64,000 bases of DNA from Squalus acanthias (lineage: Eukaryota), in contig CM059432.1 of assembly GCA_030390025.1 (NCBI GenBank), positions 64,606,001-64,670,000 of the forward strand, given 5' to 3'. How positions within the stretch are numbered: position 1 is the first letter of the stretch; every line of letters begins with the position of its first letter. Both the position numbers and the translations under genes were made by a program. A model generated the notes under the pieces. The model saw only the letters and a list, made by a program, of their open reading frames with translations. It did not search any database and was not told where the DNA came from. Of this stretch, positions 1 to 64,000 are shown piece by piece.

Positions 1-259
1 TGTCAAGAATACAATCTGCATATGCAGATAAAGAAACGTGCAGGTTACGAGTATTCTTTATAACACATGACAGTCCTCTAGTCTATGTGTGTCTCCCAGC
101 TACCACAGGTCCCAGATTTACTGGAGGAGGCACCAAGCTACTAGAAAACTCCAGTTTGCCTGTTGGTAACCCAATACCAATCATCCAGGTAATTCCGTAC
201 TAGGGTCAACTTTGTGACATTGACCAGGAGCTTCCTCGAAGCTGCTTCTGCAGTGACGC

Positions 260-2238
260 GGAGATGCCGGTGTTGGACTGGGGTGGACAAAATTGAGAGG
301 TCGCACAACACCAGGTTATAGTCCAACAGTTTTATTTGAAATCACAAGCTTTCGGAGCTATCGATTTGCTCCTTCCTCAGGTGAAGTAAATTAGATACAG
401 AATCTCCAAAGCATATATAGATGGAAAACAAAGCATGTGTACTTTACAATTGCAGACCAATAAATTAAATCATCCTGACTATCTGCCGAGGTGTGATAAA
501 GTTAATTAAGTCAGCCAGGAAGGTACCACATCAAAGACATAGCAAGATACAACTGAGACAATGAGGTGTAGTCGCAGGGGTTCTAACGTGTCAAAAGCTG
601 CCGTCTGTATGTAAAACGAAAAGCTTTAACATTTTTTTACTTTTTTACTGGGAAAATTTTTACTTTTTTACTGGGAATCACATCTGTGAACAAGCTAACG
701 ACGACTCGAGTCCGGATCACGTCATGTATCATGACATAAACCCAAGATCCCGATTGAGACCGTCTTCATGAGTGCGGAACTTGGCTATCAGTTTCTGCTC
801 GATGATTTTGCGTTGTCGTGTGTTTCTAAGGTTGCCTTGGAGAACGCTTACCCGCAGATCCGAGGCTGAATGTCCTTGACTGCTGAAGTGTTCCCCGACT
901 GGGAGGTAACAATCCTGCCTGGCGATTGTTGCGCGGTGCTCGTTCATACGTTGTCTCAGTGTCTGCATGGTCTCGCCGATGTACCATGCCGCGGTGCATT
1001 CTTTCCTGCAACGTATGAGGTAGACAACGTTGGCCGAGTCACATGAGTATGTACCATGTACCTGGTGGGTAGTGTCCTCACGTGTGATGGTGGTATCTGT
1101 GTTGATGATCTGGCATGTCTTGCAGAGTTTGCCATGGCAGGGTTGTGTGGTGTCGTGGTCGCTGTTATCCTGAAAGCTGGGTAATTTGCTGCGAACGATG
1201 GTACTTCTGAGGTTAGGCGGCTGTTTGAAGGCAAGTAGTGGAGGCGTGGGGATGGCCTTAGCGAGGTGTTTGTCGTCATCGATGACATGTTGAAGGCTGC
1301 GAAGAACATGGCGTAGTTTCTCCGCTCCGGGGAAGTACTGGACGACGTAGGGTACCCTGTTGGTTGTGTCCCGTGTTTGCCTTCTGAGGAGGTCTATGCG
1401 ATTTTTCGCTGTGGCCCGTCGGAACTGTCGATCGATGAGTCGAGCGTCATATCCCGTTCTTACGAGGGCATTTTTCAGCGTCCGTAGGTGTCCATCGCGT
1501 TCCTCCTCGTCTGAGCAGATCCTGTGTATTCGCAGGGCTTGTCCATAGGGGATGGCTTCTTTAACATGGTTAGGGTGGAAGCTGGAGAAGTGGAGCATCG
1601 TGAGGTTGTCCGTGGGCTTGCGGTAGAGTGAAGTGCTGAGGTGTCCGTCTTTGATGGAGATTCGTGTGTCCAGGAATGAGACTGATTCTGAGGAGTAGTC
1701 CATGGTGAGTTTGATGGTGGGATGGAACATGTTTATGTTATCGTGTAGTCTTTTCAGTGATCCTTCGCCATGGGTCCAAAGGAAGAAAATGTCGTCGATG
1801 TATCTGGTATACAGCGTTGGCTGGAGGTCCTGTGCAGCGAAGAAGTCTTGCTCGAACTTGTGCATGAAGATGTTGGCGTATTGGGGTGCGAATTTGGTCC
1901 CCATGGCTCTTCCGTGTGTTTGGGTAAAAAAATGGTTGTCGAAGGTGAAGACATTGTGGTCAAGGATGAAGCGGATGAGTTGTAGGATGGCGTCTGGAGA
2001 TTGGCTGTTGTTGATGTTGAGTACTGAGGCTGTTGCAGCGATGCCGTCATCGTGGGGGATACTGGTGTAGAGTGCCGATACGTCCATCGTGGCAAGGAGT
2101 GTTCCTGGTTCAACTGGTCCGTGGGTGCTGAGTTTCTGTAAGAAGTCTGTAGTGTCGCGACAGAAGCTGGGGGTTCCCTGTACGATGGGTTTCAGAATGC
2201 CCTCGACGTATCCAGAGAGGTTCTCACACAGGGTTCCA
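260..2238 (-). mobile_element. Penelope-like retroelement (Neptune-type), 5'-truncated, with 3' UTR/pLTR
   Basis: Flanked by a 14-bp direct repeat TTCTGCAGTGACGC (246-259 and 2239-2252). Contains an RT + GIY-YIG ORF and a hammerhead-bearing 3' end. Confidence 0.92.
342..384 (-). ncRNA. Minimal type-I hammerhead ribozyme motif (Penelope family 1)
   Basis: Minus strand: UCAC-CUGAGGA-A-GGAGC(aaaucgaua)GCUCC-GAAA-GC-UU-GUGA. Conserved core, 5-bp stem II, 4-bp stem I, palindromic AAGCUU in place of stem III. Confidence 0.85.
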
Positions 2239-2240
2239 TT
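729..2240 (-). CDS. Penelope-like reverse transcriptase + GIY-YIG endonuclease (N-terminally truncated)
   Basis: RT motifs DVSALYTSI, GRAMGTKFAP, RYIDDIF. Cys-rich linker PCHGKLCKTC. GIY-YIG-type VVYLIRC...WYIGET...LRQRMNEH...GEHF and C-terminal GLNRD. About 500 codons without a stop. Confidence 0.92.
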   Translation of the reverse strand, partial: NGTLCENLSGYVEGILKPIVQGTPSFCRDTTDFLQKLSTHGPVEPGTLLATMDVSALYTSIPHDDGIAATASVLNINNSQSPDAILQLIRFILDHNVFTFDNHFFTQTHGRAMGTKFAPQYANIFMHKFEQDFFAAQDLQPTLYTRYIDDIFFLWTHGEGSLKRLHDNINMFHPTIKLTMDYSSESVSFLDTRISIKDGHLSTSLYRKPTDNLTMLHFSSFHPNHVKEAIPYGQALRIHRICSDEEERDGHLRTLKNALVRTGYDARLIDRQFRRATAKNRIDLLRRQTRDTTNRVPYVVQYFPGAEKLRHVLRSLQHVIDDDKHLAKAIPTPPLLAFKQPPNLRSTIVRSKLPSFQDNSDHDTTQPCHGKLCKTCQIINTDTTITREDTTHQVHGTYSCDSANVVYLIRCRKECTAAWYIGETMQTLRQRMNEHRATIARQDCYLPVGEHFSSQGHSASDLRVSVLQGNLRNTRQRKIIEQKLIAKFRTHEDGLNRDLGFMS

Positions 2241-3704
2241 CTGCAGTGACGCCAGTGGAGCGGGAGCAGCTCTGAGGAATTTCCCAGCCCTTTTTCCCTG
2301 TAAGTTGTCTCTAGGTGTTATACCACCTAATATGAAAAAAACAACATATTTGTTTGCATATTTTCTTCGATTTATTAGATAAACCACTTCATCTCTTTCT
2401 TTTGACATTTATTTCAAATACATTTATTTACAGGAACATTTAAGAGTAGATCCTACAATAGACACAAGACAGAATTAGGATATTTACAATTAGTAAACAT
2501 CAGTACAAAATGGCATATATAAGCAGACAGAAAGCATAAAAGAAATTTATTATGTGACTAGTTTATGTAACACTTTCAGACATTTAGCTGAAAATTATTG
2601 TTTGATTCTTACATGGAGGCACTTAATCTGAGTTAAAGGCTGAGACACTTCCACAGAGAGTGCCATAGAGAAACTGGGTATATCTTTATAAATTACTGCT
2701 GATCTAATAGATATATACATCTCTTCTGCTAATTATCTATCTGGGGAGTAGAGATTGCTCACCTTTATGCATATAAATAGCCAGAATGCTTTGTTGTTTC
2801 TACTCTAGTAGAATCCAACCGAACAGAGTAACCATTGATCAAACATTTCTGTTTCAGAAGAAAATATGTTTATCTAATCCTAGTATTGCTTTGCCTTCCA
2901 AGAACAGACTATGGTCTGGATTTTGTGGTATAAGTAATGGTAAGGCTATCAGGGTTCACCGTTACTGAAGAATAAATTGGACAGCAACTTCCGGTGATCG
3001 CACATGCGCAGTTAAACGCAGAAATCAGGAATTTGCTGTCCAAGTTGCCCTGCTCCTCCAGAAGCTGTGCTCTACCAGTATGGTGTGAAGTTGGGGTACT
3101 TAACGCGATAGATACCCACTAAATATGGCAGAAAAAGTTAGGTCTTGTCCATTCAAGTGTAAGTACATTTTTAATGGCGTGATCAATCTTAATTGCTGCC
3201 AAACAACCTCTCTAGCACTGAAAATTAACTTTTACAAGTGTGGAGTATCATTGCTTCAGATTTTAGTTATTGTTGGAGTTTTTAAAAAATGTAAATAAAA
3301 ATGTTTTGTTTTACTTTATCTTTCTGTCTCTTTAATCTCATCTCTTAATCCTATCTTTCTTTCCCTCTCTTTGGGCTTAATTTTGACTTTGCCGTCGGGA
3401 TGCGTGCAGGGGGGCCCATGGATAGCATTGGGAACCCAGAAGTTGAAGCGACACGTCTTGCAGTGGCTTTTTAACAAAGCCATTGCAATTGAATCAGACT
3501 TCCGGGTTTCCTGACCAATTAACAGGAGTGGGTGTGATGACGTCACGGATGTCTCAACTTCAGCTGAGCCTTTTAAAGGAGCAATGCACAGATAACAGTT
3601 GAAGGTTGGTGGAGGTGCAAGAGAGGTTGTTGGGGCAGAGAGTGGATTATGTAAATAATAAGTTGCTTGTTGGTAAATAAATTTATACTGCTTGATAATC
3701 AAAA

Positions 3705-5580
3705 ATGCAGGCTCAGCGCCAAAAAGCTGCCCCGAGATTCAGTGATGCCTCCCTGGAAATCCTGCTCCAAGGAGTCAGGGCCTGCAAGGACATCCTGTTC
3801 CCTGGTGACGGGAGGAAGAGGTCAGCTGCCGCGATCAAGAGGGCATGGCTGGAGATCTTGGACGAAGTGAGCAGTCGGAGTGTGGTACCCAGGGCGTGGA
3901 TACAGTGCAGGAAGCGCTTGAAGGAACTCACGAGGTCAGGAAAGGTGAGTGCAAAGCCACATTGCCCTACATCCTGATGTGCGTGTCACCCCAAACCCCC
4001 TCACTCTGCCTTCCCAAGCCTACTCCTGCACGTCACTCCTCACATCAACCTAACTTGCAGGTGCGCCCATCCCTCACTATCTATGCACCTACTCACATCC
4101 CCACCTGACTATCCACCACTGACACTCACCCTCATCTTAATGAAATCATAGAATCATAGAAATTTACAGCACAGAAGGAGGCCATTCGGCCCAATGTCAC
4201 GCCTCTCCCTCATAGTCACCCTCAGCAAATGTTGCCCATCCATTCCTTACACTCATTTCATGATTCTCACTCAAAGGTCTCCTGTTTCCCTCCTTGCAGG
4301 AGAAGAAAGCACAGAGCACATGGGAGAGGCAGAGAACCGGAAGTGGCCCTCCAGTAATGACACCACTGACTGCAGCAGAGGAGGAGCCACTGGAGATCAG
4401 TGGAGTTGCGCAGCTGCTGGCAGTGGGAGATGGAGAGAGGGGGACCTCCCAGCTACCGGGTGACAGAATTAAATATCATACAGCCACATAGCATACAACA
4501 GTCACTCATGGTGACTCGATGTCAGCAGCCAGTGAAATATGATCATGCGCATAATGGTAACTTGAAACATTCTTATCATAACAGTTCTAATTCATGTCTT
4601 TACTCTCCCATGGGTCCATCAAGTGCTCCCCCACCCCCCCACCAACTGTCCAGCCAGAGGAGGAAGATGACTCCACAGAGGAGGCTGCGGCCTCAGAGAG
4701 TGCACCGTCACACGACCCATGCACACCCAGCACCAGTGCAGATACGCACACGTCGGTGGGTCCAGTGAGAGAGAGAGTAGTGTTGTCACCTGGTGTCTCA
4801 CAGATCACACGTGAGCAAGACCAGATGGTGGAGACAGGAACAGCAGCAGAGAGTCCTCATCGGAGGGCGCAGGATGCTCCAAGCTCTGCTCAGCTGGACA
4901 CAGATGCTGAACCTCAGGGGTCATCGACAAAGAGGATGATTCTTGAGGAGCAACAAAAAATGCGGGAGGCTCTGGCAGCTTTTCCAGCCGCAATATGCTC
5001 GATTGTAGGGAGAATGGAGGAGTCCATCTCCAACATGAGCAGCACCATGTCGCAGGCGATGGCGACGATGTGCTCATCCATGGAAAGGATGGCCACCTGC
5101 ATGGAGCATCAAATGCGCCAGTCAAACGAGAACATGCTTGCTGTGAACAACAGCTTGCAGACTCTGATTGCAGCCATATCTAGGATGGATAGAAACCTAG
5201 AGTTGGCACTGATGTGCAGCAAAATGCTCTCCAGCTCCTTGCTAGCAGGGAAGTGTGGGTGGGCCATGAGAAGGATGATGGTGAGAGAGGACATGGAAGT
5301 GGAGGCTCTGCTCAAAGCGCTCCCACTTCTCCCCTGTTGCTCTCCTCAGTCAGAGCCCCACATGCTGCCTCTGATCCCGATGGCCGAGTCTGCCCCTACA
5401 CAAGTGCAGGTGGAGCAGTTTTTGGCGGGGCCATCACAAGCTCCAAAACCCAGAGGATGTCTGCCAAGAGCATCTCAGCAGTCAAAGCAGGGATCTGAGC
5501 AGCCTGCCTCTACCTCTGCTGAAGCCACAGGGGTTGCAGCACATAGGAGTGGTAGGAACAGGAAGAATAGTCTTTATAGT
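3705..5580 (+). pseudogene. Harbinger Myb/SANT DNA-binding protein gene, three exons (3705-3944, 4300-4459, ~4612-5580)
   Basis: Exon 1 APRFSDASLEILL...AW..I...WIQCRKRLKEL ends AAG|GTGAGT. Exon 2 follows CCTTGCAG| and reads EKKAQ..ERQRTGSGPP. Exon 3 is acidic/coiled-coil-like and appears frameshifted near its end. Confidence 0.82.
4143..4193 (-). repeat. CR1 LINE extreme 3' tail fragment in Myb intron 1
   Basis: AATCATAGAATCATAG...GAAGGAGGCCATTCGGCCCA matches the CR1 tail at 59114-59170. Confidence 0.7.
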
Positions 5581-5859
5581 TGCACAAGGGTATGCACATG
5601 GGTGTCTGAGAAAATTGTGTCATCAGGTATCTTTTCTTTAGTTCAATCACGTACATTTTATTCTTTTGCGCCACTTTCCCGTCTTGCTCTTTGTTGGTTG
5701 CTGGGTGGCAAGTCACCTTTTAACTTGTTTGATGATTAATGGGAAGACATGAATTGACGGGGACAAATGGGGGGATGTGCAAGGGGTAGTTGGTTGTTTG
5801 CAGGACTGCTTTGTGTCAGTGGTATTGGGGGGCAGTGGGAGGAATGGCCGTTGTATGTG

Positions 5860-7093
5860 CTTCTGACATCATTCCACTGGTGCAACCTAAGTGAACCTTG
5901 CATTCATAAAGGCATCCCTGGCATCCCAGGCAGCAATGTGAGCAACTGTTGGTGCATTGCCCTCATCACCTTCCTCCTCCTCATCTTCGTCCTCCTCCTC
6001 CTCCTCGGAAACCTCCGCAGAGGATCTGCGTTCTGCGCCTTGTTCCTCCTACAGGTCCAAACCTCGCGGCTGCGCAATGTTGTGCAGAGCGCAGCACACC
6101 ACAACCATTCTGAAGACGCATACTGAAGGGCACCTCCAGATCTGTCTAGGTACCTGAAGTGAATCTTCAGCATGCCGGTGGCTTGTTCGATCACACATCT
6201 GGTTGTCATATGTCATTCATTGTAGCGCTCTTGAGCTTCATTGGTTGGGTTTCTGAGGGGTTTTATCAGCCAAGTTTGAAGTGGGTAGCCCCTGTCTCCT
6301 AGCAGTCACCCCTTAAATGTGCTTCTAGTTTCAAAGGTGTCAGGGAGCTTGGACTGTCGCAGGATGAAAGCATCATGGCAGCTCCCTGGGACTCTTGTGC
6401 ACACCTGTAGAAATAACTTTTTGTGGTTGTACTCCAGCTGCACATTGATGGAGTGGAAGCCCTTGCGGTTCAAAAATACTCCTGGGTGATCTGGGGGTGC
6501 GCAGATTGCCACATGTGTGCAGTCGGTGATGCCCTGCACCTGTGGGAAGCCAACCAGAGCTGCAAACCCAAGAGCCCACTCATTCTGACAGGTGTCATCC
6601 CAGGCGAAGTTCACATAATTGCGAACCCTGGCAAACAACCCATCAGTCATCTGTCTTAGGCATTTGTGAGCTGCCAACTGGGAGATCCTGGATATGTCTC
6701 CGGCAATACCCTGGAAGAATCCGGAATCAAAAAAGTTGAGGGCGGTGGTGACTTTGACAGCCACTGATAATGCGTGGCCACCAGGTCCAGCAGGCTGCAG
6801 GTCTTCTTCCAGCAGTCTGCAGATGTCTGCCACCACCTGACACGAGAACCTGAGCCTCCGGAAACACTGCTGTTCTGACGTGTCAAGGAAACTCAGCCTC
6901 TGCCTGTACACCCTGCGTTGCAGGTAGTGCCTCCTGCGAGCTGCACCCCTCTGCTGCTCCCCTCTTTGATGTCCAGTAGCAGCTCTCTGAACAGCAGCTG
7001 CTGCTGGTGCTGCTGGTGCTAGTGCTGGTGCTGGTGCTGGTCATATTGTTTCTCGTCTAAGGTCCAATCTAAGGCAGCCAAAGTGCCACCCAT
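5860..7093 (-). pseudogene. Harbinger DDE transposase (HARBI1-like fold), with stops and frameshifts
   Basis: Motifs QCFRRLRFS, GFPQVQGITDCTHV, NRKGFHSINVQ, PGSCHDAFIL, TRCVIEQATGMLK, and an acidic tail. Confidence 0.9.
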
Positions 7094-7689
7094 CCTGCTG
7101 TGATTCAGAAAACATCTAAAGTGTAGAAAGTAAACTCTCAGCAAAAGTACTGTGAAGAAACTCTTTCCCACTAGTAGGTAAGAATACAGCTGTGAGTGCT
7201 GAGTATTTGTTGCTGTATTGCCACGAGTTTGCATCAGCCCCTCAATTACCATTGTGTTCTTGCCTTGCTTTCACTGGTGAGTTTCAGGAAGCCCCGGAAA
7301 CCCTGGGAATTCTTGGAAATTCCAATAGCAAAGATGGGAAAATCTGCACCATGGGTTCTCCAGAACTGACCACAAAATCCAGGCCAATAACATATACAAT
7401 ACATCATCAAAATTTATATTCAATTAAATAATTGAACAGAAGCACCAATATGTAAACAATGGTCTCGAAATTTGACCGTGCGGCGCCTATTGTTCGTACG
7501 ATTATGGCCTCCTAAGACAGCCAATATGGCGGGCAAGAATCATATGCTCATTTTGAACCAGAAGTGTGCCGCCTGCCATAGGCAAAAAATAGGTTTCCAA
7601 GGCGCATGCCTGAAACAGGGTACAGTCACGGTGGAAGTAATATATAGCAGGGCATATGACCAGGATGGGGACCAGTTACCTAAATAAGA

Positions 7690-9752
7690 GTTCAGTACAT
7701 GAATGCATGTAGAAATACGAAATAAAATAAATCAATTAGAAGCACAAATTCTGCTTTAAGGGTATGATGTAGTAGTCATTACAGAGACCTGGCTACAAGC
7801 TGGGCATGATTGGCTATAGGATCCTTAGAAAGGCCAGGGAAATTGGGAAAGGAGAAGGAGCAGCAATATTAATAAAATACACAATTACAGCAGTGGAAAA
7901 AAAGGACTTCAGTAAAGGTGACCAGGCAGTGGAAACAGCATGGGCAGAAGTCAGGAAGAGTAAAGGATGCAAAGGGAGTTGTCCACTGACCACCTGACAG
8001 TAGTGATGTAGTGGTGGTTGTATAAATATGAAGATTAGGGAAGCATGTAGAAGATATAATGTAGTTATAATGAGAGATTTTAATTTTCACATAGACTGGA
8101 AGAAGCAGAATAGCTCAAGTATTATAGAAAATTAGTTTGTAGAAATGAATTTACCACAGCAAACTTGGTGAACTGTTAATAGTTAAACCTACAGAATCAG
8201 TAGGAATAATTCAAAGAAGTTTTTGGCACAATACAAAACCAGTACATAACCCTAAAAGGCTAAACCTTCACTCGTGCAGTTAAGCAGCCATGGTCATCGA
8301 AGGAGGTGAAAGGCAGTAGCAACCTAGGTTTACACAAAATGCAATGAAAAGCAGAAATCCAGCAGACTGGGAGAGCTATAAAAAGCAACCAAGAGATACA
8401 AAAGTAATAAAAGGTGCAAAAGGAGTTAAAAAATACAGCAAGGTAGATCAAAGCTAACAGTAGAATGTTTTTCATAAATATATTAAGAGAAAGAGAGTGG
8501 CAAGTGGGAATATAGGCTCATTAAAGACAGATTAAGGTGATACTATAATGGATAATAAGGAAATGGCAGGCTCGTTAAAAGAATACTTTGTATCCATTTT
8601 CACAGTGGAGGAAGAGGACAAAAAACCAGCAGTAAAGGGAACCTAAAAATAAGTCAAGGGAAGAATCTTCATATAATATAAGTAAGGATTTAATATAAGT
8701 AAGAAAATGGTAATGGAAAACACAATGGGATTAAGATAGAAAAATAACCAGGACCTGATGATTTCCACCCTAGGGCATTAAAACAAATAGGTGGAGAAAT
8801 TGCAGATGCCTTAGTCATAATTTTCCATTATGATGTTACAAGTGGTGTTCCCAGGGTACTGTACTGGAGTCTCAGCTTTTCACCATATAAATTAACGATT
8901 TGGATAAAAGAATAGAGAGTTGTATATCCAAGTTTTCAGATGACACTAAGTTAGGAGGCACAGTAAGTTATGTGGATGTTAGCAGAAAGTTATAAAGGGG
9001 CATAGATAGATTAAATGAGTAGGCAAAACTGTGGTAGATGGAGTTCAATGTGGGGAATTTCGTGATTTGGCTGTCCATGTACACAGATCACTAAACACTG
9101 CTGTACAGTTACAAAAAGTAATCACAAAGGCTAATGGAATGTTAACCTTTAGCTCAAAGCTGCGTGAATACAAAGGGAAGGAAGTTATTCTTCAGTTATA
9201 TGGATCTTTGGTGAGACCCCATCTAGAGTATGAGTTTTAGGCATTGCAATTCAGGAAAAATAGATTGGCCTCGGAGTGGGTATCGTGCAGATTCACCAGA
9301 ATGATATCAGGGCTTAAAGGGTTAAATAATGCGGCCAGGTTGCATAAACTTGGCTTGTATTCTCATGAGTTTAGAAGGTTGAGGGTGATCTAATTGGGGT
9401 GATTAAAATGATAAAAGGATTTGATAGACTAGATACAGAGAAGCTATTTTCTCTGGTGGGGGAATCCAGGACAAAGGGGCACAATCTTAAAGTTAGATCT
9501 ACACCATTTAGGAATGAAATAAGGAAGCACTTTTTCACACAAAGGGTGGTGGAAATCTGGAATTATCTGCTCCAAAAGGCTGTGGATGATGGGACAATTA
9601 AAATTTTCAAGGCTGAGAGCGACAGATTTTTATTAGATAAGGTTATCAAGGGTTATGAATCAAAGGTGGGTAAATGCAGTTGAGATACAGCCATGATCTA
9701 ATTGAATGATGGTACAGGCTTGAGCCGCTGCATGGCATACAACTGTTCCTAT
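7690..9752 (+). mobile_element. CR1 LINE, heavily degenerate with internal deletions
   Basis: Endonuclease remnants (ITETWL) and RT/3' remnants LYGSLVRPHLEY, HFFTQRVVEIWN. Confidence 0.85.
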
Positions 9753-9785
9753 GGAAGCTGGTGGAGCTGCGGTGTCTGAATCAAA

Positions 9786-10691
9786 GGGGGGAATTTTAAC
9801 CCAAAAAAACAGGTGGGTTGGGGTTGTGTAAGAAATTAAAATCCAGACCAGAATCCGCCTCCATCCTGCCCATTTCCGGTTCTAACAGAGGCGGGATGGG
9901 GGGGCGGGCAGCCAACCCTCTCCCAGGAAGCGGCTTGTCCATTTAAATATTGTAATGAGGCTGCCATGCCTCAGATTTAACCACCATTTTAAATTTAACT
10001 GTAGCTGATGGGGTTTTGCAGGCCTCGTGAAAGCCACCAGCTAATGGAAGGCGAGGACTGCTGGATCCAGGAGGTAAGTGCCTCTACACTCACCTCCTGG
10101 ATGCAGCATCCCTGCCTAACCTAAACCCCGCAATCGGAGAACCTCCCCCACAATGCCTCTGATCTTCCCCCAGGCCTACGATTCCCCCATGAGGCTTACA
10201 CCCGCCCCCATGCTCCTCCGGCCCTCAGGATGTCGTCTGCTTAGCCCACCCCCCCCACTCCCCAACCGTGTTCCTCCTGGGCCTCTGATGAAGCTCCGGA
10301 CCCCATCCCTCTGCTCCTCCAGCCCTTTGATCTGCTCCAAAATCACCACCCCCCTCCGCCCCTCCAGCCCTCCGATCTGCTCCGGAACCGCCCCCCCCCA
10401 CCCCAGCTCCTCCGGTCCTTCGATCTGCTCTGGAACCCCCCCCCCCCCCCCCGCTACTCCAGCCCTCCCCGTGTTCCTCCGGCCCCCACGTAATCCCTCC
10501 CTCCCTCCTCTCTGCAGCCGAATGCCGCAGGCCTAACCACCCACTGCCAGCCAGCCTCTCAATCTGGCAGCTGCGGGTGGGAAACAGAAGTTTCCCATGC
10601 AAATCAGGCCCTGCCGTTAAATTAAGCAGGGCCTGCAGGAAACTGGTTCTTTTCCCCGCCCCCAACCCTCCAAGCTATTAAAATTCAGGCC
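9786..10691. mobile_element. Harbinger-type MITE with internal C-rich minisatellite
   Basis: Ends GGGGGGAATTTTAA / TTAAAATTCAGGCC, AAA on both flanks, repeated CGATCTGCTCC units at ~10300-10460. Confidence 0.7.
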
Positions 10692-10796
10692 AAAGTGTTA
10701 AAAATCTCCCAGGCAGCCATTCAAAAGTTTCCAGCAATCTTTCATGTACAGAGAGCATCCTTTTTGAAAGTGAGAGATGTGAGTAGGGTTTCCTAC

Positions 10797-11002
10797 CTTA
10801 GCACCACTGGTGAAGTCATACAATTCCTTTTTGCACTGTACCCAGGTCCTGGAGCATATGCAGTCTGCATTGACATGATTAGTGATCTGTCAGTCTGTTG
10901 TTGAACTCGCTGTGAGACCAAGGGGAATAGGATGTCGCTCCTTTCCCCAACTTCCTCCACCAAAGTATCTACAGCCCCATCAAAAACTGAGCACCATGTC
11001 AT
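10797..11002 (-). pseudogene. Old Harbinger Myb/SANT exon-1 relic
   Basis: VFDGAVDTLVEEVGERSDILFP then, frameshifted, RTWVQCKKELYDFTSGAK|GTAGG. Same layout as the other exon-1 copies. Confidence 0.65.
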
Positions 11003-11217
11003 GCCTTCGACTGCTGGAAGACATGTTAGCGAAGATCCTCCACCTTGATCACCCTCTTTGTCCAGATGAAGTTCACTGCTTCTGTAAGATGCTGCAGGCC
11101 TTTAAGACCACGAGCTTAGATCACAGAGCTATACATCAAAGGATAATAGCCAATCATTCATCCTTTCTCATATGCCTCAATTAAAACCACCTCCCTAGGA
11201 TGTCTGATTCTTTGATC

Positions 11218-11850
11218 TGTTTCAGAGAATTTGACCAACTAGTGAAGGGAAAATCTGTTTAAACATCCGTCACAACAAGAAGAACTTAATGATGGCTAAA
11301 CCACATTAACTGCTAGCTGAGAAACAGGAACATTAGCCAACATTATCTGTCAGACAAAGGCAGCTGGTAACCAAGGACAAATCTAGGGTTACTATGGGAT
11401 CACCAGAACGGTTGTAGTACAGTCTTGAGATAAGACACCATTAAACTGCAACAAGTGACATGCATGATGAAGTAACCCCTCTAAACTTTGAACCAACCAT
11501 TAACAACAAGGGGTATAGGCATGCTTGAAGGAACCAATCATTGAGATGTGCATGTGAGAATCACGAAGGAAATGTGGACACAAAGAATATAAGAACTAAT
11601 ACAATATCTAGCTTTTTCACTGCTGATGGCTAGGACAGGTGGCGGCTCCTAGTCTAATGTAAAGATGATGTCTAAAGATTCAACAGACTTTGAGTGATCA
11701 GTGGTTTGGCCACTTGAAGACTCCAGGAAATGCCTAGTTTTGTTTCTTATTTAATCTGTGTATTAGCAGTTAAATAAAGATAATCTCTGTGAGAAATAGT
11801 GTATGTGTTTCTGTTAAGGCAGATTCAAGTCCATGAACCCTACTCTAACA
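11218..11850 (+). mobile_element. Possible solo LTR
   Basis: TGT start (uncertain), CCAAT and TATA-like motifs, AATAAA at ~11773, ends CTCTAACA. No TSD found. Confidence 0.35.
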
Positions 11851-13671
11851 CCCAATGTGGGAGGTGTGAACGTCATAAATATTTCCTACACTAGTTTCAA
11901 GATCTCGTGACTAGATTCAAAACAAAAGATACTTAGCAAACTTTAACATTTTTATTACCATTGACTAGATGCTATTTTGCAGTATTGAAATACAAACAAT
12001 GATAGTGGAGCAAGCCTAGAACCCCTTGTGGTTCAAAAACTACAAAATGAAAAGCTTGGCCATTCAATTAATTAACATGTTCAATTCCTATTAACCAGCA
12101 AAATTGCCACCTATAGAATTACTAATCACATATGTATAATCCGTTGATGACCTGCCTGTATTTTGAGTTGACAGTGTGCACCTAGGTTTTTAACACCTTA
12201 TATACTATTACTTGTAATATGCCATCCAAATCAATAAACCAATGCAGGCAAAACTTCTTCAGTTTTTGTCATAATCCTTTTTTTTTTAACACAGTCAATA
12301 TGCACCACCCCAGTAATAGTGTTCTACGATGAAAAATGTAAGTGCTGAATTGTCCTAAAGTCTCTATCACTCAGATTCTCATTACCATGTCAGTGCTCCT
12401 CTGAACATCTCTTGTTTTTAAGATGGTAAACCTATAAATGATGTGAGAAGCATTAATCAAAGGGTATCAGACCAATCCTTTTGTCCTTCTCTCATATACG
12501 CGCCATAAAATTAGGTAGGAATTTATCATTCATGTCGATGGGTTATAAGATGTTTAAAACTCAGCTTGCCTTTAAACTATATTACCTAGCTAATCCAAGT
12601 ATATTAGTACTTACACAGTGGAGATGCAGAGTGAAGTGCTTCATTTCTGATTGTCAGATTCATAAAAGGCAAATTAGAACACAGAGAAGCATTGTCCAAC
12701 ATTATTTGACACATCAATGATAATATGACTAACACCATCACAAAGTTATGCATAAAATATAGGAAGTTATTATTAAATGACAAGAGTCTAAATCATTACA
12801 GGCACAAATGTAGTTTAAGTGTATCACAATATTTCAGTAGTAACTGGATTCTCTATGATTATAGCATAAGAGAGTTACATTCAATGGACAAAGTTACTGG
12901 ATGTTATAGCAAGGTTAAATTAACAGTTGGTAATCAATGCATCGCGAGTAAACTTCCAGATGAAAACAATCAGGCTACTGCTATATAATCGAAGCCCAGG
13001 CATACAACTTGTCCATCTAGTAGATGGGCTGTTGCAGCATCAGCTGTTTACCTTCCTCTGGGCATAGCTTCATCTATGAGGATGCCTGTGGCGAGTTGCC
13101 ATTTGTGCGTGTGTCTTCTTTGTTTAGTCATCATCTTTTCATCCTGGTTGAACTAACCTCACAGATATGGTTTCTCTCTGTATTGCTATACAATTACTTT
13201 ACTCTATCTGTACTCTGGCCGCGAAATTCGGCACATTAGCGGCGGCAGTTAAGGACGGTTTGGGAAAAAAAATGGCGACCGCCTCGCTTCCGCCCACTTC
13301 CGGCATGGCCATTGCTGGTCACCATCTTGGTGAGGACGTGCGTGTGCCGGAAGTATACAGAGTAGGCAGATCGTGACTGGAGTCAGAATGTAATGCTAAT
13401 TTGACGCACGACCTGCCATTTTGGACATCGCCGTTCGAAACAACGCCCTCTCCTAAACATGCACAGCTGAACGGGCGTTCAGTTGCATGAGGGACTCCCC
13501 ACCACCGCAATTTAAACTGATAGATCTATCTTGCAGCTAAGTTGATTATTTCTCTTGTACTGGCTCTTGCAGAGTTTATATAAATACTGGCTTGCTGGAA
13601 GACATTTATAATGTTGTTAAAGTGTGCAGGGAGTGCTGCTGGACGTTGGGAAGGCATTGGCTGCTACTGTC

Positions 13672-14635
13672 ATGGCGGTGTCTACTTGCAGTCCCCCTCG
13701 TGCTGCAGCATGACAGGGAGATGTAGCAGAGGCAGCAAAGACAAGCTGCTCACAGAGGGAGGAGGAGGAGGGGGAGGAGGGCTCTCAGCAGGAGGCCTTA
13801 CCTACCTAAGATCTTCAGGGAGCACTTCTCCTACCTGCACCTAAGCCAGAAGCAGTGTGTTCGGCAGCTCTGTTTCACCAAGGAGGTGGTCACAGAACTC
13901 TGCCACCTCTTGGAACCAGACATGCAGCCTCAGAGCAGGGTGGCGACGGCTCTGCCAGTGGCCCTCAAGGTGACAGTGGCCCTGAATTTTTTCACCAGCG
14001 GATCCTTCCAGGCTGGAACAGGTGACATAGCAAACATCTCGCAGTTCACCATCCATCGCTGCATGGTAACAGAGGCTCTGTAGTCTAGGAGAGGAACTTA
14101 ATTGTCTTCTCTCTAAACAGGAAGAGTGCGCACGTGGCTTTTCCTGGATATCGGGCTTCCCCATGGTGCAGGGCGCACTCGACTGCACACACGTGGCTTT
14201 GCTGGAGCCGCATATCAATGTTTCGATGTACCATAACTGCAAAGGGTACCACTCATTTAATGTACAGTTGGTGTGCGACCACGCCCAGCACATCATGATG
14301 GCAAATGCCTGCTATCCTGGCAGCAGTCAAGATGCAATCATCCTGCGCCAGTCCGCTGTGCCAGCAATCTTCCAGCCACCACATTGAACCCGAGGGTGGC
14401 TGCTTGTGACTAGGGCTATCCGCTCTACAGCTGGCTGATGACTACCCTCCGTAAACCCACCACTCAAGGCCAGAAATCATATAATGAGAGCCATGCTGCG
14501 GGAGGAAGAGGAGGAAGGGGAGGAGGAGGAAGAGGAAGAGGAGGAGGAGAAGGATGAAGGGAGAAGGCAGCCTGCAAATCCCCCTTCCGGACGGGCTGTC
14601 TGTGAGTGCATCATAAGACTCTGCTTCCCCTGAAT
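13672..14635 (+). pseudogene. Harbinger transposase, disrupted
   Basis: ALPVALKVTVALNFFTSGSFQ, VQGALDCTHV, KGYHSFNVQLVCDH, YPGSSQDAIIL. Confidence 0.9.
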
Positions 14636-14704
14636 GAAATTCCAGATCCCCATTGATCAACTTCCCCACCTTATCATCTCTCTGTCACGGAACATCACAG
14701 CGTC

Positions 14705-15889
14705 CTTCAGGTGCTTATCCAATTCCCTTTTGAAAGCCATGATTGAATCTGCCTCCACCACCCTTTCAGGCAGTGCATTCCAGATCCTAACCACACACTG
14801 CATAAAAAAGTTTTCCCTCATGTCGCCTTTGGTGCTTCTGTCAATCACCTTAAATCTGTGTCCTCTGGTTCTTGACCCTTCCGCCAATGGGAACAGTACC
14901 TCTCTATCTACTCTGTCTAGACCCCTCATGATTTTGAACACCTCTATCAGATCTCCTCTCAACCTTCTCTGCTCTAAGAAGAACAACCCCAGCTTCTCCT
15001 GTCTATCCACGTAAGTGAAGTCCCTCATCCCTGAAACCATTCTTGTAAATCTTTTCTGCAACCTCTCTGAGGCCTTCACATCCTTTCTTAAATGTGATGC
15101 CCAGAATTGGACACAATACTCCAGTTGAGGCCGAATCAATGTTTTATAAAGGTTCATCATAACTTCCTTGCTTTTGCATTCTATGCCTCTATTTATGAAG
15201 CCCAGGATCCCGTATGCTTTTTTAACCACTTTCTCAACCTGCCCTGCCACCTTCAACGATTTGTGCACATATACCCCAAGGTCTCTCTGTTCCTGCACCC
15301 ACTTTAGAATTATACCCTTTAGTTTATATTGTCTCTCCTCGTTCTTCCTACCAAAATGTATCACTTCGCACTTTTCTGCTTTAAATTTCATTTGCCACGT
15401 GTCTGCCCATTCCACCAGCCTGTCTATGTCCTCTTGAAGTCTATCACTATCCTCCTCACTGTTCACTATACTTCCAAGTTTTGTGACATCTGGAAATGTT
15501 GAAATTGTGCCCTGTACACCCAAGTCTAAGTCATTAATATATATCAAGAAAAGCAGTGGTCTCAGTACCAACCCCTGGGAAACTGTATATCTTCCTCCAG
15601 TCCAAAAACTAACCATTCACCACTACTCTGTTTCCTGTCACTTAGCCAATTTCGTATCCATGCTGCCACTGTCCCTTTTATTCCATGGGCTTCAACTTTG
15701 CTGGCAAACCTATTATGTGGCACTTTATCAAACGCCTTTTGGAAATCCATGTACACCACATCAACCGTATTGCCCTCATCAACCCTCTCTGTTATCTCAT
15801 CAAAAAACTCAGTCAAGTTAGTTAAACCTGATTTGCCTTTGACAAATTCATGCTGGCTTTCCTTAATTAATCCACACTTGTCCAAGTGT
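14705..15889 (-). mobile_element. CR1 LINE ORF2 fragment (RT)
   Basis: [58 protein letters not shown]. Confidence 0.93.
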
Positions 15890-15894
15890 CTCTA

Positions 15895-16199
15895 ATGGAG
15901 TACTCTAATGGAGTTGTCCATCACTTCCATCCTGGAAATCATGGGCTCCAAGCTCAGTGTAAAGCCCCGTGCAAGTTTGGATCCGAACAACTCCATGCTC
16001 CTTGATGGTGATAAAAGGCTCTGTGGCAGGCTTGCCAATGCACCAAGCATTTCATTGTGCATGCCCATCACCCTTCTTCTGAAGGCCGCGCCATCGAAGT
16101 GCTCATTTGATTTCTCTGCAGCAGAACTTGTGTGTGAGCTCGCCCTCTGGGGAGCTGGCTCCTGCGCTACCCTTTCCCCCTGCCCTGGCTGCAGGCTAC
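15895..16199 (-). pseudogene. H2 Myb gene exon 3, downstream part
   Basis: GERVAQEPAP...FDGAAFRRRVMGMHNEMLGALASLP, homologous to 23925-24200 and 41200-41470. Confidence 0.85.
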
Positions 16200-16371
16200 T
16201 GTAAGAAATCATGAATTGTGATTTGTAAAAGAAAGTGGTTTTATAAAATGGAATGGGTTTGCCTCGCTCAGGCAGCCAGAACGAACTGATGACACAGAAC
16301 AATTCTAATCATGTCAGATAAAGATTTTCACAGAGAGCTCGTTTACAAGGGCATAATGCATGAATAGGCGC

Positions 16372-18137
16372 CATGAATATCCCCATCCTCAATGATGGTG
16401 GAGCCCAACACGTGAGTGCAAAAGACAAGGCTGAAGCATTTGCAACCATCTTCAGCCAGAAGTGCCGAGTGGATGATTCATATCGGCCTCCTCCTGAGGT
16501 CCCCACCATCACAGAAGCCAGTCTTCAGCCAATTCGATTCACTCCAAGTGATATCAAGAAACGGCTGAGCGCATTGGATACAGCAAAGGCTGTGGGCCCC
16601 AACAACATCCCGGCTATCGTGCTGAAGACTTGAGCTCCAGAACTAACCGCGCCTCTAGCCAAGCTGTTCCAGTACAGCTACAACACTGGCATCTATCCGA
16701 CAATGTGGAAAACTGCCCAGGTATGTCCTGTCACAAAAAGCAGGACAAATCCAATCCAGCCAATTACGGCTCCATCAATCTACTCTCAATCATCAGCAAA
16801 GTGATGGAAGATGTCATCAACAGTGCTATCAAGCGACACTCACTCACCAATAACCTGCTCACCGATGCCCAGTTTGGGTTCCGCCAAGACCACTCGCTCC
16901 AGACCTCATTACAGCCTTGGTGCAAGCATGGACAAAGGAGCTGAATTCCAGAGGTGAGGTGAGAGTGACTGCCCTTGAGATCAAGGCAGCATTTGACCGA
17001 GTCTGCCATCAGGGAGCCCTAGTAAAACTGAAGTCAATGGGAATCAGGGGGAAAACTCTCCACTGGCTGGAGTCATACGTAACACAAAGGAAGATGGTTG
17101 TGGTGGTTGAAGGTCAATCATCACAGCCCCAGGACATCGCTGCAGGAGTTCCTCAGGGCAGTGTCCTAGGCCCAACCATCTTCAGCTGCTTCATCAATGA
17201 CCTTCCCTCCATCATAGGCTCAGTAGTGGGATGTTCGCTGATGACTGCACAGTGTTCAGTGCCATTCACAACTTCTCAAATAATGAAGCATTCCGTGACC
17301 GCATGCAACCAGACCTGGACGACATTCAAGCTTGGGCTGATAAGTGGTTGGTAACACTCGCGCCACAGAAGTGCCAGGCAATGACTATCTCCAAAAAGCG
17401 AGAGTCTAACCACCGCCCCTTGACATTCAATGGCATGACCATCGCCGAATCCCCTTCCATCAATATCCTGGGGGTCACCGTTGACCAGAAACTTAACTGG
17501 ACTAGCCACATAAATACTGTGGCAACAAGAGCAGGTCAGAGGCTAGGTATTCTGCGGCGAGTGTCTCACCTCCTGACTCCCCAAAGCCTTTCCACCATCT
17601 ACAAGGCACAAGTAAGGAGTGTGATGGAATACTCTCCACTTGCCTGGATGAGTGCAGCTCCAACAATACTCAAGAAGTTCGACACCATCCAGGACAAATC
17701 AGCTCACTTGATTGGCACCCCATCCACCATGTTAAACATTCACTCCCTCCACCACCGGCGTACCGTGGCTGCAGTGTGTACCATCTACAAGATGCACTGC
17801 AGCAACTCGCCAAGGCTTCTTCAGCAGCGCCTCCCAGACCTGCGACCTCTTCCACCTAGAAGGACAAGGGCAGGAGGCGCATGGGAACACCACCACCTCC
17901 ATGTTCCCCTCCAAGTCACACACCATCCTGACTTAGAAGTATATCGCTGATCCTTCATCATCGCTGGGTCAAAATCCTTGAACTCCCTACCTAACAGCCC
18001 TGTGGGAGTACCTTCACCACACTGCAGCGGTTCAAGAAGGAGGCTCACCACCACCTCCTCAAGGGCAATTCGGGATGGGCAATAAATGCTGGCTTTGCCA
18101 GTGATGCCCACATCCCATAAACGAATAAAAAAAAATA
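16372..18137 (+). mobile_element. Non-LTR retrotransposon of the CR1 group (Zenon-like), 5'-truncated, A-rich tail
   Basis: AGVPQGSVLGP, FADD, IYKAQVRSVMEYSPLAW. Frameshifted. Tail GAATAAAAAAAAA. Confidence 0.88.
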
Positions 18138-18240
18138 ATAAGAGGTTGAGCAAGGAGCCTAATGATAAACAAACTGTCCAAGAGAATGTAATTGAGAGGT
18201 CGCACAACACCAGGTGATAGTCCAACAGTTTTATTTGAAA

Positions 18241-18282
18241 TCACAAGCTTTCGGAGCTATCGAATGCTCCTTCCTCAGGTGA
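18241..18282 (-). ncRNA. Minimal hammerhead ribozyme motif (family 1), complete
   Basis: UCAC-CUGAGGA-A-GGAGC(auucgaua)GCUCC-GAAA-GC-UU-GUGA. Confidence 0.83.
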
Positions 18283-18285
18283 AGT

Positions 18286-18324
18286 CCTGAGGAAGGAGCA
18301 ATCGATAGCTCCGAAAGCTTGTGA
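18286..18324 (+). ncRNA. Hammerhead motif (family 1) lacking most of the 5' strand of stem I
   Basis: C-CUGAGGA-A-GGAGC(aaucgaua)GCUCC-GAAA-GC-UU-GUGA. Upstream bases are AGUC rather than UCAC. Confidence 0.7.
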
Positions 18325-18833
18325 TTTCAAATAAAACTGTTGGACTATAACCTGGTGTTGTGCGACCTCTCAATTTTGTCCACCCCAGTCCAACACCGGC
18401 ATCTCCGCATCAAGAGAATGTAACCAGAGGTCAAAACAAGAGATAAGCAAAGGAATGATCTCGTGGGATGGGGGAAGATTTTCAACTGAAAGTTGAGACA
18501 AAGAACTCGACATACCATTGGACACCTTGGTTTAGGAAGAGCCCTTATAGGTCAGATACTCCTCTCCATAATCTACCCTAGGCCCACCCCTAAAAAGAGA
18601 ATAAAAGAGATATCAAAAGAGCCTTTAGCACAGACGGTGAAGGGAAGGGAAGAGCTGTTCGCATATGCCAGCCGTCTGTCCTATTGGGACCGATACCAGC
18701 TGCTTGTCACGGTCGTATGTCTACTATGTCTATATTTGATTATATTTGGACTACCGCTCCTTAATAAAATGACCTATGACTCCTAATACCCTTTTGGGTA
18801 ATCTGTGTGTGACCTGTGATCCAAATCTTACAG

Positions 18834-18849
18834 TGGTGTCAGAAGTGGG
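18834..18849 (+). other. Primer-binding site complementary to the tRNA-Leu 3' end
   Basis: TGGTGTCAGAAGTGGG one base downstream of the LTR end ...TCTTACA. Confidence 0.85.
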
Positions 18850-18985
18850 GTCATCGAGCAGGAGTCATACGGACCTCGGTTTATGAAAACCAGGAAGAGT
18901 TGGTCGACCGTGTCTGATCATCGCCAACACTGGGTAGGGAACTCTGAGAGAGGGAGTGTGTCAAATAAGTGAAACCAGTGATACA

Positions 18986-20203
18986 ATGGCATTGGCATAT
19001 CACAGGGAACAGTTGATAGATAGCTTGACAGAGACATTAGGGGCCCCGGGGGCCCAAGAGGTTATTGGAGTCATCCAAAAGGACGGAAGTAGTTACTCCA
19101 AGCAGTGTCCTAGGCATAACCATCTTCAGCTGCTTCATCAATGACCTTCCCTCCATCATAAGGTCAGAAGTGGGGACGTTCGCTGATGACGGCACAGTGT
19201 TCAGTGCCATTCACAACTCCTCAGATAATGAAGCAGTCCATGCCCGCATGTAGCAAGACCTGGACGACATTCAGACTTGGGTTGATAAGTGGCAGAAAAC
19301 ATTCGCGCCACACAAGTGCCAGGCAATGACTATATCAACAAGCGAGCGTCTAACCACCACCCCTTAACATTCAACAGCATTACCATCACCGAAACCCCCA
19401 CCAGCAATACCCTGGGGGTCACCATTGACCAGAATCTTAATTGGACCAGCCACATAAATACTGTGGCACCAAGAGCAGGTCAGAGGCTAGGTATTCTGCG
19501 GCGAGTGTTTCACCTCCTGACTCCCCAAAGCCTTTCTACCATCTACAAGGCACAAGTAAGGAGTGTGATGGAATACTTTCCACTTGCCTGGATGAGTGCA
19601 GCTCCAACAACACTCAAGAGGCTCAACACCATCCAAGACAAAGCAGCCCGCTTGATTGGCACCCCATCCACCACCTTAAACATTCACTCCCTCCACCACC
19701 GGTGTACTGTGGCTGCAGTGTGTACCATCTACAAGATGTACTACAGCAACAGCCAAGGCTTCTTCGGCAGCACCTCCCAAACCCGTGACCTCTTCCAACT
19801 AGAAGGACAAGGGCAGCAGGCGCATGGGAACACCACCACCTCCAAGTTCCCCTCCAAGTCACACACCATCCTGACTTAGAAGTATATCGCCGATCCTTCA
19901 TCGTTGCTGGCTCAAAATCCTGGAACTCCCTCCCTAACTGCACTGTGGGAGTACTTTCACCACACGGACTGCAGCGGTTCAAGAAGGCAGCTCACCACCA
20001 CCTTCTCAAGGGAATTAGGGATGGGCAATAAATGCTGGCCTTGCCAGCGACGCCCAGATCCCATGAATGAATTTTTTTTAAAGTGCTTGGACGAGATAGC
20101 ATCCCAAGTGAATGTGAAGAAGCATAAAGAGCAGGAGAGAGAGTGGGAGGCAGGGAGGGGGAGGTCTTCCTCTGAGGTGAATTTCATACTGGCTTCGGCC
20201 TAA
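18986..20203 (+). pseudogene. Probable gag N-terminus of the LTR element, split by a LINE
   Basis: MALAYHREQL...DGSSYSK (ends AAG 19100-19102) rejoins in frame with KCLDEIASQVNVKK (AAG 20081-20083). Gag identity is inferred from position after the PBS only. Confidence 0.45.
19103..20080 (+). mobile_element. Zenon-like CR1-group LINE, 5'-truncated
   Basis: Highly similar to 17160-18125; FADD and IYKAQVRSVMEY motifs. Confidence 0.9.
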
Positions 20204-20480
20204 CACCTCCGCCAGCCTCGGGAGACGTCCAAAGAGGAAGAGACCACTGCCGCAGGCTGCAGGGATCCTAGACCACCGTTCTGCCGCAACCTCCGTCCGT
20301 CTGTCCGTCCGTCCGTTCCGGGGCCGGTAAACCATTCTCATCTCTTACGGGTTGTATATCTACTATGTCTATCCTGATTTAAATATATATTTGACCTGCT
20401 GCTCCTTAATAAAATGACCTATGACTCCTAAGACCCTTTGGGTAATCTGTGTGTGACCTGTCATCCAAATCTTACACTAC

Positions 20481-21488
20481 TCGTGCCCAGTGACTCACCA
20501 TGTGCGGATCCCACCTCTATACTACCCTCTAAAGTTCATGCAGTGTAATTTTCTGAGCTGGTGCCTGCGAGTGTCAGATTGAGTGATGGTGTCTCTTCTC
20601 CATCACTCTCCTCCTCTACTTCCTCCTGCACAGGCTAGGCTGGTGGCAGTTCTTGTGTATCTGAAAGGAGAAAGGTACAAGAGTCAGGTTGTGGTGAGGG
20701 GAGGGGGGCAAGCAAGATGTACATGCTTACACCATCAGCAGCTTGTAAATGAGATGAGATTGTGGGATGAGGGGAAGTGGGATGTGAGATGAATGATTAG
20801 GTATGAGCATACCGTCATCATCAATGCTTTCAGCCTCTCTAATCGCCATGGCCTCAGTGATGGCCCATTCAATTATACCGAGAACCGTCTCCTCCAGCTG
20901 GGTCAGGTGCTGCAGCTATGCTTGCCCCCTGCCTGTTAGCTCTGCCGGTTATGTGCCACCTTGGCCTGAAAGAGAAAGGGAAGTGTGCCAGTGTGCGTGG
21001 TGCAATGTGTTTGGGCGACGTGCCAGTCATGATAAAATAGCTGACATTGTGTTCAAGTGTGAGATAATGGTGTGAGGTTCGCAACAGTGGTAAGAGTGTG
21101 AGGGTGAGGTGAAGCTATGATTGTGAGGTATGAGTCGTGATTGATACAAATTGTTGGTAGGTGAGTGATGGGGATGTGGTGCATTGAGCAGTGTGTGAGG
21201 CTAGTGGTGCAGTTTGTGGGATATGGCATTTGAAGATGCATTCACTGACCTTGACCACTCGTGTGAGGTCATTAAACTTCTTCCAGCACTGGATCCAGGT
21301 CCTGGGGGAAAGACTAGTGGCACTGACCGCTTCAGCGATCTGCTCCCACTGCCTTTGTACAGTGTGTCTGGAAGGCCACCTGGCCCCCTGTGGGTAGAGG
21401 ACCTATTTCTTCCTATTGACCCCCTGCACCAAGGCCACCAGGGCTGCGTCCAAGACCAAGGTGCCATTTCTCTGCTCTGTTGTAACAT
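20481..21488 (-). pseudogene. H2 Myb/SANT gene, exons 1-2 and start of exon 3
   Basis: RQWEQIAEAVSA...RTWIQCWKKFNDLTRVVK|GTCAGT. Intron sequences match the other copies. Confidence 0.85.
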
Positions 21489-21869
21489 TGCTAACTTCCC
21501 CTTTGCCTAGCTCCACTCAGAATGATGTACTTCTTTCACAAAGCACCTCCCCTTTAAGAAATGCAGAGAGCATTTCACTCTGCAAGCAACCTTTAAATAC
21601 AGAGCAGACTTCCCACGATATTGGGCCCCCTACTGAGCGCTGAGTCTACCAGCAGCACATTTAGTGCTGGGCTCAACGCTTCAATCATGTTAACGTGAAG
21701 CCAGCATGAATTTCGCGTGCTGTCTGCACTACTTTCAACGAGTGCAGGCAGATCGTGCATTGCGATCCCCACACCCGTTTTCGGGCCTTATCCAATTTAG
21801 CCCACAGAGACTTGAACTGTTAAATAACAGTTGTGATACACTTTAAAATTCACTTCTGCCCGATTAAAT

Positions 21870-22300
21870 ACCATAGGGTTGACCTGTCCATGTAGGGAAG
21901 CATTGTTTGACCAGTGCAATGGTCAGCTCATTGATGACTTTATGGGTCATATGGGTCAGGCTGTATCTCTGTTCAACCAGCGAGTGTGGGATTTGGAGAG
22001 GTGTCATGAGTAGTTGTAAAGCAGATAATCCTTTGCCCCAAGCAGCAAGCCTCTGACTTTCTGTGCTCAAAGAGTGGGGGAATCGAGATCTGGCACAGCA
22101 TTTGGGCATATGGCAGCTGCCAAGATACGGTCAGAGATCTACATAATCCACTGGTGGTGATCACTTACCAGCTGAACATTAAGGACGAGGAAGCTGTTTC
22201 CATTCATGAAGGTTGCTGCCTCATTGGCAGGTATCCTGATGGCAACATGGGTGCAGTCAATCACATCCTGTACTTGGGGGTAGCTTGCTATGGTATCAAA
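21870..22300 (-). pseudogene. Ancient Harbinger transposase relic
   Basis: YLGSCH..., LLMTPLQIPHSLVEQRYS..H...VINELTIALVKQCF align by eye with the transposase C-terminal half. Confidence 0.55.
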
Positions 22301-22573
22301 CCTACAGCCTTACCTGCTGGTGCCTGGTGTCCATGGGTGGCTGGGTCACCCTTATGAAGGCCACCAACAAAATGGTGGTTGGCGGATCGGGAATGGGAAA
22401 GGGGCAGTAAGTTCAGCACTGCAATTTTCATTCTGGAAATGAAATGTAACAGCATTTTAAAGTGTCAACTTAGCTCAATGATAGCACTCTTGTCTCTGAC
22501 TTAGAAAATTAGAAGTTCAAGTTCCACTCCAAGATGTGAGCCAATATTTTAGGCCAATACTCCAGAGGTGCTT

Positions 22574-24760
22574 GGCTAAAAAGTTGTTTGCCCCCGAAAA
22601 CGGGCACAGGGATCGCGATATGTGATCAACCCGCACCCGTTCAAAGTAATGCAGGCAGCATGCTAACTTTGTGCTGCCTGATAATTAACATGATTGTGGC
22701 ATTGAGCCCAGCGCTGAACATGCTGCTGAGTGGCTGATCGCTCAGGGGGGGGATCCAAGTTCGTACGAGGCGAGCACCAATTAAAACTAGCCTGCACTTA
22801 TTAAAGACAGTCGGCACCTCTTAAAGGAGAGGTGCATTCAGCGTGCAGCAGGTCATTCGACTGGCTGGGGAAGAGAGTCAAAGCAGCAAAAAAAAAATGA
22901 TGTCACAACAGGGGAGAGAGCATGCTCCAAGGTTCTCTGATGCAGCACTGGAAGCCTTGGTGCAGGAGGTGACCATGAGGAGAAAGCTTGTGTTACCACA
23001 GCGGGGCAGGAGGCCCTCCAGGCAAATGCGTAAAAGGCAATGGGAGCAGATAGCTGTTGTGGTGAATGCCAGCAGTGTAGCCCCAGGTACCTAAACGCAG
23101 TGCAGGAAGGAGTTCTATGACCCTACATGAGGGATCGAGATCAGTGAATTCATCTTCAAATGCCATATCCCACCATCTGCACCACTAATCTCACACACTG
23201 CTCAATGCAGCACACCCTCATCAATCACCTACCAAAAATCTCTACCAAACACGACTCACACCTCACATTCATAGCTTCGCTTCACCCTCACACAATTACC
23301 ACTGCTGCAAGCCTCACATCCACATCTCACAGCTTGCACACATTGGCAGCTATTCAAACATGACAGCCAGATCACCCAAACACATTGCACCACACTCACT
23401 GACACACTTCCCTTTCCCTGGCTCACAACCGGCACTAGCAGGACCTAACCGGTGGTGGACAGGTGCGCCTGCATCACCTGACACTGATAGAGCAGAAGGA
23501 GCTGGCCATTATTAAGAAGGCCATCGCAGAGCCCCTGGCCAGTGGCAAGGTTGAAAGAATACAAGATGCTGCTATCCTCATATATAATCCGCCTTCTCAC
23601 ATCCCACTCTACCCCTCATCCCACTATCTCTTCTGATTTACAAGCTGCACATGGTGTAAGCCCCCTCCCCTCACCACAACCTTACCCTTGTGCCTTTCTC
23701 CTTTCAGATACCCAAGAGCTGCCACCTGGCCAGGCACTGGTGGAGGAGCACAAAATAGAAGAGCACCGAGGCACTGATGATGAAGATGCAGCACCATCAC
23801 TCGATTTTACAGTCGCAACCACCAGCTCAGATACTAACACTCCATGTAGTTTAGAGGATAGGTTAGAGGTGGGATCTGCATGTGGTGAGACACTGGGAAC
23901 GAGTGGCCTGCAGCCAGAGCAGGGGGAAAGGGTAGCGCAGGTGCCTGCTCCACGGAGGGCGAGGTTGCACACGAGTTCTGCTGCAGAGGAGTCAGATGTG
24001 GATTTCGATGGGGAGGCCTACAGAAGAACACTGATGGGTATGCACAATGAAATACTTGGTGCATTGGCAGACCTTCCGGAAAGCCTGAGTGCAATGTCAA
24101 GGAGCATGGAGGAGTCCAGCACCAACCGTGCACAGGGCTTTGCGCAAAGCTTGGAGCCCATGATTTCCAGTATGGAAGTGATGGGCAACTCCATTAGCGT
24201 ACTTGTAGACCCAACAATGATGCAGCGTCTGATGGCTGATGTCTCAGCTTCCTTTGCAGCACAAGTAGAAGCCACCCAACATCTGAGTGCTGCAGTGGAA
24301 GCTCAGACTTCTGTCATACAGGCTCAGACTGCTCTCAAGCAGGCTCAGCTTGCTGCCATGGAAGCTCAGGCTGCCGCCATCGTGGCAGTGCAGAACCGTG
24401 TGGAAAGGGTAATGCAGGGTGTCACAGCAATCTGTCCTCCAACAGATAAATATGAATGGTGAGGCGACCATGGACTGCCCAGCCAGAAAGGGGCTGTCTA
24501 GGTTGACTCTTCCCTTCCGCTTCCTCCTCCTCCTCTTCCGCTTCCTCCTCCTCCTCCTCCTCAGATGGTCACCGGATGCCTCGTGGCCAAGGGCTGTGCC
24601 CTCATAATAACGAGGTTGTGGAGCATGCGGCAGACCATGACGAATCTTGAAACGCGTTCTGGTGAGTACTGTAGGGCTCCTCCAGAGTGGTCCTGGCACT
24701 GGAAGCATTGTTTAAGAATGCCAATGATCTGCTCTATCAGAATATGTGTTGCTGCATAGC
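22574..24760. mobile_element. Harbinger (H3), truncated: Myb gene (+, ~22897-24445) and transposase C-terminal fragment (-, ~24480-24760)
   Basis: Terminus GGCTAAAAAGTT; MSQQGREHAPRFSDAALEALVQEV...QWEQIA; IEQIIGILKQCF..SGGALQYSPERV. Confidence 0.87.
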
Positions 24761-25047
24761 TTTTGTTATTGGCAAATTGCCTGTCACATTTACTTAAAAT
24801 AACCCATTGATGTGTCACTCTGAGGACATTATAGGTATTATATAGATACAAGTTTACTTATTCATTTTAAAAAGAATCTCAGTATTTGTTTATAAACCTA
24901 AGAAATGGAAGCCAAGCCTGCCTTGAAAACATTCATTTAGTTGGTGGAAGCCTCTCTCTACTAATTGTTCTGAGAAACGAGCACCTCAATGACAATGCAT
25001 TGTATCGTTAACAGTAAGTCATGGAGGTCACTGTAACTAGCAGGATT

Positions 25048-25508
25048 GAAAGAAAGACAGACTTGCATTTATATCGCGCCTTTCACGACCACCAGACATC
25101 CCAAAGCTCTTTACAGCCAATGAAGTACTTTTTTTGTAGTCACTATTGTAATGTAGGAAATGCGGCAACCAATCTGCACACAGCAAACTACAAACAGTAA
25201 TGTGATAATGACCAAATAATCTGATTTTTTAGTGGTGTTGATTGAGGGATAAATATTGGCCAGGACACCGAGGATAACTCCCCTGCTCTTCTAAATAGTG
25301 TCAGAGGATCTTTTACGTCCACCTGAGAGAGCAGACGGAACCTCAGTTTAACATCTCATCCAAAAGACAGCACCTCCGACAGTGCAGCCCTCCCTCAGTA
25401 CTGCACTGGGAGTGTCAGCCTAGATTTTTGTGCTCAAGTCTCTGGAGTGGGACTTGAACCCACAACCTTCTGACTCAGAGGCGAGGGTGCTACCCACTGA
25501 GCCACAGC
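25048..25508 (-). mobile_element. tRNA-headed Deu-domain SINE (SacSINE1/AmnSINE-like), full length
   Basis: A box TGGCTCAGTGGG, B box GGTTCAAGTCC, Deu-like core TGCACTGTCGGAGGTGCTGTC...CCTGGCCAATATTTATCCCTCAA, L2-like tail. Confidence 0.87.
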
Positions 25509-25563
25509 AACTGCTGCTTGTGAAATGTAGTGCACCTCGAAATTCTGAGAACCTAAAACAAAG

Positions 25564-26158
25564 AAGGTGATTTTAACCCTACCTGACTGGCAGAAACTGG
25601 GTGGCTAGGCAGTTAAACTGCCCCAAGTGACCTATCTGTCGATTTCCTGCCGTCTTTGCGCTGATCCTGATTTGAACCTGCTCTTTTGAGCAGGTGACAA
25701 AGGCACCTGTCTGAAGTTGACGGGGCCCCCCTTTAAAAATGTTGACCAGGTTCCACTAATGTCATCGGACCCAACTACTATTTTAACTCACCTGATGCAG
25801 CTTTCCCACCAGGTGAAAACAGCGAGAAGATGGTTGGGGAAAAGGCCATTTAAGGACCAGAAAATGCCATTTAAGGTAAAAAAAAATTACATTCCATGCG
25901 CAGCCCTCCTGCAGCAAGTGAGCTCCTCTGGGTCCCACAAGGAAAGTTTAGGTCACCCCTTCTGTTGGTATCCCCTATCTCTCCAACGAGACCCTCCTAA
26001 AACCCCTCCCCAAGACTTAACTGCTTGCTGGCGAGGCTTCGTTTGGCACGTTTTAGGCCTCATAATGCTGATGCTGGGCTTGTTTGGTGCTTTCTTTGCC
26101 ACCCCGCCTTGCCCCCCACCCTGTTGAATCCTATTCCGCTTAAAGTTAAAATGTGCCA
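25564..26158. mobile_element. Probable Harbinger-type MITE, degenerate
   Basis: ATTTTAAC / GTTAAAAT inverted ends like the other MITEs; TSD not evident. Confidence 0.5.
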
Positions 26159-26285
26159 TTCTCCAAACTAGTTGCATGAAAATAGGTGTTTTGGTGACCT
26201 GTTTAAATGCCTGAGCAACTCTCAATCTTTATTCCCTTTTATGATACACTGCAATTTTAATGAGGAATACGTTCAGCTACCATTA

Positions 26286-27110
26286 ATAACAACAACAACA
26301 ACAACAAAAACTTGTATTTATATAGCACCTTTAACATAGTAAAACATCCCAAAGTGCTTCACAGCAGCATTATCAAACAAAATTTGACACCAAGCCACAT
26401 AAGGGCTGATAAAAAGAGGTAGGCTTTAAGGACCGTCTTAAAGGAGGAAAGAGAGGTAGAGAGGCAGAGAGATTTAGAGAGGGAATTCCAGAACTTAGGG
26501 CCTCAGCAGCTGAAGGCACGGCCACCAATGGTGGAGTGATTAAAATCAGGGATGTGCAAGAAACCAGAATTGGAGGAGTGCAGATATCTCGGAGAGTTGT
26601 AGGGCTGGAGGAGGTCACAGAGATAGGGAGGCGCGAGACTATGGAGGGATTTGAAAAAAGGAGAATTTTAACATCGAGGCATTGCTTAACTGGGAGCCAA
26701 TGTAGGTCAGTGAGCACAGGGATGATAGGTGAACAGAACTTGGTGTGAGCTAAGATACGGGCAGCATAATTTTGGATGAGCTTAAGTTTATGGAGGGTGT
26801 AAGGTGGGAGGGTGGCCAGGAGTGCATTGGAATAGTCATGTCTAGAGGTGACAAAGGCAGGGGTGATGGTTTCAGCAGCAGTTGAGGCAGGGGTGGAGTT
26901 GGGCGATGTTATGGAGGTGGAAGTAGGCGGTCTTAGTGATGGCGCAGATATGTGGTCAGAAGCTCATCTTGGGGTCAAATACGACACCAAAGTTGCGAAC
27001 TGTCTGGTTCAATCTCAGACAGTTGCCAAGGAGAGGGATGGAGTCTATGGATAGGGAACGGAGTTTGTGGCGGGGACTGAAGACAATGGCTTCGCTCTTC
27101 CCAATATTTA
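26286..27110 (-). mobile_element. L2 LINE 3' fragment
   Basis: LTDLHWLPV motif, (TTG)n tail, similar to 32720-33545. Confidence 0.88.
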
Positions 27111-27697
27111 GTAAGAATAAAAATAAGGGCATCTTGCCAAATCCTCTCCAATTACTCCAACTCCATGCTTAGGTGAGTTTGCTGTAGTGGTAAATGTACT
27201 GTGTCATCCTCACTTAATATACAATTTATCACTTTGTTGCATCTTAATTTACTGTTTCTGGTTAATTAAGTCATCCAGTGAAATATTAGGCGGAATATGG
27301 AAATGAAACATTTTAACAGGACATAAATCACTTGACCTTTGGTAATGAATTTTATCCAGTGATGTTAATACGCCAAAAAGGTATGTAATATTGGCCAGGG
27401 CACCGAGGAGAACTCCCCCGCTCTTCTTAAAATAAGAAATAAGATATTGAATAAGCAAACTGTTCGATCGGATTAAGGGTTGGTTTTCATATTAAGAACC
27501 AAAAGCCCAAAACTTAAGAAAAGATTAAACTAACTTGCATTTTTCCCTCTTTACCAAATATCTCTGCAACTGTACTTAGTGTCACCAAAGAGTCACTACT
27601 TATATAACTGGGTGATTTTTCCAAATTTTCACTCGCATCAGGGAGCCTCACCTGCTGAGAGTGCATATTGGGAATTCCAGTGTGACTGGCACACAAT

Positions 27698-28657
27698 GGA
27701 GGGAATTTTAACATTGAGGAGTGCGTGGATTTAGGTGCATGTGGCGGTTAAAATTTGTGGAAAATGTCAATGCGTCGACTTCCTCCTCTGGGAAGTCGGT
27801 GGAGGTCCACCTCAGGTTCTCTCTCGCTCCCTTGTGTTTTGCGCTCTCTTCTCCTGCAACTGGGGAAACAGCAGACCTATGAGTGACTATAATGGCATGT
27901 GTTCACCCAATGGGTGTGGTGCATTTGATGAGGGTGACTATCCGGGAGAAGTATCAAATTGCATAAGGATGAGGGTGAGTGGTGGTGGTGGATGAATAGA
28001 TGGGGATGTGAGAAAATGCCTAGAAAGAGAACGATGGGTGCGCTTCCAAGATAAGTGGGTATGAGGAGTATGATGAGGAGTAGGCTTGACAAGGCAGAGT
28101 GAGGGGGGATGATGTGCACAACAGGATGTAGGTGAATGTGCAACTATACGCACATTTCCTGACATGGTGAGGTCATTAAAATGCTTCTTGCACTGAAGCC
28201 AGGACCATGGCACAATGCTCCTGCTGCTGACCTCCTCAGCCAACTCCAGCCTTCTTTGTGGCAGCAGTAGGTTTCTTTCTGCCATTGTTGGGGAAGAGCA
28301 TCTCTCTCCGACTCCTCACTGCACCCAATTGGGCATCAAGCGATACATGGTCAATTCAAGGCACAGCCCTTGACCACCCTGAATCCCTGATGAGACTTCT
28401 CCCTCTCTTGGTTCAAACTCCTAACTCCTCCAAATTGCATCTTTGGATCGGCCCTTTAAATACTCCAGTTGAGATTGCGTCATGCAGGTCCGCACCACGT
28501 CCGCTGCCGCGCATTCAACGCCAAACCCGGAAATTATATTATAATGAGGTGACTGCGTTAATATGCCACAGACTAACACGTTGAAATTTCTTCCAGGTTT
28601 CCCACACGATATCACACATCTCTGCTCTGAATGCACCTCCATGTTATTATCTGGGCC
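27698..28657. mobile_element. Non-autonomous Harbinger derivative (H4) retaining Myb exon 1 (-, ~28150-28390)
   Basis: Imperfect TIRs (..TAACATTGAGG / CCTCCATGTTA..), AAT on both flanks, LELAEEVSSRSIVPWSWLQCKKHFNDLT. Confidence 0.72.
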
Positions 28658-28741
28658 AATATTTTGACCATTTTAAATAATGCTCAGTAAATTGTCTTCA
28701 GCATGCCAGAACTCCTGATATCTGCTCTCGGTGGCCAAGGC

Positions 28742-29060
28742 TCCCATCCAGAAGCATGAAGATAGGAACATAGGAACAGGAGTAGGCCATTCAGCCCCTC
28801 AAGCCTGTTCTGCCATTCAATGAGATCATGGCTGATCTGAATAATAACTCCATTTACCCGCCTTCGGTCCATATCCCTTAATACCCTTGGCTAGCAAAAA
28901 CCTAGCGATTTGAGATTTAAAATTATTAATTGAGCTAGTATCTACTGCTTTTTGGGGAGAGAGTTCCACACTTCTACCATCCTTTGTGTGAAGAAGTGTT
29001 TCCTAACTTCTCTTCTGAATGGCCTGGCTCGAATTTTAAGGTTATGTCCGTTTGTCCTGG
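28742..29060 (-). mobile_element. CR1 LINE 3' end
   Basis: Minus-strand HFFTQR-type coding end and tail repeat (ATAGGAAC on +). Confidence 0.85.
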
Positions 29061-29332
29061 AAGTTGGAATCTAGCACAACTTGTCTGAAATGAGGACTTT
29101 TATATCCAGGCCATCCTTCCCTAATTGAAAATGCTACACTCCTTGCACAATTTTCCTTCATTAAGATAATTATTTTTCTGTTGCTCTCAATGTGTTGTCA
29201 GATACACATTGATGTATATAAGTAAGGCATTTACCTATACCATCCATTAGGAGCACATTACAAAGTAAACACTCAATAGCTAAATTTCAAGTGCAATGTT
29301 TCACTTGTCACATCAGACAAGTTATTTATGCT

Positions 29333-30066
29333 GGTCTGGAGTTTCCGCTCGATTGCGATGGTTTTCTCGGTGTGATTCCCCCGATATCGGCGTAACCGAC
29401 GCAAAAGATCACAGAATTTTAAGCGCAAATTGCATTCAGCACAACTTGAATTTCTGCGATCTTTTGGGCTAGTTTTAAAAACATTGTGCTAGAAGCAGGC
29501 CCCACCCACAAAAGTGGCCACGCCCCCAGGGTGAATTAATCACCATTGGGAGTTTCTGCTAGTTACACTCGCTTGCAGGCCTTTGAGGAGGCACCAAAAA
29601 TTAAGCTAGAACTTTTGGGCGCAAGGACACTAATAGGTACATTTTGAAAGGTTTTGAATTATTTTTTAATTTACTAAGGAACTCATTACTGTACCCCAGT
29701 CTAACTAGAAAATTGTTTTGTAAATTTTTTTAAGTCTTTTTCCGTAATTTAATATCGGGTTATTCACAGGTGGTGGATTAACACTGATTTAAAATGCTTA
29801 TTTTTTGTGATAAACCCATTTTCAGCTGTATTAATCAAACGTTACCAAGTTACCACACTTAAATATATCACGGAATAGTTTTTTGAAGCAACATTTTTTT
29901 TTTAAATACGTTTTAAAACGCTGCCCGATTGCACTGGATCATGACAGAATTTGCATTCAGCGATATGAAAATAAGTTTAAGCGGAACCTCGTGGGAAAAA
30001 AACACTTTTCAAAATGGGCGCAATTTTGGGCTCAATTTGCGCCGGAATCGCCAATTGCGCCGAAGG
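29333..30066. mobile_element. Probable non-autonomous DNA transposon (GC-rich ends, AT-rich middle)
   Basis: Starts GGTCTGGAGTTTCC, with GCGC-rich subterminal motifs at both ends. Right end abuts a SINE. Confidence 0.45.
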
Positions 30067-30067
30067 A

Positions 30068-30420
30068 CACTCCAGTGCAAAACTGAGGGATTGCTGCACT
30101 GTCAGAGGTGCTGTCTTTCAGATGAGATATTAAACCAAGGCTCTGTCTACCATCTCAAAGATCCCATGACACTATTTTGAAGAAGAGCAGGGGAGGTCTC
30201 CCTGGTGTCCTGGCCAATATTTATCCCACAACCAACATCACTAAAACAGATGATCTTGTCATTATCTCATTGCTGTTTCTGGGACCTTGCTGTGCACAAT
30301 TTGGCTGCTGCATTACTTACATTATTACAGTGACTACACTTCAAAAGTACTTCATTGGCTGTAAAGCACTTGGGACGTCCTGAGGTCATGAAAGGTGCTA
30401 TATAAATGCAAGTCTTTCTT
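30068..30420 (+). mobile_element. Deu-domain SINE, 5'-truncated
   Basis: Matches the core and tail of 25048-25420. Confidence 0.85.
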
Positions 30421-30769
30421 TTTTATCTTTATTATTTAGAAGCTTTATGGACTTGAATGTCAATTTTTATTTTCAATTCTTTAATCAATGGGGAAGAAAT
30501 TCTGGGGGCCAGGACAGGCAGAAGAGTGGCACACTCCTGGCAGTTTGGCTGCAATTTGGGACAGAACCCGGATTTACTGGGTTTTTCCCGTGCAACTTCA
30601 TGGAGAAATTCTGATCAGCAAGAGGACATGTAATCTTTGGGGGCATATCTGGTGGACCTAAACGGGACTATCCTGAGAATTTCGCCCAGTATGCTACCTC
30701 ATAGGCCAAGCAAGACCTTTAGCAGCTGGACTTCAGGAAGCAGCCAAAGTGGGCCGAAAGAAAGATAAT

Positions 30770-31658
30770 GGGGGAAAAATTCAGTTGGTTGCGCCTCCCG
30801 TTAGCGCCTTAAGAGGGCGCTAATGGGGCGCAAAGCATCTAGCGCCCAGGCGCGGCGAAGTTTGCGCCGCTCGCGAAATTAACTAGACATTTTGCGGCGG
30901 CGCTAAACACTACCGCCACGATCTCCTGCGCCGGCAGATCATGACGTCACTCGAGTGCGCAACGCCCCGGTATCGCCCCGGAGCGGATATTGAGTGGCGC
31001 CCCCTGCCTTACCGCCTGACGCTAGCAACGACAGGTTGAGGGGAGCGTTCTGCAGTCATGAAGGGAAAGGGGGAGCGCTATTTAAAGGTGACCGCTTCCT
31101 GCCTTTTATTGTTGGTGCCATTTTTGAACTACGCATTCTGAGAGAGGGAGAGACTTCTGGAGAGATTCAACGTTGTGTGAAGGAGTTTTGGGTACTGAGC
31201 AGCACTTTGCAGGTTCATTTTGATTTGCCATTCCTTGTATCGATTTAGCAGAGACTGTGGGGGCTGCACTCTGAGCTCTTTGCCTGGTACTCTCCATTGT
31301 TCTTTCCAGCACATTTGATGTGCAAGTCTCTCCAGGCTGAGATTCAAGGCTGCAATGAGCAGGATGTGGATGGAAAGCAAGCTTAACCATCCCCTTTAAG
31401 AACTGGCCCATGCCATTGTGTGTGTGTTCCATTGCTGACTGACATTACATGAGCTTCGCCAGTGCTCTGAGGTAGCGCCTCGCTCCTCGGCCTTTGCGCC
31501 TTAAGACAGGTGTGAAGCGCCTGATATAGCGCTGCAATCACCTCCAGGGGCGATAAAAGTCAAGTTTGCAGTCGGTGGCGATAATTAGCGCCAGGCGCTA
31601 ATCTTTGCGCCCGGCCAATAATTGCGCCCCAAATGGGGCGATACTGAATTTCTCCCCC
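30770..31658. mobile_element. Harbinger-type MITE, CpG-rich
   Basis: TIR GGGGGAAAAATTCAGT / ACTGAATTTCTCCCCC (15/16), TSD AAT, many (TA)GCGCC subterminal motifs. Confidence 0.88.
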
Positions 31659-32544
31659 AATCAATCTAAGAGGGGATTGATTACTGTTAGATGATGACCT
31701 TTAGCTCCCTTAGGAGCACTGAAACAAATTATGCAACCCTTTTTCTTTAGACCTAAATGGGCATTGTCAGGGCTGGCAGCTCTCTTGTACCTCTATGGGT
31801 ACGAACTTCCAGCCCTGATTACATAAACAATGTAAACAACACCTTTCTGGCTATTTGGGACAGGCGTCAATGTCCGCTGCAGCAGAAGGCAGGGAGTACA
31901 AATACCGCCACACTTCCAGCAGTGAAGTAGGGTCCCTGGAATTTTGCATCCAATATATTTTTTTGTACATCATGAGGGGAAACCTTAATTAAAACCTTTG
32001 CTGCAGCTTGCCCACCACTATTCAGGTTGCTTTTTAAGGAAGTTTGAGATCAAAAAGGTTCTGCTTTTCAGAGCAAAATGCAAACAATTTTCTGAATATT
32101 CATCAATAACACAATGCAAAATGCCTTTTGTTTGCAATCTTGTGATTTGTCAGTCTTTAATGCAGGTAAAGAGTGCAGTTTCTCTGTTTGTATTCAACTG
32201 AATGGTCTTCCAGCTGTCATTTTATTTTTACTCAAATTCCATATTAGCCCTGATTGCAGCATGACAAAAGAATAATTCTCCACTTTGCTGCTGCAGTCCT
32301 TTTAAATCATTGGAGCAGCACTCAGAAATCCCACCACTGCACATGCAGACTCCGAGGTAACCTACTGCATGGGTAGTTGCTCATCTTGCCTACTTGGTTA
32401 GAGGCCAAATCAGACATTATGGTAGGAACGGCCATGCTCAGTACATCAGGAGATGTCCTAGTCAGCACTGCCTTCACTCCATGAGCACTGTTCCAGAATG
32501 CTTACCAGAATTCTTTTCTCCATTTCAAACACATTCCTCACAGA

Positions 32545-33553
32545 TTTAAAATCAATATCCTACAACCCTCTGAGATCTTTCTGCTGCTCCAATTCTGGCC
32601 TCTTGCTCATCCCTGATTTCCATTTCTCCAACATTGGTGGCTGTGCCTTCAGCTGCCTAGGCCTAAACTCTGGAATTCCCTCCCTAAATCTCTCTGCCTC
32701 TCCACCTCACTTTCCTTCTTTAACTAAGACTGCCTATTTCCACCTCCGTAACATTGTCTGCCTCCACCCCTGCCTCAGCTCATCTGCTGCTGAAACCCTC
32801 ATCCATGCCTTTGTTACCTCTAGACTTGACTATTCCAATGCACTCCTGGCTGGCCTCCCATATTCTACCCTACATAAACTTGAGGTCATCCAAAACTCAG
32901 CTGCCCATGTCCGAACTCGCACCAAGTCCCGTTCACCCATCACCCCTGTGCTCACTGACCTACATTGGCTCCCGCCTCGATTTCAAAATTTTCATCCTTG
33001 TTTTTAAATCCCTCTATGTCCTTGCCCCTCGCTATCTCTGTAATCTCCTCCAGCCCCACAACCCCCCGAAATATCTGCGCTCCTCTAATTCTGCCCTCTT
33101 GAGCATTCCTGATTATAATCGCTCAACCATTGGTGGCTGTACCTTCAGTTGCCTAGGCCCTAATCTCTGGAATTCCCTGCCTAAACCTCTCTGGCTCTCT
33201 ACTTCTCTTTCCTCCTTTAAGACGCTCCTTGAAACCTTTCTCTTTGACCAAGCTTTTGTTCATCTGCCCTAATTTCTCCTTATGTGGCTCGGTGTCAAAT
33301 TTTTGTCTTATAACACTCCTGTGAAGCACCTTGGGACGTTTTACTATGTTAAAGGCGCTATATAAATACAAGTTGTTATTTAAGTTGCTCCTTAAAACCT
33401 ACTTCTTTGATGAAGCTTTTGGTCACCTGCTCTAATATCTCTTTATGTGGCTCGGTGTCAAATTTAGTTTGATAACGCTTCTGTGAAGCGCCTTGGGATG
33501 TTTTACTATGTTAAAGGCGCTATATAAATGCAAGTTATTGTTGTTGGTGTTGT
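32545..33553 (+). mobile_element. L2 LINE 3' fragments in tandem
   Basis: LIHAFVTSRLDYSNALLAGLP, ITPVLTDLHWL. Two consecutive 3' tails ending AAAGGCGCTATATAAAT(A/G)CAAGTT. Confidence 0.9.
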
Positions 33554-33953
33554 TAAAAGTACACATATTGTGGGGGGGGGGGGTGAAATTCCTCAGGGTG
33601 TTTCTCCCACTCCACCATTGTAACTTCCAGGGTTAAAGCGATGGAGCGGGAGAAGGTACGATGAAATTTGCCCCATTATTATCGCTTCGTGCTACCTATG
33701 ACATGCTAGTCCTGAAGTGTAACCCAATATTAAAAGTTTTACCATCAGAGGTTACAAAATATTACTAAATGCTCTATCAGGTATGACCTGTTCCCAGCTA
33801 CTATTTAATATGCTGTATCAAGATGCAGTCCTGCATTACTTCCATCCATATATTGCCCTACCCCCTCCTTTGAAAATGTTCCATGTTTATTGCACTATTC
33901 TTGGTGGCTGAGCCTTCATATCAAAGCATTTGTTTAAACTTCAGAGAGTCATA

Positions 33954-34571
33954 GGGGGAAAAATTGGGTTGCTTTGCGCCTCCCGTTAGCGCCCTAAGAT
34001 GGTGCTAACGGGGCGCAAAGCAACTAGCGCCCAGGCGCGGCGCTGCCCACGCTTCCCGCGAAATTAAGCGGGAGGTTAGCGGCAGCACTAACCGGTAGCG
34101 CCCCGCGGCGCTGGGCCGCCGGCGATGACATCATCGCCATGTGCAGCGCCCCTCTCGCGCCCTGGCTGCGATCTTCGGGAGCGCCCCCTGACTTACCGCT
34201 GGACACTAGTCCAACGGGGTCAGGGGGGCCTACCTGCGGCTGGGGAGGCGCTATCTAAAGGCGAAGTGCGGGGCGGCTATGTTTGTTGCTGGCCACCTGC
34301 CAGCACCTGCCTGCACTCCCGTCCCCGGCCTCCTGAACGGCCCCCCCCCCGCGGATTGCCAGCTGCACTCCAAGAGCCCGGCACTTCTCTTGAGTGCCGG
34401 GCTCTTTTGCCGGCACTCCCGATCCCCGGGGGCCCAGCTGGCCCAGTAGCACCCCGCTTCCCTCTTGGGGCGCAATCACTCAATTTCCAGCGTGGGGGCG
34501 CTAATTTTTCCGAGGCGCTAAAAGTAGCACCCCGGCGAAGTTAGCGCCCGGCGCTACTCAATTTTTAACCC
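33954..34571. mobile_element. Harbinger-type MITE, CpG-rich, related to 30770-31658
   Basis: TIR GGGGGAAAAATTGGGT / ACTCAATTTTTAACCC, TSD ATA, shared subterminal TTGCGCCTCCCGTTAGCGCC. Confidence 0.85.
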
Positions 34572-34574
34572 ATA

Positions 34575-35462
34575 AAGTCACAACGGCATAGAAGGCGGCC
34601 ATTCGGCCCATCGAGTCCGTGTCGGCTCTCTGTAGAGTAATCCGATCAGTCCCATTCCCCCGTGCTATCCCCGTAGCCCTGCAAGTTTAATTCCCTCAAG
34701 TGCCTATCCAGTCTCCCCTTGAAAACATTGAGTGTTTCCACTTCCACCACTTCCATCGGCAGCGAATTCCAGGTCATCACCACTCGCTGCGTAAAAAAGT
34801 TTTTCCTCACGTCCCCCTTGTATCTCTTGCCCAAAACCTTAAATCTGTGTCCCCTAGTCCTTGTACTATCAACTAGTGGGAACAGCCTTTCCCCATCTAG
34901 CCTATCCAAACCCGTCATAATCTTGTACACCTCTATCAAATCACCCCTCAACCTCCTTTGCTCTAATGAAAACAAATCCAGCTTCTCCAACCTGTCCTTG
35001 TAGCTAAGATTCCCCATCCCCGGAACCATTATGGTAAATCTCCTCTGCACCCTCGCAAGGGCCTTCACATCCTTCCTAAAGTGTGGTGACCAGAGCTGGA
35101 CGCAATACTCCAGTTGTGACCGAACCAGCGCTTTATAAAGGTTCAGCATAACTTCTCTACTTTTGTACTCAATACCTCTATTTATGAAGCCCAAGATCCC
35201 ATATGCTTTGTTAACCACTCTCTCAATATGTCCTGCCACCTTCAGGGACCTATGCACATTAACTCCCAGGTCCCTCTGTCCCTGCACACTCTTTAAAACT
35301 GTGCCATTAAGTGTATATTGCCTCTCCCTGTTCCTTCGGCCAAAATACATCACCTCACACTTCTCTGTATTAAATTCCATCTGCCATTTGTCTGCCCATT
35401 CTGCTAGCCTTTCTATGTCCTGCAGCAGTCGATTGGTATCATCATCACTGTTTGCCACACCC
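34575..35462 (-). mobile_element. CR1 LINE, 5'-truncated, with open 270-codon ORF2 C-terminus (34646-35458)
   Basis: WADKWQMEFN, LYKALVRSQLEYCVQLWSP, FFTQRVVMTWNSLP, CR1 3' UTR. Confidence 0.93.
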
Positions 35463-36170
35463 CCATTCTTTTTCCTCTCTCCATTGCTTTAGCAGAGGTG
35501 TGTTTGACCATTTATTTTAAATAGGTACCATCTCCATTGAAATAACAAAGAAAGGAATTTCAAATAAATGTGGTAAGCAATCATATGCCATTATCTCAAG
35601 GCATAATTTCAGGTCCTTCTTCTTAAGATTTTTTTTCCTATTTCACTTTCCGAGGTCTCCCTGTTGCAAGCACCTTCAAATGGTGATCAAATGGACCCCA
35701 AAGTGTGGGAATGGCTCTTCTGCTAATTTAACCTTTCTTTCATGTGAGTAGCGCCTTGAATCTGTTCAGTGGCTCCTCATTATGGTACAGATTTACATTC
35801 CACCACTCCATAGCACAGCACAATGCTGGTTTCAGCCATTCACCAACCACTCTCATTATGCTTTAACTTCAAGTATTTCAAATCCTCCATAATTAGTACC
35901 TTCCTTCCCCTGCGTAGTTCCCATTTGCTCCAACAGTTCCACGTTCATTTCCTCCTTTGCCTCACTGGTTTACAGCATTTGTCGATTTTTTATTTTCTTC
36001 TTTTGACATCATATCTACCCAAATTGACCCAACCCACGCTCATCTAAAATTCAATCAACTCGGTCTCTATCTCCAACAATGACATCCATTCCCCCTTTCA
36101 ACTCCACAAAATTAAATTTTTCTCCATGCTAAGGATTTTAAATCTAACATACAAAATTCCTCTGGTAATT

Positions 36171-38655
36171 AGCCCCGATATTAACAGGAAGCCAGGGAGG
36201 GTGGGGGAGGCCAAAATTGTCCAAAGAACCCAGCAAGGCCCTGGATGTGGACGCCCAGACGATCCTAATGGCAGGGCCTAATTGGCAGCAGCCGGCCAAA
36301 TGGACAGCCTGGCCGGTGGCTGGGAAAGAGGGAAGCCACAGGTTCCCACATGTGCCCGGCACTGGGAATGGAGTGTCAGCTCCAGGTGGCAATTGGAAGG
36401 ACTGAGAGGAGTCTGAAGATCAGGGCTGGGGGAGGCCGAAGGCTTCCTTGCGGGGCCTGAGGGGAGTGCCAAAAGAGCCATTTACCTTGGGGAGTCGACC
36501 GATCCCGCCATGGATCAGCTGCCGGGAATCCCACAGGCCAGGCCTCCACCGCACTTATTATTAAATTTAAGCTGTGGCGCCAATCATGTCATCAGGCCAT
36601 GACTCTGGTATGTTAATTAACCAAGACTCTGTCTTCGATGCGAGTGTCCTCAACTCCATCCCGCAGCATGCTACCCGCCACCATCTCAGCACAACCCCAG
36701 CCCGGCATGAGGTTGAAAAGGTCATCCGACAGCTGAAAAACAACAAGGCCTCAGGAGCAGATGGAAGCCCTGCCGAGGCACTAAAGCATGGCGGAGAAGC
36801 ACTACTGGCGCGAATTCATGAACTCATTTCTCTTATCTGGAAGGAGGAGAGCATGCCAGGGGATCTCAGAGATGCCGTAATTGTGACCATCTTCAAGAAA
36901 GGTGACAAGTCGGTTTGCAGTAATTACAGAGGAGTTTCCCTGCTGTCTGCCACAGGGAAAATCATCGCAAGAATCCTCCTCAATCGCCTTCTCCCAGTGG
37001 CTGAAGAGCTCCTCCCAGAGTCACAATGCGAATTCCTCCCACTAAGGGGCACAATGGACATGATCTTCACCGTGCGTCAATTACAAGAGAAATGCAGGGA
37101 ACAGCACCAACTGCTGTACATGACCTTCTTTGACCTCACAAAGGCCTTCAACACTATCAACCGTGAGGGATTATGGAGTGTCCTACTCAAATTCGGCTGC
37201 CCTCAAAAGTTTGTCACCATCCTCCGCCTGCTTCACGACGACATGCAAGCCGTGATCCTGACCAACGGTTCCACCACAGACCCAATTCACGTACGGACCG
37301 GGGTCAAGCAAGGCTGTGTCATCGCACCAACGCTCTTCCTTGCTGCAGTGCTCCATCTCACCCTCAGTAAGCTCCCCGCTGGATTGGAGCTAATTTACAA
37401 AACAAACGGGAAACTGTTTAATCTCCGTCGCCTCCAGTCCAGATCCAAGGTTGACCCATCCTCTGTCGTCGAATTACAGTATGCAGACGACATTTGCGTC
37501 TGCACTCACTCGGAGGTCAAACTCCAAACCATCGTCAACACCTTCACCGAAGTGTACGAGAGCATGGGCCTTACACTAAACATCCGTAAGACAAAGGTCC
37601 TCTACCAACCTGCCCCCGCCACACAGTACTGCCTCCCGATTATCAAAATCCACGATAAGGCCTTGGACAACGTGGACCACTTTCCATACCTCGGGAGCCA
37701 ACTGTCAACAAGGGCAGACGTCGATGACGAAGTCCAACACCGCCTTCAGTGTGCCAGTGCAGCCTTCGGTCGCCTGAGGAAGAGAGTGTTTGAAGACCGG
37801 AACCTCAAACCCGGCACTAAGCTCATGGTCTACAGAGCAGCAGTGATACCCGCCCTGCTGTATGCCTCAGAGACATGGACCATGTACAGCAGGCACCTCA
37901 AAGCACTGGAGATGGTACCACCAACGTTGCCTCCGCAAGATCCTGCAAATCCATTGGCAGGATAGGCACACCAACGTCAGTGTTCTCGCTCAGGCCAACA
38001 TCCCCAGCATCGAAGCTTTGACCACGCTTGATCAGATCCGATGGACGGGTCACATCGTCTGCATGCCCGATACGAGACTCCCAAAACAAACGCTCTACTT
38101 GGAGCTCCGACACAGCAAGAGAACCCCAGGTGGACAGAGGAAATGCTTCAAGGACACCCTCAAAGCCTCCTTGAAAAAGTGCAACATCCCCACCAACACC
38201 TGGGAATCCCTGGCCCAAGACCGCACAAAGTGGAGAAGAAGCATCCGGGAAGGCGCCGAACGCCTCGAGTCTCTTCGCCGGGAGCAAGTGGAAGCCAAGC
38301 GCAAGCAGCAGAAGGAGCGTACGTCAACCCAAGCACCCCACCCACCCGTCCCTTCAACCACCGTCTGCCCCACCTGTGACAGAGACTGTAAGTCCCGCAT
38401 TGGACTCATCAGTCACCTGAGAACTCATTTTTAATGTGGAAGCAAGTCATCCTCGGTTCCGAGGGACTGCCTAAGAAGAAGAGATGTTAATTAGGCCCCC
38501 ACCTGTCTTTTGTGGCAGCCTCGTCCTTGGTTTGATTTCTGTGCTTTAAAATTTAAAGGAATGGGAATGGGTTCGGGTTGGGGTCGGGTTTTTAATTCTG
38601 TTATTTTAACCCCCCTTCCCACCTGTTTTGCATGGAGGGGTTAAAATCAAGACCC
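36171..38655. mobile_element. Harbinger-type MITE interrupted by an RTE LINE
   Basis: Ends GCCCCGATATTAAC / GTTAAAATCAAGACCC; GC-rich body resembles 9786-10691. Confidence 0.5.
36620..38483 (+). mobile_element. RTE-clade LINE, 5'-truncated; RT ORF to 38434 with one evident frameshift near 37912
   Basis: NYRGVSLLS, FDLTKAF, TGVKQGCVIAPTLF, LQYADD, C-terminal CPTC..HLRTH finger, (AAG)n tail, TSD ATGTTAATTA (36610-36619, 38484-38493). Confidence 0.93.
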
Positions 38656-39452
38656 TGATCTTTGTTAAGCCAACTAAATTTAATCTCTCATGCCATTTAG
38701 ACTGCTTCGGCTCTATGATATGGTTTATACATTATTTAAAGAAAGATTATTTAGCTTATTGATGTTGTAATGACCTCTACTACCAATTAATTTAAATTAA
38801 TATTTATCTCTTGAATTCTGTCTCTGCTCCATATTATAAAGACTTAGTCCATCATTTATTTCTTATCATTCTTTATTTCATGTTCTTCCTTTTACAATCT
38901 AGGCTGATCTTTGACAACATCATAAATATGCCACAAAATGTGTCCCCCAGGGGACACTAAATGATTACAGATCTTAAATAAACTCTGAGGTGCTTTCTGC
39001 CTGCAGTGTTGAGGAACATAAATGAGTATATGTCCATTTTGAAGCAATTCATCTTACATGACTGCCCTGTAATTTATGCATTTCCTAAATAACACTGTAT
39101 CATTTGCAAGGTTAGTCCATCAGTTGAGTCATATCTGATTTTTGTGTCACTGAATAAAAGCCTGCCGTATTACCACAATGTCATATGAATTCAATTCCAT
39201 GGATAACAAGTCTTTGCAAAGATGTTCATTTGGAAACAATTCTTTCTTGTTCCAGCAAGTTAGGACAATAATAAAAACATGCCAATCAAAGTGATTTAAA
39301 AAGATTTTGAAAGATCTGCATTATAACATATCGGGGGCCCCAAATTCCGACAGTCCTGTTTTGCTGCCGGAGGTGAGGCAGGGCAGGACTTCTGTCCATC
39401 ATGAGGTCATGGTGTGGACCCTGCCTTAAATGGCAAGGACAGTTAACATAAA

Positions 39453-40117
39453 GGGCTGGATTTTCATTGACCCGTGGAGGTGGGTTTGGAGGCGTGTGGG
39501 GGGTTATAATTGCGGAAACTGGCGGGCGGGCACAAGCCCGCCTCCATCCTGCCTCCACGCAATTTTCATTAAATCGTGTCTGCTGGTCCCGACTCCGTCC
39601 CGCCTCTGAGAGGCGGGATAGGCTGTTAAGGCCCTTAACAAGCACTAAATTGCCTCTATAATACCATTTTGAAAGGCCTTTGTGATTTTAACCCTTTTTC
39701 AACGTGAAGCACGCCTGTTCTGAACCACGAATGTGAAACCTGGCGGGAGCACATGTGGCTGGCTGGATTGATGACATATCTGGGAGTGGTGGTGGATGGG
39801 AGACATATCTGGGAGTGGTGGTGCAAAAATATCTGGGAGCAGACTTAGGGCTGCTGCTGCTAATTTTGCATCCAGGTCTTCTCACAGCAAAGGCCAGGCA
39901 GTCTTTGCAGACCTTCAATGCAGCAGCAATGATGACATCATCAGAGGCGACTTTCAGACTGAAAACACTAATTGGGTCATGGGTTCCCACATGCTGGAAC
40001 TCAATTGCTCAATTAGGTGAAAATCGCATCACTCTCCCACATCCAATTGCAGTCGGGTGGATAACACGAAAAGTGGATGACACGACCCCAACCCACCCCA
40101 GTATCAAAATCCAGCCC
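39453..40117. mobile_element. Harbinger-type MITE
   Basis: Perfect 12-bp TIR GGGCTGGATTTT / AAAATCCAGCCC, flanks AAA/ATA, internal tandem GACATATCTGGGAGTGGTGGTG (39773-39840). Confidence 0.8.
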
Positions 40118-40394
40118 ATAGACTGTACTGAGAGGCATTTGGGCTATCTAAATCCAGCCTGGAATGTTGCAGATGGGGCGTTGGGGTTGGGTCGGTGGGG
40201 CGTGGTGGAGGGGAGCAGAGGTAGATCCCAAAAACCCCATGATTCGTAGGATATGTGTGGGGGAATGGAGCTGGGAGATGTGGAGACCTGGTGTAGCAGC
40301 AGGATACAAAATGTGCTGCTGCTTAAAGAGGCAATGGCAGCATAGAAGAAGCAGGTAACTGAGGTAACAAGGGTGGCAGCCAAATCAAAGAAAC

Positions 40395-40610
40395 AAGCAT
40401 CAAGCCTCAGGGAGTCAGATCTGGATGTTCTCCTTCAGGCATTATGGCGCAGGAGGGACAAGCAATTTGGGGTCGGGGCCAGAGACTCACCAAAAATGCG
40501 ATATTCTGTGTAAGAAGGGGTTTGTGGTGGTGAATTCCACCTCTTTGATCCCCTAGGACTCCTTTATAGTACAGGAAGTTGTTTACCTACCATGCCAGAG
40601 CAGCTAAGAT
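40395..40610 (+). pseudogene. Very old Myb/SANT exon-1 relic
   Basis: ASSLRESDLDVLLQALWRRRDKQFG resembles the APRFSD..L..L...V..RR..LF pattern. Confidence 0.4.
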
Positions 40611-40849
40611 AAGTTACCTCCTCCTCCTGACCCTTCCTTGCAGTCTCTTTATATGTGTGATACTCCTTTATTCATCACCCTCATGGTGCTCTAGGACAGC
40701 AATCTGATCCTCTGTTCCTTCTTCAATCCTGTGTCATTTGCTACCTACAAATGTACCTTCCCTCACAGTGTACCATGCATGAGCAGCCTCCCTAACTCAC
40801 CACATTTGTTCTTTCTTGCATTCTGCCTCTCTTATAAGCTCTCTTATAA

Positions 40850-42831
40850 GGGCACTGGCGGAGTGGCAGTGGTGGGAGGATGAATGCTGTCATCCTGAGA
40901 GGCCAGCAGGTTTCTGCTCTACGAAGCCACTGCCACTCCCCCGGGGCGGTGCCTCAGCAATCCTAGTAATCTGTTGGAGGACAGATTGCTGGACTGCTGT
41001 AACACCCTGCAAGACCTTTTCCATACTAGTAAACACAGCCATAATGGCAGCAGTCTGAGCTTGCATCACAAAAGTCTGAGCTTCCTCTGCAGCACTCAGA
41101 CGTTTGGTGGCTTCTGCTTCTGCTGCAATAGAAGTTGAGATATTGACTATCAGATGGTGCATGATGGTTGGGTCCACAAGTGTGCTAATGGTGTTGCCCA
41201 TCACTTCCATGCTGGAAATCATGGGCTCCAAGCTCTGCGCAAAGCCCTGTGCAAGGTTGGTCCCGGACTCCTCCATGCACTTTGAACTTGCACTCAGGCT
41301 TTCTGGCAGGTCTGCCAATGCACCAAGTATTTCATTGTGCATACCCATCAGCATTCTTCTGTAGGCCGCCCCATCGAAGTCCTCATCTGATTCCTCTGCA
41401 GCAGAACTCGTGTGCAACCTCACTCTCCGGGGATCTGACACCTGCACTACCTTTTCCCCCTGCCCTGGCTGCAGGCCACTTGTGCTCAGTGTCTCACCAT
41501 GTGCAGATCCTGCCTCTAACCTATCCTCTAAAGTGCACGAGTGTCAGTATCTGAGCTGGTGGCTGCGAGTGTGAAATCAAGTGATGGTGCTGTGTCTTCT
41601 TCATCAGTACATTGGTGCTCTTCAATTTCCTGCTCCTCCACCAGTGCCTGGCCAGGTGGCAGTTCTTGGGTGTCTGAAAGGAGAAAGGCACAAGGGATAG
41701 GTTGTGGTGAGGGGAGGGGGGGAAGCAAGTGGTGAATGCCTACACCATGTGCAGCTTGTAAATCAAAAGAGATTGTGGGATGAGGGGGAAGTGGGATGTG
41801 AGAAGGAGGATTATGTATGAGGATACCATCATCTTGTATTGTTTTAGCTCTTTCACTGGCCACGGGCTCAGCGGTGGCCCTCCCAATAATGGCCAGCACT
41901 GTCTCCTCCATCGGGGTCAAGTTATGTAGCCGTGCCTGTCCCCCAATGATTATGTCAAGCTGCCTCTGGCTGTGAGCCACCTTGTCCTGCAAGAGAAAGG
42001 GAAGGGTGTCAATGAGTGTGGTGCAATGTGTTTGGGTGATATGCCTGTCATGGTTGAATAGCTGACAGTGTGTGCAAACTGTGAGATGTGGATGTGAGGC
42101 TTGCAGCAGTGGTAAGTGTATGGGGGGAGGTGAAGCTATGAATGTGAGGTATGAATTGTGTTTGGTAGAAATTGTTGGTAGTTGAGTGATGCGATGTGGT
42201 GCATTGAGCAGTATGTGAGGCTAGTGGTGCAGATGGTGGGATATGGCATTTGAAGATGAATTCACTGACCTTGACCACTCATGTGAGGTCATTAAACTTC
42301 TTCCTGCACTGTGTTTAGGTCCTTGGGGCTACACTGATGTCATTGACCATGACGGCTATCTGCTCCCATTGCCTTTTACACATTTGCCCGGAGGACCTCC
42401 TGGCCCCCTGTGGAAACAGGACCTCTCTCCTCGTGTTCACCTCCTGCACAAAAGGCCTTCAGTGCTGCATCTGCGAACCTTCGGCACACTCTCTCCCCTG
42501 TTGTGACATCAGCAGTACTTTTTGCTGCTCTGACTCAGTTCCACAGCCAGTTGAATCACCTGCTGCAGGTTGAATGCACCTCCCCTTTAAGAGGTGCAGA
42601 CTGCCCTTAAGAAGTGCAGGCTAACTTTAATTGGTGCTAGCCTTGCACGATCTTGGGCCCTCTGCTGAATGTTCAGCCACTCAGCAGTACTTTCAGCGCT
42701 GGGCTGAACACCACAATCAAGTTAATCAGCAGGCATGTTAATTGTGCTGCCAGCATTACTTTGAATGGGCGTGGGTTGATCCCGCATTGCAATCCCTGCG
42801 CCCGTTTTCGGAGGTAAACAAATTTCTAGCC
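40850..42831 (-). mobile_element. Harbinger half element (H5) with three-exon Myb pseudogene (42509-42270, 41986-41827, 41673-~40850)
   Basis: Terminus GGCTAGAAATTT (minus), QCRKKFNDLT, GT/AG junctions conserved with the other copies, FDGAAYRRMLMGMHNEILGAL. Confidence 0.88.
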
Positions 42832-45800
42832 GAACCACCTCATGGTTTAACTTATCCCAATGTTCTCCAAGTTTATGTCAGATATTATTTGGGTATAAAT
42901 GGTGGAATATCTGAGACAACCACTTTTGCCCTCATTATTCGGTTATTTCCATATGTCCACCATTTTGGAGATGGGCATCTCTTCTGCCAGCACCCAATTC
43001 CACTGAAATATAGGATCAAAAAAAGAAGGGTTTATACCTGAAAAATTAAACTGTCTCGTGTTTTCTTGACATATGCTGCCTGACCCATTGAGTGTCTCCA
43101 GCATTTTGCGATTTTTTTTTTTGCCACTGAAATTTAGAATGTTTTTGAAGATGGCTGTAACTCTGGTGTTTCTGATTTATGCCTTAAATTCCAGCCCCCT
43201 ACATTGGAATTACCCCACTTTTGTTCCCTAACAATCTTGGAATTTCGGTCCCAATTTTTTATATTATGAAACCAAGCGATAAAACAATGGTTACCGCCCA
43301 TCACAATTAGAATCCTGGATGTAAAAGGGAATCAGAAAAATATAATAGGTATCCAAGTATCTCTGATTTCAACTTAATATCAAATGAAAACTGCAATAGC
43401 CTAGTGACTACAAAGCTAGAGTGTTTGTCTCCCACTTTAGGAGATATACTGCCCACCTAACTGTTGTAATAATATACACAAGTAACATAAAGGAATGGCT
43501 GGCTACCAGATACCTTCTGAACATTCCACACAGATGTATTAAAAAGGGAGTTATTACAGTACTTCAAAGTGCAGCACAGCCAGGAACTTTCTGTCAAAAA
43601 GCTCAATAGTGGTGCTGCCATTTTATAGACACCTTTTTTGGGGGGCTTTCTAAGCTTTATTTCATTCTTTCTCATTTCTAAATCAGCAGCAGCAGCAGAC
43701 ATGACCAAAAATATGAAATAACGGCAGCTTCTTAGTTACTGGCAAGGCATTTGATGGCACTACCCTTCAAACTAGCAATGATTCCAGTTTGAATAGTTTC
43801 AGAATCTAATTTCAGCTTTTGCAGTATCTTTGCAAAATTAATTTGATGATTATCATTAATACGATGCAGTACAGTGGTTTGTTTTCATGCTTATATTACA
43901 TTTGTACTTTCCTCTGCACCTCTAATTCATGCTCAAATCCAAAAGATTTGAGTTTGAGTGAAGTCAATTGTCTGCATTATTTTTATTTGAAAAAGATAAA
44001 CCATTAGGTAGAAGTGCAAGCAATAGTAGAATGCAAGCACTCAAGTCTTTCATGCTTGGCTTGCTCTGTAAACCTAACCACAACTTTTGAACGGTTGTTA
44101 ATTTTCTTTTTTGAAGTTGTGATACTGATATTTGAAAATTGCCCTCCATTGATCAAATCTGGTTATCACCGTATGTCTCAATTGATCAGAATCAGTTCTT
44201 TTACAGTTATTTTAAGCAAAGACTATGATGTGCACTAAAAATGTGCATGTAAAATTATATAAATTCCCAATAGTCTTGAAATATTTCACCTCAATGAAAA
44301 GAAGCAGCTTTATAGAAAGTAATCATCATTTTTGATTATCATCCAGTATTGCAGAATAACTTGAGTTATTTCTGATATGCCAAACCATTAATTTGTACAG
44401 TCATCTTTCCTTTCCCGTCATGAAAGGGTGTCATCTCTTTAATTCCTCAATATGGAATATGGTGCTGCTCATAATACTGATAAGAAATAAAATGATACAG
44501 AATCTTACTGGTTCTTTCCCGTTCACTGCCTCTAGCACTTCCATTCTCATTTCCCATGTTGTCCTTGTGTCTTTTTGTCTACATTCCCCACAAAAGTCAT
44601 CTGATAGCTGCTTCTGATGACCTTCTTTCTACTACTGGAAAATACAGGTAATGAACTTGTCAAAATATCTACAAGGGATGAACCTTTGAGCTACCAACGA
44701 AGGAGAGAAAATAGTTGCTGGTGCTTCTGAATAAATACAGCTATTGAAGTACATAATGTACTACTGCTGAAAAGTGGGCAATTATCTTTCTGTTTACATC
44801 ACTCCCCCTGTCAGATGCACAATAATCTGCTCTTTTTGCCTTTTATTGCGAGTCACTTTACCAATAAACTTTTTTTGACTAACACATATCTCTACTACAT
44901 TCATGGAGGTAAATAATATTATCCTATTTCCATTTCACAGGGACATTGGAAATACTGGAGAGGGTTGTGTTGGTGCAGTTGGTTGCTAGGGGAAAATAAT
45001 CAATTGTAAGTCTGACTAAAGGCATGATTACAGTATTGATGAATTCTCATTATGAAGTGAAGTTGTGTTTAGATAAGGTACTGTCAGTCAATGTAATCTT
45101 CCTGGGCTTTTCTAGGGTTGCTGATGCTGTAAATCAATTTATTTTGTGATAAATTATAATGATTGGTTTGAACTGGGTTGTTGCCTGATTTTGATAATAT
45201 TTGGAAAATCCAGCAGTAAAACTGGGTACTGTTACATTGAGATAGTGTGAGGCCAAGTCATTTATATTAATTGTTTCCTATTCTTTTTCTTGCCTCTTTT
45301 TTGTAGAAGGTGAGATTTCCACCTTTTAAAGATATTGGGGGTAATTTTGACTATGTGCGATTGCGTAAAACAGGCGACGGCAAATCAATGGTCCGTTTTA
45401 CATCTCTCACGATTTTTATTTCCATTTACTTCAGTTGCAGCAAATAAAATGGTTTTCTCCAAGCAGTATTTGCCTCATGGAAACCTTACTGATGCTCCTG
45501 ATGCCACATATAGTGGCGTTAATTATTTAGGAGATTAGGGAAAGTTTGAAAGATTAGCCACACCCACTTGACAATTTAAATGTGGCAGGGCAGGTTCCGA
45601 GTGGGCCTTAAAGGGGAATGGTAATTTTTTGGAAGGAAAATTCTAGTGCTGTATTAGATTGCCATTTTTGATGCTATACACATAACCGTCCCAGTTTACT
45701 CCATTTTCCACCCCAAATCCAAAATGGGTGGTAATTCAGAGGAAAATCCAGCCCAGTGACAACATTTCCCAAGGATAACTTCACTGTTGCTCTGTAGTCA

Positions 45801-46285
45801 TGATGTTCTTCAACTCACATGGAATGGAAACCATGATGAAACGATTGCAAAACCCTGTACTTGCCCATGGCTCTATGCTCACACTGATCAAGAGATGCTC
45901 TGTAGCAGTGGTACATATTGAGTAGCACAGCAAATACTGGTTTCAATTCCTAAGAGTGGCACTTCTGTACTATAATAAAAGCCTACACAAGTGATAATAG
46001 GTGCTGCCTCTGAAAACACTTAGCCCATAAAGACTACAGCAAGAGAGACCTCAGAGTTAGATCCTTTCCACTCAGAAGTTGGCTATGGAACCAATGTTAC
46101 TCCCTCCATCAGAAGAGCACTTAGTAGCATGACATACTACAATCGACACAGTCACAGCATATAAAGGGCAAATATAGCATCTGATCACACTGAAAATGTA
46201 CACTCTGACACTGCACACTTGAACAAGATTAATTCATTTTTTATAGTCTTTGCAAACTATCATTCTTTCATTGTGCAGAAAATAA

Positions 46286-47610
46286 GGCCTAAATATTCGA
46301 CGGCTTTATGCCACCTGTTACTGGAAAAGAATCGCGAAAGAGGGTAGCCGCCGCTCTTTCGCCAGCTGGTGGCAGGTCCCGCGGTGTCCTCCATTTTCCC
46401 AGGCCTGGCAACACTGCCAGGGAGATCCATTGCCCTGCAAAGTAAAATGAGGGAGTGGTGATGTCAGTCGGCGACGCCAACTTAATGTCACCATGGCGAA
46501 CTTGGACCTTTGCGCAGAGTATAACGCTGGGTCTTAAGCTCACCAGGTAAACCCAGCGTGCAAGCAGACTGACAGAGACGCTGTCAGCACCTCTTAAAGG
46601 GACATACACATCTTTCAGCTAAGTTTGTATTTAAGCTTTTGGAATAGTATTTTTTTGATTTTAGTGAAGTAGTGTCTTGCTGCAATAGATGTTAAAAGTT
46701 TTTTTTAAGTGTGTAGGGAGTGCTGCTGGATGGTTGCAAGGTCTTGGATGGTAAAGGAAGGCCTCTGAGAAGACAGAAAAATCTGCAAATACTCAGCATG
46801 TCAGGCAACATCCGTGGAGAGAGAAACAGAGTTCATGTCTCAGGTCAAGATGCTGCCTGATCTGCTGAGTATTTCCAGTATTTTATGCTGTTATTTCAGA
46901 TTTACAGCATTCGCTCGCAGAGGAAAGAGGAAGATGCAGAAGAGGAAGAAACAGAAGGAAGAATGCAACCCAGACAGCCCCTTTCTGGCCGGGATATCCG
47001 GGATGGAATCATCCACCTGCGGTACCAGTGACCACAACCCCAATTTCCGCTTTCAACATTAGTCCCACACCTTACCTTCCCTCTGTTACTGACCATCACA
47101 ACATCCTCTTGGCCACAATGCTGAAATAAAAGGCACCACAAAGCAAACTTTGCAATCCAATTTTATACATCTATCCATGCAATATGGCATCAAGAAATCA
47201 ACTCATCACCCTTATGCATTCTCTTAGTGACTGTCTTGTGTGTGCCTTTGCCTATCCCACTGATGTCACACAGTGCTACCCCAGTGGCTGCAGCATGGCT
47301 GGTGGAAGGCTGCTGACTTTCAATGGGGGACACAGCAAATGGCCTTGCGGGTCAACCTTGAGGAGCTGGTGGCTGGGAGTGTCAAATCAAGTGACGGTGT
47401 TTCATCTTCTTCTTCTTCTTCTTTTTCTTCACTCTCCTCTCGCTCTTCTTGGCCAATCACTGACTGAGTAGGCTGCATTTCATGGGTGTGTGAAATGAGG
47501 AAGGCACAAGAGTGGAGTTGTGGTGAGGGGAGGGCAGGAAAGCAAGAGGTGCATGCCAGAAGGAGGATAACGTATGAGGATACTGGCATCTTTTATGTTT
47601 GAACCCCTTG
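46286..47610. mobile_element. Harbinger deletion derivative (H6): transposase-side end, transposase tail (+), Myb remnants (-)
   Basis: Terminus GGCCTAAATATTCGACGG; 46915-47340 is homologous (inverted) to 61810-62110; 47360-47610 matches Myb exon 3/intron 2 on minus. Confidence 0.72.
46772..46911. mobile_element. Degenerate inverted pLTR pair of Penelope family 2
   Basis: ATACTCAGCATGTCAGGCAACATC...GATGCTGCCTGATCTGCTGAGTAT; similar to 58650-58730 and 54930-54978. Confidence 0.7.
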
Positions 47611-48820
47611 GGGACAACAACAGTATGGTCATTCCTAATCCTTCTCCTCACATCCCACTTCCCCTCATCCCACAATCTCTTCTCATTTTCAAGCTATTGA
47701 TGCTGTATACATGCATAAAGTTGCTCCCCCCCCACCCCCACACCCCCTACCCCACCGCCTCCCCTCACCATAGTCCGACTCTTGTATCTTTCTGCTTTCA
47801 GGTAATCAGCAAGAAGCACCGGAGAAGCCTGTCCCCGAGGTGATACACGAGAGCGAGGGGGGAGAACAAGAGGAAGAAGAAGACACTGTTTCACTGTATC
47901 TGACACTCGCAGACACCAGCTCAGAAACTGGCACTACGCGGAATTTAGAGGCTAGTGTAGAAGCGGGATCTGCACATGGTGAGCCACCGGGCACGAGTGG
48001 GCTGCAGCAAGGCCAGGGAGAAAGTGAAGGGCAAGTTTGTGTGCGAGTTCTGCTGCACAGACTCAGATGAGGACCATGATGGGAGGCCTTCAGAAGAAGG
48101 GTGATGGGCATGCACACATAATTGCTAGGTGCAATAGCAAGCCTCTTGGCAATGTCAAGGAGCGTGGAGGAGTCGGCCTCCAACATTTAACAGGACTCTG
48201 CGCAGAGCTTGGAGCCAGGATTTCCAGGCTGGAAATAATGGCAGACTCACAAAGAGACCGTGTTGGTGCGTGTGATGGGTGATGTCACGGCTGCCATTGC
48301 AACACGGGCAGAAGCAACCCAACGTCTCAGTGCTACAGCAGAAGTGAAGACCGCTCTCATGCAGTCTCTGCTTGATGCCATCCAAACTCAGACTGCTCTC
48401 ATGCAGTCTCAGCTTGATGCCACCCAAGGTTTGACTGCTGCCATCATGGCTGGGTTTACCACGGTTGATCGGAGCTTGCAGGGTGTTGCAGCAGCCCAGC
48501 AAACTGTGCTCCAACAGATTGCTAGGAATGCTGAGGAGCTGCCCCGGGAGAGTGGCAGTGGGTCAGTGGAGCAGGACCCTGTTGTTCTCGCTCACGATGA
48601 CAGCATTCCTACCCCACCACTGCCTCGCCATTGCCCTTGCCGCTGCCTGTCAGCCAGCCAGCCCAGACTGCTGCCATCCATGCCGAGGTGGTACAGTCGA
48701 CAGCTGGGCCTTCGAGGGCCAGAGCTGCTCAAGTTCGTCCTGCAGGGCCATCTGAAGTCTCCCTGATGGAAACCCAGCAGCCTGCAGTCACTGGGGGAGC
48801 ACGTTGTAGGAGCGCACAGA

Positions 48821-49298
48821 GAAGAAAGAAAGACCGACCGACTTTACTTACTTACTTTTCTATAGCGCCTTTCACGACCCACCAGACGTCTCAAAGCACT
48901 TTACAGTCAATGAAGTACTTTTGGAGTGTAGTCACTGTTGTAATGTGGGAAACGCGGCAGCCAATTTGCGTACAGCAAGCTCCCACAAACAGCAATGTGA
49001 TAATGACCAGATAATCTGTTTTTTGTGATGTGGATTGAGGGATAAATATTGGCCAGGACACCGGGGATAACTTCCCTGCTCTTCTGCGAAATAGCGCCAT
49101 GGGATCTTTTACATCCACCTGAGAGAGCAGACGGGGCCTCGGTTTAACGTCTCATCCGAAAGATGGCACCTCCGACAGTGCAGCACTCCCTCAGTACTGC
49201 ACTGGAGTTTCAGCCTAGATTTATGTGCTCAAGTCCCGGGAGTGAGACTTGAACCCACAACCTTCTGACTCAAAGGCGAGAGTGCTACCCGCTGAGCT
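48821..49298 (-). mobile_element. Deu-domain SINE, full length
   Basis: Very similar to 25048-25508 including the B box and Deu core. Confidence 0.88.
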
Positions 49299-49860
49299 GG
49301 TACCTGACCTACAGGCACTAAGGGATTGCATAAGATGATTAGTTCATATCGTTACTGTAAATATGTGTGAAGTGATTTTTGATAAATTGATTAATTTTGT
49401 TTGTAATCTTTTGTGGTATCTCTCATTTCAGCTTACGCCCAGGAGGATGTTGTGATATTCCGTGACAGAGGAATGGTATGATGGGGATGTGGTGAGCAAT
49501 GGGGATCTGGGGTTTCATTCATTGGAATCGGAGTCTGATGAGGCGTTCACGGACAGCCCGTCCGGAAGGGGGATTAGCTGCCTGCCTCCTCCCTCCCTCC
49601 TCATTCTCTTCCTCTTCCTCCTCCTCCTCCTCTCATTCATCCTCCTCCTGAGGTGGTCCCACAATCCCTGGTGGCAAGGGCTGCGCCCTCATGATGGTCA
49701 AGTTGTGAAGCATGCAGCAGACCACCACAAAATGGGACACCCACTCCAGCGTGTATTGGAGGGCTCCTCTCGATTCGTCAAGGCAGCGGAACCTTTGCTT
49801 CAGTAGCCCGATGGTCTGCTCGATGATGTTCCTGGTGGAAGCATGGCTTCATTATATGAG

Positions 49861-49959
49861 ATAACAACAGAAAACGCTGGAAAAACTCAGCAGGCCAGGC
49901 AGCATCCATGGAGAGAGAAAGAGAGTTAACGTTTCAGGTCGATGACCTTTCATCAGAAC
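49861..49959 (-). mobile_element. Penelope family-2 solo pLTR fragment inserted in the transposase
   Basis: Matches 58650-58748; imperfect flanking repeat CATTATATGAG / CATTATGAG. Confidence 0.8.
49925..49959 (-). ncRNA. Minimal hammerhead ribozyme motif (family 2)
   Basis: GUU-CUGAUGA-A-AGGUC(auc)GACCU-GAAA-CG-UU-AAC, with palindromic AACGUU. Confidence 0.83.
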
Positions 49960-51509
49960 ATTATGAGTGCTGGGTACAAGTGTTGGGGTTGCAGAGGGGA
50001 GTCATGAGCCAGGTGGAGAGCGGATAGCTCTTGTCTTCCAGCAGTCACCTTCGAGTTTGCTGTGGTGGCTGGAAGATTGCTGGCACACCGGACTGACACA
50101 GGATGAAGGCATTAAGGCTGCTGCCAGGATAGCGGGAATTGACCATCATAAAGCACTGCGCGAAATCCCACACCAACTGCACATTAAGAGAGTGGTAGCC
50201 TTTGCGGTTACGGAAGATCTCAGGATTATTATACGGCACCCGCAAAGCCACGTGTGGGCAATCGATGGCGCCCTGCACCATGGGGAAGCCTGCTATCCTA
50301 GCAAAGCCACATGCGCGCAGCCTGCTTCTCTCTGTTCAGAGAGACGACAATGTAATCCCTTCTCCTGGTGTAGAGAGCCTCAGTGACCTCCCGGCTGCAG
50401 CGATGGACAGCGAACTGTGAGATGTTAGTTACGTCTCCTGCTGCAGACTGGAAAGATCCACTGGCGAAGAAATTGAGGATCACAGAACTCTGCCACCTCC
50501 TGCAACCAGACCTTGACTGGGAGAGCCGTGTTCGCCCTGCTCTCAGGCTGCAGGTCTGGTTGCAGGAGGTGGCAGAGTTCTGTGACCTCCTCCTTGGTGA
50601 AGCATAGCCTCCTAATACACTGCTCTTCACTTAAATGGATATAAGAGAAGTGCTCTCGGAAGACCCTAGGTGAGTAAGGCCTCCTGTGGAGAGCCCCCCC
50701 GGCCCTCCTCCTCCTCCCTTTGCGCGCATTTTCTTGTCTTTGCTCCCTCCGCTCCCTCTCCTGAAGATATTCGAGCGCGAGGGGGATTGCCAGTAAAGCC
50801 CCATCACTGTGGGCAAGTGCTGTGAGCAGAAGCTTCTAAATAAGAATGAAGGCGTTCTCCACTGGCCCCAACACTCCCGGTTACCTTAGAACCTTGCAAT
50901 AAGTTAATAAAGCTGCTGGAGTTGCAGAAAGTTGCACAGAGTCAGTCAAACTGAACAAACATGTCAGGTGCAAGTGATTGCAGATGATCCCTTTAAATAC
51001 CGCTGTTGGAGCCTCCTTCCTGCTTGTCAACGCTTGCTCTGCGCGCCGTACTTAAGGCATGCTGGTAAGTGGAGCGGCGAAGTCCAAACTTGCAGATCGG
51101 TTGTCACGATCTGCTTCATTTCAATGATTTTCGTGATCGCTTCTATCGGCAGCACTGCCGGCCATCTGAAAATGGTGGCCACCGCAGGACCCGCCGCCAG
51201 CTGGCGGAAGCGTGCCAGCCGCCATTTTTTCACCCAATTATGGTGGCAAAGGGTGGCGATAAACCGCCTAATTTCTAGGCCTGAGTCTTCTGATGCACTG
51301 ATTGGCTGCTAAGCCAGCTTGATGACATCACTGTTGCTAGACACTGAGGATTCGCTTGATTTGGTGCCAGATTCAAGCAAAGGTCGGGACAGCTGAAATT
51401 GATACCACAGAGATCGCGAGATCTTTGTCGGCAGCTTTCTTCGAGGTCAGCACCGAGCACCGTCACTTCGCCGCTGACCGCAAATTCCGGTGTTTTTAAA
51501 GTAGAAAAA

Positions 51510-52250
51510 TGTCCCAAGATGCTTTGTAGAGGAACAATGAAAGAAAATCAACGCTGAGCCCAAAAAGGAGATATTAGGAGGAGTGACCGAAAGCTTGGTA
51601 AAGAAAATTGGGTTTTAAGGAAGTTCTAAAAGGAAGATAGGGAGGAAAGAGACAGAAAGTGTCAGGAAGGGAATTCCAGAGTATGCGGTAAAAGCCGCTA
51701 ATGGCAGGAACGTTAGAGTTCATGGAGGTGGCTTGTAGCATTAGAGGAGGCTAGCATATGGGCAGTGGAGATTTGGATGAGCTGAAGTTTCTGAAGGATG
51801 GAGGAAGGGAAGATTGGAGTCTGGAGGTGACAAAGGCATGGATGAGAGTTTCAGTGGCAGATAAGCTGAGGTTGGGGCAGAGGCGGGTGATGTTACAATA
51901 GGTGTTGGAAGTCGATGGTCTTTATGATGGAGAGGATAGGTTGAAAGAGCTCAACTCAGGTTCAAGTAGGACACCGAGGTTACAAACAGTCTGGTTCAGT
52001 CCGAGGCTAAGGTAAATGAGGAAGAGGAGCGAACAAAGGACAGACCCTTGGGGGACTTCTGAGATGATGGTGTTGTGTGAGAAGAGAAGCTATTGCTAGA
52101 GATGCTCTGCTATGCTCAGATAGGTAAGAGTGCAACCAAGTGAGTGCAGTCCTACCAAGCTGGACAACAGAGGATGGTATAGTCAACTATGTGGAAGGCT
52201 GCAGAGGTTAAGGAGGGCAAGGAGGGATAATGCATCAGCATTGTCTCATC
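51510..52250 (-). mobile_element. Degenerate L2 LINE fragments
   Basis: Patchy similarity to 26340-27020 (e.g. CTGGAGGTGACAAAGGCATGGATG). Confidence 0.6.
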
Positions 52251-52505
52251 TCACTCTATCTCGCCACCTGCGAGCACTGGTCTACACTGACAGCACTAGG
52301 TCATGGAATTGTTTCTGCTCACTTTTCAATCTAATGGTGTAGCTGCAGAATTCTGCGTCAGTTCATCTTTAATAACCTTTAACAGGCTTTATCTAATTAC
52401 ATTTTACTATTTTTTCACTTTGGCCTTTTTTTCTCCTCTGGGGGAGCAAGAAAAAGAAAGACTTGTATTTATATAGTGCCTTTAATGACCTCAAGACATC
52501 CCAAA

Positions 52506-54508
52506 GTCAAAGGAGGAAGCTTATAAAGTTGCCAGAAAAAGCGGTCAACCTGAGGATTGGGATCTTTTTAGAAATCAGCAAAGAGGGACCAAGAAATTGA
52601 TAAAGAAAGGGAAAATGGAATATGAGCACAAAATGGCGAAAAATATAAAAACGGATTGTAAAAGCTTCTATAGGTATGTGAAAAGGAAAAGACTGGTGAA
52701 GGTAAATGTAGGTCCTTTACAGTCAGAGACGGGATAATTTATAATGGGGAATGAGGAAATGGCGGAGAAATTAAATAAATACTTTGTTTCTGTCTTCACG
52801 GAGGAAGACACAAAAAACCTTCCAGAAATACGAGAAAACCAAGGGTGTGGCGAGAATGAGGAACTTAAAGAAATTATTATTAGTAAAAAAACAGTACTAG
52901 CAAAATTAATGGGACTAAAAGTCGATAAATCTCAAGGACCGGATGACATACACCCTATGGTTTTGAAAGAGGTGGCCTTTGGGATAGTGGACGGATTGGT
53001 TGTCATCTTCCAAAATTCTATAGATTCTGGAACGGTTCCTGCAGATTGGAGGATAGCAAATGTAACCCCGCGATTTACGAAAGGAGGGAGAGAGAAAACA
53101 CAGAACTATAGACCTGTTAGCCTCACATCAGTAGTTGGAAAAATGCTGGAATCTATTATAAAGGATGCAATAACTGGACACTTAGAAACTAATAGTAAGA
53201 TTGGGCAGAGTCAACATGGATTTATGAAAGGGAAGTCCTGTTTGACAAACCTATTGGCGTTCTTTGAGGATGTAACTAGTGGAGTAGACAAAGGGGAACC
53301 GGTAGATGTGGTGTATTTGGATTTTCAGAAGGCCTTCGATAAGGTCCCACACAAGAGGTTGGTGAACAAAATTAGGGCACATGGAATTGGGGGTAAACTA
53401 CTAGCATGTATTGAGAATTGGTTAACAGACAGAAAACAAAGAGTAGGGATAAACGGGTCTTTTTCAGGATGGCAGGCTGTGACTAGTGGGGTACCGTAAG
53501 GATCGGTGCTTAGGCCCCAGTTATTCACAATCTATATCAATGATTTGGATGAGGGTACTAAATGTAACATTTCCAAATTTGCTGATGACACAAAGCTAGG
53601 TGGCAGTGTCAGTTGCGAAGAGGATGTGAAGAGGCTTCAAGGGGATCTCGACAGGCTCAGTGAGTGGGCGAGAACAGGGCAGATGGATTATAATGTGGAT
53701 AAATGTGAAGTTATCCACTTTGATAGAAAAAACAGAAAGGCAGAGTATTTCCTAAATGGTGAAAGATTGGGGAATGCAGATGCTCAAAGGGACCTGGGTG
53801 TCCTTGTACATCAGTCACTGAAAGTGAATGTGCAGGTGCAGCAAGCCATTAGGAAGGCAAATGATATGCTGGCCTTCATTACAAGAGGATTTGAGTACAG
53901 GAGTAAAGAAGTCTTACTCCAATTATATAGGGCCTTGGTGAGACCACACCTGGAGTACTGTGTACAATTTTGATCTCCTTACCTAAGGAAGGATATACTT
54001 ACCATAGAGGGAGTGCAACGAAGGTTCACGAGATTGATTCCTGGGATGGCGGGACTTTCGTATGAGAAGAGATTGAGTAAACTAGGCCTGTATTCTCTTG
54101 ATTTCAGAAGAATGAGAGGGGATCTCATTGAAGCATACAAAATTATTACAGGGCTTGATAGGGTGGATGCTGGGAGAATGTTTCCCTTGGCTGGGGAGTC
54201 TAGAACCAGGGACCAGAGCCTCAGGATAAAAGGTAGGCCATTCAGGACTGAGATGAGAAGAAATTTCTTCACACAGAATCTTTGGAATTCTCTACCCCAG
54301 AGGGCTGTGGAGGCTCAGTCATTTGGGTATATTCAAAACAGAAGTCGATAGATTTCTGACTAGTAAGGGCATCAAGGGATATGCCGATAGGGCCGGTGAA
54401 TGGAGTTGAGGCAGAAGATCAGCCATGATCTCATTGAATGGCGGAGCAGGCTCGAAGGGCCAAATGGCCCAGTCCTGCTCCTATTTCTTATGTTCTTATG
54501 TTTTTATG
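52506..54508 (+). mobile_element. CR1 LINE, 5'-truncated ORF2 with stops
   Basis: NYRPVSLTSVVGK, VYLDFQKAFDKVPH, KFADDTKLGG, LYRALVRPHLEYCVQF, (TTCTTATG)n tail. Confidence 0.94.
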
Positions 54509-54978
54509 ACCTCTCTGTCTTCGGCCTCTTATACTGTTCCAACAAAGCTTATCGTAATCTCGAGGAACAGCACCTCATCTTTTGATTAGGCACTTTACAG
54601 CATTCTGGACTCAACATCGAGTTCAACAATTTCAGACCATAACCTCTGTTCCTATTTTTTTGGGTTGGCAGCTGTTGATGATTCTGCTATTCCCATTTAC
54701 ACCTCTTGTAAACCTATCTTTTTTTCCTTTACTTGTCCTTTTGCCTCGCACCATCAGCCCTTTTGTCTTTTAAACTCTCCTGCCTTCTGCCCTATCGCAG
54801 ACCTTGCCTTTTGTTCTTTCCTCCCTGCCCCCCTTTCTCTGCCTCTCCACTTGCCTAAAATGTGTTGCATCTCTAACTTTTTTCAGTTCTTCCGAATGAT
54901 CATCGACCTGAAACAGTTTCTCTCTCCACAGATGCTGCCTGACCTACAGAGTATTTCCAGCATTTTCTGTTTTTATTC
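54508..54978 (+). mobile_element. Penelope family-2 3' fragment (GIY-YIG C-terminus + UTR, hammerhead degraded)
   Basis: DLSVFGLLYC...LEEQHLIF*LGTLQHSGLNIEFNNFRP*, then pLTR tail GATGCTGCCTGACCT... Confidence 0.8.
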
Positions 54979-55308
54979 CTGATCAACATTCTTTGTTCAT
55001 TCAATACCATAAATAAGATTTACTGATCATTCATCTCATTTACTGTTTGAGGGAATCTTGCTGTGTGCAAAATGGCTGTCATGTTAACCTACATACTAAT
55101 TAGTTAAAATGAAGCACTTTGAGATGTGATAAACTGTTACATGAATAAAAGTTTTTTGAAATAGCCATTTTCTAGAATAATATAATTATTTTTGGATGCA
55201 GAATACACATATGTCTGCTTTAGCACACATCACAACATCAGTGCTACAATGAGCAGTTACTCGAGTAATCAGCAACAGCTTCCCATTAGATCTGACATAT
55301 TGGATATT

Positions 55309-56052
55309 GGGCCGAAAATTGATCCCGGGACGCGAGAGTACGCACTGCATACTCTCGCGTATTCCCACTCCAATTGCCGGTTTTCTGCATGCCCTGCGCA
55401 TGCGCTGAAAACCGGCAATTGCTCTTCCGAAAAGGGGGCGGGGCCGGAGTGCATCGCGTGCGCGCTACAGGCTGCGCGCACGCTGTGCACTTCATGCTTT
55501 GGACGCGCAGGTAAGTACTGAAGATTTTGGAAATGTAAAAAGGAGGAGTAAGACCCGCTTTTAAGAAGGTAAGTAGTGAATTAAGTATTTTTTTGAATTT
55601 TTTTTTACAGGTATATCTTTTTTATAGACTTTAAAGACAGGTAAGTTTATTTTTATAACTTTTTAAAAGATTTTAAATTTTTTCAAAAATTTAATTTTTT
55701 ATTTAAAATGGTTAATTTAATTAACTATACTTATTTTATTAATGTGATGGGTTTTTTTTTAAATTTAATTGAGGTTTAGCTGTTATTTTGGGGGGGTGTA
55801 AGATTCATAAGTCTCTCAGCCATGCTGTGAGACTTATGAATGGAAGATGGTGTGCTGCCATTGGCTCTAACTGAGTCACGTGATCCCACAGCTCGCACGA
55901 ATTAACTACGCCGCTGGGATACGCAAGCCCAGCACAGCTGATGTCTGGAACATCAATTTCGTGCGAGCTGGATCAGAAAAAGCATAAGCGAGGTGAGACA
56001 TCGCGGGAAAGGCTTACCCCCGCGGGAACAGAGCGAGATCAATTTCTGGGCC
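55309..56052. mobile_element. Harbinger-type MITE with hairpins and clustered splice-donor motifs
   Basis: TIR GGGCCGAAAATTGATC / GATCAATTTCTGGGCC; flanks ATT/AAT. Confidence 0.8.
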
Positions 56053-56544
56053 AATATATATAGGATTTGTATGTACCACTGGGGACTATTAAAACAGCTA
56101 TGCAGACTGCTAATTACTTTAGTTAACATTCCACTGAATTTATCTGAGTAACCGAGCCAGGGAAGAATGTATTTCCTTTCACATTTTAATTGTAAACAGT
56201 AAAATCACTCAAACATACCATATGCAATATACGGCTAGATATGCGATTGCCCCTGAAAAGGGTTGCGGGATCAACCCATGCCCGTTCAAAGTAATGCAGG
56301 CAGCACTGCAACTTTGTGCTGCCTGCCGATTAACATGATTGTGACCTGCAGCCCAGCGCTAAACGCAGTACTGAGTGGCTGCACATTCAGCAGGGGGCCC
56401 AAGTTTGTGCAAGGCCAGCACTAATTAAAGCTAGTCTGCACTTCTTAAAGGCAGTCTGCACCTCTTCAAGGGGAGGTTCATTCTGTTGCAGCAGATGATT
56501 CAACTGGCTGGGGAACAGAGTGTTAACAAGAAAAAGTACTACTG

Positions 56545-57380
56545 ATGGCTCAACAGGGGAGAGATCATGCTCCAAGGTTCTCGGATGCAGCACTGGAGGC
56601 CTTGATGCAGGAGGTGGACAGGAGGAGAGAGGTCCTGTTTCCACAGGGGGTGAGGAGGCCCTCTAGGCAAATTTGGAAAAGGCAATGGGAGCAGATAGCC
56701 GTCATGGTCAATGCTGGCAGTTTAGCCCCGACTACCTGGATGCAGTGCAGGAAGAAGTTTAATGACCTCACATGAGTGGTCAAGGTCAGTGAATTCATCT
56801 TCAAATGCCATATCCCACCATCTCCACTACTAGCCTCGCACACTGCTCAATGCACCATACCCCCATCACTAACTAACAACAATCTCTGCCAAACATGACT
56901 CATATCTCACATTCAAAGCTTCACCTCACTCTCACACACTTACCACAGCTGCAAGCCTCACACCCACATTTCACAGCTTGCACACAATATCAGCTATTTA
57001 CCCATGATAGGCACATCACCCAAACAGATTGCACCATACTCACTGACACCCTTCCCTTTCTCTTGCAGGACAAGGTGGCTCACAGCAGGACCTAACTGGT
57101 GAGGGACAGGCGCGGCTGCATAAACTGACTCCGATGGAGGAGATGGAGCTAGTCATTATTGGGAGGGCCATTGCTGAGCCCATGGCCAGTGGCAAGGCTC
57201 AAACGATACAAGATGACGGTATCCTCATATGTAATCCTCCTTCTCACATCCCACTTCCCCCTCATCCCACAATCTCTTTTGATTTACAAGCTGCACATGG
57301 TGTAAGCATGCAGCTCTTGCTTCCCCCCCTCCCCTTACCACACCCTTACCTGTGCCTTTCTCCTTTCAGATACCCAAGAC
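56545..57380 (+). pseudogene. Harbinger Myb/SANT gene exons 1-2, disrupted
   Basis: MAQQGRDHAPRFSDAALEALMQEVDRRREVLFP...WMQCRKKFNDLT*; AAG|GTCAGT donor, TCTTGCAG| acceptor. Confidence 0.9.
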
Positions 57381-57382
57381 TG

Positions 57383-58271
57383 GTCAGTACCATTCACAAC
57401 TCCTCAGATAATGAAGCAGTCCATGCCCGCATGCAACAAGACCTGGACGACGTTCAGGCCTGTGTTGATAAGTGGCAGGTAACATTCGCACCACACAAGT
57501 GCCAGGCAATGACTATCTCCAACAAGTGAGAGTCTAACCACCACTCCTTGACATTCAATGGCATTACCATCGCCAAATCCCCCACCATCAACATCCTGGG
57601 GGGTCACCATTGACCAGAAACTTAACTGGATCAGCCACATAAATACTGTGGCAACTAGAGCAGGTCAGAGGCTGGGTATTCTGTGGCAAGTGTCTCACCT
57701 CTTGACTTTCCAAAGCCTTTCCACCATCTACAAGGCACAAGTCAGGAGTGTGATGGAATACTCTCCACTTGCCTGGATGACTGCAGTTCCAACAACACTC
57801 AAGAAGCTCAACACCATCCAAGACAAAGCAGCCCGCTTGATTGGCACCCCATCCACCACCTTAAACATTCACTCCCTCCACCACTGGCGTACCATGGCTG
57901 CAGTATGTACCATCTACAAGATGCACTGCAGCAGCTCGCCAAGGCTTCTTTGGCAGCACCTCCCAAACCCACAACCTCTACCACCTAGTAGGACAAGGGC
58001 AGCAGGCGCATGGGAACACCATCACCTCCAAGTTCCCCTTCAAGTCACACACCATCCTGACTTGGAAGTATATCGCTGTTCCTTCATCGTCGCTGGGTCA
58101 AAATCCTGGAACTCCCTCCCTAACAGCACTGTGAGAGTACCTTCACCACATAGACTGCAGCGGTTCAAGAAGGCGGCTCACCACCACCTTCTCAAGGGCA
58201 ACTAGGGATGGGTAATAAATGCTGGCCTTGCCAGCGACGTCCACATCCCAGGAACGAATAATAAAAAAAAA
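57383..58271 (+). mobile_element. Zenon-like CR1-group LINE, 5'-truncated
   Basis: Very similar to 19200-20070; A-rich tail. Confidence 0.9.
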
Positions 58272-58647
58272 TTAAACTTTCCAGTAAGTTCATCACAATC
58301 TTTATTGAACCCCCTTGGGAATTTGTTTCTTTCACAGAATTAATCCACTTTGAAAACAAGAAATAATTAATGACTTATATGTCCTTACTATAAACTGTAA
58401 CCAATTATTCACCAGTACCACACACATTAAACAATAAAGGTCAGAGTACTGACATACATGAGGACAACTGCAGTGAAATTAAGTTTCCATTAAAGCCCCA
58501 ATTTTCTAAATCCAGGTACGGTCGGGTTGTGCACACTCATTATGCGTGTGATTCTGCACATGGAGCTGGATTTCCCAAGTTAGGCTCAAGGCCAGTATGA
58601 ATGGCTTCCTGTGCATGGAAAATATGGGCAGGGAGTGGAACTGCTTT

Positions 58648-59113
58648 AATAAAAACAGAAAATGCTGGAAATACTCAGCAGGTCAGGCAGCGTCTGTGGA
58701 GAGAGTAACAGAGTTAACGTTTCAAGTCGATGACCTTTCGTCAGAATTGGTAAAAGTTAGAGATGTAACAGATTTTAAGTAAGTGCAGGAGCAGGGAAAG
58801 GGGGAAGGGAGGAAAGAACAAAAGGAAAGATCTGTGATAGGGTGTAAGGCAGGAGAGATTAAATGACAAAAGGGATGATAGGACAAAGCAAAAGGAGATA
58901 GTAATGGGACAACTAAAGAAACAAAGGATGAGTCAAGAAGAGGCGTAAATAGGAATGGCAGAATCATCAACAGCTGCCATGTGAAAAAATAGGGGCAGAG
59001 GTTATGGTCTGAAAACGTTGAACTCGATGTTTAGTCCAAAAAGCTGTAAAGTGTCGATTTGAAAGATGAGGTGCTGTTCCTCGAGCTTATGTTGAGCTTC
59101 ACTGGAACAGTGT
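58648..59113 (-). mobile_element. Penelope family-2 3' fragment
   Basis: Minus strand LHCSSEAQHKLEEQHLIFQIDTLQLFGLNIEFNVFRP*, UTR homologous to 54600-54978. Confidence 0.82.
58712..58748 (-). ncRNA. Minimal hammerhead ribozyme motif (family 2)
   Basis: AAUU-CUGACGA-A-AGGUC(auc)GACUU-GAAA-CG-UU-AACU; G-U wobble in stem II, weakened stem I. Confidence 0.72.
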
Positions 59114-61660
59114 AGAATCATAGAATCATAGAATGGTTACAGCACAGAAGGAGGCCAGTCAGCCCGTCGAGCCCGTGCCGGCTCTCTGCAAGAGCACTTC
59201 GGCTAGTCCCACTCCCCACGCCCTTTCCCTGTAGCACTGCAAAATTTTTTTCTTCAGATACTTATCCAATCCACTTTTGAAAGCCACAATTGAGTCTGCC
59301 TCCACCAGCTTTCAGGCAGTGCATTTCAGATCATAACCACTCGCTGCGTAAAAAAGTTTTTCCTCATGTCGCCTATGGTTCTTCTGCCAATCATCTTAAA
59401 TCTGCATCCTCTGGTTCTCGACCCTACCGCCAATGGGAACAGTTTCTCTCTATCTACTCCGTCTAGACCCCTCATGATTTTTAACACCTCTCTCAAATCT
59501 GCTCTCAATCTTCTCTGCTCTAAGGAGAACACCAGCTTCTCCAGTCTATCCACATAACTGAAGTCCCTCATCCCTGGAACCATTCTTGTAAATCTTGTCT
59601 GCACTCTAAGGCCTTCACATCCTTCCTAAAGTGCAGTGCCCAGAATTGGACACAATACTCCAGTTGAGGCCGAATCAGTATACTCTATACCTCTATTTAT
59701 GAAGCCCAGGATCCCATATGCTTTTTTAACGACTTTCTCAACCTGCCCTGCCACCTTCAACGATTTGTGCACATATACCCCAAGGTCTTTCTGTTCATGC
59801 ACCCCCTTTAGAATTGTACCCTATAGTTTATATTGCCTCTCCTCATTCATCTTACCAAAATGTATCACTTTGCACTTTTCTGCATTAAATTTCATCTGCC
59901 ATGTGTCCACCCATTCCACCAGCCTGTCTATGTCCTTTTGAAGTCTATCACTATCCTCCTCACTGTTCACTATACTTCCAAATTTTGTGTCATCTGCAAA
60001 TGTTGAAATGGTGCTCTGTACACCCAAGTCCACATCATTAATATATATCAGGAAAAGCAGTTGTCCTAGTACCGACCTCTGGGAAACACCACTGTATAGC
60101 TTCCTCCATTCCGAAAAACAACCGTTCACCACTACTCTGTTTCCTGTCACTTAGCCAATTTTGTATTCATGCTGCCACTGTCCCTTATATCCCATGAGCT
60201 TCAACTTTGCTGGCAAGCCTATGATGTGGCACTTTATTAAACGCCTTTTGGAAGTCCATGTACACCACATCAACCGCATTGCCCTCATCGACCCTCTCTG
60301 TTACCTCATCAAAAAACTCAGTCAAGTTAGTTTTAAACACGATTTGCCTTTGACAAATCCATGCTGGCTTTCCTTTATTAATCCACACTTGTCTAAGTGA
60401 CTGTTAATTTTGTCCCAGATTATTGATTCTAAAAACTTCCCCACTACTGAGGTTAAAAATACTGGTCTGTAGTTGCTGGGTTTATCCTTACACCCTTTTT
60501 TGAACAAGGATGTAACATTCTCCAGTCCTCTGTACCACCCCTGTATTCAAGGAAGATTGGAAGATTATGGCCAGTACCTCCGCAATTTCCACCTTTACTT
60601 CCCTCAACATCCTAGGATGAATCCAATCTGGTCCTGGTGACTTAACTACTTTAAGTACAGACAGCCTTTTTAGTGCCTCCTCTTTATCAATTTTTATCCC
60701 ATCTAGTATCTCAACTATTTCCTCTTTCACTATGACTTTGGCAGCATCTTCTTCCTTGGTAAATACAGATGCAAAGTACTCATTTAGTACCTCAGCCATA
60801 CCCTCTGCCTCCATGCGTAGGTCTCCTTTTTGATCCCTAATCAGCCCCACCTCTTCTCTTACTACTCGTTTATATGCCTATAGAAGACTTTTGGATTCCC
60901 TTTTATGTTAGCTGCCAATCTATTCTCATACTCCCTCTTTGTCCCTCTTATTTCCTTTTTCACTTCCCATCTGAACTTTCTATATTCAGCCTGGTTCTCA
61001 CTTGTATTTTCAATCTGACATCTGTCATATGCCCCTTTTTCTGCTTCATCTTACTCTCTACCTCTTTCATCATCCAGGAAGCTCTGGCTTTGGTTGCCCT
61101 ACCTTTCCCCCTCGTGGGAATGTACCTCGACTGTACCCAAACCATCTACTCTTTAAAGGCAGCCCATTGTTTGATTACAGTTTTGCCTGCTAATCTTTGA
61201 TTCCACTTTACCTGGGCCAGATCCATTCTCATCCCACTGAAATTGGCCTTCCTCCAATTAAGTATTTTTACTCTAGATTGCTCCCTCTCCTTTTCCATAG
61301 CTAATCTAACCCTTATGATACTGTGATCACTGTTATCTAAATGTTCCCCTACAGACACTTGTTCTACTTGACCAACCTCATTCTCCAGAACCAGATCCAG
61401 CAATGGGCTGGAAACATACTGATCAAGAAAGTTCTCCTAAACACACTTCAGAAATTGTTCCCCCTCTCTGCCCTTTACACTATTACTATCCCAGTCTATA
61501 TTAGGATAGTTGAAGTCCCCCTTTATCACTACTCTATAGTTCTTGCACCTCTCTGTAATTTCCATGCAAATTTGCTCCTCTATATCCTTCCCACTAGTTG
61601 GTGGCCTATAGAATACACCTAGTAGTGTAATGGCACCTCTATTGTTTATCAACTCTAGCC
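59114..61660 (-). mobile_element. CR1 LINE, ORF2 endonuclease to 3' tail, disrupted
   Basis: LLGVFYRPP, GDFNYP, SDHSII, FADDTK, FFTQRVV; tail AGAATCATAGAATCAT on +. Confidence 0.94.
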
Positions 61661-61994
61661 TCACCTTTCTCCTCATGACACTTTAAATTCATCCTGTTTA
61701 TATTGGAAAGCCTGGAAAGCCTGTTGCTTCAAGACACAAAAAAGTTTGACTGTTAACCCTTAACTCCCCAAGATGTCCCCAACATACATCTCTCCAGGAT
61801 GTCCAACAATGCACGAGGGTGATTAGCTTAATTTTTGATGTAATATTGGATAGATTGATGTATAAAGTTAGATTGGAATGTTTGCTTTGTGGTGGATTTT
61901 ATTTCAGCATCGTGGCCAAGAGGAGACTTTGATGATCAGTAACAGAGGGAAGGTAAGGTGTGGGACTAATGTTGAATGGGGAACTGGGGTTGCG

Positions 61995-63319
61995 TTCACT
62001 GGTACCACAAGCGGATGATGCAATTCCGATATCCCGGTCAGAAAGGAGCTGTCTGGCTTGCCTCCTTCCTTCCGCTTCCATCTCCTCCTCCTCATCTGCT
62101 TCCTCCACTTCAGCTTCTGCCTCTTCCTCCTCCTCCTGCTCCTGAGCTGGTGACCATATCCCTGGTGGCAAGGGCTGTGCCCTCATGATGGTGAGGTTGT
62201 GAAGGATACAGCAGACCACATTGCATCAGGACACATGCTGCGGTAGTACTGTAGGGCATCTGCAGAGCAGTCCAGGTAGCAGAACCGTTGCTTCAGCATC
62301 CCAATAGTCTGCTCTATGGCGTTTCGTATGGTAGCATGGCTCGTGTCGTACACATGCTGGCCACCTGTGGTTGGGTTGTGGAGTGGAGACGTGAGCCAGG
62401 TGGTCAAGGTATTGCCCTTGTCATCCCGTAGCCACTCTCTGGTTTGTCTTGGTGGCTCAAAGACTGAAGGAACAGTGGACTGGCACAGAATAAAAGCATC
62501 AGGATACTGGGCATTCAGCATCATGATGTGCTGAGCACAGTCGCACACCAACTGCAAATTCAGCGAGTGGAAACCTTTGCTGTTACGGTACATCTCAGCA
62601 TTTAGAAGTGGCACCCACAAAGCCATATGTGTGCAGTCGATGGCGCCTTGCACCATGGGGAAGTCTGTTATCCTGGCAAAGCCACATGCATACTCAGCCT
62701 GCTTTTCTCTGGTTAGAGAGAAGACAAAGAAGTCCCCTCTCCTGGCATAACGAGCTTCTGTCTCCTCTCTTATGCAGCAGTGGACAGTGAACTGCGAGAT
62801 GTTACAGATGCAGACTCAATTGGTCGAATGGCCTTCTTCTGTGCTGTACTATTTCACTCTGGTCAAAAAGAAGACAATGAAGTCCCCTCTCCTGGCATAA
62901 AGAGCGTCTGTCACCTCTCTTACGCAGCAGTGGATGGTGAACTGGGAGATGTTACAGATGTCGCCTGTCCCAGCCTGGAAGGATCCCAATACAAAGAAAT
63001 TCAGGGCCACGGCCACCTTCATAGCCACTGGCAGTGCTGTCCTTGCCCTGGTGTAAGGCTGCAGGTCCTGTTGCAAGAGGTGGCAGAGTTCTGTGAGCAC
63101 CTCCTTCGTAAAGCACAGATGACTCACACACTGCTCTTGGCTCAGGTTGAGATAAGAGAATTGCTCTCGGAAGACCCTAAGTGGGTAAGGCCTCCTGCTG
63201 AGAGCCCTTCGTCCCCTACAACTCCTCCCTCTGCGAGCAGCTTGTCCTCTTCTTTGCTGCCTCTTCTCCATCTCCCTGTCATGCTGTAGGACAAGGGGGA
63301 TGACAAATAGAGCACCCAT
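61995..63319 (-). pseudogene. Harbinger transposase, disrupted
   Basis: RRPYPLRVFRE, VAVALNFF, VQGAIDCTH, KGFHSLNLQLVCD, IEQTIGMLKQRF. Confidence 0.92.
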
Positions 63320-63814
63320 GACTGGGAGCAAGTGGTCTAACCAGAACCGTTAAAGTCAGAAGCAAGGCTTTCTCCACTTGCTGCACAACTCCCTGTCACC
63401 TTACCAACTGTAAATAACTTTAGGAAGCTCCAAACACTTTCACAAACTTACACAGAGCCAGTAGAAATTAAAAAAAATGTTACCTGAAAGTTGGTAATGA
63501 TTCCCTTAAATAGCGCTGGTGGGGGGTCCTTCCTGCTGTTGAACGCATGTTCAGCAGTGAGAGGTTAAGAGCAGGCGTTAGCTCCAGTGATGATGACAAA
63601 AATGGCACGCTGATTGATGTCACAATCTGCCTACTTTACATACTTCCAGCGCAAGCTCCTAATGGCCGCCCGACTGCCCTCACCAAGATGACGTCCGGTG
63701 CGGCCCGCACCAGAAGCGTGCGCGTGCTGCTTGGACACCATTTTGGTCCCAATTCAGCAACCGTAGCATCTAAACAACAAGCGTTACGCAACCGAATTTT
63801 CAGCCCTACAAACT

Positions 63815-64000
63815 TTAATTAAATAATTAAATAAAACAAGGTTAGGTAGGGATGGCAGTGCAGTCAGGAGTGCCACACCTGCAGCATGTGCAATAAGTGT
63901 CTGCATCTCGAGGAACTTCAGCTCAGAGTTATTGAGCTGGCATCTGAGGTGCAGACATTGTGGAGCATGAGGGAGGGAGTTACCTGGACACTTTGATCCA
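63815..64000 (+). mobile_element. Probable CR1 ORF1 5' region (runs off the window)
   Basis: ECHTCSM..CNKCLHLEELQLRVIELASEVQTL: Cys knuckle plus leucine-zipper-like pattern typical of CR1 ORF1. Confidence 0.55.

Follow-up and report, generated by a model that had tools for sequence, protein, structure and literature searches.

Introduction

The insertions of EN+ Penelope-like elements (PLE) have a known layout, in which an inverted, 5'-truncated copy is combined with a tail of 30-40 bp (PMC8557442, PMC3846280, PMC2377424). The insertions described in these papers contain head-to-head inverted pLTR, a tail at one end only that reaches the ORF start, and a target site duplication (TSD); in Adineta Pen2a the pLTR carries TATA and Inr motifs. 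Such motifs are reported for rotifer pLTR (PMC3846280), and the D. virilis Penelope promoter is described as internal and TATA-less (PMC2377424). The origin of the inverted ends and of the one-sided tail is called undefined in PMC8557442.

Poseidon PAc, from Anolis carolinensis, has been studied in vitro (PMC11167929). As reported there, the enzyme cuts and extends both target strands, reverse transcription begins at two internal sites that delimit the tail, and the RNA template is uncleaved, hammerhead cleavage being unneeded. No difference in start site was seen between the strands, and the later integration steps are left unvalidated. The text consulted contains neither a mapped transcription start nor an account of run-off hairpins. 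PAc belongs to another clade than the element treated here, and its hammerhead overlaps the ORF start, whereas the present one ends about 90 nt upstream of it. A third related system is that of the non-LTR retrozymes, described as non-coding, pLTR-derived, hammerhead-bearing and PLE-dependent (bioRxiv 10.64898/2026.07.22.740005).

The unit described here lies in a window of 64,000 nucleotides (the whole stretch of Squalus acanthias DNA that was analysed) and shares with the EN+ insertions all the features listed above. It differs from the insertions of those papers in that there is no ORF between the arms and both arms end within about 10 nt of a predicted transcription start. The layout is already known. 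A literature search, covering mostly open papers and their main texts, brought up no account of the promoter-bounded pattern with one site per strand, nor of twin priming in PLE; the genomic ends shown in Fig. S2 of PMC11167929 may have a bearing on the novelty.

Structure of the insertion

Positions are numbered in element sense from +1, the first hammerhead base, which is window 387 in the parent copy and 18285 in the unit (minus strand in both). The features are the following:

260..2238, minus strand: parent PLE copy, 5'-truncated and non-inverted, with part of the ORF (RT and GIY-YIG), 3' UTR and pLTR
412..419, minus strand: TATA motif at -32 in the parent pLTR (predicted promoter)
18179..18191, plus strand: left TSD copy, 13 bp (exact repeat and empty sites); its last 2 nt also match the element
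18192..18285, minus strand: short arm without the tail, covering pLTR +1 to about +95 with +1 intact (alignment)
18241..18285, minus strand: complete minimal type I hammerhead motif (sequence, fold and the features given in PMC4209133; putative ribozyme)
18285..18286, no strand: head-to-head junction of the minus arm, complete to +1, with the plus arm, from +7 (sequence)
18286..18410, plus strand: long tailed arm, pLTR +7 to about +132 (alignment)
18287..18324, plus strand: hammerhead core without the 5' strand of helix I (sequence, fold)
18376..18410, plus strand: PLE tail, 35 bp, in one arm only, ending just before the parent ORF start codon (+134)
18411..18423, plus strand: right TSD copy, 13 bp (exact repeat and empty sites); its first 2 nt also match the element

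The insert (18192-18410, 219 bp) consists of two head-to-head pLTR arms, whose inverted parts, 18190-18279 and 18286-18375, are 90 nt long and 98% complementary. An earlier note on this DNA had read 18192-18285 and 18286-18410 as inverted copies of the Penelope end at 260-387, and the alignments agree: 18190-18285 matches window 291-387 at 96.9% and 18286-18412 matches window 381-254 at 98.4%. The tail is as described in PMC11167929 and PMC8557442.

The exact 13-bp repeat at 18179-18191 and 18411-18423 had been taken in that note for a TSD of the unit. Among seven paralogues of the host repeat, six contain the 13-mer as a single copy (1-3 mismatches) with contiguous flanks and without the PLE core, and the seventh has a deletion at the target-site position. 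Because six of the seven are empty sites, the TSD is real and the insert bounds are 18192-18410. The suspicion that a few of the repeated bases were element-end microhomology was also correct, the microhomology being 2 nt at each insert end (AA left, CA right). The proposal that a single integration event gave rise to a non-coding fold-back unit is supported.

The note had further assigned a complete minimal hammerhead to the minus copy and one without the 5' side of stem I to the plus copy, and motif inspection against PMC4209133 leads to the same assignment; an Rfam search gave no hammerhead match. The candidate ribozyme of the minus arm comprises the helix I 5' strand (18282-18279), CUGAGGA (18278-18272), an extra A, helix II (18270-18253), GAAA and a palindromic AGCU, with the predicted cut between 18245 and 18244. 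Its core has C3-A9, G12-A14, A15.1-U16.1 and H17. As in the metazoan PLE minimal hammerheads of PMC4209133, helix I is short, an extra base lies between 9 and 10.1, before helix II, and G10.1-C11.1 and a palindromic 15.2-16.2 are present. The pairs described in that paper lie on opposite strands, 100-700 bp apart, whereas in the window unit the two motifs abut and helix II has 5 bp. The plus arm, starting at +7, retains one base of the helix I 5' strand, and an alternative helix of 7 bp would place G, not U, at 16.1.

The isolated minus hammerhead folds no better than its shuffles (z -1.23). A read-through RNA of the unit is predicted to form one long hairpin (-171.7 kcal/mol, z -23, 0/200 shuffles), in keeping with the ~90-bp dsRNA hairpin foreseen in the note, and this fold would pair off both catalytic cores. 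The commonest subfamily differences within the hammerhead fall at N7, in loop II or as G-U pairs in helix II, and no two-sided change was seen, in a tally where the search patterns fixed part of the motif. The hairpin of the unit hits a microRNA model below threshold. Two other hairpins, at window 50475-50592 and 10033-10128, also hit microRNA models below threshold and do not match the PLE copy. Hairpins of the present kind can be misfiled as MITEs, retrozymes or microRNA precursors.

Parent element

The long copy at 260-2238 is flanked by its own 14-bp duplication (246-259 and 2239-2252). Long copies are numerous and near-identical, with about 100% identity in the best 40 of 1,069 candidates. 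The parent unit has 3,141 bp, occurs in partial tandems and contains a single ORF of 892 aa with its ATG at +134. Pfam recognizes RVT_1 above the cut-off in this ORF and gives no endonuclease hit; a C-terminal GIY-YIG-type domain with CCHH and a CX4CxxC linker before it were read by eye. A CX2-5CxxC linker and the CCHH features are given for Neptune and Nematis in PMC8557442. By these motifs the parent is a Neptune-type PLE, "type" since the linker motif occurs also in Nematis and the assignment is by motif, not by tree. The partial tandems forming pLTR, the inverted 5' copies and the tail at one end are those of EN+ PLE.

The predicted transcription start (+1, window 387) lies in an Inr-like context. 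The TATA and Inr motifs were called by their consensus sequences.

Recurrence and variable junctions

With the whole unit as query, near-full-length matches were obtained in 40 of 40 cases, these being the best 40 of 1,260 candidates and a set biased toward the query. A junction pattern gave 819 strand matches, whose first 100 rows represent 84 loci by hand tally. Extrapolated from this ratio, about 690 loci carry such a junction; units whose motifs are mutated are not in this figure, and a sister family (CUGACGA core, short loop II; 11,513 exact motif matches) is almost entirely absent from it. With this number, the one-off truncation considered in the earlier note does not hold.

In position order, 30 rows less 4 double listings gave 26 loci, and 25 of these have a duplication of 11-15 bp, versus 1.5% of cross-paired flanks. 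In the pooled set, 113 of 120 duplications measure 11-15 bp, with a mode of 12, microhomology counted in.

The junctions vary. The commonest type is found in 18 of the 84 loci of the hand tally and that of the window unit in 2; the reference haplotype alone contains seven junction types, and the +5 junction occurs in six subfamily haplotypes. The two arms belong to the same subfamily: differences are shared by both arms in 65 cases and private to one in 21 (gap columns counted). These data bear on the alternative that whole hairpins are transcribed at master loci and mobilized by the PLE enzyme as a discrete, non-autonomous mini-element. In its favour are the hundreds of units, nearly identical, ~200-240 bp long and each with its own TSD. 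However, several junction types coexist in one haplotype and single types return in other haplotypes, alleles occur in both arms together, the long inverted copies that the autonomous family leaves have the same geometry, and the fixed internal structure from master copies that defines a discrete family was not found. The mini-element is largely refuted and we consider it very improbable. Of the recurrent, ribozyme-delimited mini-element that the note had offered as its second option, the recurrence stands and the discrete, self-propagating nature does not, as the tabulated junctions differ inside one haplotype. A third reading, absent from those two options, is the best supported, namely that the autonomous element gives rise to such units again and again as a by-product.

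The concordance between arms is imperfect in four units, which differ at N7 of the core from one arm to the other. At their centres (L178, L179, L181, L184) one arm has CUGAGGA and the other CUGACGA, all joined at +8; a mutation picked by the search pattern or a repair at the junction may explain them. At the centre of L103/L104 and L111/L112 both arms reach +1 and are separated by 8-9 nt of filler derived from the element, which suggests short priming before the final join.

Outer ends of the arms

One arm ends near +95-105 and the other near +130-145. The difference between these ends is the known PLE tail. A tailed arm is paired with a tail-less one in 23 of 26 position-ordered units and in 124 of 129 pooled units, two samples chosen by different patterns; this near-obligate pairing, counted here, is a further difference from the EN+ insertions described in PMC8557442, PMC3846280 and PMC2377424. 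The long inverted copies have the same geometry: of the insertions at 19 loci, 9 show both outer ends, and 8 of these conform. Their inner breakpoints are scattered and either arm can be the longer one.

The pairing can be compared with single priming followed by fold-back, in which a tailed cDNA reaches +1, its 3' end folds back to prime the second arm and the tail boundary becomes the point of attachment to the other target end. PMC3846280 reads junction palindromes as self-priming of this kind, as proposed for Adineta PLE, and it would suit the subfamily alleles shared by both arms; the commonest junction (18/84 loci) can be drawn as a tiny fold-back. Nevertheless, fold-back requires that the tailed arm be the complete one, whereas in the 26 position-ordered loci the arm that reaches +1 has the tail in one half (13) and lacks it in the other (13). 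Neither the loci in which each arm reaches +1, some with added bases at the join and some without, nor the long copies in which either arm is longer agree with it. Fold-back is accordingly held to be decidedly unlikely. The 13:13 split fits the strand result of PMC11167929, from which the coupling of the two sites within one event does not follow. A join of the tail end to +1, as in a circular or tandem monomer, was not noticed in 30 G-preceded loci.

The inner end at +1

As exact matches are followed upstream of +1, their number falls from 7,748 to 7,062 at -1, 6,861 at -2 and 6,669 at -4, that is, by 686 at -1, 201 at -2 and about 96 each at -3 and -4. The drop at -1 is almost wholly true truncation (all 30 sampled ends preceded by G, and 28 of 30 preceded by A or C). 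The drop at -2 comes partly from +1 ends with a chance T and partly from another subfamily, 23 of 30 being truncated by eye. Arms that start at or near +1 and run on into the ORF are rare (2/206). Half of the rows sampled from the sister CUGACGA family (15 of 30, by eye; L237-L266) have +1 as their first base, and such stubs may be a major class there.

The base at which the ends pile up opens the hammerhead and lies 42 nt 5' of the predicted cut site. A TATA motif stands at -32, -31 or -30 in 13 of the 14 commonest spacers, though the spacers differ, and +1 lies in an Inr-like context, so that the TATA/Inr spacing is held while the spacer diverges. One subfamily has a 3-nt duplication before +1, which places its TATA at -34 (L207-L236). 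Leaving out L233, which was assigned to another haplotype, 6 of its 29 rows end at -3, a position that brings the TATA spacing back to -31. A marker allele occurs in 8 of 15 copies without the duplication, in none of the 29 with it, and in 8 of 30 +1-start copies of that loop type. From this last count, some +1-start copies of the loop type may come from the duplicated subfamily, and the shift to -3 is perhaps not exclusive.

These observations point to +1 as a probable transcription start, against which stands the TATA-less promoter of D. virilis Penelope (PMC2377424). That +1 is a site of RNA processing or arrest (cleaved by a nuclease, used as a splice or branch point, or halting the RT at the base of helix I), the other steps being unchanged, is judged unlikely. 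The intron 3' end at the helix I 5' end in D. virilis (PMC4209133) speaks for it, any site read from the local sequence would also move with the 3-nt duplication, and a G-specific cap mark is lacking. On the other side, the TATA/Inr spacing is kept while the spacer diverges, RT would leave helix I at +1 rather than enter it, and no AG precedes +1 in the subfamily spacers seen, for which reason a splice acceptor was rejected.

The cap mark was sought as an untemplated G in 78 of 90 stratified loci, 12 having been dropped as continuing copies or long partners. There was no G excess (weighted last bases: C 183, G 137, T 80, A 26); the added junction bases are G/C-rich and not G-specific, C being at least as common as G. 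The first 30 loci had nearly all shown C after the short arm, but these were the best matches to a C-bearing query; stratified samples had G, C, A and T at this place, and the idea of a cap-derived G was abandoned as evidence.

A smaller group of 5' ends falls at the hammerhead cut site, about 170 purine-preceded ends versus 74 one base upstream (299 x 17/30; 135 x 11/20), taken without denominator, against one control base and over several families (L312-L341). Several of these ends are explained by microhomology with the partner arm, and the excess may represent a minor cleaved-template class or microhomology.

This modest excess, together with a conserved minimal hammerhead with tolerated changes only, is what can be said for a unit bounded by hammerhead self-cleavage, as in retrozymes. 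Both arms of the window unit, however, reach 36-42 nt 5' of the cut site, the locus contains no tandem repeat and the hairpin would mask both cores. Retrozymes as described are head-to-tail tandems of at least two units, each with a complete hammerhead (bioRxiv 10.64898/2026.07.22.740005), whereas the window unit is head-to-head with one complete motif. Self-cleavage is refuted as the boundary of the window unit and barely credible as a general account, though a minor cleaved-template class may exist. "Ribozyme-delimited", as the earlier note had it, is correct in geometry, the boundary being the 5' edge of the hammerhead (+1), and incorrect as to the cleavage site (+42/+43). Because the boundary is +1 and not +42/+43, the copied RNA would be uncleaved. 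A trans-cleaving hammerhead from +8-joined units aimed at +1 was also considered and rejected, with a helix III of 2 bp and a core masked in the hairpin.

Proposed route of integration

The unit is probably made anew at each integration, by a staggered double cut, priming from both strands, run-off at the predicted start and joining. The first step would be a pair of endonuclease cuts, one in each target strand and offset by about 12 bases. The 3' ends so exposed would then prime reverse transcription in the 5' leader of an uncleaved transcript, at the two start sites that bound the tail, one per strand. The in vitro behaviour of Poseidon PAc (PMC11167929) speaks for these steps, though for an element of another clade. 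Both cDNAs would run off at the predicted transcription start, the first hammerhead base. Subsequently, their ends would be joined head to head by 0-2 nt of microhomology or a few added bases, with the loss of 0-10 nt from one arm. As for function, the unit probably represents a dead end of integration rather than a working ribozyme cassette. Whether one or two RNA serve as template was addressed with rare changes shared by the arms; there are only 4, all of them alleles seen elsewhere.

LINE-1 twin priming is similar in that both target strands prime, the junction has microhomology and the inversion lies within one TSD. The LINE-1 primers copy neighbouring stretches of the RNA, whereas here the same part would be copied by both, from two fixed sites to one fixed end.

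A more specific reading, possible but rather doubtful, regards the arms as paired "strong-stop" DNA. The mRNA would begin with the hammerhead, one complex would cut ~12 bp apart, the strands would always receive opposite (tail-proximal and tail-distal) leader start sites and both would run off the RNA start. Full-length copies would then need a tandem read-through transcript or a template jump, and the stubs would map the start of each subfamily to the base.

The run-off reading would help to explain how PLE make inverted ends. Given the hundreds of young stubs with fixed outer and inner ends, it also yields sharp predictions for the existing in vitro system, namely the start site, the stagger and a single start site on each strand.

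Host and target sequences

The host sequence of the insert, window 18138-18832, is a dispersed repeat, which resembles an LTR with a primer-binding-like motif after it. Next to it, at about 18126-18139, lies the end of another repeat. Among the other units, the same or similar target sequences were seen at unrelated loci (L011, L028, L030, L186, L188, L190, L201 and others), which suggests repeated hits on one site of a common repeat.
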